Below are positions 1 through 64,000 of a stretch of 64,000 bases of DNA, one piece after another. This DNA comes from Orbicella franksi (lineage: Eukaryota), in NCBI GenBank assembly GCA_964199315.1, contig OZ116709.1, positions 11,904,001 to 11,968,000 of the forward strand, given 5' to 3'. Under the pieces are notes generated by a model. That model saw nothing but the letters and a program-made list of their open reading frames with translations, ran no database searches and was not told the origin of the DNA. Position numbers and translations under genes: made by a program. How positions within the stretch are numbered: position 1 is the first letter of the stretch; each line of letters opens with the position of its first letter.

Positions 1-3000
1 GTAAGTCAAAATATCAAGCTATAAATCAATTTTCTCTTAACCCAACAGGATAAAAGCTGTTCTCGGTGCTCTAGTTTTCATGTCCTAGGGTTTCTTTACT
101 TACGTCAAATAAAAATATCTAGTAGACCCTATTAAAACAGTCCCGGTCAAAGTCCCGGCCTTGATATTAAGAACTCAAACTTTTGCGATGAAGATGAATG
201 GTACTCAGATATGTGGAGATAAATCATTTTTCCTTTAGGAATTCGCTTTCCTTACCATCCTCTGAACTTCCGAAGGGTCTAGTTTTACCGCTAAAGCTCA
301 TTTCCGTTTTCCAAGTATCCGTATACAAGAGGAGTAACGCCGCGCTCTGCCGATTTTTTTTTTTCCTCTTTAGTGACCAAAGGGCATGTGGATGTTCTCA
401 GTCGGTGCTCTTAATGGAGAGTTTAAGTCACATCTAGTTCTCATATTCCTAAATAAACAAAATTAAAGTATTTAGAAAGGAAACCACCTCAGCCTCAGTT
501 GCTTTTCATGCGGATCCTTTATCCTGGTCGAATTGGAATTTGAAGATGTTGGGCTTTTTCTTTTTTTTCCTTCCTCTACAAGTTGTTATTTCAGACGCAT
601 TACAGTGGTTATCAGGTGGCCGTTAAGTTAGACCTCTAGCAGCGCCTCTTTTTATTGTGACGCGAAAACGGAAAGCGAGAGAGGAAAAAATATCAGCACA
701 ATCGCGCGCCCGCGTTATTTATTTTATTCTCGTGCTCTCTTTCGGGTCACACTCGAGGGACCAAGAAAAAGAGAGAGGCTTCTCACAGACTGCCGCAAAG
801 ATGCAGTGAAGCCGACGTTGTAGTTCGATTTCTCTGGCCAACGCAAAAAACTGTGTTAAGTTCGGTCGTGTACAAACACTTTCAATTCGATGAAAACACC
901 AAAATGAAAGGTTTTTGAATAAAGTTGAACAACATCAAAGAGGTCATGATCAAAAATGGACAAGGATGGACTATGTTTGGCAAGATCGAGAAAGATTGCT
1001 GACTTAAACTTGCAAATGATAACATTTTAGGTGCGCCAGCTCCTCCAGCTCAGTTGCAATGCGCTTGTTTTATAGTTTTGCGACCGTGCAGAAATCAAAG
1101 TTGGTGCATTTTCACCCTCTCAATTTAATATGGATCCCTGAGTACAGTGCAAGGAGAGCAGGGGCTGGTCAGAATCTCAGTTCATTCGAGAAATGAATTA
1201 TTTTGGTGAAATATATCTCGAGAAAGCCTGATCCTCCTCGAATTGTCAAATTTAATTGTGATGCAACTCTGGTGTTTTCCATTGAAAGTGATGTTTGCAC
1301 TATCGTAACCAAAATCAAGCATTGTTTTTGAGCAGGCTAGAATGTTTGAGTAAGAAGAAAATATTTTGAGAAAAAGCTAAAACAGCTCTTAAATTCGAGC
1401 ACCAAAAATGTTTTGCAAAGTTAGGATTCAGATAAGCCTGTGATGATGGAACAGTTCAAACTGATGTGTTAGCCTACACAAATCAGATTTTGGTCTTTGG
1501 CTGAGACTTTTCTCGTTAAGTGTTCCTGACATTTGTAAGCCCAGTGCTGTTACGTAACGAGGAACGTGTTCTAACGCTCCTCCGATCCTCAGAGTACTCA
1601 AGTGGATGGAACCCCGTAAATTTATCGTTATAAACTCCAGCGTGATCACCTGTGAACGTAATAAAACGGTGCTTTTTCGGCGTCTGAAAGGATCCGAAAA
1701 GTCTTTTGCTCCTTCTGAAGGACCCTCAAGTGATCATGTGGTGAGAAGGACAAACTAAGATCTGATTAATAGCATCGCGAGCGTGTGTGTCCTGATCCAT
1801 GCATGAGGGTTCTTAGGCATGCCACAAGCCTGCACTTCATACTAGAATTCACGTGTTTAAGCTCGAGAATTCAAGTGGTTGAGAGGGTTTACCTTAAAAC
1901 AACACAACATGATGGCTTTATTGCAACGCTTTCACTAATAATTTTAGAGCTGGAAAGCACTAAGCTGTATTGAAGAACATTATTATGTTTCACGGGAAAG
2001 GATAAGTTACAGACTCGTGATTTTCAGAAGCGCGTGTGAGTAAGAGAATTGTCCTTAGTGTGATGAATGAATTGAGTTTACATCATTGCCATGTTCTTTT
2101 GGCGACGTTTTCCCGTAAAAATATATTTCCCTGAGTATTCTATATATAGTAGAGTAGAATGACATCTAAGTTCTATACTGGATGTACATCACAATTGTCT
2201 TCAAAATAAAGAGAATACAGTTTCCAAAAAATTACCGGTAAACTTGATTTTACACGTTTGCTATACTCAACAATCCACCTTACTCCGTAATATCTCCACT
2301 GAATCCCCCGTACTTTTTTTGTAGTTATGTTCTTTCTTTCGCAAAAAAGAAACACTTTCTAGAGGTTCCATGCTGGCCGTGGAATCGCGAAAATACCCCT
2401 TCATGAATCTACAATACCCCTTTGAATAACCAAACATGCTTTTACAAGAATCCATGACCTTGATTCACTTGCTTATTTGGTATAAGTTGGTTCCTATCAA
2501 GGAATCATTTGGCATTGCTGAGGCTATTATTCTGTTTACAAATGCGTCAATCTATCTTTGTCACTTATGCCAAATGAAAAACGACAGAAGTTCCGCTCAA
2601 TGATTACGTGAAATTTAACATGAAAGACCGGCTTGGTAAAAACAAATTCTCTCCAAGAGATTCATACGAAGACCATTAAAAGTACGAATTAACAAAAGGG
2701 ACGATTTTGTGTCATGATGTTTTGGAACAAAGGGGATCAATTATAAGTACATACGTGCTGGACAATCCTATCGGTGTTAACTAAACATTCTACCAGTAGA
2801 ACTAGCTAACAAGCATAAGCAATGAACTGAGACGGAACACCACAACACTTGGACAAAAGAGACGTTAAAACGGTCTTACACTCTCCTTCTCATTTATTTG
2901 CTCAAAATCTAAAAAATATATCGTCAATTTTGTTCCTAATCATATCTAATCGCAGTTTTTTGTTACATTTCGACGGCATATCGGGGCTAACAAAACTCGT

Positions 3001-3199
3001 GTCCTATCAGCTTAATGACTTGATATAGCAGAACTCAACGACAGTTAACAAAGATTCTAACTGATGACTAACTACGAATTTGGGTCTAGTTATATCGAGA
3101 ATTATAACAAGTAGAAACACCTCTCAGTGACAGTGCTTCTCTGCAGTTGGCTTCATTTGATCTTGATTAGCCGCATACAAGGGTTTATTCACATATGCA

Positions 3200-3572
3200 T
3201 GGGTGTCCCTATATGATAGACTAAAGAGGAAGCTCCTAGCTTACGAACAGGGTACCTTGTTCATGCTGGAGGTGCATAAAAGGGCAAGGATTTCACGAGC
3301 TGTAGTATAGAAAAGGGTAGGGGAAACTGACGTTTAGGTAGTAAAACGTTCCTTTCAAAATATCTCGAACAAATACACCTAACGACTGAGTTAGCTATAA
3401 AGTACAGGGATATTTTCTATGGAAGGTATATAAAAAGGTTACCTTTTCTGTCAAAAGTAGTCTAGAGAAGGGTAAAGGTTTGGATCTCGGAGAGAAGTCT
3501 TACCGCATAAAGCTTTGTTTGTTTGTTTGTTTGTTTGTTTGTTTGTTTGTTTGTTTGTTTGTTTTTCCCTGC
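3200..3572 (+). mobile_element. Degraded MITE of the GGG-ended class carrying a (TTTG)n expansion
   Basis: Repeated AAAAGGGTA/TACCTTTT motifs as in the other GGG/CCC-ended MITEs; old and diverged. Confidence 0.45.
3513..3563. repeat. (TTTG)n microsatellite
   Basis: About 12 units visible. Confidence 0.95.
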
Positions 3573-5459
3573 GGTTTAAAACCTCCCTGCGCATGGAAAA
3601 GTATAGGAGATGCTTCGTATTTGAAATTATTTTTGGGCGCGAACGCCGCGACTAACGAAATTGGTTTGACTCTTGACTTGAGCAGTTTAGGGAAACACAA
3701 TTACTCCAGAACATGAAAGCCGGGGTAACAATGTCAACCTCGCCGTTTACTGAAACGAAACCTTTTAGATGCAAACCTATATACTGAGTTGTCACGGCGT
3801 CGAACGCACTCATAACCAGTCTTGGATTACTACTAGTTCTATAGTTCATATAGTATGTAGTAAACGCAAAGTTGAATTTCAAGGATAATATTTCCACTTT
3901 AGAGTTCACTAATAGGTCCTGGTGAATGCATTATAGACTGATTATACAACAATTAAAGTTTCCTTCTATAATTAGAATACTGTACCTGTAATTCCTGCTT
4001 AATTTGAGCGCCGACCACCAGTGAGCAAGCACTGTAATGATGTAGAAACTCACCAAGACGTTTGCCAGGAAATGAAGGCTCGTGTCTGACCAGCTAAGAT
4101 AAATGTTTCTACGAAATTCAGTAGAAAAAGGATTTCCGGTGAACCATTTACCAGTAGGAAAGTCGGGGGCACAGTATATTGCTTTAAATAACTTTAAAAA
4201 TAGACTTAAAGATAAACAGAAGTCATCAAGACGAACTTCCGTCAAGAGGATTGCTAACATAACTCAAACGAAAAGTATGTAGCAGTGAAGAAGGAAGATC
4301 GAGGAGAGAAATTATAAAAGAGAAATAATTATTATTGCCGTTCAACAATGTCAGGAATTACAGCCAACTACAGCCTGAAAAAAATGGTTTCACTTTTTAA
4401 ATAACATGTTCTTTAATTACATTTCTCCTGAAAAACAAGTTGGGTAAACACTTACAATGCAAACACTTCCTGAAGTTATATCAGTGCCTCAGGGGTCGGC
4501 TCCGTATAAACTCATTAAATAAAAACGAATTTCCGCAGAAAGGAAATGAAGGAAAGACACGAGACAGTTGAAACGACGTCGTAAACAACTAAAAAACAAG
4601 CCATACAGAAAACAAGTTTGTTTGCAGGCTTTTTTGAACGATAAGCCCAGCGCGTGTTTGTTAGGGAAAAGACAGACCACCCGGGCAAGAGAGAAACCAA
4701 ACACTGTTGGTAAGAGTCGTTCACTTCTGACAAAATTTCAACATTAAAAAGCCATAAACCATGGTTTTTTCTTTTTGATTGTCTATTTTTTTTCCTGGGA
4801 ACATTCTAATCTTACATTTTAAATTTCACAAGTCTCGATCGATCTAGGAAATGTTACGTAAATAAAGTAAGGACGCCATCTGGTAAAGCAGGATTGGAGT
4901 GTTATGGTTGAGTTTTAGGTTTCATAGAAACCTGTGATTTCTTTCGTATCGGTAAATTACAAGAAACCTTCCTGTTTTGCCCTCTCGCAGAAGACTCAAC
5001 AACTACTACCGTTATCTTTAGACCAGACTGGGAGCTTTTCTTATTGCGAAATCAAACTAGAATAGACAGGCTTTGTCCTATGAGTTTGAGCAGTGATTAT
5101 GCTGTGCAAGACATCATGCATGCATGTTATTCATTTGCCATTGTGAGTTGTTCAGCTTGTGCTGAATTTCACAAATTCAGATGCTGCGAAGGTCACTTGG
5201 TGCACGTCTAGGAGACAACGAATCATAACAAATAATAAAACGATGAGACAAAAAGAAATAAGCGCATCCTTGACTTCCTGATCTACATCATGTTGTTATA
5301 CGTTAATCAAACTGTTTAGTGACGCTGCTCTCGACTTACAGTGTATTTTCATTCCTGTCAGCCACCTTCAGCTGTTTTCGCTCGTTGTTAATAGTGAAGA
5401 ACTCCAATAATACCATATTACATCTAACGCTATTCTAGCACCGAAATGAAATAATTTAT

Positions 5460-6140
5460 ACCATACTCATGCAGTTCAACTGTATAGGCTTGCTATGCAT
5501 CGCCAACATTTCTTTGCTTCTATAACATAACTAGGACCCTCGACTAGACCAAACAGCACAAATTTATAGCAAGAACAAAATTATAACTGACAAACATTCG
5601 GCGCCAATGTCAGTAGAGTTTGGAGAGGTCTGGAGATTAAGGCAGTTCACAATAAGGAGGTCAGTCTTTTTCTGTCAGTAGCACTGGACCGCCGGATTGA
5701 TCTAAATAATGGTAATCAAGAGAGAAAATGATCGAGTGCCCCAGTAGAAGTAGTTTTGTTGTGCGGGTCTGAAATAAAACAAGTAAAATAAGCTTAACTG
5801 GGCTAATGACCTCAGTGGTCTTTGTTGTCATTCCTAGTTCATTTTCATTGATCGCTAGTCTACCGGACAGCCAACAGAGATTCAGGGGAAGACATGTTCG
5901 TGATGTCCAAGATGTGATAAATATCAAGAAAACTTTCTGAAACATGAACGTTATACCAACTGTTGTAGGCTCGCGCTGCGTATTGCTCAAGTTATTACTG
6001 TATAGAGAATGATTTCAGTCCCCTTTCTTGATTGTTCATTGTTCATCATTCATGGGAAGAATGCTTATCCCAGCTGACAAACTGCGGCTATCCTTAGAAT
6101 TCACGTTACTTCATGTTCCGATTTTTTTCCGCGCCCTTTA
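5460..6140 (+). pseudogene. Decayed class A GPCR relic
   Basis: Frame from 5660 reads VSLFLSVALDRRIDL (TM3/DRY-like); frame from 5797 reads TGLMTSVVFVVIPSSFSLIA...INIKKTF* (TM5-ICL3-like). Frameshifts and stops are present. Confidence 0.3.
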
Positions 6141-6801
6141 ATTGTTACAGATTTTACTAGCTTAAAGGAAGTGACTTGAAATCATGAAGTTTTTGTTTGT
6201 ATGATACGAACAAAAAGATCATGATTTCAAGATACGAACGCTCGAGGACATGACGGAGCTAATCGTTGATCATCAGTGTACTTCAATCTTCTTGGTAATT
6301 GGTGAAACGAAGAGAAAGTTTGAAATCATAGGACTAGTGGGCTGTGGGCCGTTAACGTACACAGACGTCTTCCATCTTGCTTCCAACGGGGAAGAACGTA
6401 AGGCATGTATAAAATGAAGGAATTAATGAAAAAATCCTAATCATTGCATAGCTTTGGTGTCTCAGAGTTTGTTTTCACCCTGCCGGACCATGCCAGCTGT
6501 TCCGTTCGTAAGGGTTTTGTTTGCCATTGGAGTCAGTCTTCACCACTGATGTTGAAAGTCAGTGGAATGGCCGCCATCTTAGATTAACTCAGTGGTCGTT
6601 TCTTAGCCGGAGAGCTTTTAGTGAACAGTTTGGATTTTTGATATCAAGAAATGCTAGCACGAGTACATAAGCTAGGGTAAATGGAAGGAATCTTGGAACA
6701 AACCGTATGCATTTTTATTTACTAACTGCAGGGTTATTTTAAAACACAGTGTCTAAATGAGAAAGAAGGAGGAAACAATTTGAGTCCTCGAGCTACAAGT
6801 A

Positions 6802-7136
6802 GGGGTGGCGAATGGTCCTTCAAATCCATGGGTCTCGTAAACGTTTCGTTAAGTTTCTTGGGTCTCGTAGTCTTGATTTTTTCCCAAAGCTGTTTCGGAG
6901 TCTCCAGTTCTTGCAAGCTAGGCTAAGAAAGTCTCGAACGGTCTTGAAGTAACCATTTGTTTGTTTGCGTTTATAAATGACGTCTTACTCGTCTTAGAAT
7001 ATGAACGTCTCGAGCTCGCATTTAAAACACGTTGAGGTCTCGGTCCCGCAGTTGAAAAAGTCAAAATACCTCGGGCTTACAAAGAAAAACGCTAGTCTCG
7101 TCTTCTTGCAAGTTGCATTTACCATTCACCAGCCCT
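6802..7136 (-). mobile_element. MITE family A copy (reverse orientation)
   Basis: Begins GGGGTGGCGAATGGTCCTTC and ends GCATTTACCATTCACCAGCCC; similar to 50280-50877. Confidence 0.75.
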
Positions 7137-10100
7137 TACGGTGCAATACGGAATTTGAAGCTTCAGCCAGAATCTTCGAATTATTATCAGTGCTAAAAAT
7201 GGCGAGGTGTTTAGGGACTGACACAATTTTTGCATCTCTTTCCAGCTCGTCACGATATTTTCTCTATTTTAATTATGTGGAATTGTAAGGATCTTGGAAC
7301 TCAGAGACTCGGTCGTGCATTCTGATGATGACAAGCGGAAAAGTTCTTGCAATGGACGTGTCAGTTTGTTTCGGCTCTGAAATGTTTTATTGACCCATGG
7401 AACGAAACTGGTTGAAATTCTAAACAATGCAATGTCTTTTACTCCTCAGACAGCTACATTATTTTAAAGAGGCACATCTGAACTAATTGAGCAGATTATC
7501 TTGGCCAACCTTAATCATATAATCCTCGGTGTCTAAAATTTTGTGCACCTGAATCAGTTCAGTCGCGCTTCATTTTGGACCTGCATGATGTCCACAGTAT
7601 GACGCAGGTCTGTTGAAGATATTCTCTCTGTTCTATGATAAACCTGTGATTTTGAAAATTAGCCAAATTTGGTGAAATTCCTTTACACCCTAACTTATAA
7701 CTGTGTGTTCTTTCAGCCGTACAAGTTCAAGGTATCAACTGATGGTTAATACCGAACTGCAAAACTGTAATGAAGAACTGTATCCAATCTATTTAATATG
7801 CTACTGATTTGAAGCTAAAAGGCTGGGATTTAGTTTGTTTGCCATTTATTCTTCAGTTATGCTAAGGCCCTCCATTTGCTAAATTAAACTGCCTAAATGG
7901 TTTCTTTCTCTATCGGATAGAAGACTAAAGTCTGTACACAGATTGTCATGTACTTTTGTCGGTGCTTTGTAAATTAAGGTCTTCGAAAAGCGAGGCCATA
8001 ATAATTTCATATATATCTCCTGTCAGTGCATTGTTCTAAATTTCCAAGGGGATTCTAAGGAGTTTGAAGTTACCTCGATGGAGCGATGTCAGTTCATTTC
8101 AGTCCATTATTTTTTAGTCAATAACTTTTAATTCAATTCTCAGGGACACGTTCACGAAGAGATAACTTGATCATGAATTTCGGCCTGCATGCCGTAAGGA
8201 ATTTTATGAATTTCATGAACTGCAAGTATTTATAATCTCTGAAATTCGTTTACTGTCCTTTGGATGCGATTAAGTTGTAATCTGAAAATACCTCAATAAT
8301 CCAGAATTACTCTATTATCCTTTTAGTACAGGAATTGTATTTCATTAAAGCGGTACAAATCATTCTGCGCTAGCGCTAGCGGAATCTTATGACTGACAAT
8401 TGTAAAATGAAGGGATGTATTCACTAACCTGAAATTGAGCGTCCTCAAAAGTTCTTGTCCTGAGTGCTGTTTATTTCAAAGATCATTTATATGATATTTA
8501 CATAAGGAAAACCGAGTTGGACTTTGGGAAAATGTAACTCAAGAAAAGGCTATTATTTGGGGCGGTATTACTGTTTAGATGTCTAGTTTTTGACCACGGC
8601 AGTTTCACTTTGGATTAAATTTGAATTCTTTGCTGCTGACTGTGAATGTGGACGTTTTCTGGTTCGTCTACGTCGCAAAATCTGCGGAACGGTTTTAGAG
8701 AAGCTTTTAAAGTAAATCGACAGAACGGCCTAGAGACCGTATAAAGCCTTCGGTCCGATTTATTCTAGTCATAGTAATACTGTCTATCTACACATGCATG
8801 CATTACCAGCCGGCATCGGTGCGGGCCAATAATGCGATACGAGTACATAGCCAAACTGATTGGTGGGGCATGGCGGCAGCACATTCTCTTGGTACTAAAT
8901 CTAACGGATTATCCGTTACAATAATTATTTGTCAAGCCCGCAGCTTGTGAGCTTTCAATAGGGCTGTACCCATTTTCAATAGGGCTGTACCCATTTGAAA
9001 GGTTCTGTTTTTTTCTGTGGGGCATTAGGGGTTATCAAGTAGTACTTATATAAAGTGTATAAAAATAGACTGATTGAATCTGTTTTTTTCCAGAAGCGGA
9101 CCATATGTTTTTTTCCTCTTTCTTTTTTATGTCTATTTTTTGGTACCGAATGGACAGTACGGGACGTGTTGTATAAGACAGCAGTGTTGCCCACTGCAGA
9201 CACTCAAAACGTACGGCTTACTGTTTTTTTTTTTTTTTTTTTGCTGTTTAGGAATTTCAGCTCTCTTTCAAAGGAGAAACCAGGACAATGCGAGATGAAT
9301 CTCTATTAAAACATCATTTAAGCCAAGATTTGCAACTTGGGAAAATCGAGTTTTTCCTAAGAAGATCTTAGAAGTCAATAAAGATGAAGAAAATGTAAAG
9401 CATTGCAAATTAGTATCCGCATGACTGTCATCCTAAACATTTGAAATATATAGTGTATCGCATCCCAGGTAGGAGAGTAAAACCTGAGTAATAAAAATAC
9501 ACGAGCTAAATTCAGGTATTGAAAGGGTGCATCTAATACCTTTGATATGTCATCGAAACTGTGAGATTCATTTCACAGATTTAACTTTTTGAAAGAACCT
9601 ACCGAAACATTTCCTAATGGAGCCTAACGGATATCCCGAGCTATCGATATCGTCTTGAAATGGAATTACAGTTATATCAGTTCAAGGGAATATTTTCCGC
9701 GCAGGAAGCGGCGAAAGGCTTGGCTCCGCTGAGCCGGATATTGAGCAAGCGTCACCATAATTTTTTCCTTGATAACAAGAATGCTTCCGTCTAGGAAGTC
9801 ACCAGTGAAGTGTCTAGTAAAAAGAGGATGAAATTACTGTTTACCTTAGTCTCATTTTTGAATAAAACCAATACAGTATAATATTTATTACACGTTGATA
9901 TCCAAAGTACTGAACATCTCAGTTTATTCTATTACTATTACCATTAAGAGTCTCAAGAGACTGTAGGACACGGTATTTTAGGTAATTCGGTTTATTTTCG
10001 TCAACTACCGATGAGTTCTAATTTTATAACTGTCTGAGAAGCAGCCGTTTATTGGCAAAATTTCGGGCACATATCAAAGGGTCATCTTCATAAACCTGAA

Positions 10101-11320
10101 AACGTCGGGCCGAAGTTTTTTTAAGGTCGACCCAAATGCAATCTGTGTTACTACTCTTCTTCAATTTTGCGCACCCATGCCAAGTTTTGGCGATTTTGTG
10201 TTTCATTCCCGATTGATCTTGACTGTCAGGGCCTATCAGTTTTTCTCTCCACCCTGCCTCTGCCTACTCCAGTCGCTGTCCTATATTTTTCTTTTTGTGT
10301 ATTTTTACAACCCGCATTTTAATCGCGTTTTAAAAACGATTTAAGACTAAATTTGCTGACTTATCTTACTGAAAAAACTAATAGTAGTAATGCTTCATAT
10401 AGACTAAAGTTTTGCTTCTTGCTGAAATTGGCCTGGTTACACTAATGTAGATACTTTAGCTTGCATGCAGCAACTCGACTTTTGCGATATAATAAAAATC
10501 CTATTTGCGAGAGATGCTAATTGAAGTTAACTGCCTTGCCAAAGAACACACCACCGATCAAAGACCCCGAAAATCTGAACATTTCACGTCATTTCGAGTA
10601 CACATGGAAATTTATAACAGTCGGTCATTCGAGTCTGGGACAGATGTTAGACAGACAGGACGCCTGTGTACAGACTGAACATACAAATTGACGGTTTCAC
10701 CAGTAATCTATACAGTAGCTTACTTAATCGTCTGTTTCAGTTTTATGACCCTGCAATTCTCTTTTTAAGGACTCTTCGATGTAACACAGTACATAGGGAC
10801 AATGCTGACAGACGACTACAGCAGCAGGGATTAGCTTCGTTATAATTATCTGGAGAATCAGCGCAGCCGGGAGATGTGATATTCCACTTTAAAGAAGCAA
10901 TTACAACGACCATATTTTCATACGTCTTCGTAATTAGCTTTCATCTAAGCTTCTCACACAAACAGTTTCAAATATGACGTATATTTATAGATTTGTTTTA
11001 GTATCAAAATGTACTGGAAGATACATATGTACGGAGGGGAGGAGAAGGGGAGGGGTTGGGGGAGGGTCGGGGTGGTTTGTAGGTTTTCAGTTTGAGTTTA
11101 GACCGGTTTAGAGTTTCAGATGAGTGTACGAATATCGTGTGACGTATGTGAACATAATTAAAAAGTTTAAACCGGAAATAATTAACATGTTTACCAGATA
11201 CAGTCACGTAAAAAAAAATGCGGCACTAAACTGAGATATTAACAAGCTGTTTACAGCCTCTCTCTTCCATAGGCGGCGCGGATGATTGAGTGATTCAATG
11301 AACACCAGACGAAACAAGCT

Positions 11321-11728
11321 CCGGGGAAGATACTCCCTTATATGGGCTATATATATAGGTATGTGTCACCCCAAAGGGTATGGTATTTTACCCGTCCTTG
11401 GCCTAAATTATGGGTCATCGGTTTTGGTCTGAAGTAGGATATGGTTTTTGCACTCTAGTCTTCAGTTGAGTATTTTATTTTAGAAGGAGCTACATTTTCA
11501 TCATTATCGATCAGCCCATCAACAAAAGTCCCTCACAACTAGGGAACTTGTTATCAGACAGGTTTGAAACAGGGTAAGAGTCAAGTCTCAATTAAAAAGA
11601 GTGTCGAATTTTTGGTCCGGTCATTAATAAGATAGGGAAAATCGCAGATTTGGTCTTAAATAGGGTAAGGGTTTTGGGAAGCGGGCTAAACACCCCCACC
11701 CAATTGTTTCTGGGATTCTCCTACCCCC
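11321..11728 (+). mobile_element. CCGGGG-ended MITE family B copy
   Basis: Starts CCGGGG..TACTCCCTTATATGGGCTATA and ends GGGAAGCGGGC..CACCCCCACCCAATT; an inverted relative lies at 17303-17482. Confidence 0.65.
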
Positions 11729-14700
11729 TTCCACTGCCCTTTCCCGGAAGACAAGCGCTTGCGATTCTGCCATCTGCGCAATAGCGAGGGGAAGAATTTT
11801 ATATTGAATTCTTGCATGTTTTCCTTGCTGACTTCCCGCTTTTTACTTGTTTTGTTTAGACCTACATGATTCTTCCAAGATCGTCTACGAGAAAACAGAG
11901 TAAATGCTCTTCTTTGTGTCCAAAGAGGGCTGTTTGTGTGTGTCGAGGGTTGAGCACTTTAGAAAAGAGCTTTTTGACCTTTTTGTCACGTTAAAGATTC
12001 TAGCCGTTTCTTGGGTCAACTCTAGCGTTACTAGTGATATCATCACGGTCAATCTAAAACAAGAGATGTCTGTGAGAACAAGAAAGCAAGTAAAAAAGTA
12101 ATTTAAAAAATGCTAATTAACGTATCACCTAACAATTAGTATGTCAATTGTTTGTTGTTTGTTTCTTTGTTTTTTTGTTTGTTTGTTTGGTCATCAATGG
12201 CAATACGTTTGACTATCAAAACGGCTCACTTTGGCTTATTAGTACTTTTCCCTGAAAGAGATATTAGACAGGTACAAAGAACTCATTGTCTTACTGCGTT
12301 TTTCTATAAAAGCTCCGTCTAAGTTATATTTCCGGAAATTCTATAGCTTTCTGAGGCAAATCCCACCAGACGTTTTAAGATCTTTGAAGTTTAATGATAG
12401 TAAACAGGATATTTATTTGCGCTATCAATGTTAATAGAACGTTTCTTGTTTCAGTCCTGAGTGCAGCTGAGGCTTAACCTCAGAAAAAAAGCCTGACTTT
12501 TATTAGTATCTTATATTTCAAAAACACAGCAATATTGAGGGTGCGATAAAGCTGTCTCCTTACATCAAACTTGCTATATATAGAGAACTGATAACAGTTT
12601 TTTTTTTTTTTTTTTATCTCCTTGGCCATTAATCTTCCTTTCTTCGATTATATCTTCATGAAAGATATTTTGCTCGCCACTATTGAGCGATTCCTGGATT
12701 TCTTCCAGAAAACAAGAAACCTATCTGTCTGCATTGTACAACCCATTAACTGAGTGATGATCAGAGTACATCTTTTTCTTATCTTTTTTGGATAGATTGG
12801 AACTTGCTTAAACAGGTTCAACTCAGGCAGTTCAGTGTCTTTGTAGGAGATATATATGTGTGTATATAAGTTTTCCGAGGGAAATAAAAACCCGTTGTGG
12901 ACATTGCAGTTTACCAAGGGATAATCCATCAATCCAAATACACGCTGATTAAAACCTAAAACGTGTCAACAATTGCAGCGCCAAGGAGAGAGATAAATTC
13001 CAGATTGGTGCATAAAGACGATTTTTCTACTTTTTCTCCAAGACTCAGAGAAACGCGAATCAAGCTAGAACCGGTGCTGCGATCGTTGCGATTTGGCTTT
13101 CGCTTTGGCTTTGGCTTGGGCAATATATACCTTTTCCCCGAGTTTCATCGGAAATTTCAGTAAGTAACGTTCTAAGAAGCAAGGGTTACTCCTTCCCAGC
13201 ATCTCGAGCAACTCTTGTCCCTTATTCGTGCTCTCCAAACCTTCTGCGTGCCTCATAACTCCGTAATCATGAGCTGGAAGCTTGAATCCATTGCTAAATA
13301 TATAGTTACTTTTCACTAATTACGCCGCGGACTCTGACACCAATATATGGAAAATTGAAATAGACATAGGCACTTCTGTAGTGCATCTACATATCTCTGT
13401 ATATCCCTCAAATCCGTTCAGTGAAATTCTATTTTAGAAATCTGTTGAATATCCCAAACTTAAAAGAAAACCAGGGATCAAATTCGTGAAAATCAGATCA
13501 TTTCATTTCATGATTGCGCGTGTACCAATGGAAAGCGTACACGTAAATGTGTAAAGTAACCATAGGACTGCTTACGTAACAAAACATCAACACAGACTAG
13601 TGGAAATTGTAAGTAAAAAGCGCGTCTTGACATAAATGAGAGACAATAAAGTGTGTTTGCCACTCGCTCGTTTGTAGCGTTAACTGACTGATTTGCCTGA
13701 GGTTAGGGGCTGCTTGCGCGATGACAAAGTAAAAGTAAAATAATCGCGGGGAGAGGCTGAGGACTGTGTACGACATTGTCTACGATACATTTATAGAATA
13801 TTGAAAACTTGAAAAGGCAACTTTCAGAGGCCAGTCAATAGTGTGCAAATTGCATTAAAAGCATCAATTAATAGCTTCAACTCGTTGATTCATTTTCTTT
13901 CTTCGGCTGGATGTCGGAGTAAAAGTCTTTATTTTCCAGTGACGACGCACGCAAGTCTAAACAAGCCTCTAAGTCCACTGGCGTGCGCGTGCAAGCCTAG
14001 CGCCTGACAGCTTTATTTAATCGGATTCTAGCAAGTAAGAGATTCTTTGCTCACACTTGAGTCTGGTTAAGACGCATTCAGTTCGCACAGAATTTAATTT
14101 CAGCGTAAGAAATAGGTCAGTAGAAATACTACACAATTTATGTCACCAGAGTGTTGCATTTCTCTCACGGAAAAAGGCAAGAGCATTTTTCGGCGAAACC
14201 AAAGCCATGCTGTCGGACTCCTTTAAAAAGATTACTTTAATCGAATCTAACTAGCCGGTAATGTGTTTTTATAACGTTTACCAGTCTCAAAATTGAATAG
14301 AATTTGCGGCACATTCCAATTTATTAAGCCGATGTCAATAAAAGTTGTTAAGTAGGCTTATAATTCGAGAAAGCGGATTCATAACCGGGAAAATAACACG
14401 ATTAGTGTTTTATGACGATAAAAAACTATACCGGTGGTATCGGTTTTTGCCGGCAGAAGAAAAAATCTCTTTTGCCGTCAGAGTGTCGCGTATTTTAATT
14501 TGACTTCGCGGTGCTAACACTGGTCTTTATGTCTTGCTTAATCCCCCTGTGGTAGTCTTGCTAAAGATTTCAATTATCCTACAGAGTCCAAAGTTAGCGC
14601 TAAAAGCTACACCCGACTACCTCACTGTATGAAATGCGACGAAAATTAAGGCGTAGTGCCTGCTTATTCTAGGTTTTTAGGTGTGTGTGGGTGTGCCTTT

Positions 14701-14974
14701 TTTGTCGGATTGCTAGCCTTAATTTTAGAAACTTATTTCGACCTGACAGACACAGATGTACTCATGCCGATTGCAAAGAAAAATAAGGCGGGTTTTTTTT
14801 TTTTTTTTTTTTCGTTTTTTTTTTTTTTTTAATATGATATCCGCAAAATTTACTGACAGCTGAAGAAATAGGCTGAAATTTTAACTCATAGCTGAGAAAT
14901 CACAAAAAAAAAAGTCAGCTGATCCCCTAACCCTAAAATCGATCCTAACCCTCAATACACGCCAGTCGTCAGTC

Positions 14975-15988
14975 ATGAAAGACACCTTAGTCTGCATGCT
15001 AACATGGATAGAGGCGCTAGTCACTATAGAAGACTGCGAATGTTTGCCTCGAGAAGACTCTGGATACGTCGATAATCTCTTCAACAAGGATAAGGATAGA
15101 AAAGGAAAATATCACGTGTTGATGAACCATTTGGCCGGTGTACCGCCTCCATGTACAAACGAGGAAAAATTCCGTGTCGTTGATACCTCGCAGACAGCTT
15201 ACACGGGTAAAACGTCTGTCTCACACACTGTTTACGACTGCAGTTTACATTCTTTTTCGAAATTGTGTTTTTTTATGTAAAGAAAATTCAGCTTGTTCCA
15301 TAAAGTGCCTCGCCTATCTGCAATGTTTCATCCACCCAATTTTGAACATAAATCGCTGTGTGCTAAAAATGCCAGCTTCTTGTTTTTATTGCGATTAAAA
15401 GAGCCGTTTCACACCCCATAGAACAAAATTTCTTTCCTTATCCAATAAACCATTAACTGCGCCCGGGATGAAGTTATCAAAATGGCACCGATTTCTTTGG
15501 TGTTCCGACAGAGGAGTAGACGAGACGAGAAGGCGGGAACGTTGCGGATATCCTAATAAAGGTAAATGATGGCTTCGCCATGTTTGCTCTTGCTTTAAAT
15601 AGGTTGTGACAGGGTTATAGGTTGGTGTTTAGCTTCCTTTAGCGGTTTGTGGTTTCTTAAAAACGAAATGAACCTGGCAGAAGCTTAAAATAAATTTGAT
15701 ATTCTTCCACCAGACGAATTCTTTTAGTGTAAAATAAATACTTTACATAAACTGTCCTCATTGAGAGACAGCTATGCAGTTACTCGGCTAACAGCTGTAG
15801 TTCCAATTTATAAAGATCGTACAAATGACAATAAATCTCTATCAATCAAAATGACACTTCAGACCAATAAAGGAAATCTCCTTAAAATCTCTTTGTCCAA
15901 GGTTGTTTTGCCATCCGGGAATTACCACAACGTCTGTGAAATATATATGCCCACCGCACACGTCAAAGGCTTTAACCTCAAGCGATAA
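14975..15988 (+). CDS. Possible small secreted-type protein (2 candidate exons)
   Basis: ORF 14975 MKDTLVCMLTWIEALVTIEDCEC... has a hydrophobic start and a G|GTAAAA donor after 15206. It could join in phase 1 to 15768-15988. The acceptor is weak and no homology was recognised. Confidence 0.25.
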
Positions 15989-17302
15989 TTCTAGGAAAAT
16001 TCTGCTGAATTCAATCAGCGCTTTTCATAACTCAATTTCGATGTTTTTATTACATCTCAAACATTTGTTTTGTTTTGGACATTTTTGGCTGTTGAAATTG
16101 ATAAAATTCAAAGTTTACAATTTAACTATCGTCGTTTTCTAAAAGGTATAACTTTCTTTCCTCTGGTTCCAACGGAAGTTCGAGCTTTCTCTGTTTCTTC
16201 TAAACCCAAGTGCAACCGAGTTGCGGAAAAAAAACCGCACGCATGTTCACCATTTTGAGAGCATCGATTCTACTTTGAAGGAAATTCGATCTCCTTGGAA
16301 CATAGAATATACGTGTGGTTTTCTTTTTTTAAAATTCACAAAGCGTTTTGTTGGTCTCTGTTTATCTTGGAAGTGTAATCTGCTTCCTTAACGTAACCAT
16401 AATCAATGCAATCTTCTTACCGTTGTTATATAAAAAGATCAATACGTTTTATCAAATTTATCCGGATTTTCATCAGCTTAAACAGCACTAACAACAACTC
16501 GCTCTTTGTTAGGCTAAGTTCGATTTCGAGAGCTCATTACGTAGTCCTAATAAAAAAAAAACCGAAGATTTCCGGACATTATACCTCATCTATATTTTTC
16601 GGGTTCAGATGGCAAAACTCAGGGACCAACATAAAAAAATTGAAGGCAACTGAGTAAATATGGCTGACGGATCTTCATAAAGACCGATACACTCCTGATG
16701 ATGGGTTAGCATGTACAACAGCCCTTCTCTTTAATTAGCAAGCAGTCGATTTTTGTTCCTAAAAGTTTTCGCCCGATTGGAAAAGTCAAAATGATGACAC
16801 GTCACACGCCAGGAAAAAAAGACCATCATTATCACTATCATAACTTCTTCCTTCAAACGGAGGCAAAAAAGTAATTCGAATATAAAGTCTGCCGGCCTAG
16901 CTATTTTCTCTTGATGTAGACAAATAGAAGTACTGTATATTGTCCCCACTATGTTTGGAAGGTACAGAAGTTAAAGCCGAAAGCAACTAATTAATCAATC
17001 GACTTGTAAATTGCAGCACGAGATAAAGGTACCATCGCATCCTTTCATTAATCAATCAATCAAATTTAACTCTGGTTATATTTAGAGAGAAACGCCACAT
17101 CGATTAGAATTAGGTTGATTTTTATCCTGATCCTATCCGCTATATATTTGAGTGTATGAGATTAAAATTTGACGTAGAATTCAAAGCCGGGAAATGGGGC
17201 AAAAAGTAGATCGAATATCCCTCAAATGAGATGTGCAGCAGAAATCATTGAAAGGAAAGCATTCCTCGTCTATCAAAAGTATTACGTGTATCAATCCCTA
17301 AG

Positions 17303-17482
17303 CCGGGGGTTACTCCCAGGAGAATCGGGCGGGGGTGTGGGGCCCGCTTCCCAAAGCCCTTACCCTATTTATGACCAAAACGGCCAAAATCTACACTCTA
17401 TTTATGACCAAAACGGCTGAAAAACCACAACCTCAGGGCCGCACAAACCTATATAGCCCATATAAGGGAGTGCCCCCCTGGG
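17303..17482 (-). mobile_element. CCGGGG-ended MITE family B, short copy
   Basis: Its reverse complement shares both ends with 11321-11728. Confidence 0.65.
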
Positions 17483-17661
17483 TCTCTATGTATGGTAATA
17501 CTCATTGGCTTCGTTTACTGGACTGGACTTTTCACAAAAACTTCAGATGCCTTATTAGCTAACATGCTTTATGACCCTGCCAAGGCAGCAAACCCTGTCG
17601 CTGAAGTACGTGCATCCTGTCCACTAAATCCCCGGCATTCCCGGACGCATCAAGGTCCATT

Positions 17662-17718
17662 CCTCCTCCTCCTCCTCCTCCTCCTCCTCCTCCTCCTCCT
17701 ATTCCTCCTCATCCTCCT
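17662..17718. repeat. (CCT)n microsatellite
   Basis: Long perfect CCT run with a degenerate 3' end. Confidence 0.95.
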
Positions 17719-18088
17719 TTCAAGTTTGTCGTTTGTAATCCGTGTTAATCTTCTCCATCCTTAACCATCCTTGTTCCCTCGTGGTTTATAACAAAATTTT
17801 TGGTGTTTCTCTATCTTAGTAAACTACTATTTTAAGCCAGTTCCTTTCAATTTAACAGTAATTTTGAACATGGCAGTTCATTTTATTGCATTGAATACAA
17901 CAAACTTAAGTTACGTCAGCACAAAGAGGTTTTTTTATATACCGGGGTTGCGTTCAAAGTAAACTACTGAACTTCAACGCAGAAGTCGTAATCAAACTAA
18001 CAACAATGGCTTGAAGAATGTATTATTAAAGAAAATTAAAGTAATTCTTTGACACGATGGGGTTTTTTTTTTTTTTTTTTTTTTTTCA

Positions 18089-20395
18089 TTACTGATTAAT
18101 GTTATAATGCGTCTTCACGCTTAAACTACCCGTATTCTGACCTCCAGTGTTGCCCACTTTTGTTGATTTTGCAAGAATTTTCTTCAAATTGTTGTTTATC
18201 GTCTCCACTTCCTTAATGCGTGTTCTTAATCTATCATTCCTTTCCTTCAGGTTTTTTAATTCTCTTTTCACGTCGCTAAAACCTTTTGTTTCCTCTCCAA
18301 TCTTTTCCTGCAGCGTGCGAAGGTTTTCCTGTAAACTGTGCACGTGAATTTTGTTTATTTCCTCCATTTCTTTATGAAACTGCGAGCGCTCGGAATCGTT
18401 GTTTTTTCGCTCGTTCTTTTGCCTTTCCTTCAATCTTTCCAATCGAACATTATGCGCCTCTACTTCTGTCTTCAATGTTGTTGCCTGTTTAATGTTCTCC
18501 TCCAGCTCGCCAGTGAAACCTTTCACGACCTTGTCTACATTTTCGAATTCTCTCTTGTCCCCTTCAAGTTTACGTTTCTTTTTTTCAAGCTCGCTTATCG
18601 TAGCTGCGATTACTGAAAGGCTAGCCTGCATTGTCGGATCCTCATTTTGAAATGTTGTTTTTTCTTGTTCTTCCCCGCAGTTGACAAATTTCATCTTGTT
18701 TGTTTCGTCTTTCAAGAAGTGAGCAAGATTTTTCATGATAGTCTTTTCTGCTTCGTTGCCTGGGAGATCTCCAAACAGTGGTGTATCAAAATCACGGCAC
18801 AGTGATACAAGTGTCCTTGCTTTGGCATAACTAGTGATAAGATGTGTTATGCCAATCGATTTATCAGTTCTTTCTTTTTCCTTTTGCGCGGATTCTTCCG
18901 CTTCTTTCTCTTCCGTTAGCTGAGTTTGTTCTCGTTTGGGCTCCAGCTTCTCCGCCGTTTTGCCGAATTCATGATTGGCAAAGACGGGCTGTTGTTTCTG
19001 TCTTTCGGGTAAATTCTGTAAATTCAAGGTCATCGTCAAAGCCATGTTCTAAACTGTAAATTCTTTTTAGAGTTATCCTTTTAGCCTCAAGATTAAAACA
19101 GTGATTCCTCTTACTGATTATCGCACATATAGTTCAATGTTAGGTTCTGAGAATTTGGTAATACAACAAGACCGATATCTCCCTGTTGATGACGTTCGTT
19201 TTTCTCATCACTTTCTGCTTGGCAATGTGATGATATTCTTAGTAGAAATTAGACGTGGAAAACTTTTGGGAATTAAAAAAGTCATCTGGACCATCCAATA
19301 GAATATTTATAGCAACAAAATTGCTACCAACCCTCAGTGGTTCGCAGCATATTATCAGCTCGTTCAAAACCAATTCAATCGTCGAAAAACTTGCAGGCAT
19401 ATTATTTTCCAATACGTGACTCATGAAAAAAATCGGCAGTTGTGCGTCATTGTGGAGATACTTTAAAGTCGATGACTGCATGGTCCTCAAAGAAACAGAT
19501 AGTTTATATCATGATTTTTGTTTTTGTTTTTGTTTTCTCTTGTTCTTAATTCTTTGTCGCCCCTTTTTAACCAACCCTCGCTACATTTCCAACGCTTTTT
19601 CTCCACCCTTCATTCCCTGCGTAGTTTTTTGACTCTTAAATCATTTTAGAGGTTTAATAAAAAGAAAAAATTCACTGATTAGAAACTCACGTTTTGTGGC
19701 CTCTCCAGTTGGCTTTCCTCTACGTTTGGACTAGTAAATTGAAATGAGCTGAAATTTTGAGGTTGAGCACTTGTGTTTCCGAAGACTTTGCTGTTTAAGT
19801 TACCAAGGATGCTTGTACCAATGTTTCCTAATAGCTGCCCGCTCGGGTTTTCCCTGGTGCATGCTGTTCCATCGCTAAATTGAGTTGCCGTTTGTTGAAA
19901 TTGTGACCCTGTATTGTATGGCATTCTTTCTGCAAACTGTTTGCTAGTTCCAGGATATTGAGCAGTTCCCAGAAATGGCGTATAAAGCGGAGGTCCAGGA
20001 AATTTTCCAGCTCCCGTATAATGAGTGGTTCTTCCAAATGGGTATTGCCCCAGATGAGGCGTGAAGCACTGAGTAATTCCCGGATGCTGTGTTGAATGTT
20101 GACTAGTTCCTGGGTATTGGGCTAGGTGAGGAGTTGTTTTAATTTCCTGAGTGGAAAAGGGATTTGTTCCCGGATGTTGCGAGAAATGCTGATTTGTTCC
20201 CTGATATTTCGGGGCGTACTGCTGAGTTCCCGGATGCTGTGTAGTGTGCTTAGTCCCTCCCGTGTGATTGGAGCGAGTACTTTGCTGCGCACTGTGTGTC
20301 AAGTCGCAGTTTTCTGTTTGTTGATTGTGGCCGGTGCCGTAAGCTGGGTAGAAGTTGAAATAATCCTGCTTGTGATATTCAGGTTCTGAATCCAT
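18089..20395 (-). CDS. Uncharacterised protein: N-terminal Q/H/P/G/T-rich repeats plus C-terminal coiled coil; about 554 aa, 2 coding exons
   Basis: The 238-aa ORF (19679-20395) has an AG acceptor just before its ATG and an AAC|GTGAGT donor at 19691. This splices in phase 0 to the TTTAG|AAC ATG acceptor at 19048 of the 318-aa ORF (18089-19045), which is E/K/L-rich with heptad character. No family was recognised, and additional exons are possible. Confidence 0.65.
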
Positions 20396-21202
20396 CAGTT
20401 ACCTGTATAGAGAAATGATTAACAGTTGCACAGATTGTAACAGTCTGTCCAATCATGCATAGAGGCAACCGACTCGATAAGTGTGTGTTAGGCACACTTG
20501 GTCAGTGTGTCTAACACACACTGAGCAAGCATTAGGCCAATGCAGCTCTTAGACTCTTTGCTGGTGATTGCGTACCACTAAAGACACATGACAGCTTATG
20601 TTGTTTTATATATAGTACGAGAAGAACAAATTATTAAAACTGATATCGTTAACTTATTAAAAATGTTTAAAGACGTCTATTTAAAGAAAGACCGACGAGT
20701 ATATAAATTACTCGTCGGTCACTGGTGTCTTCAAAAGTTTTTTGTGATTTACATGTTTATGCTTTTATACTCCACTCTTTGGTTTCTGATTACTTTTAGG
20801 AAATTTTGAAAAGCCTTATTGTACAAGCCGTTGCCATAGCATAAGAGTATGGAATTTTATCAACCAGGGTATTTGTGTCAAGAAACTGCTATCAATACGT
20901 ACTATTCAAAACAAATAATGGAAAAGTACACGAACTTACCCACTATGACACACGGTGATGATAAAAGGCTTGAAACTGAAAATTAAACTGAGCTTTAAGA
21001 TTAACTGATTATCAACACTTCTATGGACGCTCGATTGAAATCTCGTTTGAAGAAGTTTCTCTTTATTCCCAGTGATAAAGTAAGTCGTTCTACGATTCAG
21101 CGTGCGTCGTCATAATGGAAGATTCAAATCTAAAACTGGCTCGCGCCGAAACGCGCGCGCAGCAGTTACATACATTTGAGTCCTCGAAATATGTGAGCGT
21201 GT

Positions 21203-21245
21203 TTATGGACCGAGACGGAGTCGAGGGCCATAAACTCGCAAAATA

Positions 21246-21280
<35 letters not shown>

Positions 21281-21367
21281 AATCTTAGTCAATAAAGGAT
21301 TTATTATATGGCTTTCAAGGAAATTTTTCTTGCGGGACGCGGCGGGTAGTCCCGAGCGGGCAAGATA

Positions 21368-21398
<31 letters not shown>

Positions 21399-21450
21399 CA
21401 GCGCAGGATTTGATTCATCTTGCCCGTTCACGGCGCTAGCCATATAATAA
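21203..21450. mobile_element. Bipartite hairpin element (TTATTATATGG...CCATATAATAA family), partial
   Basis: Shares GCCATCTTGA(C/A)CGAACAA..GTCAAT.AAGGATTTATTATATG with about 44770-44840. Confidence 0.6.
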
Positions 21451-22299
21451 AACTCATTTAAGGCTCGCTTCTAAATGGTCGTCGCGCTCGCTGAAAAAAA
21501 GGTTCGGTGATAGTTGCAATCAGATGGATACAACTCTTCAACAATGACCTTGAAGATCGAAGCGATGGTAACGATGACGTGGAAACCAGTCCAGTTTGGG
21601 GGAATGTTGGTCTGACTCTTTCTTTCTGTTGAGCCATGAACGAGACCACAATTTTCCCAGCATGGACCAAGCACGCCAATTTACAAAAGTTTCTTTTTGA
21701 AAGGCCCATTAACAATGTCCAAAAAGCTTGTGCGTTCGCAAACTGGTGACCTAGGGCGCGCGCGCTTTATTGCGCTGCAATGAATTCCAATTTTAGCGCG
21801 CGCAATTTGTTGAATATATTTTAGGACATTCCACATTTCACTAGCTGTTATCCGCAAACTTCGATACGTTGGCCTGGGGGAAGTATTAAAACTTGCTTAA
21901 GTTTTCTTGAGATACAGCTCTTGGACTTAGGTTCCGATGACAGAACAGTCTGGCAGTCTGACAATTGATTTCATAATTTCATCGCTCAGCTCTGTAATAA
22001 TCATAACAATATTGTGTAATGCTTCTTTGTTAACTATATCTTATAACCACCCATGACCTGATCACGTCTTCCCAAACGCTCAACATCGACTGCCCGTTTG
22101 TTGTTAATTACGGAGTGTATTGATTGCTCAGTTTGGGGCGTAATTATGTACCTGTTAGGTTGCAGTTTCACGAAAAGTGGTTCGAAGACAGTTCTAACAA
22201 AAGTTTGGTTTGAAAAGCGACAAGCCTGCAAGCAGGCTTTCGATCAAGGATGCGGGGAAAATAGCCACGTTGTTTAGCCGAAAACCTGTCTCTTCAATC

Positions 22300-22598
22300 C
22301 CCGGGGAGGGGGACTCCCCTATAAAAAGGACGGGGGTGCTCGTTGGACATTTTGAAAAGAACCGCTCGGAGGTACCAAAATACTCTTTTGTGGGTGTGGC
22401 TTAACATTTTTCCCACCCCTAAGAGGCACCAATTCTAAAACAACACCTCAACTGACTGTGTCCTTCTTCGGCTCAATACCATAAAAGGTATCACAAAATC
22501 TCCCGCTTTTCACGCTGAACAAACTAAAAGGTACCAAACCCGCGTTTTTAGCCCCTAAAAGGTACGATGAGCCCACCCCCCCCCCCCCCTGCCCCGGG
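22300..22598 (+). mobile_element. CCCGGGG-ended MITE family C copy
   Basis: CCCGGGG...CCCCGGG termini; shares GGGGGTGCTC, GGTACC and AATTCTAAAACAACAC blocks with 40124-40374 in inverted orientation. Confidence 0.65.
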
Positions 22599-23539
22599 TC
22601 TCGGTCATGGCCTCGGCCACACACACTAAGGGGTTAACAACAGAACTTCAGACTCTGATTCGTAGATTCAAACAGTGACTGCGAATAGAATTATTCTCTG
22701 TTAGAGAACAGTCGCTAATAAAATAAAAATTCCCAAAAATACTTTTTACTTGAACTCTTTTATTAAGTCAGTTTTTTGTAGTCATCGTTTCCATACGCAC
22801 AGTTTAAACTAAAAAGTAAAATCCCTTAGAGCAGCAATTAAATATAAATAATACTTTCCAACAAGCTGCACCAGAAAAGACACAGACCCTTCAGAGGAGA
22901 TGAAACATCACGCAAAGTTTTTTCAAAGTTCGTTGCTCATTGTCAGTCTCAATCTTTTGCTGTCATTTTTTGCCTTTGGAAGTTTACTTCAATGTGAAGA
23001 TACCGTTGTACACCGCAAAAAGTGAGTTGCTAAACTGCGCTATAGCTACAGAGAAAAAAAATAGTGTCTCGACAATTCCAACAAGGCGCCGACTAACAGA
23101 GGTCTTTCCACATATACTTCTGTAACATTTAACATAACCCTGGAAAACGGTGATTGAAAATCCCTAGGAAAAGATACGTGGCTCTCTTGTTCTCTTTACC
23201 CTCTTGTCTTCCTTTGGAACTATAGTAAAGACGTCTCTCAAAGTAAGAGAATATAACATTAAGCGATGAACGATCAAATGCCACTCCACATAACGCAGAA
23301 GATTTTAACTTCACAGTTTTAATAGTTTTCTACGACTGAGTGGATACCTTGTACAAGGAATTAAGAGACGAACCTCTGAAATTTAAGGTTGTAAAATCTT
23401 CGGCATAAGTAAGGTCTCAAATGACTCTTTCAAATGTTATCTTGCTTATAACAGGCGCAGTTTTCTACAGTATGCGGTAAAATTAAGTTTTATCGTTTTA
23501 TAATAACTGACAATAATAATTTATTTGGGTTCGGTTCGT

Positions 23540-26500
23540 TTACTGGCTTTTCTTTGCGTCGCCGTTGACATCTTCGCTGCCTTCTACTTGAGTCTTTTCG
23601 CTTTCTTTCTTATCTTTCTCCGGGTTATCTTCATACCTGCGGTAGACCAGACAAGCTTGTTCACTTCTGTTCAGAATTATACATCAAGATTGTGCCACTG
23701 ATTTGTTTCGCTAATCTCAATCAGCTAAACAAAAACAGTCGCTATACAGTGTATAACATATGGATAGTTAAAGCTTGGAAGAAACCTTCGATAATAACTG
23801 GGAAAAAACGTAAAAAATAAATTGTGAAAAACTATAGCGGAAAACGGATCCTTTTAGTTTACTATTTCAATTACTGCCTCTAACAATGTAACTGATACTA
23901 TATGCACGTATGTTTTATCATTTAGCCTCGCTATAAAACCACTTCAACATGCACAGATACATCACGCTTAAAATAATGAAAATCAATAACAGAAAATTGG
24001 AAACATGAATTTTACACTGCATTAAGAGAAGACCCTGTGCGTTTTTTGTCGTGAGAACCTTCAAGCCTAAACACTTTAATTTATTAATGCCAAGTTAACA
24101 GAACTCCTTTTATATGATTAACCGTTGATACACACTGAATCCTACTTTCAATTTTGGAGTTCTAAACAAGCTGAGACAAAAGACGAAAGGAAATAGAACA
24201 GTAAAATACTTTCAACTCACTTGAACAACTCTGAAATTTCTCCTCTGATCAAAGCCAACGTGATTGGTGTTCCTAGACAGGCAGGCACCAAATACAGCAG
24301 GGCGGGTTGAGCAGCTTTGAAAGTGTGCATCACCAGAACGGTCAGTACCAGGCCCACAAAGTAAGCGATGAAGCCAGAGTAGAAATACACCCGGCTGGCC
24401 TTGTCTTTCTTGCTGCTGTCGACGAAAAAATGATGAGAAAACGTGTCCTACCTGTATTCCTTCGTCAATACATTGTACAACGCAAATGTAGGACGGTTCA
24501 GAAAATACATGTAACTTAATTTTCACAGTGAAACTGTTTCTCCAGTCTGTAAATGTACAGTAAAGATCTCTGATAATACATGTACTAACTGCGGTTTAAG
24601 CTTTCATCCGCAAATTACATCACGCACAATCACATTTCTTTTGATTTGGTTCCATAAAAGGTTAAGTAACGCTTGAAAGCCGAGTGCAGTGTAGTGCTGT
24701 TTTGACAAAAGTACAGCACATTTATCAAAACTGCGCTAACAAGTCAGATACATACTGTCTCTCATTATTATTATTGTTTTCTTTCAACGGTTGATACTTC
24801 TCAGACAATCTATTGATTGGCATTACGAGGAGAACGGACTGGCATTGCGAGGGGAAACTAAATGTTGACCAATCTTAGTAATTAAAGGATGCTATACCGC
24901 TATGATGAGAAACATACCACCTACCTGTGATCAAACCTCAAAAGAAGTGCAATAAATATTCCTGTTGAGGAAGAAAAAAAAACAATAACTCAAATTTGCA
25001 TGTTTCCTCTTTTGCAAAGCATAATCAGTTTATTCTCTCACATACATTGTACACTAACTGCAAATACATTCAGCGTTTGTCATAGTACAGCACATAAACT
25101 ACTGAACTGAACAGGTCTATTCAGATAAGGAGCAACGCAGCTACCTGTACACGTACTCTGGGATATGTTATGACATATTGTTGGCATCCTTCGCTCTCAT
25201 GAGTCCACGGATTTACACCAGAGAGACAAACCGCTCTAGAGCTGCTGTGGCTGAGCAATCCAGTTACTCTAAAGCCTTGAAGTGTCTCTCTCCACCCAGG
25301 TGAATAAAATGGTACTTCATCAATATACATGTAAACTGCTACCTAGGACAACATAAAAAAAGCTTTGGAGGGGGGAGGGAGGGGGTGTAAACTGTGATGG
25401 ACTAGCACCCCATCCAGGGTGAGTGGGAATGCTGCTAGTGGTTTAATGCCAGTCTTACCCACGTTGGGACACGTGAAGTCTGATAGGAACATACATGTAA
25501 GAGTGTCAGGATTCTTAAACATTTGCCAAATACTGCTAAAGTTCTTCTTATTTTCACCCTAACTCACCTGGTATAACAATGTCTCCAAGGCCCAGCATGG
25601 CAAAGTTGGATGCAGATAATCCTTTCTCAAGAAGATCCATTGGAAAAATCACTGCAAATGAGCAGGACATTAATTCAGTCATACATGCTGTACAAATGAA
25701 CATGTACAGTGTATATGAATTCTCCTTACAGATGTCCATTCATTTCTTCAATACTAGTTGGGGGAGTTACAAAATGCTCATCCTTAGTTCTCACAACTTG
25801 CATACAAGTTTTGGGCTTGTTATGGGGAAAATATTACACATAGTTGTGGTGTTCAGGGTCTACGTGCCCAATGCAAATTACATCAGTGACTTAAGGCTGA
25901 GTTAACACTGTAAGTGTCAATATTGTGAACATAAACACACGTTATGAACTACCAGTACTGTTAGGAATAGATAAGCAAGCCTCAGAAGAGTGCCAAAACC
26001 AAAACGAAGAGCCAAAACATACATGTATGTACATTAACATGTACATGTACATAGCTTTGTATATTGTATTACAGTAGCGTGTAAAGTCGTGTCTAGTAGT
26101 CTGGGGCCTGCCTACCCAGCACCCGTGGCATCAAAATCATATTACATATGTACATGTACAGCTTACATTTGATTGGTGCTTCAAATGACTTGGCAACAGT
26201 TACCATAACATCTGTTCCAAACACCTGCAATATCAATTCGACCAATGTTAAAAGAAAGCAACAGAGATAGAGCAATAGCATATTAGTTGCTTGCAGATTA
26301 ATTTACCATACATGTAAATGACAAAAGTGCACAGGTCTGGGTTGTTCAAAAAAAATGATGAACAAAAGGTGTTGTTTTAAAACAACAGATGTGGATGGGC
26401 AAGTTTTATCACAAAGAGAAAGGTTGGACAAGAAGATATTTTCACTTAGGATCACAAAAACAAGGGCAGACAAAATGCTGTATGTACATGGCAATTAAGA

Positions 26501-29500
26501 TCAAAATTTAAAAAATATTTTCCCATCTGGTTCAACTAATTCAGCCGATAAGCACATCATCAAAATTTCTGGACTCTAAAATATCTCACAAATGGCTAAT
26601 TGAACATTAATTTTTTGTACACAAAATGATGGTTTGTGCACACACCTGACATGTATACTGCAAATTAAACTTAATAGGAGGCATTGTGGCATCAAACTGG
26701 TTCTTCTTGACTAGCCCAAGCTGAACACTGTTTGAAGCCATTTTCTATGGAATACAGCACCAAAAGTTGCTGTAGGAATTGTATCACTGGTACATGTACT
26801 GTACTGACCCAAAATATGTCATAGACAAAGAGTCCTCCCAGAAGAATGCAGCCGGTTGTTACTGTGTTCAAGTGAAGAAGTTCAACTCCATTGAGAGAGA
26901 ATGCCAAACCAAATATGTTATTGGCAATCCAGTGCTAAAGGAGCAAAAAACAATACAACAGAATCAGTGTCACTTGATATTGTACAGTCAAATACCACAT
27001 GTATGCACTACAATCATGTCTGTGCATGCAAGGATAACTTTACTGAACTCTCGGTCACAGTACTGTAGGTAACTTGCAAAAAAAACATCATTGTCTTAAG
27101 TGTGTCTGCACATTTCATATACATTGTACAGTCTGCAGTTTATTTAAATTGATCCTTAGATTTAAAAATTGTTTGATTAGAGCAAGTCCCAACTTTTACT
27201 ACTGTAAGAAACTAAAAAAATATTACTACGCACCTTCTTCCATAAATACCACACTCCAAAAGCAGAAGAAATGGCAAGGCAAAGCAAGTCTATTCTATCA
27301 AACTCATAGTTTACAATTTCTAAAAAGAAAATCAAAAATCAAACTGAGTCATTTCAATTTGCTGTTTTACTAACTGGAGGAATTAGAATGTTTTTTTTTT
27401 TTATTTACCTGTGATGTAGATAAAGGGATTGTGTACATTACTACTTTACATTAATTAGTTCCTACATTTATCAGCCCCCTACTTTTAATGGTTATTTTTT
27501 CCTATTTGTTTTGGTGTACCCTGCACTAAATTGCTTATTAGTAACCATTATAATAATTACAAACCCATTGTTTCTGTTCGGTGGGTTAAGTAAACTCACT
27601 CCACCTTAGATGTACCTTACTTGTAAATATTCCACAACATAAAATTTGGTTACACTCATTTTCACCCAACCATGTAGAGTACAAAAATAATAATAATTTA
27701 GGAACTTTGAACCTTAAAGAAAAGGCAAATCTTAGCCAGTCATCCTGATGTGGCATAACTATTAACACAGGGTTCTCCTTGTCAGGCAGTAACCGGTAAA
27801 ATTTACCACTTGTAAGAGCACTTATTACCGCCTGCAAATGCTCAGAAGTCACAAAAAAATACGCATTTACCGTGAGCTAATCTGGTAAGATACATGTAGT
27901 AACTGAGATGAAAAAAGAAACAGTGCACTGTTATAGATCTATGTGTGCTTTATTTAGTTGACACTGACTGGTACCTTTCGAATTTCAAAGTAAGAGTGAT
28001 TTTCGCGGGCTTTCTACTAAACGTGACGATATTCGTCAGTTCTCTGCACATGCAAATGTTGTCACGAAGTCACAAAGAGTAGCAGGTAAGCTTTACAATC
28101 ATTTTAGGGTTAAACAAAACAAAGCTTACACACTAGCGATGAAAAACCAGCCGATTGCTAGAAATAACTGCCTTGACAGCTCTACATTTGCCGGCTTTAT
28201 AGCGAATGTGTGGGGACGTGAAATTCTACATGAAATGTATTCCAGACAATGGTTTGAAAGACGCCTTTGACAGCGTGAAAGTTCTGAATTTGAGACGATT
28301 AGAACACGAATTCAACAATTTGAAGTAATGCGATTCGTAGCAATGTGATTCGTAGCGGATACAGTAGCCTAGCGGATTTTCCAGTGATATGCCAAGTAAG
28401 TGACGCCAAAGATATCACACGAACCATTTTAAGTTATAAGCAGTTTGGAAAGGGCATAGTCAGAATAAAATGCTTTTAAACAAAATTTTACTTTGTTTTA
28501 TTCAACCTCTGAACCTAAAGGTGTATCGTTCACATTATGAATTTTTCGATGGAGAACTTTTGATAGGCGCAATGTACTGTATGTTTTAAGAAATGACAGA
28601 TTAGAGAATGACCAGTCGCCTGAAGCTGCAAATGCCCCTTTGCAATCAACAGAAGAGCGAGTAATAACTGAACCACCCTTGACGGATAAATCAGTAGAAA
28701 CGTCTGAGTCAGTTAGCGCATCACCTCCGGAATATGACAACAAATTACCACCCAAAGAGACCACACCGCCAAAATGCCATTGGAAGCAGTATCAGAAGTA
28801 AAAACATTTAAACAGTCTGGTATTTCAGAAAAGCAGCATTTATGCATTCTGGAAGACGCTTTTGGTAGTAGCCAACCCCATGGTTTACACCTTCATATAC
28901 TATGTGCAAAAAACAGCTGAAGTCGCTATCTTCCAATGAAATGAGCAGGCAGTTACCATCAAAGCCCCATGTTTTCAAGCATGACTGGATCATTTATGAC
29001 ATTGTATTCTGCTGTTAAAGTATTGTATGGTGGCTGGCATTTAAAGAGGGCGACGGAATGTTTTGTTGTCTTTGTAAAAAAAGCATATTAATTAAAACAC
29101 ACAAAAATGTGAAATATGCTACTGCGCCTGGTACACATTACAGGAAGGCCGCAATATCACAGCATGGCAATTCAGAAGAACACAAGCAGTCAGTACGGCT
29201 ACAATGTAGAGAAAAAACTTGATTGTGTGAAGATTATTTTTATACTTAGAGGGACAGCGCTGACGTTAGCTCAACCAACGTGGTGCATAAGTTCAAATTG
29301 TCGCTTATCCTTTGCAGAATGTCCAGCATTAACCAAATGCTTTACCAGTTTGAAAAGGTCCCTTACCTGTTGTGCTGAAAGCTAGGGAGAACCCTGTTAA
29401 TAGTATACTTATCCAATGAATATGGCAGTGTATCAGAATTACCTGATTTCTTGTCACCTTTTCCCTCTGTTAGATCAAGAGTATAGTTCTTGTTTGGAAA

Positions 29501-32500
29501 TGCTGCTGGCAGCAAAAGTTCAACATTTGGTCTGAAAAGGGTGCAAGGATAATATATATTATAAATATATTTTTTAAGACCTTAATAATTTATCCAGACG
29601 TAGTTAATAGAGGGGGGGGGGGGGGTGGTTATGAAACCTGACAAAGTTTTTTGTTGTATGTTTTTGTTTGCTTTTTTGGCCATGACCGTGCACAAAACAT
29701 AATAGCTGTTTACTCTATATACTGAGGAACTAACCAATAGAAATGTGTTGGTTATGTAATTCATGCAGAGTGTATGAATGGAAAACAAAAGATTGTGCAT
29801 GGTTGTGGACCTTCCAACATAAATCTTGGCATCTTTGTTTGCTCCTTTGATGTTTGCCAGGCTTCATAACTAGTCCCCTCTATTAACTATGATCCAAAGT
29901 ATAAGAAAGAGAAATTGGCATTATTTCTAACCCCAATGTTCTTATTAACACCTCTCTTTATGGGATTTGGCTTCTGCATTGATTAAATGTACAGTCTAAA
30001 AAAATATATCTGGTGGAAAACTCTAAGACCATTTGTTTAAATATGAGGTATGTACATGTACTGTAAGTTTTCTCTTATTCTCTTTTATGTCATCCACATT
30101 AATTAAAACATGTTTGATGACCTTGTTAGCAGACATTTGTTAATATTGATCAGTTACCTGAGCAGATGTGTGACAGCCAACACACCAAGACCAAAGAAAT
30201 ACACTGTAAGAAGCAAGTTAATGTATTCCTTGCTGAACAGCTAAAATGGTAGTGGAGGAAATAAAAACAGAATAATTTATAAAAATATATATAAGTATAC
30301 ATGATGGTATTTACTACAAAATCTACTGGATCAAAAACCTAATTTTCACTGCTACAAAATGTACATGTAGGCATCTTAGTGACTCTGAAACTAAAAGAAA
30401 TTTACATGTAAAAAACAACTAGATCAAAAACCCAATTTTTATTGCAACAATTGCAGGCATTTTAGAGCTTCTAACAACTAAAACATTTTCTTTACTTTTC
30501 ACTTCTAGTGCCATTAAATTACATATATATATACAGTAAAGTCATAATGAGAAACTCTTTTCAAATGGTATCATCAACTTTACTGTAGTTGTTACACATT
30601 TTAACCAAGTCTGGTCAAAAAAGTTCTATAATTAAATTACCTCAGCAACCAAACAAAAGCAAAGGAATGTGTCATTTTGATACCCAAGGTAAATGTTAAA
30701 CCACTCTTATCAAATTATTATAATAGCATGCTTAATTGTTTTTTCTAGAGCTACATGTTCAAAGAAGAAAAATTATGTTCATCAATTTTTGCCTTGACTA
30801 TACTGGGTTTATAATCTGTGGTATAATCAATGCAGCCATAGAAAAGTATTATTTTTAACAGTTTCTTGCGGGTTAATTATCAAGTTGTCAAGTTTTTACC
30901 AAGTCAAAGATCTTGTATAGTCTTGAGGGTTGAGGAATAAATGTCTCAAGAAGAGTGTCCTTAATTTCTTATTTTTGTCATCTAAACCATCATTCTTTTA
31001 TACTCAAAAGTGTGGATTTTTTTTTGTTTTTTCAAATCAAACATCAGGAGTCTCTTGAACAGGGAAGGAAACCAGCATGTGAATTGCCCTGGACATCAGT
31101 TTACTCTGACTAAAACTGGTTAACATGGGATCTTGGAATCTTGGAATCTTGGAATCTTATCATAGAATCTTGGTAGTAGCTATCCTTTCTGCTTCACAGA
31201 GTTGTTTAATCTGCACTAAGTACACAAAGACTCACCTTGAAAAAGATATAAAGACCCAGAAGGGTACAACTGGCAATGATGGGAAACATGGCAGCATCTT
31301 TTGATGTCATGCTTTCGGGCTGTTCACCAGACTTCTGCAAAGACATACATGTAGGTACATATAGATTATTTTGCAAATTTAAATAACCGTAATGTGACAG
31401 TCAACATGTAAAAGGAATAAAATATCTACATAAATTGATCACTCCATGTACAAAATGTACATTACTGGGTGAGGAGGTTGAAAAAGTGCCACTAAAAGAG
31501 ACCCTATATTGTCAAAAGAGACTGTACATTTGTCAGTCGATTCCATGAGCACTCATCCCGCTTGGGGCATTATCCCAGGCATTTGGTTCAAGGTTGGCAC
31601 CAGTGGTGGTAAATTTGAACCAAAGTGAGGTCCACCTACTCAGGTACTTGATTATTGACAAAAGGTTTGTTAGTAGATATTATAGATGTTAGGAAAAGGG
31701 TCTCTGACAGAGGTTTCATTAAGTGCACTAGGCAAATTGACCAACTGTGAGGATGATTTTGCCCACCTGGTTTGACTATCTGGAGGACCATTTTTCTTAT
31801 CAAGAAGTTCAGTTCAAAAAGTTTTCCCTGCCTGTGAAAACAAGTTTCCCTGTTGCTGAAAACATTCATGAAACCCCTGCACTGATCAGTTGCCAGCTGT
31901 TGGTGAGTGACCATAAGCTTATGGATTCCATAATTCACAGATGTTCTGACAAGGGCCACCTCTCTTATCATTCCCTGATTCACTCTCTGTTTTGTAAGAT
32001 TATCATTTTCTGCCTTGGTAGAAACACACATTAGGTGAGGAGCTGCTTGCTCCCATAAAAGAACATTTCAAACATGTTATCAAGATATTACTGCCAATAG
32101 TAGCAAGGAATTTGGTCAGACGTTTTCAGTAAAGTCAAATATCCAGGGATGTGTCTGGAGGAAGTGGGATACAAATGCTCTTCGAATTGATTGATATGTT
32201 ACAGAAAATGCAGGAGTTTGAGAAGCTGGCTATAAATTTCTGTCACAGTTTTGCCCAGGGAGCAAGAAAATGCTGAACAACTGGGAGGTTAAAAAAATGA
32301 GGATTTGAAAATTCGGGATACCAATGTTCACAAGTTGGTGAGAATTCCTGGTGTGATTCTAGTCTATTGTAAGCTTCATGTATCGAGGTACATTGACAGG
32401 TTGCTGCCGATGATTTGCCACTAGCTACAGACTGTATATATGGCTAATGTAAGTGACAGCACAATTAGGGTACATGTACAGTGGCTCAGTGTCCAAGAAC

Positions 32501-33230
32501 ATCACCATATCACAGGTCTGCCTAAAGCCATGACTACTGGGAGTGATGTCATAACCATTACATCGCCATGCCTTCCACTAGGCATACAATAATTGGTAAA
32601 CTAACAAATTATACTACAATAAAAAATTATACAAGTTAAGCTTAATAACTCAGAGCAATTGAATCACCACAGTTTGTTGAAAGTAAAAAGCGAAAATGTT
32701 TGTTTATGACCAACTGTTGTGATTTACTACGATTGGGGAATATTTGAAACGACATTTAGCTATGAATCTGCTACTGGTGATTAGCGGAAATCGATTAGCG
32801 TGTTCCTTTCACCCACGCGAGAGACTGAAAAAAACACTTTAGAAACTAGCCTTACAACTCAATGTACACGTCTACGAAACTAAAGCACTTCTGGTTTAAA
32901 CTGAAGTAAACTGCCAGAATTCTGGTTAGTCACTTTGTAACAAACGACTTCTCTAAGAATATATTAGGAAGTAAATCTACAAAACAACAACTCAACAAAT
33001 GCCAGAGAAGTAAAAACAAATTGTGATCAACGAACCTTCTGTTCAATGAGATACTTGACTGAGCGAAAAGAACCAAAAAATATTGGTAAAAGGGCCATCA
33101 AAACCAAACTAGAATACGCCACAAACATTCCTTCCGGCGTTGCCGCGGCTCTTCCAGTGGCATTCTTGGCCGTTTCGTTTACTGCCGCCGAAAGATTCGC
33201 CACAGTTTCATTCACGAGTGATTCCGCCAT
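23540..33230 (-). CDS. HM13: Signal peptide peptidase (minor histocompatibility antigen H13), GxGD intramembrane aspartyl protease; 11 coding exons, 382 aa
   Basis: Exons (-): 33036-33230, 31236-31334, 30158-30240, 29443-29531, 27234-27319, 26809-26934, 26167-26224, 25568-25651, 24925-24961, 24221-24415, 23540-23636. All introns are GT-AG with consistent phases; total 1149 nt. Catalytic YD (FVYDIFW), GLGD (LGLGDIVIPG) and QPALLYLVP motifs are present, and the C-terminus ends in KKSQ, a KKxx ER-retrieval signal. Confidence 0.97.
27768..29396 (+). mobile_element. Internally deleted hAT element retaining a ZNF862-like N-terminal TTF zinc finger, in HM13 intron 4
   Basis: TIR CAGGGTTCTCC at 27768 and GGAGAACCCTG ending at 29396. 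The frameshifted + strand relic at about 28590-29220 reads FKHDW...WWLAFKEGDGMFCCLCKK...HYRKAAISQHGNSEEHKQSV, a TTF-type zinc finger. No clean 8-bp TSD. Confidence 0.72.
31640..32250 (+). pseudogene. Degraded coding relic, probably transposon-derived, in HM13 intron 1
   Basis: Protein-like segments (YLEDHFSYQEVQFKK...; EELLAPIKEHFKHVIKILLPIVARNL) interrupted by stops and frameshifts. Family not identified. Confidence 0.3.
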
Positions 33231-34091
33231 CTTGACTCTTAGATGTTCTTTTGTTCGAGGAAGAGGCCGGTAGTCCCAGAGGTCTTTGCTGGCCTGGACC
33301 CGCCGGCTGTTTCCTTTCCAATGGCCGAAATACACGTTGCTTTTCCGCGAGCACAACTTTCACCTGCTTACTTTTTCCTCATTATATATTCGAGGACAGT
33401 CCTCCATTCTTTTGCGTGGGATGTTTTCTTTTGCCATTTTTCAAAAAAAAAAATTTAAGGCTTTAGTCCTCCAGTAGAACTTTCTTCTGTCGGTTTTTAA
33501 TTACATTCCCATTGTGAAGGTGGGGTGGGGTGAGGGGCGAGGGGGCAACCTAGTAATGCCATTATACCCATGATGTGAAAAAGCAAAGCCATTAATATAA
33601 CACAGCTATTTTTAACCTTAGCAATACTTCCATATCAAATAAAATTTTCTTAAAGATCTTTCTTATTCTAAGCCTCTCTGATCGTTGGTATATCCTTTCC
33701 ATTTGCTCTGAACTGATAATAATTATACTTTATTCATTATTGAAAAAAAAGTAGTATATGAAAAGAAGGACAAGACACTGCCAGAGGGTTGACCCTATAG
33801 AAAGTTTCCGTATCTAAGAAAATACACAGCAAAAATAAACGTAACAATATTTTACATGCAAGAAAGTAACAGAATTTGGAATAAACTGTTTTAGTTATAC
33901 TCGTTTACGTGGACTGAAGCAGCAGTAAAGGTATTAAAGTTAGTGAATATTCATCGACTTGAAAGATTTTGATTAAATCTATTATATTGTTATTAATATC
34001 ATGTCTAAGTAGGTGGTCTGGTAAATAAGTCTTCTTCTTACGGAGAAGGAATGCTTTAGGCTCTTGCTGATTTCGTTTGGATCATATCATG

Positions 34092-37000
34092 TGGACACCG
34101 CGGATATACGTTTTTTGGGGCGCGATACAGTATTTTGCTGGTCAGCGGTACACCCTAACAAAACTACAAAATGCCTGCAACTTTTACATTGTTTTCGCAG
34201 CGAGTCTTATCGACAGTCAAAAAGATACAAAACTTAGAGCGCACACTGTAAACTTAGCTTTTAAACTCCGCTCATTTGTTGGATAGTTCTCAGTTAATAT
34301 TATATATTGTGCCAAAGCCAAACTGAACTTGCACACGGTGTGAAATTGTTGTTGTTTCGTGAGAGTTCATGCTCGCAAGCTTCGAGCCAGTGGCAATTTA
34401 CGTTACGATGTGCGCTAAGGCTAAAACTAAGCAGCTTTTGTGTTGCTGTAGCGGTGTTCTGAGGACATCAACTTCTCAAGTTTGTTGAATTGATGGGCTT
34501 GAACCGTGTGAATTGGTATGTCAACGGCATTTCGATCAAATTCGTCGGGAAGACAAGCTCGTGTTCGTCCACTTGTTCGATTGGGGGCACTCGCGTAAGT
34601 AAACACGGTCATCCTGTCTCCACGCGGTATCACCGAATTATGGACCAAGTTGGCCGAAATTGAAGCAGTGCTTCGTATAAATCTTGGACACGTTGGTGTA
34701 ACAAGTGTAGGACTGAATCCCTAAAAGGGTTCAAAATCTGGTCTCAACTCGGGGAAGAATTCACCGAGGTATGTTTTATCATAAAATATCCAATTTTAAT
34801 TATACTGTACTTCAGTAAGCTTTAGGCTGGCGAAAATAAAATTTTAAATTTTCATGTTTATTATTGTTTCTTTGTTTCTTGTCATAATTTCGAATTGTTG
34901 CAGTTCTGTATTTTGCTTTTAGCGCCTCTAAAGTGTGAAAAATATTTTAAACTAGTTGCATAGCTATTAGAGTTTAGAAAAAAAGCTATTTAGCTATTAG
35001 AAAAAACCACAAGAAGTACATGACATCTGATTATCTTAAGATGGCAGAAGACATGGAATACAAAGCTGTTAAAAGGGTAATTAGAAATACATGCATATGT
35101 TATTGCAAGACAATAAAAATACCATAAAATCTGGGTAATAACAACTTCCAATTAAAACTCAATAAATGAATTTCATTTTAAGTTATAAATAGGCTATCCC
35201 CCCTGTATTCACACAACAATCTTCTGATTGTAAGGCCACCCAGATAATTTCTGACCACATTACCTTAGAGCCTGAGACTCTGTATAACTTTCTAAGATTA
35301 ATATTTGTTTACATATTACTATTATCTGGATTTCCCAATAGAAAACTTCTTCTATTGTACATTTTTTTCTATTTTGGCTCAGCAAAAATCCTTTTAGATA
35401 CTGTCCATGGATGATTTCCACAACATCAATGCTGTAAAAACACCAACTGAGAGAACAGTGACCAATGCTCTCCATATGGCAACTCCTCTCCTGAACATTC
35501 AGGCATCTGTTGATGGTGGGGAGAGGCAGGGGGCAGGAGCCCGGGAGAATATGGGGCAGGAGCCCAGGAGAATAGGGGGCAGGAGGAATCCAGGGAGAAA
35601 TGCAAAATGCTAATTTTTGTCATTCATTAAGGCTTCAAATACTTTCAAAAACAAGAACTGAAAATGTTACTTGACTTTCATTTAGTGTCTTTAGAGACTT
35701 CTAGGCTGACGGGCAAAGAAAACTTCACCCTTGGGCTCAAAATGAGGCCCAAAATGAAACCCTTTGACAGTGGTTACGTCATAGGTCATTCACTTGAAAG
35801 ACATGGGTAAGAGTAGCAAGGCTGAAAACGAAGGAAAAGGAAATGCCCAAGGGGTGTGCAGCTAAATGACTAAGATGTGTTTTGAGTCTCTTAATTTACA
35901 GGGGACAGGAGCAGGACGAACAAGGGTGGGAGTCAAGAGATAGAGGTATGGGAAGTGGGAGAACAGGGTATGGGAAATGGGAGGTTCTGACTCCGCTGTC
36001 TCTTCCCCCACTTGATGCAGTACCTTGTCCTTAGGTAAAAGGTAAAGTCTGCATAGAGCCAAGTGGCCCATCAGGCCAGGCTTATCTCGGGTTCTGTAGC
36101 ATGAACCGACTAGGAGTATTTCTACTACCCCCTGCCGGATAGGATGCTAGGCGATCACAGGGTTACCCCCAGCATTATATTCACCAGTACCCATATGTAC
36201 ACCTTTGTGGAGAAGAGGCACCATGAGAGTAAAAGTGTCTTGCCCAAAAACACAACACAATGTCCTTGACAAGGGCTCAAACATGGACCGCTCGATCCAT
36301 TGCTGAGCGCACTAACCACAAGGCCACCGCACCTCCCACCTTGTCCCTTAGGCCTAACCTTAACCCTAAACCTAAAAAAAGGAGTCTGTAGATTTCAGTC
36401 AAGTTTATCTCTTTTATCACTTGTGTATTTGAGGCAATTTCTAATTTCCTCACTTTCTGCCATTCAGTTTACAGTACCAAATCCTGATTTTAAGTGATTC
36501 GCAACTACTGACGGAACTTGTTTTTGCAACTTACAACTTCAGACTTTGCACAAAATTTCTCACTGGAGAAAAGCAATGTTGTAGAACTTAAGTGATGAAC
36601 TAAATGCAATAAATATTAATTTGTAAGAAATGTATCTGTTCTTTGATACATGCTTTTGTGTCTAGTATCTGAGTTGGATGTAGCGAAGATATATTACTAA
36701 TGGTTTGTAGACAACAGTAAGCCAATTCAAAGACACAGTGGCATAAACAAACCCACTTGTTAGCCAAATATCAGGAAAAAAAATAAATACATATAATTAT
36801 ATAATTTATTGCCATCAGGTGCTATAATGTCTTGTAATAAAGTGGTTACAAGTTAAGTAAGAATCTTACAGAAGGGAGGATGATACAATATTATGACTAA
36901 GGGGATCATAATTAATTTCATATTGATTCAAAGCACGTCATATGTACATGTCTGATTCATTAAGCACATACAATGTAAAAATTATTTTGCAGTGATTGAG

Positions 37001-38139
37001 CAAAGCTCATCTGAATTAAATTAACTGAAAGGAAAAACAACAACAGTCAATTATTTATATCAGTTGATACACTGCACATGTAAAATAGAGAAATAGAAAT
37101 CGAAAAGCTTCAAATGACTGAGTAAACAAAATAAACTAGTGGGTTTCATTGAAGAGTTGATTACTGCCTCTCTGAAATGTTGAATGTCTTTTCAGCATCA
37201 AAAGATGTGAAACTTGACCACATCCCATAAGTGGAAGCGGTTTCGTGTAAACAAATTCAGGTGTTTGGGCATTTTAAAATATTTAGTTACCTGTGCATAC
37301 ATGTACAAGGAAACGGTCTTAAAAATTTCCATGTACTATCAACATGTAATCGATGTAAACAAAAAAGACCGCAAGCGAGGAAAAATTGTCTATGAACCGA
37401 ACATATTGAGCGGTCTTGAATGTTTTCAGTATTTCCAGCGTTCGCTGCGGCCAACAAATCACAATATTTTCGATTTCTGCTCCCTTCGCAAACGCCACCA
37501 TTATATATAAATGTAGGCTTAAACAATCTTTAATCATAGAGAAATATCTTGTGAATGAAATGAACAAATGTTTTATTCTGACAGCAAACGGCAGGTACAA
37601 AAAAATTATTTCACCTGTTACAAAAGGCGCAGAAAGTCAGAAAGGTGATAGAAACGCCAAACAAGCCAGTCTTTAAAGACAAATTCTTATCAAAGTTTCT
37701 TTGACGCGTTGCGAAATATAATCTAACTGAACAAGCACCACATGTCGGCGCAAAGTGAGTGTGAATAAAACGGTCCCCACTTACATGTACCTTAACCACT
37801 TCATGCAAATTACACTTTTAATCCAACTTGTCTTCAAAATTCTTGCAAAAGCTTCATACAGGACCAATCTTCTACTTTGCTGGATACTCATCGTTGTTTT
37901 CGACAATTCTGAGGCGAGGGCGACTGAAGCAACACGATGCAGGCTCGAGTCAGCAAACTACACATTACTCCACACAAAATGACTCCCCTGTACCCCTATT
38001 CATTACCGGAACATTGTTTGAGTATTAAAAACCCATTTAAGGACGTCAAACTCACCAATAACGAGAAGTATCAAGGATATTTTCGACCTTAAAACTAACC
38101 AAAATACTGATCTCGGAGAACTGATCGATCGAAGGACAG

Positions 38140-38173
<34 letters not shown>

Positions 38174-38207
38174 GGTGACGTCAAAAAACGTATTTCCGCG
38201 GTGTCTA
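34092..38207 (+). mobile_element. Decayed Academ-like DNA transposon with spliced transposase pseudogene
   Basis: TIRs: TGGACACCGCGGATATACGTTTTTTG at 34092 versus the reverse complement of the right end, TAGACACCGCGGAAATACGTTTTTTG, ending at 38207 (24/26 match). Internal + strand relics: a Cys/His-rich segment (VCQRHFDQIRR...WCNKCR, about 34510-34720) with a GTATGT donor at 34769; exon 35398 ILSMDDFHNINAVKTPTERTVTNALHMAT; and 37420 MFSVFPAFAAANKSQY. Stops and frameshifts are present. The superfamily call rests on the TAG..CTA termini and recalled motifs. Confidence 0.6.
36033..36337 (-). mobile_element. tRNA-derived SINE, near full length, inserted in the Academ relic
   Basis: On the - strand: GGGAGGTGCGGTGGCCTTGTGGTTAG (A box), GTTTGAGCC (B-box-like), central GGGCAAGACACTTTTACTCTCA block, and a short tandem tail. 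A fragment of the same family lies at about 25281-25450. Confidence 0.8.
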
Positions 38208-38215
38208 TTTAACAA

Positions 38216-38812
38216 TTAGTATATTCTCAGCTCCGACTATTGCATTTCTAGCTCTCTGATTGGCTCAAAAACTCCGACTATGAGCCATTAGTCGGAGTTT
38301 TACCTTATATGGAAAACAGTGCGCCAAGTTTAAAAATTTTCCGCTCTGTAAAATTGTTGAAATAAAAATCGGCGGCAAAAACCCGATTAAGAATATACTA
38401 AAACAATTATTCCATTCGACCTTGTTGGATATGAAGTGATCATAACCAACTCGCGCTACGCGCTCGTTGGTTATTTATCACTTCATATCCAACGCGGTTT
38501 CATGGAATAATTGTTAATTATTCCATGAAACCGCGTTGGATATGAAGTGATAAATAACCAACGAGCGCGTAGCGCGAGTTGGTTATGATCACTTCATATC
38601 CAACAAGGTCGAATGGAATAATTGTTTTAGTATATTCTTAATCGGGTTTTTGCCGCCGATTTTTATTTCAACAATTTTACAGAGCGGAAAATTTTTAAAC
38701 TTGGCGCACTGTTTTCCATATAAGGTAAAACTCCGACTAATGGCTCATAGTCGGAGTTTTTGAGCCAATCAGAGAGCTAGAAATGCAATAGTCGGAGCTG
38801 AGAATATACTAA
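38216..38812. repeat. Perfect inverted repeat: two 297-bp arms with a 3-nt spacer (head-to-head doublet of a hairpin element)
   Basis: 38216-38512 is the exact reverse complement of 38516-38812, checked base by base; the spacer is GTT at 38513-38515. Confidence 0.97.
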
Positions 38813-39328
38813 CATGTGTTAGCTGTAGAATTTACAATACCCAAGGTTGTCATTTAAGGTCGGGCCTGGCCTGCAAATTAAACAGGAACCCGGCAAGGAC
38901 GGAAAAAAATATTTCGGGGAGCAAAGCAAGCGGACGAGCGCGAAACTGTTTCGCAGGCTAGGCCAAGCCATTCACACAAATACCATGTCTTATACCATTC
39001 CACTACGAACAAGTAAACTCTCATCAATTTTTACGTTTGTTCCAGTTTTTTTTTTTTTTTTTTTTTTTTTTGAACAATTTTGTCAATTTACATGGTTCTT
39101 TCCCTGGCAACTCGCGTTATTGCTGCTTGACCGGGAGAAATTTTTTAAATGCTCCACGTTGTGCTTCGCACTTCAAAACTGGAATGGCATTTATTTGGAG
39201 ATGATTAACTAAACCAGATATTAAAGTAAGTGAAAAATCAACATGAACATAAACATAATAGCATATATAGATAAAGCCAAATTAACCTCCGCAGCTTGGA
39301 AGGCTGATTGTTTCGAGGGTTAATCAGA

Positions 39329-39768
39329 AGGGGCCGTGGTGAATGGTAAATGCGAGACTTTGCGAGAAGGCGAGACTACCGGCATCACGAGACAATAGGC
39401 CATTTTCGAGTTGCCTTTTGCATCTGTTTCAAAACGATTCCTCGTCTAAAACCTTTCTTATAAAAACGAGTTTAATCTGCTTGAAAATGACTTGAAGATG
39501 AAACGCATTTTCATAACACTGGTCGCTCGTTTATTCGTTTTGACATATAGGCAAAGGGCAACTTGGAAATGGCCTATTTAACTTTTTAAATTGCGATACC
39601 GAGTCTTTAAAGTGTTTTTATTAAATGCCAGCATACTCGTGAAACCGAGGCAGCTTTGTGATAAAAATTGAGACTGCGAGACACGCAGAACCGTTACAAA
39701 AACGAGACTGCGAGACCCGACGAAAATTTTGCGAGAACCATAGTGTTTGAAGGACCATTCGCCACCCC
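39329..39768 (+). mobile_element. MITE family A copy with a nested second MITE
   Basis: The ends match family A, and the copy is interrupted by 39394-39578. Confidence 0.75.
39394..39578. mobile_element. AATAGGCC...GGCCTATT MITE (185 bp)
   Basis: TIR AATAGGCCATTTTCGAGTTGCC versus GGCAACTTGGAAATGGCCTATT. Confidence 0.8.
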
Positions 39769-40123
39769 TATGAGTCTGTCAGAACATAAAGTTCGCCGAC
39801 TCTTTGCTCTGAGAAGCTAACAGTGCCCTTTGCACAGGGCCTCCTTTTGAAACTAATATCTTCGAGTCGAGAAGAGCTTCAGCTTTAACTACTGACAACT
39901 TATGTGTAAGGAAATATCACCTAGCTTTCAAAGGCTGTGTTTTACCTCTCACGCAGTTCATATTAACCCAGCTAGATGAACTATTTTGAAGTTGAATATG
40001 TCAACTGAGAGAGCGGTTAGGGTGTAGAACATCAACAGGCCAGGGACGATCTCAAACATTATCAGGTTGGTCGAGATCTCCCAGTTCCAGATCGAGATAA
40101 TATAAGAGAGTTAATCTCCCATG

Positions 40124-40374
40124 CCCGGGGAAAGGCAATCCTGGCATAAAATATGGGGGTGCTCGTCGTCCTTTTAGGAGTTAAAAATTAAATGCGGTTT
40201 TGGTAATTCTTATGACAGGAAATTATGTGTTGTTTTAGAATTGGTACCTCTTAAAGGAGAAAAAAAATCCAAGCCACGCACACACAAAACAGGATTTTGT
40301 TACCTCTTAGGGATTCTTTTGAAAATTTCCGAAGAGCACCCCCGACGTCTTTTTTTATATGAGGTCCCCCGAGG
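40124..40374 (-). mobile_element. CCCGGGG-ended MITE family C copy
   Basis: Inverted relative of 22300-22598. Confidence 0.6.
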
Positions 40375-41149
40375 CTTACAAGTACAGTAGGCCATATTGC
40401 TATGGTAATTCTTCTAAAGTTATTTCTAGTTCACTCCCATCTTCCGAAATCCCAGTAGGGTCTTTAAAGTCTAGCATTAGCCAGTGATGTGGCGCGAATT
40501 TTAGTCACGAGGACAGACCAAGCTGCTTTATACACATTTTCAATGCGCACGCGGTAAGTTTATCTGCAGAAGGACTGGATACCATATCTAAAAATATCAT
40601 TAGGGGAATTAACAGGGAACAAGACCTATAAAGGAGGGGGGTGAACTTTCTTAGTACCCTTCACTCTCTCTTGTTTCTAGACCATATTTATACTTATCGA
40701 AATGGTTCAGTTTTTAAAAAAAATAGTGCATCAAATGTTTAACCAAAAGGGGGCTGGCTTACAAACTGGAAGATAACAGCGCTACCCCTGAGGAATTCTT
40801 TAAAATCTACGAACAAGATAGAGATAAGCCAAAATCTAAATGACTAAGATTTTAATAAATATATTAGCAAAAAATTATTATTCACAAAAGCTAAAGCAAA
40901 CATCAGGAGGAATCATTCAAATAATAAAACTATTTTAATTTCTTAAATCTCTGTCAATGTACTTGTGTTTATGGCTACATTCAGGATATACTTAGATAAT
41001 GATAGATAAAATACTTTATTGTATTTTAAATAAGATAATAAATTCACCATTTTCCTTTTTTTTCCCATTACAGTAAGAAAAATTATCGATTCAGTCTCGA
41101 CTGCCCATGAATAAATTATCACCAAATGGCTCGTAAATAGTCTACGTTA

Positions 41150-41600
41150 AAAACGACCTTGCATTGCATTTCACTTCACCCCCAAATCTTTAACAATGAG
41201 AACGCGATCGAGAATTCTATCCAAGTGGTTTAGGAAAAAGGCTACATGACATGACTTAATATGTTTTAATAAGAAACCTAAATTTACTTTCAGCATAGTA
41301 AAAATTGCTCCACACCAAGTGTCAGACAGCATCTTACAACTGTCACCATTGGGGGACGATATTCTTGGAGTGTCACCACACTTCAATTGGCGTCAAACGG
41401 AGTCCTGGAGCCCATGGATGCTCGTCTGGTAGGCGATTAAAACCGAAGGCTACAGGAATAACAAAGAAGACTCTATTGAAACGCCTGCGGCTGTGTTTGC
41501 GCTTTCAGTATACCTTGTTCTACTAAAAGTCTCAAAAGAAAGAGTCAAAGTTACTCTCTAAAAATCAATACTATAATCCATTCAAACAAGATAACTTCAT
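41150..41600 (-). mobile_element. Highly decayed LINE (CR1/L2-like) reverse-transcriptase fragment
   Basis: - strand relic ...DTWCGAIFTMLKVN...LDRILDRVLIVKDLGV resembles the C-terminal RT segment; many stops. Confidence 0.35.
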
Positions 41601-41663
41601 GAAGGTCACCGCTGTCATAGTCCAGCAACTGTATTTCTATACGTGCTCCGAGGCCTTCTAAAT

Positions 41664-41816
41664 AAAATTGAATATATCGTTTTCTGGTAAAAATTATTAA
41701 AAAAAACATAAGCTTTCGACAGCCGGTCTACTGTGTTCTGTCGAAGACAGTAGACCGGCTGTCGAAAGCTCGTGTTTTTTTAATAATTTATGCCAGAAAA
41801 CGCTATGTTCAATTTT
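41664..41816. repeat. Imperfect 153-nt hairpin with a perfect 24-bp core stem
   Basis: AGCTTTCGACAGCCGGTCTACTGT, 12-nt loop, then ACAGTAGACCGGCTGTCGAAAGCT; the arms extend to about 70 bp. Confidence 0.85.
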
Positions 41817-41887
41817 ACCATGATCAATTCTGGTAAACGGTCATCGATATTTTTAGCCCTTGTGAGGCCCATTTCAAAGACGCTCGC

Positions 41888-44039
41888 TCAGTGGGTCACA
41901 CAATATCTCTGTTCCCTTCTTTCACTCGTCCTAGTGTTCTCTATCACTGTGTATATGTAGTTGCCAGTCACGGAACCACGTGCTTATCACGTGTTTATCA
42001 TTCATCGCATGCCTCTTTAAATTTTCCTTTAAATTAAGCAAACCACGAGGGCGACGACAACGAGAATGCCACCAAGCGAAAGCTTTTATGATGAGCAGGC
42101 CAAATGTCATGCGCTTGGGTTCTAAATTAACTTAGTACATTTCTTAGCCGTCAATTCCTCTGCAAGGAGTCAACAACAGTTCTGCGTGTTTATTATTATT
42201 TTGGAGGACGTGTACCACGACGGATAATTTTTCTTCTTTTCTTGTGGCACGGAAATAAAACGCTGAGGAATTAAGTTTTAAGACCGACAGGCGTATTGAA
42301 CAGATCGAGATAAATGCAAGATGGGAAGATAAAATATCAATCGAACTTTTACAAAGTGTTGTCCTCGTGTGGTCGGAATCATTACGCACAAAAAAACTGT
42401 GGAAGCATATATATATAAGTACACAATAACCAAGGAAAAATTATCTTATTTTTTTGTATTTCTATTCATTATACCTTCGTTCGTTGCCCTCATACAGGAG
42501 TGACATAGGTTGTATTTACATGTCGGGCAATGCCATGGCTTGTTATCTGCGACGCTGCTCTGAGGTGAACCGCAGTTATCACATTTCCAGAAATCACTGA
42601 ACACTGAACACACGTCCTGCGATTTTGACTTATACAGTGGGTGGGCATGTAATGGCGTAGGGTGCGGCTTAAAGCAATCAGGGCACACATCGAATTCGCA
42701 TTCTGAACAATGATAGGCGAATCTGAAAAAGAACCAAAACATAAAGTTAAATCCAACAATATCGTCAAAGCGTAAGAGTTTTATTCAAATCTGAAAGTAC
42801 AGATCATCACTTCAGTGAAATATCGTAGTACGGTTTAAGTATACTCGACAAATGCTACCAACAACAGTTATAATAAACCGCACATCAGCTTCTCAGACTA
42901 TAAATCGATTTATTCTAATCACATGTTTTTAACATTAAAATCATTTTATTTTTACAAAAATTTATTTTACCGTCAAAAAAGCCAATCTGAGCGTTCCGTT
43001 CCCTCTGACATGTAAATGTAGTATAATTTCTATTTCCATTTTATTTTTAGGTAAGGTTACAAAATGTATCTATTCAAGGTTTTCGTGTGGAATACTGGCG
43101 AAAATTTCACTTGCAAAAATTTTATTTTGATATTCAAAAGACCCACTCTATACGAAATAATGTTTAACTCATTGTTTGGAGGCGGCGTGGGGACTGGTTT
43201 AATTTGGGTGCAGGACTTGAAATCTGTTTTATTTGATCACTAAATTGAATTTGTATCTCAATACACCCTAGCTAGTTCAACTCCTCGGTAATGCTTGTAA
43301 ATAGCCAACTGGTCTGCCTTCCGCCAGTTGAGATTTTTAAGCCAATTATGTTTTTCTGAAATATTTGTTTTTTTGAAATATTTGTCTCTTTCAGTTTAAA
43401 TGGTATGTCTGTGGTGTAGCTAGATGTAGCTAAGCGAATTAACCACAATAAACAAACATTGTTTTTTGTTTAATTTCTCTGACTTGGAATATTCATCTTC
43501 ATACACTGATATCCAGTAACTAACCATTCGAGATACCGGTGCTAGAGTGTATAAAAACAAGAATTGTCACATACTTTTCATACCACCTGCTTTCATTTCC
43601 ACAGATGTCGCACACCCAGCGGCCATTCTTGTGTGCATAGACAAGCGAGGTGTTCACCACTTTCAGTTCATGGACGTGGCTCAGATGTCGCTTCGGCTCG
43701 AAGCAGTCGCGGCAAATGTCAAAGTCATTGCAGGTGAAACAGTGGTAGGAGAATGTTTGGTTGAGAGTTTCACTTGTGTTTTTACAAACGGCACACCTCC
43801 AAATTCCATGCTGGTTTTCAGAGAGTATAGCGCTTGTACCCGTGTAAAGCAGGCAATGGTGATGCACCAAGGTGTTTTGTGGAGGAGGTAGCTTATTCTT
43901 CCAAGCCTGCAGGTGCAAATTCCAAAAAGTTACAGTCAGGGAAGGACCATTATTTTTTTGAGAGGGAAGTGCACTCATAATAATAAAAATAAAGCAATGA
44001 TCAGATTCTTACCTGTATGATCCGGCCCAGCTTGTGCAT
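41888..44039 (-). CDS. Protein of three tandem His/Cys-rich zinc-finger repeats (DC1/C1-like or ZZ-like); 4 coding exons, 221 aa
   Basis: Exons (-): 44013-44039, 43575-43906, 42475-42722, 41888-41946 (666 nt, GT-AG, phases 0/2/1). Three repeats of HxHxL...WxCxxC...(Y/W)HCxxCx(F/Y)(D/N)xCxxC. The first and last exons are less certain. Confidence 0.78.
43178..43462 (+). mobile_element. Degraded tRNA-derived SINE (second family) in intron 2 of the zinc-finger gene
   Basis: GGAGGCGGCGTGG head and CTTGTAAATAGCCAACTGG...CCAGTTG core; its 3' end recurs inverted at about 46650-46720. Confidence 0.6.
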
Positions 44040-46139
44040 GATTTCTGAGAAGTTAAAGGCTAGAGAATGTTCAGGTCAATTTGGCTCGTACGTCTTCTTC
44101 TTTGTTCAGTTTATAAACTTGAATGTGGGATGATGCAGTGGCCTTTATTAAATAGGTAAAAACTGAAAGAAAAACTGAAAGAAAAGCCGAATTTCAGTGT
44201 TAAAAATAGTTCATAACACATAGATCTTTTGACGAGTTTCAGTACTTCATATGACAATGCAACACACATACAAAGTAACAAATGTACGTGTTCAGGGTCA
44301 GATATTACTGCCTTTAACTAATACCATTAATATCATTCTCAGTCATTCAGAAACCCTAAAATAAAATAACAAACTGGTTACAACTCCTTGAGCGTTTTTT
44401 TTTTCTTTGGACGAGATATTTCTCTTCGCACAAATTTCTAGCAAGTTATTTGTCATTAGCTAAGAAATGCTTCTTGTCTACGATGGGTTACAATTTCCGT
44501 CTACAATGTAAAAATGCAACATAATTCATCTAATTTTATCGCTTTGTAGCGCGAAAATTATCATTGTACAATTGATTTACTTCCTGTTTTTCACTTCTTT
44601 TCGTAGTGTTGTCGCCCTCGAATGAATAATTTTAGTAGATGAACCTCTATATATGGGACTGATGGGCCAAGCTTGCTATCAAGGCGGCTGGATATCGACC
44701 GAGTTCTTTTTTTGTTTTGTTTTGTTTTTGTTTTTTTTCCTTGAAAATAAATAAGTCATTGAAGAAAGACAGAACGTGGCCTATATCAAGCCATCTTGAA
44801 CGAACAAGCTTGGTCAATTAAGGATTTATTATATGCATGGTATAAAAAAAATCGTTTGCATGCTTGTGGAAAACAGCACGTAATCCATGGCGGCAAGTTA
44901 CTACGCTAGTATAATTTTGAAAAATGAAATGAAAAAGTAAAGTTGTGATCAAAATGATTCCAATTCTAATTTTGACTAATTAGAGAGAAGGTGACTGAAA
45001 CTGACCAAAGGAAGTGTACTGTAAACAGAGTGAAACCAAAGTATTAAAGCGAAATTTGTTAGTCTTGCAAATTTCTTGCTTGTAGAGTAAATGTTCATAC
45101 ACGCAAAAAAAAAAAAAAAAAAAAAAACATTTTACTTTCGAAAAGTTGACTCAGGAGCCACAAAAATCATACATAGCATATAAACAAAGCTACACTAAGC
45201 GTAGGCTAGCGTAACAACTGATGGGCGAAATTTACTTCAATTGAAATGTTGAGGTTGACTTGGTTCAGTTTACCTAGCTTGCTTAACAACAACCAGAGAA
45301 ATAAAGACAGGTAAGAACATGGCTAAACTCTCCATTTTCGTAGAACAACCGGAGTTGTAAAAATCTTACATCTGGGCTCCCACGGGCCAAAACAAAACTT
45401 AACAACCATGCAGTGATGTATTATGTTCCTGCAAATGCTAGTCATGTTGTTTCCTTAATAGGAAATGGAGACAGCCGTCAGTGATTAAAAAGATATATAT
45501 CTTGTTTAGAGGACGTGTACTGATTCAAGCTGCACTCTGAATCGAGCTCTTCGTGTGTAGGCTGAAAGAAACTGGGTACAAGTTTAGGAGATCTTTGTCC
45601 AGAGAAACTCGTGATTCTTCTGGGTTAGATTTTTGGACGGAGAGCTCAACTATTTCAAATGTCAATGGTTGATTTCGAATAAGTCACACAGCACCTACAG
45701 ACATTCACCAGATGGTATTTTCAGAAAGCAAATCACCGTCAAATTAATGAAAATCTCAGTCCAAGAATTTAGCTAAACACTCTGTCCCAAGAGCTTTTTC
45801 TTCCTCTAACACTCCTTCCCCGAACTCCGCTGGCTAAGAGGAACAATTGGTTCTGGGGGAGACAATGACGTCTGTCGCGTTAGGCTCGATTTCCGCCGCT
45901 CTCTCGCGTTCGGTCTTTGTTCCTTCCCGAGTTCGGGGGATGAGCGCAGGCTCGTTTCCCGAACAGCGGCTGGAAATCGAGCCTGGCGTTAATTTTGCTC
46001 AGAAAAATAACAAGCGTAGTAACGTTATCGCGGAAGACCTGGATACCCATGTCTAAAAATGACTTGAAAGAGAGAGAATCTATATGGAGTTCAACTCTCT
46101 TATTTATCATCCTCTCTCCTTAAAATCTAGTCGTAGACT

Positions 46140-46230
46140 TCTAGTCTTTTCATTTTTCCAATCAGAGCGCGCGCGGTCGTTGTTAATTACCTTGCATGTG
46201 ACGTCACAAAGTCAATATATTAATGGCGAC
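46140..46230. promoter_or_regulatory. Candidate promoter of the SANT gene, possibly shared with the divergent zinc-finger gene
   Basis: CCAAT at 46158-62, a CpG-rich GCGCGCGCG run, a full CRE TGACGTCA at 46199-46206, and an AATGGCG motif at 46222, all within 150 nt of the predicted ATG. Confidence 0.5.
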
Positions 46231-46304
46231 TTGAGCGACTGACTGCGCACCGTCGCTGTCTTCCTGCAAACTGTTCTGTGTTTTCTCCAACAGGAAAAAA
46301 AAAT

Positions 46305-49300
46305 ATGAGAACGCGCCGCGCTGAAACGAGGTAAGAACAGTGGTACAAAGTAAACTTCACGAAACATAAGCATCGGAGAAGAATTTTTTGTTCAAACAAA
46401 AAATACACCTCTATGAACTTTTTAAACCTTACATAGCGCTAATGCTTCCTTTAAAATATCCCTCCCTGAAGTTTCAAGTTATATCGTTAATTTCTCCACA
46501 GTTCTCCAAACTTTGATCCACAATACTTCTGGAACGAATATCTCCAGAAATGGACGGTCAGTGGGTAACTATCAGCCTGTAGGTTCAATTCTCGTTTCGA
46601 TATGTGAACGCTCTGGCAATATCCTAAGTTGCTTATTGCACTGATAAATGAAAAAAATTCGCTTAGCTACACCTAGCTAGTTCACAGGCATGCCACTTAA
46701 ACTAAAAGAAAGAAATATATCAACTAAACATAGATCAGCCTAGTGCTAGTAACTGGCTGGAGGGAGCTGGGATAGATCCAAAAACTCTACAACTCTTTGC
46801 CTCATGAACTGACTAGGAGGTTTATTAACTGAGGTCTGTAAAGGATAGGGCTCCACAAGCTAGTAAACGATTAATTTACGGTTTTTTTAATCTTTGAAAA
46901 GGATTTGAGAGTAAACTGCATCGCAGAGGCCCACCTCCCGTTGTGCCGAGATAAACCATGCACGGTGAACTTCAAACCAGGTCAGGAGAAGCATTTGAAC
47001 TGAAAATATTGATATCAGCTGTTCATGCGACATATTTGCACGAAACAAAAAAAACGATATTGAAGGGAAAATAGTGCAGTTACACTCCTTTAGGACACCG
47101 TAGGGACCATAGAAAGTGTCCGTACGTACGTCCTAGTGGGGTTTCCTTATCGGGCGTGACCGAGTGCACGTGGTTCAGGGCGGTGGATTTAATCGATAAT
47201 CTAAAGATCCCTCTTTGAAACCCACAACCTTGGCACAGGATTTGTTTTCGGTAGTCCTGACATCAACTCCGCTGTCACGCTTTGTAAATAACCAACTGTT
47301 ACGCGCGGTCAGTCTTCCACCAGCTGGTTTTCTTTTAAAAGTGATCTACTTTCAGCTCAAAATACTGGTTTGTATGTTCATTTTACAATGTAGAATTGTT
47401 TTTTTACTTTCTCTCTCTTTCGGTCTTTCGTTCTTGTTTTCGTTAGAACGCATAAGAAGACTTAATATCAACTTAAGGGCGGAATCACATAAGAGATGGA
47501 CAGAACAAGAAAAAAAGCTTTTCACTCAGAGGTACGAGAAAGTTATTACAGGGTGAAACAAGGGATTAAAAAGTCAGATATAAGATTGTATACACTCACA
47601 GTCCATGCAACCCATACTATTATTGGGTTCAAATAAGGAAGCAGGAGTGATGATTTCTACTTCACCTTGACGAGATACTTGTTCTCCAGCTTTTGGCCAG
47701 ATCACCCCAAGAGGTCATCGGTATGTATTTAATGCTTTGGACAGCGAAAAACACCGTGAAAGTGTCGTGGACTTGATCCAGATCCTCCCGATGGATTAAT
47801 CTGGGGGTCACTAGGTTAACTGTAGTTGTGGGGTCTAGCGCCTTTTTAACATTCTTAACGGAATTCTCCATTTCTAGGAAAAAGCATGGGTAGTAAGTGC
47901 AAGCTGCCTCGATTAAGACAATGGCCGTTTCCTTTCTTTTCGTAGTGTGTGTATTCTGATCCGACTTGTGGCGGTACGAATCGACTAATAAATAAAGCAT
48001 CAACGTATCATATTCATGGTAAAAGTCTTCAACAATGAAATCCAGCAGACGGTTTATCTGTTGGTTACTTTGCATGAAGGACCTCTGCCATATAACGGGA
48101 TAAAAAAAACTGATGGTTTTTAAAAGTCGAACTTCCTAAGGCTAGGCCTTAATTCAATTGTGAAGATTCAAAATTAAATGTATAATTTGTCTCATAGATA
48201 CATTGAGGTCGGAAAAGATTTTCCGCTAATTGCCGATGCATTGCCGAGCAAGGTAAGCGTCACAAGCAGTGAGCTAAAATGACCTATTTTTTGAGATTCA
48301 AATAGTAAAGTATAAACTATTAATATTCTTGAAATAAGCATTGCATCGTGTCCAATAAAAGTATCTTTCGTCGCTCTCTTTCAGACGACTGAGCTGACTC
48401 ACCTGACATTTAAGACTAATTTTGACACAATCAATTCGATAAAAACAGTTGCTACACAATAGAAAACACTTTGCTAAGCACATGTACCCTTGCAGACCTA
48501 TTGCTCTATGTCCTAATTACAGAACATGTGCTTAATGAAGAGAAAATCCAATGAGGAGATGTCATTAGCATAATTCTCAAACCATTTGAGGTCGCTCGCT
48601 CTCCGGCATGCACACTCGATATCTCAGTGAGAGCGAGTGCCTTCAAACAACCTGAGAAAATGGGCCACATGGTAAACTTAACGCGCAGTTTCTAGTTTGT
48701 CTCGCCTTTACAGATTACTCGACAATATTGTCCGTCGAAATCAACGATTCTGAATGTATACATGTTCAGAAAGCGTACCCACTGGACGACAAAGTAGATC
48801 AGTCGTATTTGTGCTCGTTTTGGTTCGTGTTTGCATTCTTGAGTGCTATATCTTATATGTAATGACTTGGGTGTCTGGAAAACCGAATAGCGAATAGTCG
48901 AATAGCGAACAGCGAATAGTTCCGAATAGCGAATAGCGAATAGTACGAATAGTCTCGAATATTGCGAATAGTGGCAAATAGTGACAAATCGTAGCAAATA
49001 GGGTACCTTGTATCTCGCAGTCAACCTCGCAGCAACGTAGGATGGGATTTTCCCTCTAAAAAGCGCAGACGCTTATCAGGACAAAAAGTGTTTCTAAAAG
49101 TAACTTCTTCTGTTTTAACCGCTGCAAAAACGTAAATACGTTTATCCTTGTGTTTTCTGTTTTCTTAATGTCGGCGATGGACAGCCCTAGCCTGGGTCCG
49201 GAGAGGAAAAGGTAATAAATTCACTGAAATTCTGTTTCTTATTTGGATAATTAATTAACGCAGGATATTAGATCTAAAGCGGTGACTATTGACGACTATT

Positions 49301-51868
49301 CGTCACTATTCGCCACTTTTCGCGACTGTTCGCCACTATTCGCACTATTCGAGACTATACGCACTATTTGGGACTATTCGCTATTCGCTATTCGCTATTC
49401 GGGTTTTCCAGACACCCTAATGACTTAATATTTTAATATTTTTAATATTTAAGTTAGTCTAAACTCTCACTTTTCAGACGGTGGCCCAATGTATTCAATA
49501 CTACTACCTCACCAAACATCGATTTTGCTACAAAAAGGCGAGTAACTCATGATTGATACTACACGAAGCGAATGTATTTTCCTATGAAGGGAACGACTTT
49601 GTGAGTTTAAGAGAAAAACGCTGGCCTCTGAAAATTCCATTAGGTCTCTCTATATCTCTTTATATGAAAACTTTAGGCTTGTTCTTCTTAAGTCAATTAA
49701 AGTGCCCCTATGATCGATATCCATTTTTTCACATTTTCGAACACAATAGGTCTTTCCTAGATATCTTGTCAAATTTCAATCTATTACGAACATTGGAATT
49801 CACGCTTTTCGGACCTTTATTTCCGAGAATTTACGGCCGCCATTAATTTTCGTTGTTCCAAGTCTTGGTTGAGAATTGGAGGAAATGACGTCATTTACTT
49901 AAAAATACAGGTTTGAATTATATTATAACATAGCGCGCGCGCTAGTCCTATCTAATTCCAGGAGCCTCCTGCTAATTCCTATTGAGCCAACATGAACAAA
50001 ATCTCTATGTTTGCACGGCCGTGCGCACATAAGATGGCGTGTGCGGTTTCAATTTAGCAGCAAACTTTCCGTCGAGTTTAGTGCAAGTTCTTAAGTTTAG
50101 GCGAAGTGAAGATTATTCTGAACAATCCAAACTCTACTTCGAGCCTTTGACTTTTCAGCAAGCTAAGATTTTTACTTAAACCTGAGTATTTTGACTTTGT
50201 TTGCCTACATTTTCATTGAGTATTTTTGACTTTGTTTGCCTACATTTTCAGTATAATTAATTCGAAGAAGCGAATTTTAGGGGTGGCGAATGGTAAATGC
50301 GAGTCTGCGAGACGGCGAGACAGGCGTTTTTCCCTGCGAGCCCGAGACATTTTGACGTTTTAGATTGCGAGACCGAGACTTCAAAGTGTTCAGACTCTCA
50401 AAAGGTCGAGCCCACATTTAGTTGAGAGCTAGAATGAGCTTGTACAGCCTTTAGCCAGCTTCTTGGAACTGACTGGAACTGGAAATTCGATTATAACACA
50501 CTACGTTATGATATCCTAGAGAAAAATAACTGTTTGCCTGGCGCCAAAACGGACGATGCGACAGGTTTTGTTCCTATTTGTGGAATTAGGACAATTTAGG
50601 AAAATTAAAAGTTAGGATTAACTTTTTCTCGGAAAATTTGTAAGTTGCTTCATTGAAATTCAATATCAAGTGAAGCCGGAAGACGTCATTTATGAAAACA
50701 GATAAAGGAACGAATCGGGACTTCGAGACCCTTAGCCTTGCGAAAATCGAGATAGCTTCGTATAAGAATCGAGACTGCGAGAGGCACATAACCGCTAAAA
50801 AACGAGACTGCGAGACCCATGAAATTCGACTAAAATTTTACGAGACCCAGAGTTTTTGAAGGACCATTCGCCACCCCTAATTTTTCGTTGACAATTTTAG
50901 AAAACAGGTTAAGCGTTTTCGCCGGTTCAACCGTTGCTCAGTATTGTGGCGTGTTAGGATCCTAATGACCTTTGTTTTCCTACACCGTACATTGAGAGAA
51001 CTTTGTAGTCAATCACAAATAAAACATGTTTTAGCGCCCAAGTTGTTGTCGCCATGTTATAAAAGAATTGGTTCATGCTTTTAGCTGTGCGTATATTGAG
51101 TTATGGATGCACTTGGGAAGTTTGGAGAGCTCTCAATTCTTTAGTAACAATTAGTACAGCAATTCGCATGAAGAATAACAAAACTTTGGCTCTTATATTT
51201 GTGCAATTCTCTATTCTGATTGTGATTATAATTTCAACCTGTGTGATATTTTTGTATTGAAGTGAACTTCTATCTTGTTACAGTTACGAAAGAAGGCGAT
51301 CAATGAGGAAAATGGGACAAGATCTCGTCGAGCTAAATCATGTGGGAATGGAAAAGGAAGTAAATTACTTTCACAACGATCAGCAAATGGTGAGAGAAAT
51401 GCTAAAGAAAAGTTTCGAAAAACCTTTTCTTGCCCAGAACCTAACAAGGAGAGGAGATCAAGGACGTGGGAAGATCTAACTGATGATGACTTTTGTAGAG
51501 ATACAAAGAGGAAAAGCATCGTCAAAGAACCGAGTAATAAGGAGCACAAGCATTCTTACGACGGAAGTAAAGTTACGACAATCAAAAGAAAACGCTGTAA
51601 AGCTGATGTACAGCTAAAGGTCTCGAAGAAACTAAGACAAAGCAAAACAGCTGGCCATTTTTCTAGTCATGATAATACGTTATCACAACCTGATGTCGGT
51701 GAAGCTGACGGGAGCCGCGCGAGAAAGAGAAAAAGAAATAGTGCCAGAGGGAAGCTCTTCAGTAACCCAATAGCTACAATCGATCAATTCTCTGATGCAT
51801 TTGATTACTTATCAGATGGATCTTGCACAGACGAGGTACCAAACGAAATTCACACCAATGAGAATTAA
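46305..51868 (+). CDS. Small SANT-domain protein, NCoR/SMRT SANT1 (DAD)-like, with basic low-complexity C-terminal tail; 7 exons, 314 aa
   Basis: Exons (+): 46305-46330, 46502-46556, 46902-46980, 47447-47531, 48198-48252, 49478-49537, 51284-51868 (945 nt, phases consistent). Spliced exons 4-7 read RWTEQEKKLFTQRYIEVGKDFPLIADALPSKTVAQCIQYYYLTKHRFCYKKLRK, a clear SANT repeat. Exons 1-3 are less certain than exons 4-7. Intron 6 has a GC donor. Confidence 0.82.
47662..48483 (-). CDS. Putative nested antisense gene, 2 coding exons, 184 aa, tentatively TIR/SEFIR-like alpha/beta fold
   Basis: Exon 48403-48483 (ATG...CAG|GTGAGT) splices in phase 0 to the CCTTAG acceptor at 48135, followed by 158 open codons to TGA at 47662. 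Amino-acid composition is protein-like. The fold assignment is a pattern impression only. Confidence 0.4.
48869..49417. mobile_element. MULE-type MITE with GAATAGC subterminal repeats
   Basis: TIR GGGTGTCTGGAAAACC(C)GAATAGCGAATAG, with a perfect 9-bp TSD TAATGACTT (48860-68, 49418-26). It lies in intron 5 of the SANT gene. Confidence 0.9.
50280..50877 (+). mobile_element. TA-flanked MITE family A, full copy
   Basis: Perfect 14-bp TIR GGGGTGGCGAATGG, TA on both sides, and internal GCGAGAC repeats. Confidence 0.85.
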
Positions 51869-52989
51869 CAAATTAAAGGACCTTGGTTAGCAACAACAGA
51901 CCAACTTGTCTTATGCATTGCCACAGGAGAAGCTACAAGAAATGACTTCTGAAGAGGAAGCATTTTGCACGTAAGAGTGGCTTCAGCCAATTACCGTGAG
52001 TGACTGAGAACTTTATTAAAGTGTCAAAAACCTTATGGCCTGGAAATAAAAACACCATACTAATTAGGGAACACTGCTAAAAAACTGTACTAATACTAAT
52101 ATTAATACAATAAAAAAATAATAAATAAATGACTTGAAGGGCATTATGTGCAGCATAGGATGCAGCCCTTACAGCCGGTGTCCATTAAGCGAGTTATATC
52201 CCTTTTGATCACGAGGACAGGAAATGTTGCAGTTGCCAGGTGTACAATAACACTGCACATAAACAGTGAACACGTTTGTAAAGTGTAATTGTGTCCTACT
52301 TCATTTAATTGCAAACATGATGTACCTGAAATAAAGAACGAAACGCGATGACTCACTGGCTTAATGCTCCTTTATTTCACGTATAGCCTTAATTAATACT
52401 TCAGTAAAAGTTATAATTTTTCTTTCCTCTACAACACATAATGAGCGAGCTAATCTTAAACACTTCAAAACGCTTTTGCACTGGTTTGACCGTTTGAGTC
52501 TGTTGAAACCGACGACCGACGTTGGAATCGAAGACTGACGACGAACTACCGCCAGCCAACTAGCCTGAAACGTCGGTCATCTCCCGCCCTCAGCCTCCTC
52601 CCCGGGTGAGAGACGACTGGTATGACAGCCCACAATCGAGTCTAAAAATATGACCTGCATTGCTGTCTCATTCGTCATCAATCAAGCTGCAACAATTTAG
52701 AAAACCTAATTTCTAGGTTTTTCTTCTGGAGTCGGCATGAGAATTTAATTATGGCCGAAGTCATAATTAGTTTCTCAGGTTTGCATGATTTGCTCATTGA
52801 CATTAAGATAATTATGTGTGGTATTAGAGGCATAGGCTACCTATTAAACTAATTATATGTCTTAAGCCCAAGTTTTTTCTATTCCGTTCAAAATTGGCAT
52901 AGCAACTGAGTTTATCATTCGCTTTGCACTTATGACATTTGTTTGTTCGATGGACGATTTGTAATCAAGTTTTCAGCCAATATGCTATA

Positions 52990-53080
52990 CTATGATTATG
53001 ATTATTAAGATTATTGTGATTATTATTATTATTGTTATATTATTATTATTATTATTAATATTATTATTATTATTTATATT
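52990..53080. repeat. (ATT)n imperfect microsatellite
   Basis: Visible ATT runs. Confidence 0.85.
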
Positions 53081-53530
53081 TTTTATTACATTTTTTATAT
53101 GAAAAAAGCTCCCATTAAAAAAGCACCCATCTCATGACAAAGGGTTTTAACTGGCGCACAATTTTAAACAGTTCCACAAAGGTAATTTTTTATAATCTCG
53201 ATATATTAGCTTTGTTCAATGTCGTTTCATAGATTGATAGAGTGTCTAACTTTAAAAACTTCAAAATGTAAAATTCGGATTCACACTATTTGCACGAAAA
53301 TAATGCTCATACATTTATCGGGTTCCGGAAGAAATGGCGTCATAAAATGTCCCAAACCTTTGTGAAACCATTCCCTTTCGCCTCGTGCTTTCACCTTGAG
53401 TGCTGGACATTTCATGTGGTATTATTACTGCATGCAGTGTGGTCTAGATCCTGTTTAAAAATGGAAAACTTTTGGAAAACATAGAGCTTATGGTCTAGAT
53501 CCTGTTCTTATGTATGTATCTATCTATCCT

Positions 53531-53815
53531 TAGTATAAATCTACTAGCGTTCTATCACGAATGCCGTTCTGTGATTGGCCACGCTACTCACCATCTATTC
53601 CGTTGTAGATCGTGAGTGTGCGCTTGTTAACAAACTGGCGGCCGCTTTGCGTTTTCCTGTCCGTGAAGGGGATTTAGATAAAGTTTTGAACGACTAGTAG
53701 ATTTACACTAAAACAATACGATTATTCGCTCTCGATTTCTACACGTGATAGCTGACTCAGGTTGCGCCCTCGTCAACTATTACGCGATAGAAATCGAGAG
53801 CGAATAATCTAATTG
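53531..53815. mobile_element. Bipartite hairpin element abutting the lipase stop codon
   Basis: TAGTATAAATCTACTAG...CTAGTAGATTTACACTA-AAACAAT-[hairpin]-TAATTG; a partial copy lies at 59078-59165. Confidence 0.7.
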
Positions 53816-53819
53816 CTGA

Positions 53820-56800
53820 TTACATTTGTGTCTTAATGTGCTTAATGATGTCATAGTAAACTAGTTTAGCAGCGTCCAGCCCCCAGATGAAGTCCATATG
53901 ATCCCAATTCTTGATATACTTGTCGTACATCCTGTTCGGCAGCAGAGGAAGCAGGGCCCGGACATCTTCAGGGTCAGCTAGCCAGTCATTCTGCGCCCAG
54001 TACAGCGCCACAGGGACAGTCATTGCGGTTACATTGTATACTGGCGGAGTGTCCTAAAGACGGTTGCAATAACAAGTTAGTTAGTCAGCAACCCTTTGCC
54101 TACGTTTGAATTATTCCTTGCCCTTTACAGCGAGGACATTCAAATCGTGAGCACTCGTAATGTCTTGCATATTTTTAAAAGTGACTGCAGCGTATTTAGC
54201 TTTTTAACTTTGTAAAAACGCCAATCTTGCACATCATCTGCAGAGCTTAATTCCATTCTTTTGACGCTAAGTGTTCCTGGTTCGAGTGTCCTTACTCTAA
54301 ATGGCCATAAAACAAAAAAAAAAGGTGTGATTATGACAATTTCACAATGGCTTACAACAAACTGACTCGAAACGTACATCAGATGAGAACAGGAACAATG
54401 GAGATAATACGGCTTGAGACTTTTGACATCATGCATTCTATTCAAAATGAAATGATTCAGACATGCTCTGGATTCCTCTTCACCTTTCCAGGCTTTTTCC
54501 CGTCCCTATTAATAAACGTTCCTTGCAATAAAATATTGTGTCTCCGAAAACTTATGAGCCTAAAAACGAGACAACATTGGAAAGTGGGAACTGACTACAT
54601 TTAAGATTTTTTTTTCTTCAGAAACTGTTGTGTAAAAATCAGTGTCACTTTAATTTCATGACAGTAGTAGTTGAGTAATGACAATTTCGCAGAGGGTTAA
54701 CGGATTACGGATGATAAAGATTGAACTAGACCGAAAAAGATATTCAACACAGTGCCATTCGGACGCCATTTGAGACCATTTGATTTCGTCGCCGGCTCAC
54801 CTGTCCATAGTGCTCCATGTTTTCGCTAGCGCTTCCATAATTGTACATCTGAAACTTCTTGGATAAGTACATCTGTTGAGAGATACGTAAAAATTTTATA
54901 TTCCTAAAAATTGACTGACCTGAAAATGACAATGGCGAGATAAATCACTGGTCAAGCGTGATCTTTGCATCGAGCACTGTGTATAGACAGCACTCGTGAA
55001 CCGTCCCCAATTGTCTCTTATAACATAGAGACAGCTAGCTAGAGATACATCATTCAATAGTAAGACATTCATTCTTCTTCATCCTTGCATCTTACAATAG
55101 ACCCTTTGCAGGATCCGGTCACATGGTACTGAATTAAGGTTACAGTATACCTTCAGGGGTGTCTCGCGCGCAAGCAATGTAGCGCGTGCAGTTTAAGCTT
55201 TAGATACCTAAACCCCTATATCAAATTAAAGCTTATGGAGCTGGCTATCAAACTATACCAAGAATTTTGAAAGAAAGTGAATTGTCGAATTTTTCACGAC
55301 CACTAAATGCGAGCGCCCGAATCACCTCTCGAAAGCTACAAGTCAAAGCGAATTTCGTTTTTCGCTAATTTAATTTTTTCCTCGGTTTCAGGGCCCAAAG
55401 CGCTTAAAAAACGTGTCTGCGTTTTGGCATATTCGATTGCAATAAAAAGTTACAGAACATTTTCGAAATAGGATTAAAAAAATGTGGAGTGATCGTACAA
55501 AAATCGCTCTCGAAGAAAAAGTATTTCGAAATTAACAATTCCCAGACACGCTTTTGTAGTTTATATGTTAAACTAGCCACTGTCCAAATTTAAGAGCAAT
55601 TGAACAAATTCCCTTTGAGTTATAACTCTTTAAAGTGTCTGCTTCAAGTGAAAAAATTTATTCGAGAAAACAGCGCTAAGAAAAATTTTCTGCTTCGCAA
55701 ACAAACTCCGCCCACAAACGCCTTCAACTGGGTTCTCAGATAACTAAGCCAATCAGTGAAGGGAAACTTTACTACCGTTAACCTCCTGGTGAAATTTACG
55801 CGCGAATAAAAAACTCTTGTGTTTCGCAATGCGCTCAAGGAACCGAAGGCAGAGGGATAATTTTTCTGTAGCTCGGTTTTTCTTGAAGCTGGTCTGGCAA
55901 AATGGGGAAGACTAAAAAGGATACGAACGCTAGAGTGGCTGAGCGAAGGAAACAAACAAAAGACAGCGCGGAGAGCAACTGTGTGTGGGCAACTGTGCAT
56001 GGATAATATTTCAAATGGTCTCAATGAGTCCGACGATTCGTCGATATCGGACTCATCAGAAGAGTCTCTGTCAGCATCCCTGTTGTTGCTGTCAAGTTCC
56101 GAAATTTTTACAGAACCTTTCTTTTCTCTTACCACGAATATTTGCCCGCCTTATACGATAACTATAGCTTTATCCGCGTGGCGAACTTTCGCTTCTTCAC
56201 TCATTGATGTACTTTCATTCGTTCTTCGTTGTTTTCGCTTTTTCGAACCGGTCCATGGTTTAAACGTGGTCTATGTTTACTTATAACTTAATAGACACAC
56301 GCCTAATATCAAAAATGCTGGGTAGTTAGAACAACAATGTTGATCAACTGAGTAGTCAATTCGTGACATCGATATAGGTAATTCCCGCGAAAATCGTCTC
56401 GGTTGATTGCATCGCGCCATAGGGCTGTCAATCAAGAGGTAAACTTTTACTTCCGGTGAAAACGTAAAACCGCCATTTCTCCGCCAATATTTAGCCTTTT
56501 TCAAAAATTTTTTTCAGAAATTAGAGATTATTCTTCGACCACTATTTTGACCCAAAAATCCAAATTTGAAGAAAATTATCAATCGGAAGGTATACTGCAA
56601 CCTTAATTACGCTGGGACGCAAGTTACACAGTGGGACTTCCAAAACAAAGGAAAGTCGGGCTGCACTGGTACGAGTTCCTTTGTTTCGGAAGTCCCACTG
56701 CGTAACTTGCGTCCCACCGTAATTAATTCCGTACCATGTGACCGGATCCTACAAAGGGCCTATTAACGTGTGAGACAGCAGATTAGTCACATACCTGAGC

Positions 56801-59800
56801 AAAGTGGACCATGTCTCGAACTGATGTGCCCGCTGGAGTGTGTGAGAAATACACTGGAAGTCGCGTCTGTCAATAAGAAAATCATCAAAGACAGTGAGTT
56901 AAATAAATGCCCAACTCATTCTCCACTGCATCCTCTATCCTTCTTAGGAGCTTGTTCTGATCACGCTTCAAAGACGTGCAGGTGCAAATCAAACAACTGG
57001 TCTTGAAGAAAACGACTGACCGGGTGAAAGGGAGGATAAAGTGTGAGAGAGTTAATCCGCCATATAGGCCTTATTCACAAGGTAATATCTCTCAAATGAG
57101 CTATTTTTAGATATGGTACCCAGAACAGCGTGGATAATGTTAACACGCGCATTGCGAATATGTTTTTGTTGAGGTTGAAAATACGTAAAAAGCGTCTTGG
57201 GCTGTCCACGTGAGCAAACTCCGTTTCACAGGATTGGTTATTGGTAGAAGCGTATCCTATTGGGATTGAGGACTGGTCCAAAAATAACTTGAGAGGGATT
57301 ACCTTGCGAATAAGGCCTTTATGAGGGATTAACTCTCTCACTCTTCATCTTCTCTTACCGCGTGTGATAAAACTCGTGAACCAAAGCTGAAAGCAACTTT
57401 CCTTGAGCTGCAAAAATGCCAGTAAGCGCCCTCAGTGAGTGCTTTATCGAATTCTTACTGCAATGAGAAAATCTCTTCAACAAAAAAAGGCCAACTCACT
57501 TTGTTAAGCTGCTGCTTATCAAATCCACAGATGACAAAAACAATATCCCCACAGAATGTCTCTAAGTCTTTCTCGGAACACACGTAATCAGCTAACCAGC
57601 GAATGATGAAATCAGATGGAAGAAAATCACGCACGCCGAAAAGTTTGAACAAAGCCTAAGATAAGCAAAACAAGAAAGAAAGATGTCAGTCCCCCGCAGG
57701 ATGTTCAAACAGTGGTCCCTCAGAATGATTTATGCGTTGCATATCTTGCTTGCAAAAATGCAGATTACTTTTTCTTCTATGTAAAAAAGAATGAGCTAGC
57801 TAGTTGATGAAGTTGATACAGTGGACTCCCAATTCCTCGAGCCCTCGATTTTTTCGAATCTCCCGACTACTCGAACCAAAAGTCGTTTCCCTCCATTCAG
57901 TTGAACACTAATTTTAACTAACCGATTTTTCAAACCAGGTTCGAGAAATCGGGATTCCACTGTATAATAATATTTTTGAAACATGAACGTTTCTTCGCGG
58001 GTTGAAAATCGTCTCCTATTCTATTCTCAGTGATGACGTCAGAATGACTACACAGATTCGTGTATTGTCATTGGTTGTTATTAGGCTTTGAAGCTTCGCG
58101 CGGTTGTAAGAAACGGCCAATAAGAAACTCTCATGAGGGGGGAGAAGGTGAAGGGGGATAGTTGACGATGCAGAGAGAGACGTTGTTGTAATCAGGTTAC
58201 GATTAAACTAAACAAGGACAAGAAAGATGAAAAGACAAACTACCGTATAGTGTACAGTACCTGAATTTCAGGAAGAAAATGAGCCAGATATTTAATAGGA
58301 CTCTCCATGTGTCCCACTGTCGCGACGGGTCCAAGAGCAAAGAACTTCTTCACCACTTTGGCCAATTCTTTGTTTCTGGAGAATTCTGCAAAAGCGATCA
58401 GGGTTCCTTGCGAATGTCCGACGTAATACAATGAAGGCTGTGAAGTCTTTGCTAATACAAATTTCAACATGGCGGGTAGGTCATGACGAGCCATTTGATC
58501 CCAGCTGTAAGATTAAACAAAGTTTCCAGAAATAGGATATCATGAATACGTGCCCGGCTCAGTTATACCCGGGAAGTTATAAACTACCCAGAAAATATAG
58601 TTCAGTTTTTTTCCATCCTAATATCGTCGACCTAATAAGTCGAATTTTGGCTTATGCGCATGCTCCAAAGTAATACATTGTTCATTTCGGTACCTGATCC
58701 TCAGGAAAATCTTGCTCCTCCGTAAGAAATTGCTTTTTCAGCAAAGTTAGGCCAATTCAGAGTCGTGGCAGCCAAGAAATCGAGTTGACGGTAAAAAAAC
58801 CCATCATTTTTAAAATTTGGCCGTTAAAGGGTAAGAAAACGTGTATTTATTTGTCCACGTGATAAACTGGAGTGTTTTTTTTGGCCCTGATTCGCAAGAA
58901 ATGTTACGTAACGGGATCTTCAATAATTGTAATCACTGTTATCCCTCAATATACTCATATCAAAGACGATTTCCATCAGAATAATGACAAAGTAACGGGA
59001 CCTGAACCTCTTTTCTGGTGACGCCTGATAGAACATTTATAAGTAAACTCTGTTCTTTCTATAAGGATATATTTTACTAGTATAAATCTAAGAGCGTCCT
59101 ATCACGAATGCCGTTCTCCGATTGGCTACGCTACTTACTATGTGTTCTGATATAGATAGTGAGTAGCCTAGTGAGTAGCCTAGCCCTGCTAGGCTAGTGT
59201 TTTCGAAGTAATATCAAGACTGAAAATTGTCATTTAAGAGTATTTCTAAAATAATAAACCCTAGGCTGAGATTTGGCAAAGAATACAATTTGTGTTGAAA
59301 ATTTGTAAATACAATGCAATTAAATGTTTTTGACTGAACCGTATAAAATTCTTCCTTTCTTTTAACTGAAAACTAACCAAAAACAGCACTAGTCGTATAT
59401 TCGATACTGATAACATTTTTTCAAAAAGTTATGTGTATCGTATCAGGTTTTGTTTCCTGCGGTCGTGCTCCAAAATTACTTAATAGCTTCAACGCCATAA
59501 AACGGAAATGCTATATGCCATACTCTAAGAACATTCATAAGAATATTTTCAGTCTAAAATCGGCAGAAAAATAAGTATATTCAGGCTGGGCCGGAAAAAC
59601 AATATTCTTGTAGAAAAAGAGAATGTTAAAGCATACGAGGACCAATCTGTAACCACTATTTCACTCTTGATAAATAGCCTGTACAGAAAAGTCTAGTTTA
59701 CAGCTGGTAAGTTAGGGCCAAGTCGCACTGGAGGGCGATTTCAGATTTGTTCTGGACAAATCCGACTTCAAATCAGGCAGGAACAAAAGTCGGACCGGAT

Positions 59801-62800
59801 CAACTGGGACCGCCACTCCGGGTCGGATCAACTCGGATCAATTCGGATCGACTCGGATCGTCTCGGATCATGAAAAAGAAAACATAAAATTAAATGAAAT
59901 TGAAACTTTTACCCATTTGAAGGTTAAAATTCCGGTCAAAAATGGGCCAAATTAAGAAAGACTCGCGACGTTTCTCCGTGTCGTGATGTGTAGTCAAGTC
60001 GCCATTTTGTATTCTTAGTGCCAGTTCCTCTCGGACTAGTCTCGTGTTCCTCCATCCATCCATCCGTCGATCTCCACGATCATGGACCCAGATGAAGGTA
60101 AATCTTTCTCAATGAATTTGCATCTGTCCACCAAATTGATAGTTCCAGTCATAACCCATTTCTGTTACGCTGCGTGATTTTGTAGAAATTCGCTTTACTT
60201 CCGTTTGGCTCCTAATTTGGAGAACAGGAAGTTGATAGATTTAGCTAATCATTCAGCAAAACTTGGCTTGCTTGACGACAAGGGATTTCAGTCCAAAATG
60301 GTTGACGTTTTGTACGAGCGAACTGTACGGGTCCGCAAATGATCCCAGGACCGCAAATGATCCCGGACCGCAAATGATCCCGGACCGCAAATGATCCCCA
60401 AATTCAACCGCAAATGATCCCGGACCGGAACTGATCCCCATATTGGACCGCAAATGATCCCGATCAAAAAATAAGAATGGCATGGATTTATATCAGAAGA
60501 AGGTGAGAACATGTATAAAAATTATAAACTAAAAAACATGTTTTATCATTTTACAAAAAAATATTCCACAGTTGCTGTTTTGTTCTTCGAAGGGTACAGA
60601 TCGTTTTCACTGTCACGCAATAAAAAAAAAAATAATAATAAATCGAAAACCAGCCAACGGAAAAAGCTAAGAAATTGTGATGTACGCTATAGAAGATAAC
60701 TAAATAAGCCACTTCCCCAAGTTTTAGGCCCGTGCGTTTCCCCAAACTTCAGATATTCGTCGTAAATGTTTCCCATGCAGAAATTTAAAGAGCCCAGTAA
60801 GAAAACGCCATGTTGGTGTACATCCGTGGTACACCGGCCGGAATATAGTGTAAACATCTGGAACTTACTTTGGCTTTTTAGGCGACTGATTATCAGTACT
60901 AAACAAACAAGCATTTACATAAGCACTTTTCCTAATGCTCTAACTTCTAAAAAGGCTCAAACTCATGAGATAAGTATATATTTTTCAACAAACTCGATCG
61001 CAGCCTTGTGTCACGCAACCTCCGTAACCCTGAAATTCAAAATGCTCTGGTTTCCAAACGAAGCACTCTAATTGTAAACAGATATAAATATACCGCCTCT
61101 TATGCCTGATAAGGATAAAAACACGTCACGTGAAGACGATTTATCGAATTAGAAGTCTTAGAAAAACACATACTTGAAAACATTCTCGAAATCCCGGTGG
61201 CGATAGTATCAAACATCTATCAAACAGCTAATTGTCGAAACGAAGCGTAAGCCTTGGCCTTGCTTGGTCATGAAGCTGAACTTCATAACTATAGCTTAGA
61301 ATTTTGGCTTCTTAGAATACTCAAGTAGTCATTTCCGAGGAATTAAAGCCAAAATACGACCAAGGACAAATTACAAAATAAATTTGTTCAAATTTCCAGT
61401 GCTACGCACAAGGTGTTTTACAGAGTGATGAAGCGTTGCTGACGCTTGTGGATCTACTCAGGTGACAGCGTCTTCTGTAACAGTTGCTTCATGGTTAGAT
61501 TTTAGTTTAAAACTTTAGACGAGTGGCGTTAATGGCTGATAAAATGTGATTTATATATAACAACGAAATATCAATGTTTAACAAAAGAGGATATGTGGCG
61601 TATGTTGCACTGATCATAATTTTACTGAGAACTGCAAAGAAATGCACTCCAAGTCGTGCTTTGATAATTGAGCGGTGATATTCATAACATCGTAGTTTGC
61701 AATAAAATTCAGTCGAAAGTATGAAAAAAAAGCAAGTTTTAAGCCATTAAAATTATAAGATGGCTTTAATAAAAACATCGGTATTCACGTACGCCAATTC
61801 CCTATCCACACCATTCCACCATCCATGCCATTCCTTATTTTTTAGTCGGGATCATTTGCGGTCCCTATCGCGGATCATTTCCGGTCCGGGATCATTTGCG
61901 TTCCAATTTGGGGATCATTTGCGGTCCGGGATCATTTGCGGACCCGTACAGAACTTAAAACGATTTTCAAAGATCCTGAAGATAGTTTTTGAGGTGGACG
62001 ACGATCCGAAAGGTATTTCAAGTAATTAAGAAAGTAATTTTATAGTTAGCGCGAAAAATTGAGCTGAACTCACGTGAGCTTCGCAATATCTACATCTACA
62101 TATCCTGAAAACAGAACAGAAAAAGACTGAATCTAGAATTAACTACGATTTATTTGTACATGTAAACAGAAGATTGCGTTTCACTCCGCATGGCAACCGC
62201 CAGTAGCGTCCATGTCCGCGTCCTAATATCGCAACAAAACGAAGCCTTTATCCAAAGTTACGGAGCTCTACACTCCCAAAAACGACTCAGTCACTACACA
62301 TTATTCAATAATTAGCGAGATTCTAAACATAAAAACGGCGATTCGAAGAGTATTTAGTTGCATTTGAACAACATGTTTATGTTAAAGTTAGCGCGATAAC
62401 TATTAAGTTCCTGCTGACTTAATAAATGTAGATGTAGATGTAGATATTGCGAAGCTCACGTGAGTTCGTTCAGCTTGATTTTTCGCGCTAACTATAAAAT
62501 TACTTTCTTAATTACTTGAAATCAGTACCTTTCGGATCGTCGTCCTCCTCAAAAACTATCTTGACGATCTTTGAAAATCGTTTTAAGTTCGCTCGTATAA
62601 AACATCAACCATTTTGGACTGAAATCCCTGTCGTCAAGCAGGGCAAGTTTTGCTGAATGATTAGCTAAATCTATCAACTTCCTGTTCTCCAAATTAGGAG
62701 CCAAACGGAAGTAAAGCGAATTTCTACAAAATCACGCAGCGTAACAGAAATGGGTTATGACTGGAACTATCAATTTGGTGGACAGATGCAAATTCATTGA

Positions 62801-63962
62801 GATAGATTTACCTTCATCTGGGTCCATGATCGTGGAGATCGACGGATGGATGGACGGAGGAACACGAGACGAGTCCGAGAGGAACTGGCACTAAGAATAC
62901 AAAATGGCGGCTTGACTACACAGCACGACACGGAGAAACGTCGCGATTCTGTCTTAATTTGGCCCATTTTTGACCGGAATTTTAACCTTCAAATGGGTAA
63001 AAGTTTCAATTTTATTTAATTTTATGTTTTTTTTTCATGATCCGAGACGATCCGAGTCGACCCGAGTTGATCCGAGTTGATCCGACCCGGAGTGGCGGTC
63101 CGAGTTGATCCGGTCCGACTTTTGTACCTGCCTCTTGAAATCGGCCAGTGACAAAAAATTTGTCCGGAAAGCTACAATCGCACTTGAGAACAAAATCTGC
63201 GATCATTAAACATGTAAGGGCCTGGCAAAGGACAGATTCATCCTGATGGATGTTGTGGAAATTCGTACGGGAAAAATTGGTCTCCCGCGCCGGGATTCAT
63301 GTTGTTGCGAAATGAGAATCTGACTAATTTTACCGCGAAGTCTATCGCATAGAGACTCTGCTACATATCACCTGTCAAATCATTTCCGAATCAAAACACC
63401 CTCGCTTTTGTTTTCCAAGATTTGTCTCAATTTGGCCTGCTCTAGAGGTAGTCGACGGCATCTTTGAAGTTTGTCCCCCCGCGACCAAATTTTGTCCTTT
63501 GGGGAACAAACCGGTCGCACTTGGTTTTTCGTTGTGATGACGGATTTTTGATATAAGTAAACAGTTTTGTCCTCTAGTGCGACTTGACCCTTAGGTCGAA
63601 ACGTTATGAAACTAGACACGGATCGGAGCGTCTAAACTAACTTACCTAAATTCCCAAAATATATCTGAATGCACAGAATAGTTGATATGCTGGAGACCAT
63701 ATGTATTCCCTCTAACATTACCAAGCCACACATCAAACCCAGCGTCGGCCAAGATGAAGGCAAAACTCTCATTTGGCAAATTTGTGACCCAGTTAGAGGA
63801 CGAACATAGCAGTCCATGCTGAAGAAAAATCACAGGTTTTGGTTCATCACTGAGAACCTCGTTCCTTCCTGCTGGGATCCTCTGAATGAAGATGATGTAA
63901 CCATCGTCTGTAGTCACGGGGTATTCCTCCACTGGGTAGCCATTGTAAGCAATGATTTGACT
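53820..63962 (-). CDS. LIPA: Lysosomal acid / gastric triacylglycerol lipase family protein; 5'-partial (signal-peptide exon lies beyond the window)
   Basis: Exons (-): 63646-63962, 58261-58504, 57500-57655, 56795-56866, 54801-54872, 53820-54053. All introns are GT-AG with consistent phases. Motifs: LQHGLL oxyanion region, [16 protein letters not shown], nucleophile GHSQG, catalytic Asp in QNDWLADP and His in WDHMDFIWG. Orthology to LIPA versus LIPF-like paralogues cannot be resolved from sequence alone. Confidence 0.95.
55096..56764. mobile_element. Hairpin MITE (AATAGACC...GGCCTATT) interrupted by the Kolobok element
   Basis: Removing 55138-56606 restores an approximately 200-bp near-palindromic MITE with a TIR of about 34 bp, AATAGACCCTTTGCAGGATCCGGTCACATGGTAC. 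Confidence 0.8.
55138..56602 (-). mobile_element. Kolobok-type non-autonomous DNA transposon with N-terminal ORF relic
   Basis: TTAA on both flanks (55134-37, 56603-06); TIR GGTTACAGTATACCTT versus AAGGTATACTGCAACC (15/16, RR termini). There is a decayed basic-then-acidic ORF relic on the - strand at about 55980-56260. Confidence 0.75.
57819..57962. mobile_element. Tc1/mariner-type (CAGTGG...CCACTG) MITE
   Basis: TA-CAGTGGA...TCCACTG-TA, in a lipase intron. Confidence 0.75.
59775..63133. mobile_element. MULE/foldback-type element with about 700-bp inverted arms
   Basis: Left arm 59775-60322 plus 61952-62102 is an inverted copy of about 62426-63133. A 9-bp TSD flanks it: CTTCAAATC (59766-74) and CTTGAAATC (63134-42), 8/9 match. 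Confidence 0.8.
60323..61951. mobile_element. Non-autonomous TIR element with subterminal 17-nt tandem repeats
   Basis: Perfect 24-bp TIR CTGTACGGGTCCGCAAATGATCCC, with arrays of GGACCGCAAATGATCCC at both ends. An AA duplication is evident when the site is compared with the uninterrupted right arm of the host. Confidence 0.85.
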
Positions 63963-64000
63963 CTGTAAAAGTTCATTAAAACAAATTTCTGTCACTCCGT

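Follow-up and report, generated by a model that had tools for sequence, protein, structure and literature searches.

A coral gene for a short protein with a SANT domain of the HDAC-cofactor class

In a 64,000-nucleotide stretch of the Orbicella franksi genome (the window), we observed what its sequence indicates to be a real protein-coding gene, so far seen only in robust-clade stony corals. Its SANT domain is, by sequence comparison, nearest to SANT1 of NCoR/SMRT among solved structures, and belongs by sequence to the HDAC-cofactor class. In our leading reading, which we hold tentatively and put at somewhat under an even chance, the SANT may dock a class I histone deacetylase, making the protein an accessory HDAC cofactor or a competitor of NCoR. 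To our knowledge, activation of class I deacetylases in animals examined to date takes place solely within large corepressor complexes (NCoR/SMRT for HDAC3, ELM2-SANT proteins for HDAC1/2). If the reading is true, an activating SANT surface would be able to work, or compete, outside corepressor scaffolds, and the coral protein would be a minimal natural tool for inositol-phosphate control of HDACs.

Table 1. Features of the coral SANT gene and its introns (window coordinates)
Feature	Position	Strand	Remarks
Promoter-like block and 5' UTR	46150..46304	+	CCAAT at about 46159, GC run, CRE-like TGACGTCA near 46200, A-run just 5' of the ATG
Exon 1	46305-46330	+	ATG at 46305; peptide MRTRRAET; donor AG/GTAAGA
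Exon 2	46502-46556	+	Codes SSPNFDPQYFWNEYLQKWT; almost unchanged between species
Exon 3	46902-46980	+	Codes DLRVNCIAEAHLPLCRDKPCTVNFKP
Exon 4	47447-47531	+	Variable linker ERIRRLNINLRAESHKR and SANT helix 1 (WTEQEKKLFTQ)
Exon 5	48198-48252	+	SANT helix 2 YIEVGKDFPLIADALPSK; K88 codon 48214-48216
MITE-like insertion, intron 5	48868..49420	.	Long CGAATAG-rich terminal inverted repeats; outside the gene product
Exon 6	49478-49537	+	SANT helix 3 TVAQCIQYYYLTKHRFCYKK; Y109/Y110 49502-49507; K113, H114 49514-49519; GC donor AAG/GCGAGT
MITE-like element, intron 6	50277..50880	.	Perfect 18-nt terminal inverted repeats
Exon 7	51284-51868	+	194-aa tail; stop TAA 51866-51868

The gene occupies positions 46305-51868 of the plus strand, and the SANT domain is encoded in exons 4-6. 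An earlier note on this DNA had proposed seven phase-consistent exons giving a 314-aa protein, and we found that the exons indeed sum to 945 nt with all phases in agreement. When we compared the window with three orthologous loci (L006-L008; four coral species in all), every exon, phase and splice site was retained, the exon 4 acceptor of L007 being displaced by 3 nt with the frame intact. The MITE-like insertion of intron 5 was missing from these three loci, and the element of intron 6 sits within a stretch of about 1.2 kb that is missing from the orthologues. The pN/pS ratio in the proposed frame was 0.29 in exons 1-3 and again 0.29 in the SANT exons (0.8-2.7 in the other frames), and 10 of the 21 changes in exons 1-3 were synonymous (binomial P = 0.005). 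The earlier note had named the SANT as the only folded domain; it is indeed the one recognisable domain, but that description overlooked residues 1-27 (exons 1-2), which are conserved more highly than the SANT. The 26-residue exon-3 segment was less conserved than this N-terminus, the linker before the SANT differed between corals (ERIRRLNIN, DSITKLNID, DRLANLTVD), and the orthologous exon 7 ORFs showed 67-99% identity.

Two NCBI gene models, made independently and both annotated as hypothetical proteins, were found to be orthologues: Oculina patagonica ACROYT_G008480 (P0023, 671 aa) and Desmophyllum pertusum OS493_001029 (P0024, 454 aa). The N-terminus of P0023 is the same as that of the window protein (MRTRRAE.SSPN.DPQYFWNEYLQKWTDL), and in both models SANT helices 1-2 agree with it, as do LRKKAI.E.NG, KLRKT.SCPE and CC.ASKRKSIV in the tail. 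We also considered that there is no working gene here, the locus being a decaying partial NCoR duplicate or a series of open frames strung together by chance. This would fit the frameshifts in the tails of L008 and L009 and the start of L007, which reads ACG; however, the ratio of 0.29 holds in the correct frame only, conservation extends to the splice sites and the promoter block, and the two public models are independent. Such a reading is already poorly supported, and we give it hardly any credence.

The sequence also argues against a longer gene extending upstream, the alternative to the stand-alone gene that had been claimed, and for a start of the gene's own. It is disfavoured because of the frame-breaking length changes just 5' of the ATG, the conserved CCAAT/CRE block and the minus-strand neighbours. 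The promoter-like block was nearly invariant across the four species, while the A-run 5' of the ATG showed interspecies length differences of 11, 10 and 7 nt and is therefore noncoding. The start ATG is shared by L006, L008 and P0023, and the variable sites of exon 1 were third codon positions. A second ATG, with good context (AAATGG), lies at 46550 in exon 2, and P0024 begins with the MD... form that corresponds to this start. Exon 3 may be an alternative cassette exon, since its acceptor is weak and its flanks are strongly conserved; it is present in P0023, and a search for an RNA-structure signal at this exon found none. Direct splicing of exon 2 to exon 4 would yield a 263-aa isoform from the ATG at 46550.

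When we searched PDB chains with phmmer, the best single-domain match was the SMRT DAD (1xc5, 4a69; 47 bits, E 2e-11, 25 of 51 residues identical), followed by NCoR1 SANT1 (2eqr) at 40 bits, and no other single SANT domain among the PDB chains scored as high as these two. A close match to NCoR/SMRT SANT1 had been proposed before, and the search agrees with it; WxEQEK, LIA, KTVA.C and YYYLTK...YK are the motifs in common with SANT1 of NCoR1 and NCoR2 (SMRT) (1XC5, 4A69, 2EQR). MIDEAS scored 29 bits, RCOR and MTA1 26 bits per domain and SMRT SANT2 24 bits. With the exception of one Trichomonas Myb, the strongest matches were all SANTs of HDAC corepressors (NCoR, RCOR, MIDEAS, MTA1, RERE). The ELM2-SANT corepressors (MTA1-3, MIER1-3, RCOR1-3, RERE, MIDEAS/TRERF1/ZNF541) have a SANT of the same inositol-phosphate/HDAC-binding class, which at 23-29 bits per domain scored below NCoR SANT1; the GKDF and KTVAQC of RCOR and MIDEAS also occur in the coral SANT. 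Against Pfam Myb_DNA-binding (PF00249) the coral domain scored 35.9 bits, above the cutoff of 24.4.

The SMRT residues that contact Ins(1,4,5,6)P4 are K449, Y470, Y471, K474 and K475 (PMC7700698). In the phmmer alignment K88, Y109, Y110 and K113 of the coral protein are identical to the first four, in all orthologues, while the fifth position holds H114, exactly as the earlier note had read these five sites. The position of SMRT Leu468, which contributes to HDAC3 specificity (PMC3710971), is Gln in the coral SANT. MTA1 resembles the coral SANT in that one of the basic contacts of SMRT is missing: it has one inositol-phosphate-binding lysine less, and is still activated. The isolated MTA1 SANT interacts with HDAC1 in cells, and the SMRT SANT is likewise a binding partner of HDAC1 (PMC3710971).

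We further looked for the other parts of NCoR/SMRT, which have about 2,400-2,500 aa. The likeness to the deacetylase-activating domain covers its SANT part; the stretch N-terminal to it varies between corals, and the DAD-specific extension (SMRT 389-429, helix H0) could not be detected there, the phmmer alignment covering only residues 44-94 of 4a69_C, that is, the SANT. The exon-4 peptide alone likewise gave no match against the PDB. Only 53-70 residues precede the SANT, and the coral linker is presumably about 9 residues shorter than its SMRT counterpart. The RVG tether at SMRT 351-363 (described in PMC3710971) is likewise missing from the coral protein. The absence of a GPS2/TBL1-binding region, a second SANT and nuclear-receptor boxes, as claimed before, held in Pfam and regex searches: with the E limit relaxed to 10, P0023 still matched no Pfam family of the GPS2/TBL1-binding repression domain, no second Myb/SANT match was found in the 194-aa tail or in full-length P0023, and the CoRNR-box pattern [LI]xx[IV]I, sought by regex in P0016, P0023, P0024, the window protein and three orthologues, occurred in none of them. 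By these searches, SANT1 is the sole NCoR feature in the coral protein.

In contrast to the ELM2-SANT proteins, the coral protein showed no Pfam-detectable ELM2 in the orthologue N-terminus or the exon-3 peptide. The latter (DLRVNCIAEAHLP) slightly resembles the ELM2 motif EIRVGxxYQAxI quoted in PMC3710971; there was no Pfam ELM2 match there or in residues 1-120 of P0023, nothing was found with this peptide against the PDB, and the Arg of the motif is Gly in Oculina. In a language-model feature search, the first 100 aa of P0023 fell close to some clusters that bear ELM2; we treat this as a lead only.

The sequence shows the gene structure, its conservation and the class of the SANT; expression, HDAC binding and a role in activation or competition we infer. 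The protein consists of a highly conserved 27-residue N-terminus, the 26-residue exon-3 segment with the variable linker, a SANT1-type SANT and a basic tail. The SANT would dock on HDAC3, or possibly HDAC1/2, with an inositol phosphate held between the enzyme and Lys88, Tyr109, Tyr110 and Lys113, the arrangement known from SMRT-DAD:HDAC3 and MTA1:HDAC1. Nuclear import and further partners would come from the tail and N-terminus. The protein would then serve HDACs as an accessory cofactor that does not depend on nuclear receptors, or would compete with NCoR for the enzyme.

The same domain could instead have been re-used and no longer bind a class I HDAC; its new partner might be, for example, histone tails, DNA or a different chromatin enzyme, and its NCoR likeness would reflect descent only. 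Neither the DAD extension nor an ELM2 tether was detected, K475 and L468 are replaced by His and Gln, the N-terminal 27 residues rather than the SANT are conserved most, and the family-level matches are generic Myb/SANT. However, the residues that never vary in 5-7 corals coincide exactly with the inositol-phosphate contacts (GK.., YYYLTK), and nearly all top structural matches come from HDAC cofactors rather than from histone-binding SANT2 types such as SMRT SANT2; we regard re-use as unlikely, though a serious contender. A decoy, whose SANT binds HDAC3 or HDAC1/2 without activating it and by titration depletes NCoR or ELM2-SANT complexes of the enzyme, would present the same surface, and would suit a protein without SMRT's N-terminal extension along HDAC3 and its 351-363 tether (PMC3710971). 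Yet the conserved N-terminus could itself act as a tether, and SANT engagement is itself the activating step in MTA1 and SMRT (PMC3710971); we take a decoy to be very unlikely. A bolder form of the cofactor reading, quite unlikely in our estimate, is a free-standing activator of HDAC3 or HDAC1/2, gated by inositol phosphate and without NCoR scaffold or ELM2, in which the invariant N-terminal motif SPN.DPQYFWNEYLQKWTDL would be a new kind of tether switched by exon 3 and the two starts.

At exon 6 the public models differ from ours. P0023 uses exons 1-5 and 7, and P0024 exons 2, 4, 5 and 7; both splice exon 5 to exon 7, so that SANT helix 3 is lost and their SANTs, at 22.2 and 20.4, stay under the Pfam threshold of 24.4. 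If the main product really skips exon 6, which keeps the frame because the exon is 60 nt long, helix 3 and all its Tyr/Lys contacts would be removed, and the full SANT would be made rarely or never. Besides the two models, the non-canonical GC donor of this clade speaks for skipping; GC was read in the window, L006-L008 and L017. However, purifying selection on exon 6 is clear (of its changes in five species, 9 are synonymous and 4 nonsynonymous), its YYYLTKH core is unchanged in seven species, and two species have the canonical donor GTGAGT (L009 and L016 carry GT). GC donors are, moreover, commonly missed by ab initio gene predictors. We consider predominant skipping highly unlikely, and favour the reading that public coral annotations overlook a GC-donor exon coding SANT helix 3, so that the family has been filed as "hypothetical protein" with its domain unrecognised.

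The exon 7 tail is basic and of low complexity (23% K+R), and no Pfam domains were found in it. Both NLS-like motifs pointed out earlier are present, KRKRCK at residue 221 and RARKRKR at residue 265, and the C-terminus carries a conserved acidic-hydrophobic motif, IATIDQFSDAFDYLSDG. The tail is probably disordered and NLS-bearing, and its K+R content and KRKR-type clusters make it look nuclear. The tails of P0023 and P0024 are 250-370 aa longer than those of the window's clade, and the last exons of more distant corals code for 423-563 aa. The description of the gene as miniature thus applies to this clade only, with its 314 aa, and not beyond it, the Oculina model reaching 671 aa.

The seven-exon SANT gene proposed in the earlier note could be rebuilt in full: the exons summed to 945 nt, the phases were all consistent, and the product was 314 aa. 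The DNA is eukaryotic, with a G+C of ~39% in the window. The introns were GT-AG throughout, except for intron 6, which had the donor AAG/GCGAGT.

Features of the SANT gene and its surroundings (window positions)
Feature	Position (nt)	Strand	Remark
ZZ / C1-type zinc-finger exons	42449-42784, 43523-44008 (42.4-44.0 kb)	minus	two exon-like ORFs, cysteine-rich zinc-finger matches
Upstream block	46150-46260		just 5' of the SANT gene
Look-alike acceptor	46292-46293
Exon 1	46305-46330	+	start ATG at 46305
Exon 2	46502-46556	+	rebuilt base by base; second ATG at 46550
Exon 3	46902-46980	+	rebuilt base by base
Exon 3 with conserved flanks	46885-47000
Exon 4	47447-47531	+	rebuilt base by base
Open frame in intron 4	47665-48135	minus	157 aa
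Exon 5	48198-48252	+	rebuilt base by base
MITE-like insertion	48868-49420		intron 5, ~550 bp
Exon 6	49478-49537	+	GC donor
Stretch missing from orthologues	49930-51140		intron 6, ~1.2 kb
Inverted-repeat element	50277-50880		inside the ~1.2-kb stretch
Exon 7	51284-51868	+	TAA at 51866-51868
Lipase-like exons	~53823-57655 (about 53.8-57.7 kb)	minus	downstream of the SANT gene

The case for a real gene was built on a comparison with other corals, comprising three long orthologous loci (L006-L008) and several short ones. With exon 7 as the query, orthologous ORFs were found at 67-99% identity in further assemblies derived from corals. As introns also aligned at ~70-80% among the orthologous loci, plain conservation is weakly informative. 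L006, L007 and L008 each retained the seven exons with all splice sites, the exon-4 acceptor of L007 being displaced by exactly 3 nt. When pN/pS was estimated (Nei-Gojobori, six species pairs), the proposed frame gave 0.29 both for exons 1-3 and for the SANT exons; the two alternative frames gave 0.84 and 2.74 for exons 1-3, and 0.81 and 1.58 for the SANT exons. The variable columns of exons 1-3 were split into 10 synonymous and 11 nonsynonymous (expected synonymous 20.6%; binomial P = 0.005), while the other frames yielded 6/15 and 2/18. Conservation across the protein was highest in the N-terminal MRTRRAE.SSPN.DPQYFWNEYLQKWTDL, which is without a known relative; the window and Oculina patagonica showed 2 differences in the first 29 residues.

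We observed that the block just 5' of the gene (CCAAT, a GC run and TGACGTCA) was near-invariant among the species compared. The A-run between this block and the first ATG differed in length between species by 11, 10 and 7 nt; as these are not multiples of three, the run is non-coding. The AG of the look-alike acceptor was missing in L008, and the genes on either side are encoded by the minus strand. For these three reasons a longer transcript reaching in from upstream, which the earlier note had named as a threat to its model, is unlikely.

Two public gene models were found at NCBI using a long-tailed coral relative (P0016) as the query. The Oculina patagonica model ACROYT_G008480 (671 aa) starts with MRTRRAEASSPNSDPQYFWNEYLQKWTDLGVNCIAEAQLPL and corresponds to exons 1-2-3-4-5 as proposed. 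The Desmophyllum pertusum model OS493_001029 (454 aa) starts with MDDRLANLTVDL and corresponds to the form that begins at the second ATG, with exon 2 joined to exon 4. Both models join exon 5 to exon 7, leaving out the 60-nt exon 6 and with it helix 3 of the SANT domain. The resulting two-helix SANT falls below the Pfam cutoff (22.2 and 20.4 vs 24.4 bits), which probably explains why the public models are named "hypothetical protein". Exon 6 showed 9 synonymous vs 4 nonsynonymous changes in five species. Its donor was a canonical GTGAGT in L009 and L016 and GC in five loci (the window, L006-L008 and L017), and such an interchange at the same position is as expected for a true donor. Since exon 6 is under selection, its omission is probably an annotation gap, caused by failure of the predictor at the GC donor.

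The second ATG lies within exon 2 in an invariant context (AAATGG), and joining exon 2 straight to exon 4 from this start gives 263 aa. This alternative was derived independently of the Desmophyllum model, which matches it. With exon 3 included, the frame from the second ATG hits a stop; when exon 3 is left out, the first ATG opens a short overlapping uORF only. Since the Oculina model uses the first form and the Desmophyllum model the second, both appear plausible as isoforms from these comparisons, and the short form may be one of them. L007 has ACG in place of the first start codon, which had raised the idea that the first ATG is a mere uORF and the second the sole start; this was rejected on the basis of the codon pattern and the Oculina model. 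Exon 3 and ~10-20 nt of both adjoining introns were ~95% conserved, well beyond what the protein needs (pN/pS was 0.45 over codons 25-53, which lie mostly in exon 3). Regulated cassette exons typically show such a pattern, and exon 3 may therefore be one. A structured RNA or snoRNA was rejected for this exon (no Rfam match, no covariation, fold z-score +0.99). An ELM2-like motif was likewise unsupported, as Pfam found no ELM2 domain in the exon-3 peptide or in the Oculina protein.

On Pfam Myb_DNA-binding, the SANT region reached 35.9 bits. In a comparison with all PDB chains, the best single-domain scores were those of the SMRT deacetylase-activating domain (DAD; 1XC5, 4A69) at 47 bits (E 2e-11, 25/51 residues identical) and NCoR1 SANT1 at 40 bits, in agreement with the identity assigned earlier. 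These were followed by MIDEAS (29 bits), RCOR3/RCOR1 (26, 24 and 22 bits per domain), MTA1 (26), SMRT SANT2 (24) and RERE (23); RCOR3 ranked top overall only because its two domains add up. One non-corepressor match, Trichomonas MYB21, reached 34.7 bits over two stretches, which is inside the corepressor score range. Residues were numbered from the PDB alignment, the list of SMRT contact residues (K449, Y470, Y471, K474, K475) in PMC7700698, and Leu468 of PMC3710971. K88, Y109, Y110 and K113 correspond to SMRT K449, Y470, Y471 and K474, H114 to K475, and Q107 to L468. Thus the alignment bore out the claim that four contacts are kept and that K475 is replaced by His. These residues were invariant in every orthologue read.

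It has been reported that the isolated MTA1 SANT binds HDAC1 on co-expression in cells, that HDAC1 also binds the SMRT SANT, that the HDAC3 preference for the SMRT type is due partly to Leu468 (vs Glu325 in MTA1), and that MTA1 is functional with one lysine fewer than SMRT (Millard et al., PMC3710971). Compared to SMRT, the window SANT keeps 4/5 contacts, and its residue at the specificity position is a neutral Gln. Given these findings, the stand-alone SANT could engage a class I HDAC through inositol phosphate. We consider such engagement a tentative candidate for the function of the protein, at somewhat less than an even chance, judging from sequence and from analogy with MTA1 and SMRT. Activation and mere occupation of HDAC look alike at the level of sequence; a pure decoy, in which the protein merely occupies HDAC, would be quite improbable. 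A third reading, that the SANT has been re-used with another partner, is unlikely, though less so than the decoy.

The DAD extension was not seen: the 94-residue 4A69 chain aligned over its SANT part only, with the 43 preceding residues unmatched, and the exon-4 peptide alone had no match in the PDB search. The linker before the SANT Trp differed among corals (ERIRRLNINLRAESHKR, DSITKLNIDLRADLLKT, DRLANLTVDLRAHLLER). A possible likeness of ERIRRLNINL to SMRT DQQRIKFINMNGL was set aside, because neither Oculina nor Desmophyllum conserves this stretch. As the earlier note had stated, there was no second SANT or GPS2/TBL1-type region (Pfam) and no CoRNR box (motif search); the motif search also found no LxxLL. 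Since four defining features of the NCoR/SMRT family were looked for and were absent, the protein is not a member in the full sense. What it shares with the family is the HDAC-activating type of SANT, in a new free-standing setting.

The tail was 23% K+R and had no family match; the predicted NLS-like motifs RARKRKR and KRKRCK were present. The description as "miniature" holds for the window's clade. It does not extend to more distant corals, where the last exon codes for 423-563 aa and has its acceptor and flanking motifs in common with the window, which suggests that ~250-370 tail residues were either lost in the window's clade or gained in the distant corals. In L008 (~10400-10590) and L009 (~1200-1250), a 1-nt deletion puts the RKRKR...IDQFSDAFDYLSDG end out of frame, and unless this is an assembly error, these two would be without the conserved C-terminal motif. 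Tail queries matched only coral ORF fragments, and a word-based query with residues 1-110 of the Desmophyllum protein found nothing beyond the two annotated orthologues. All other relatives were ORF fragments from coral-derived assemblies. By searches with length windows and exact words, the family thus appears so far only in robust-clade scleractinians.

The zinc-finger ORFs upstream are probably part of a divergently transcribed neighbour that shares an intergenic region with the SANT gene. The ORFs downstream we take to be an acid-lipase/alpha-beta-hydrolase gene, from recognised motifs such as WDHMDFIWG. PF00561 matches were found at the corresponding place in orthologous loci; the single window exon scanned with Pfam (53823-54053) gave no family. 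The minus-strand frame inside intron 4 had no Pfam match at E <= 0.01, and it aligned with orthologues at 70-78%, the same as the surrounding intron. The MITE-like insertion in intron 5 has long CGAATAG-rich terminal inverted repeats and is absent there in L006-L008. Within the long stretch in intron 6, parts of which have copies elsewhere in L008, lies an element whose 18-nt terminal inverted repeats are perfect (TTAGGGGTGGCGAATGGT / ACCATTCGCCACCCCTAA); intron 6 is only ~130 nt in L009 and L016. One related coral (L012) carries a large insertion 5' of exon 5, in its intron 4 (3852-7594), with a YqaJ-type exonuclease ORF, a Harbinger-type DDE_Tnp_4 transposase and a THAP ORF.
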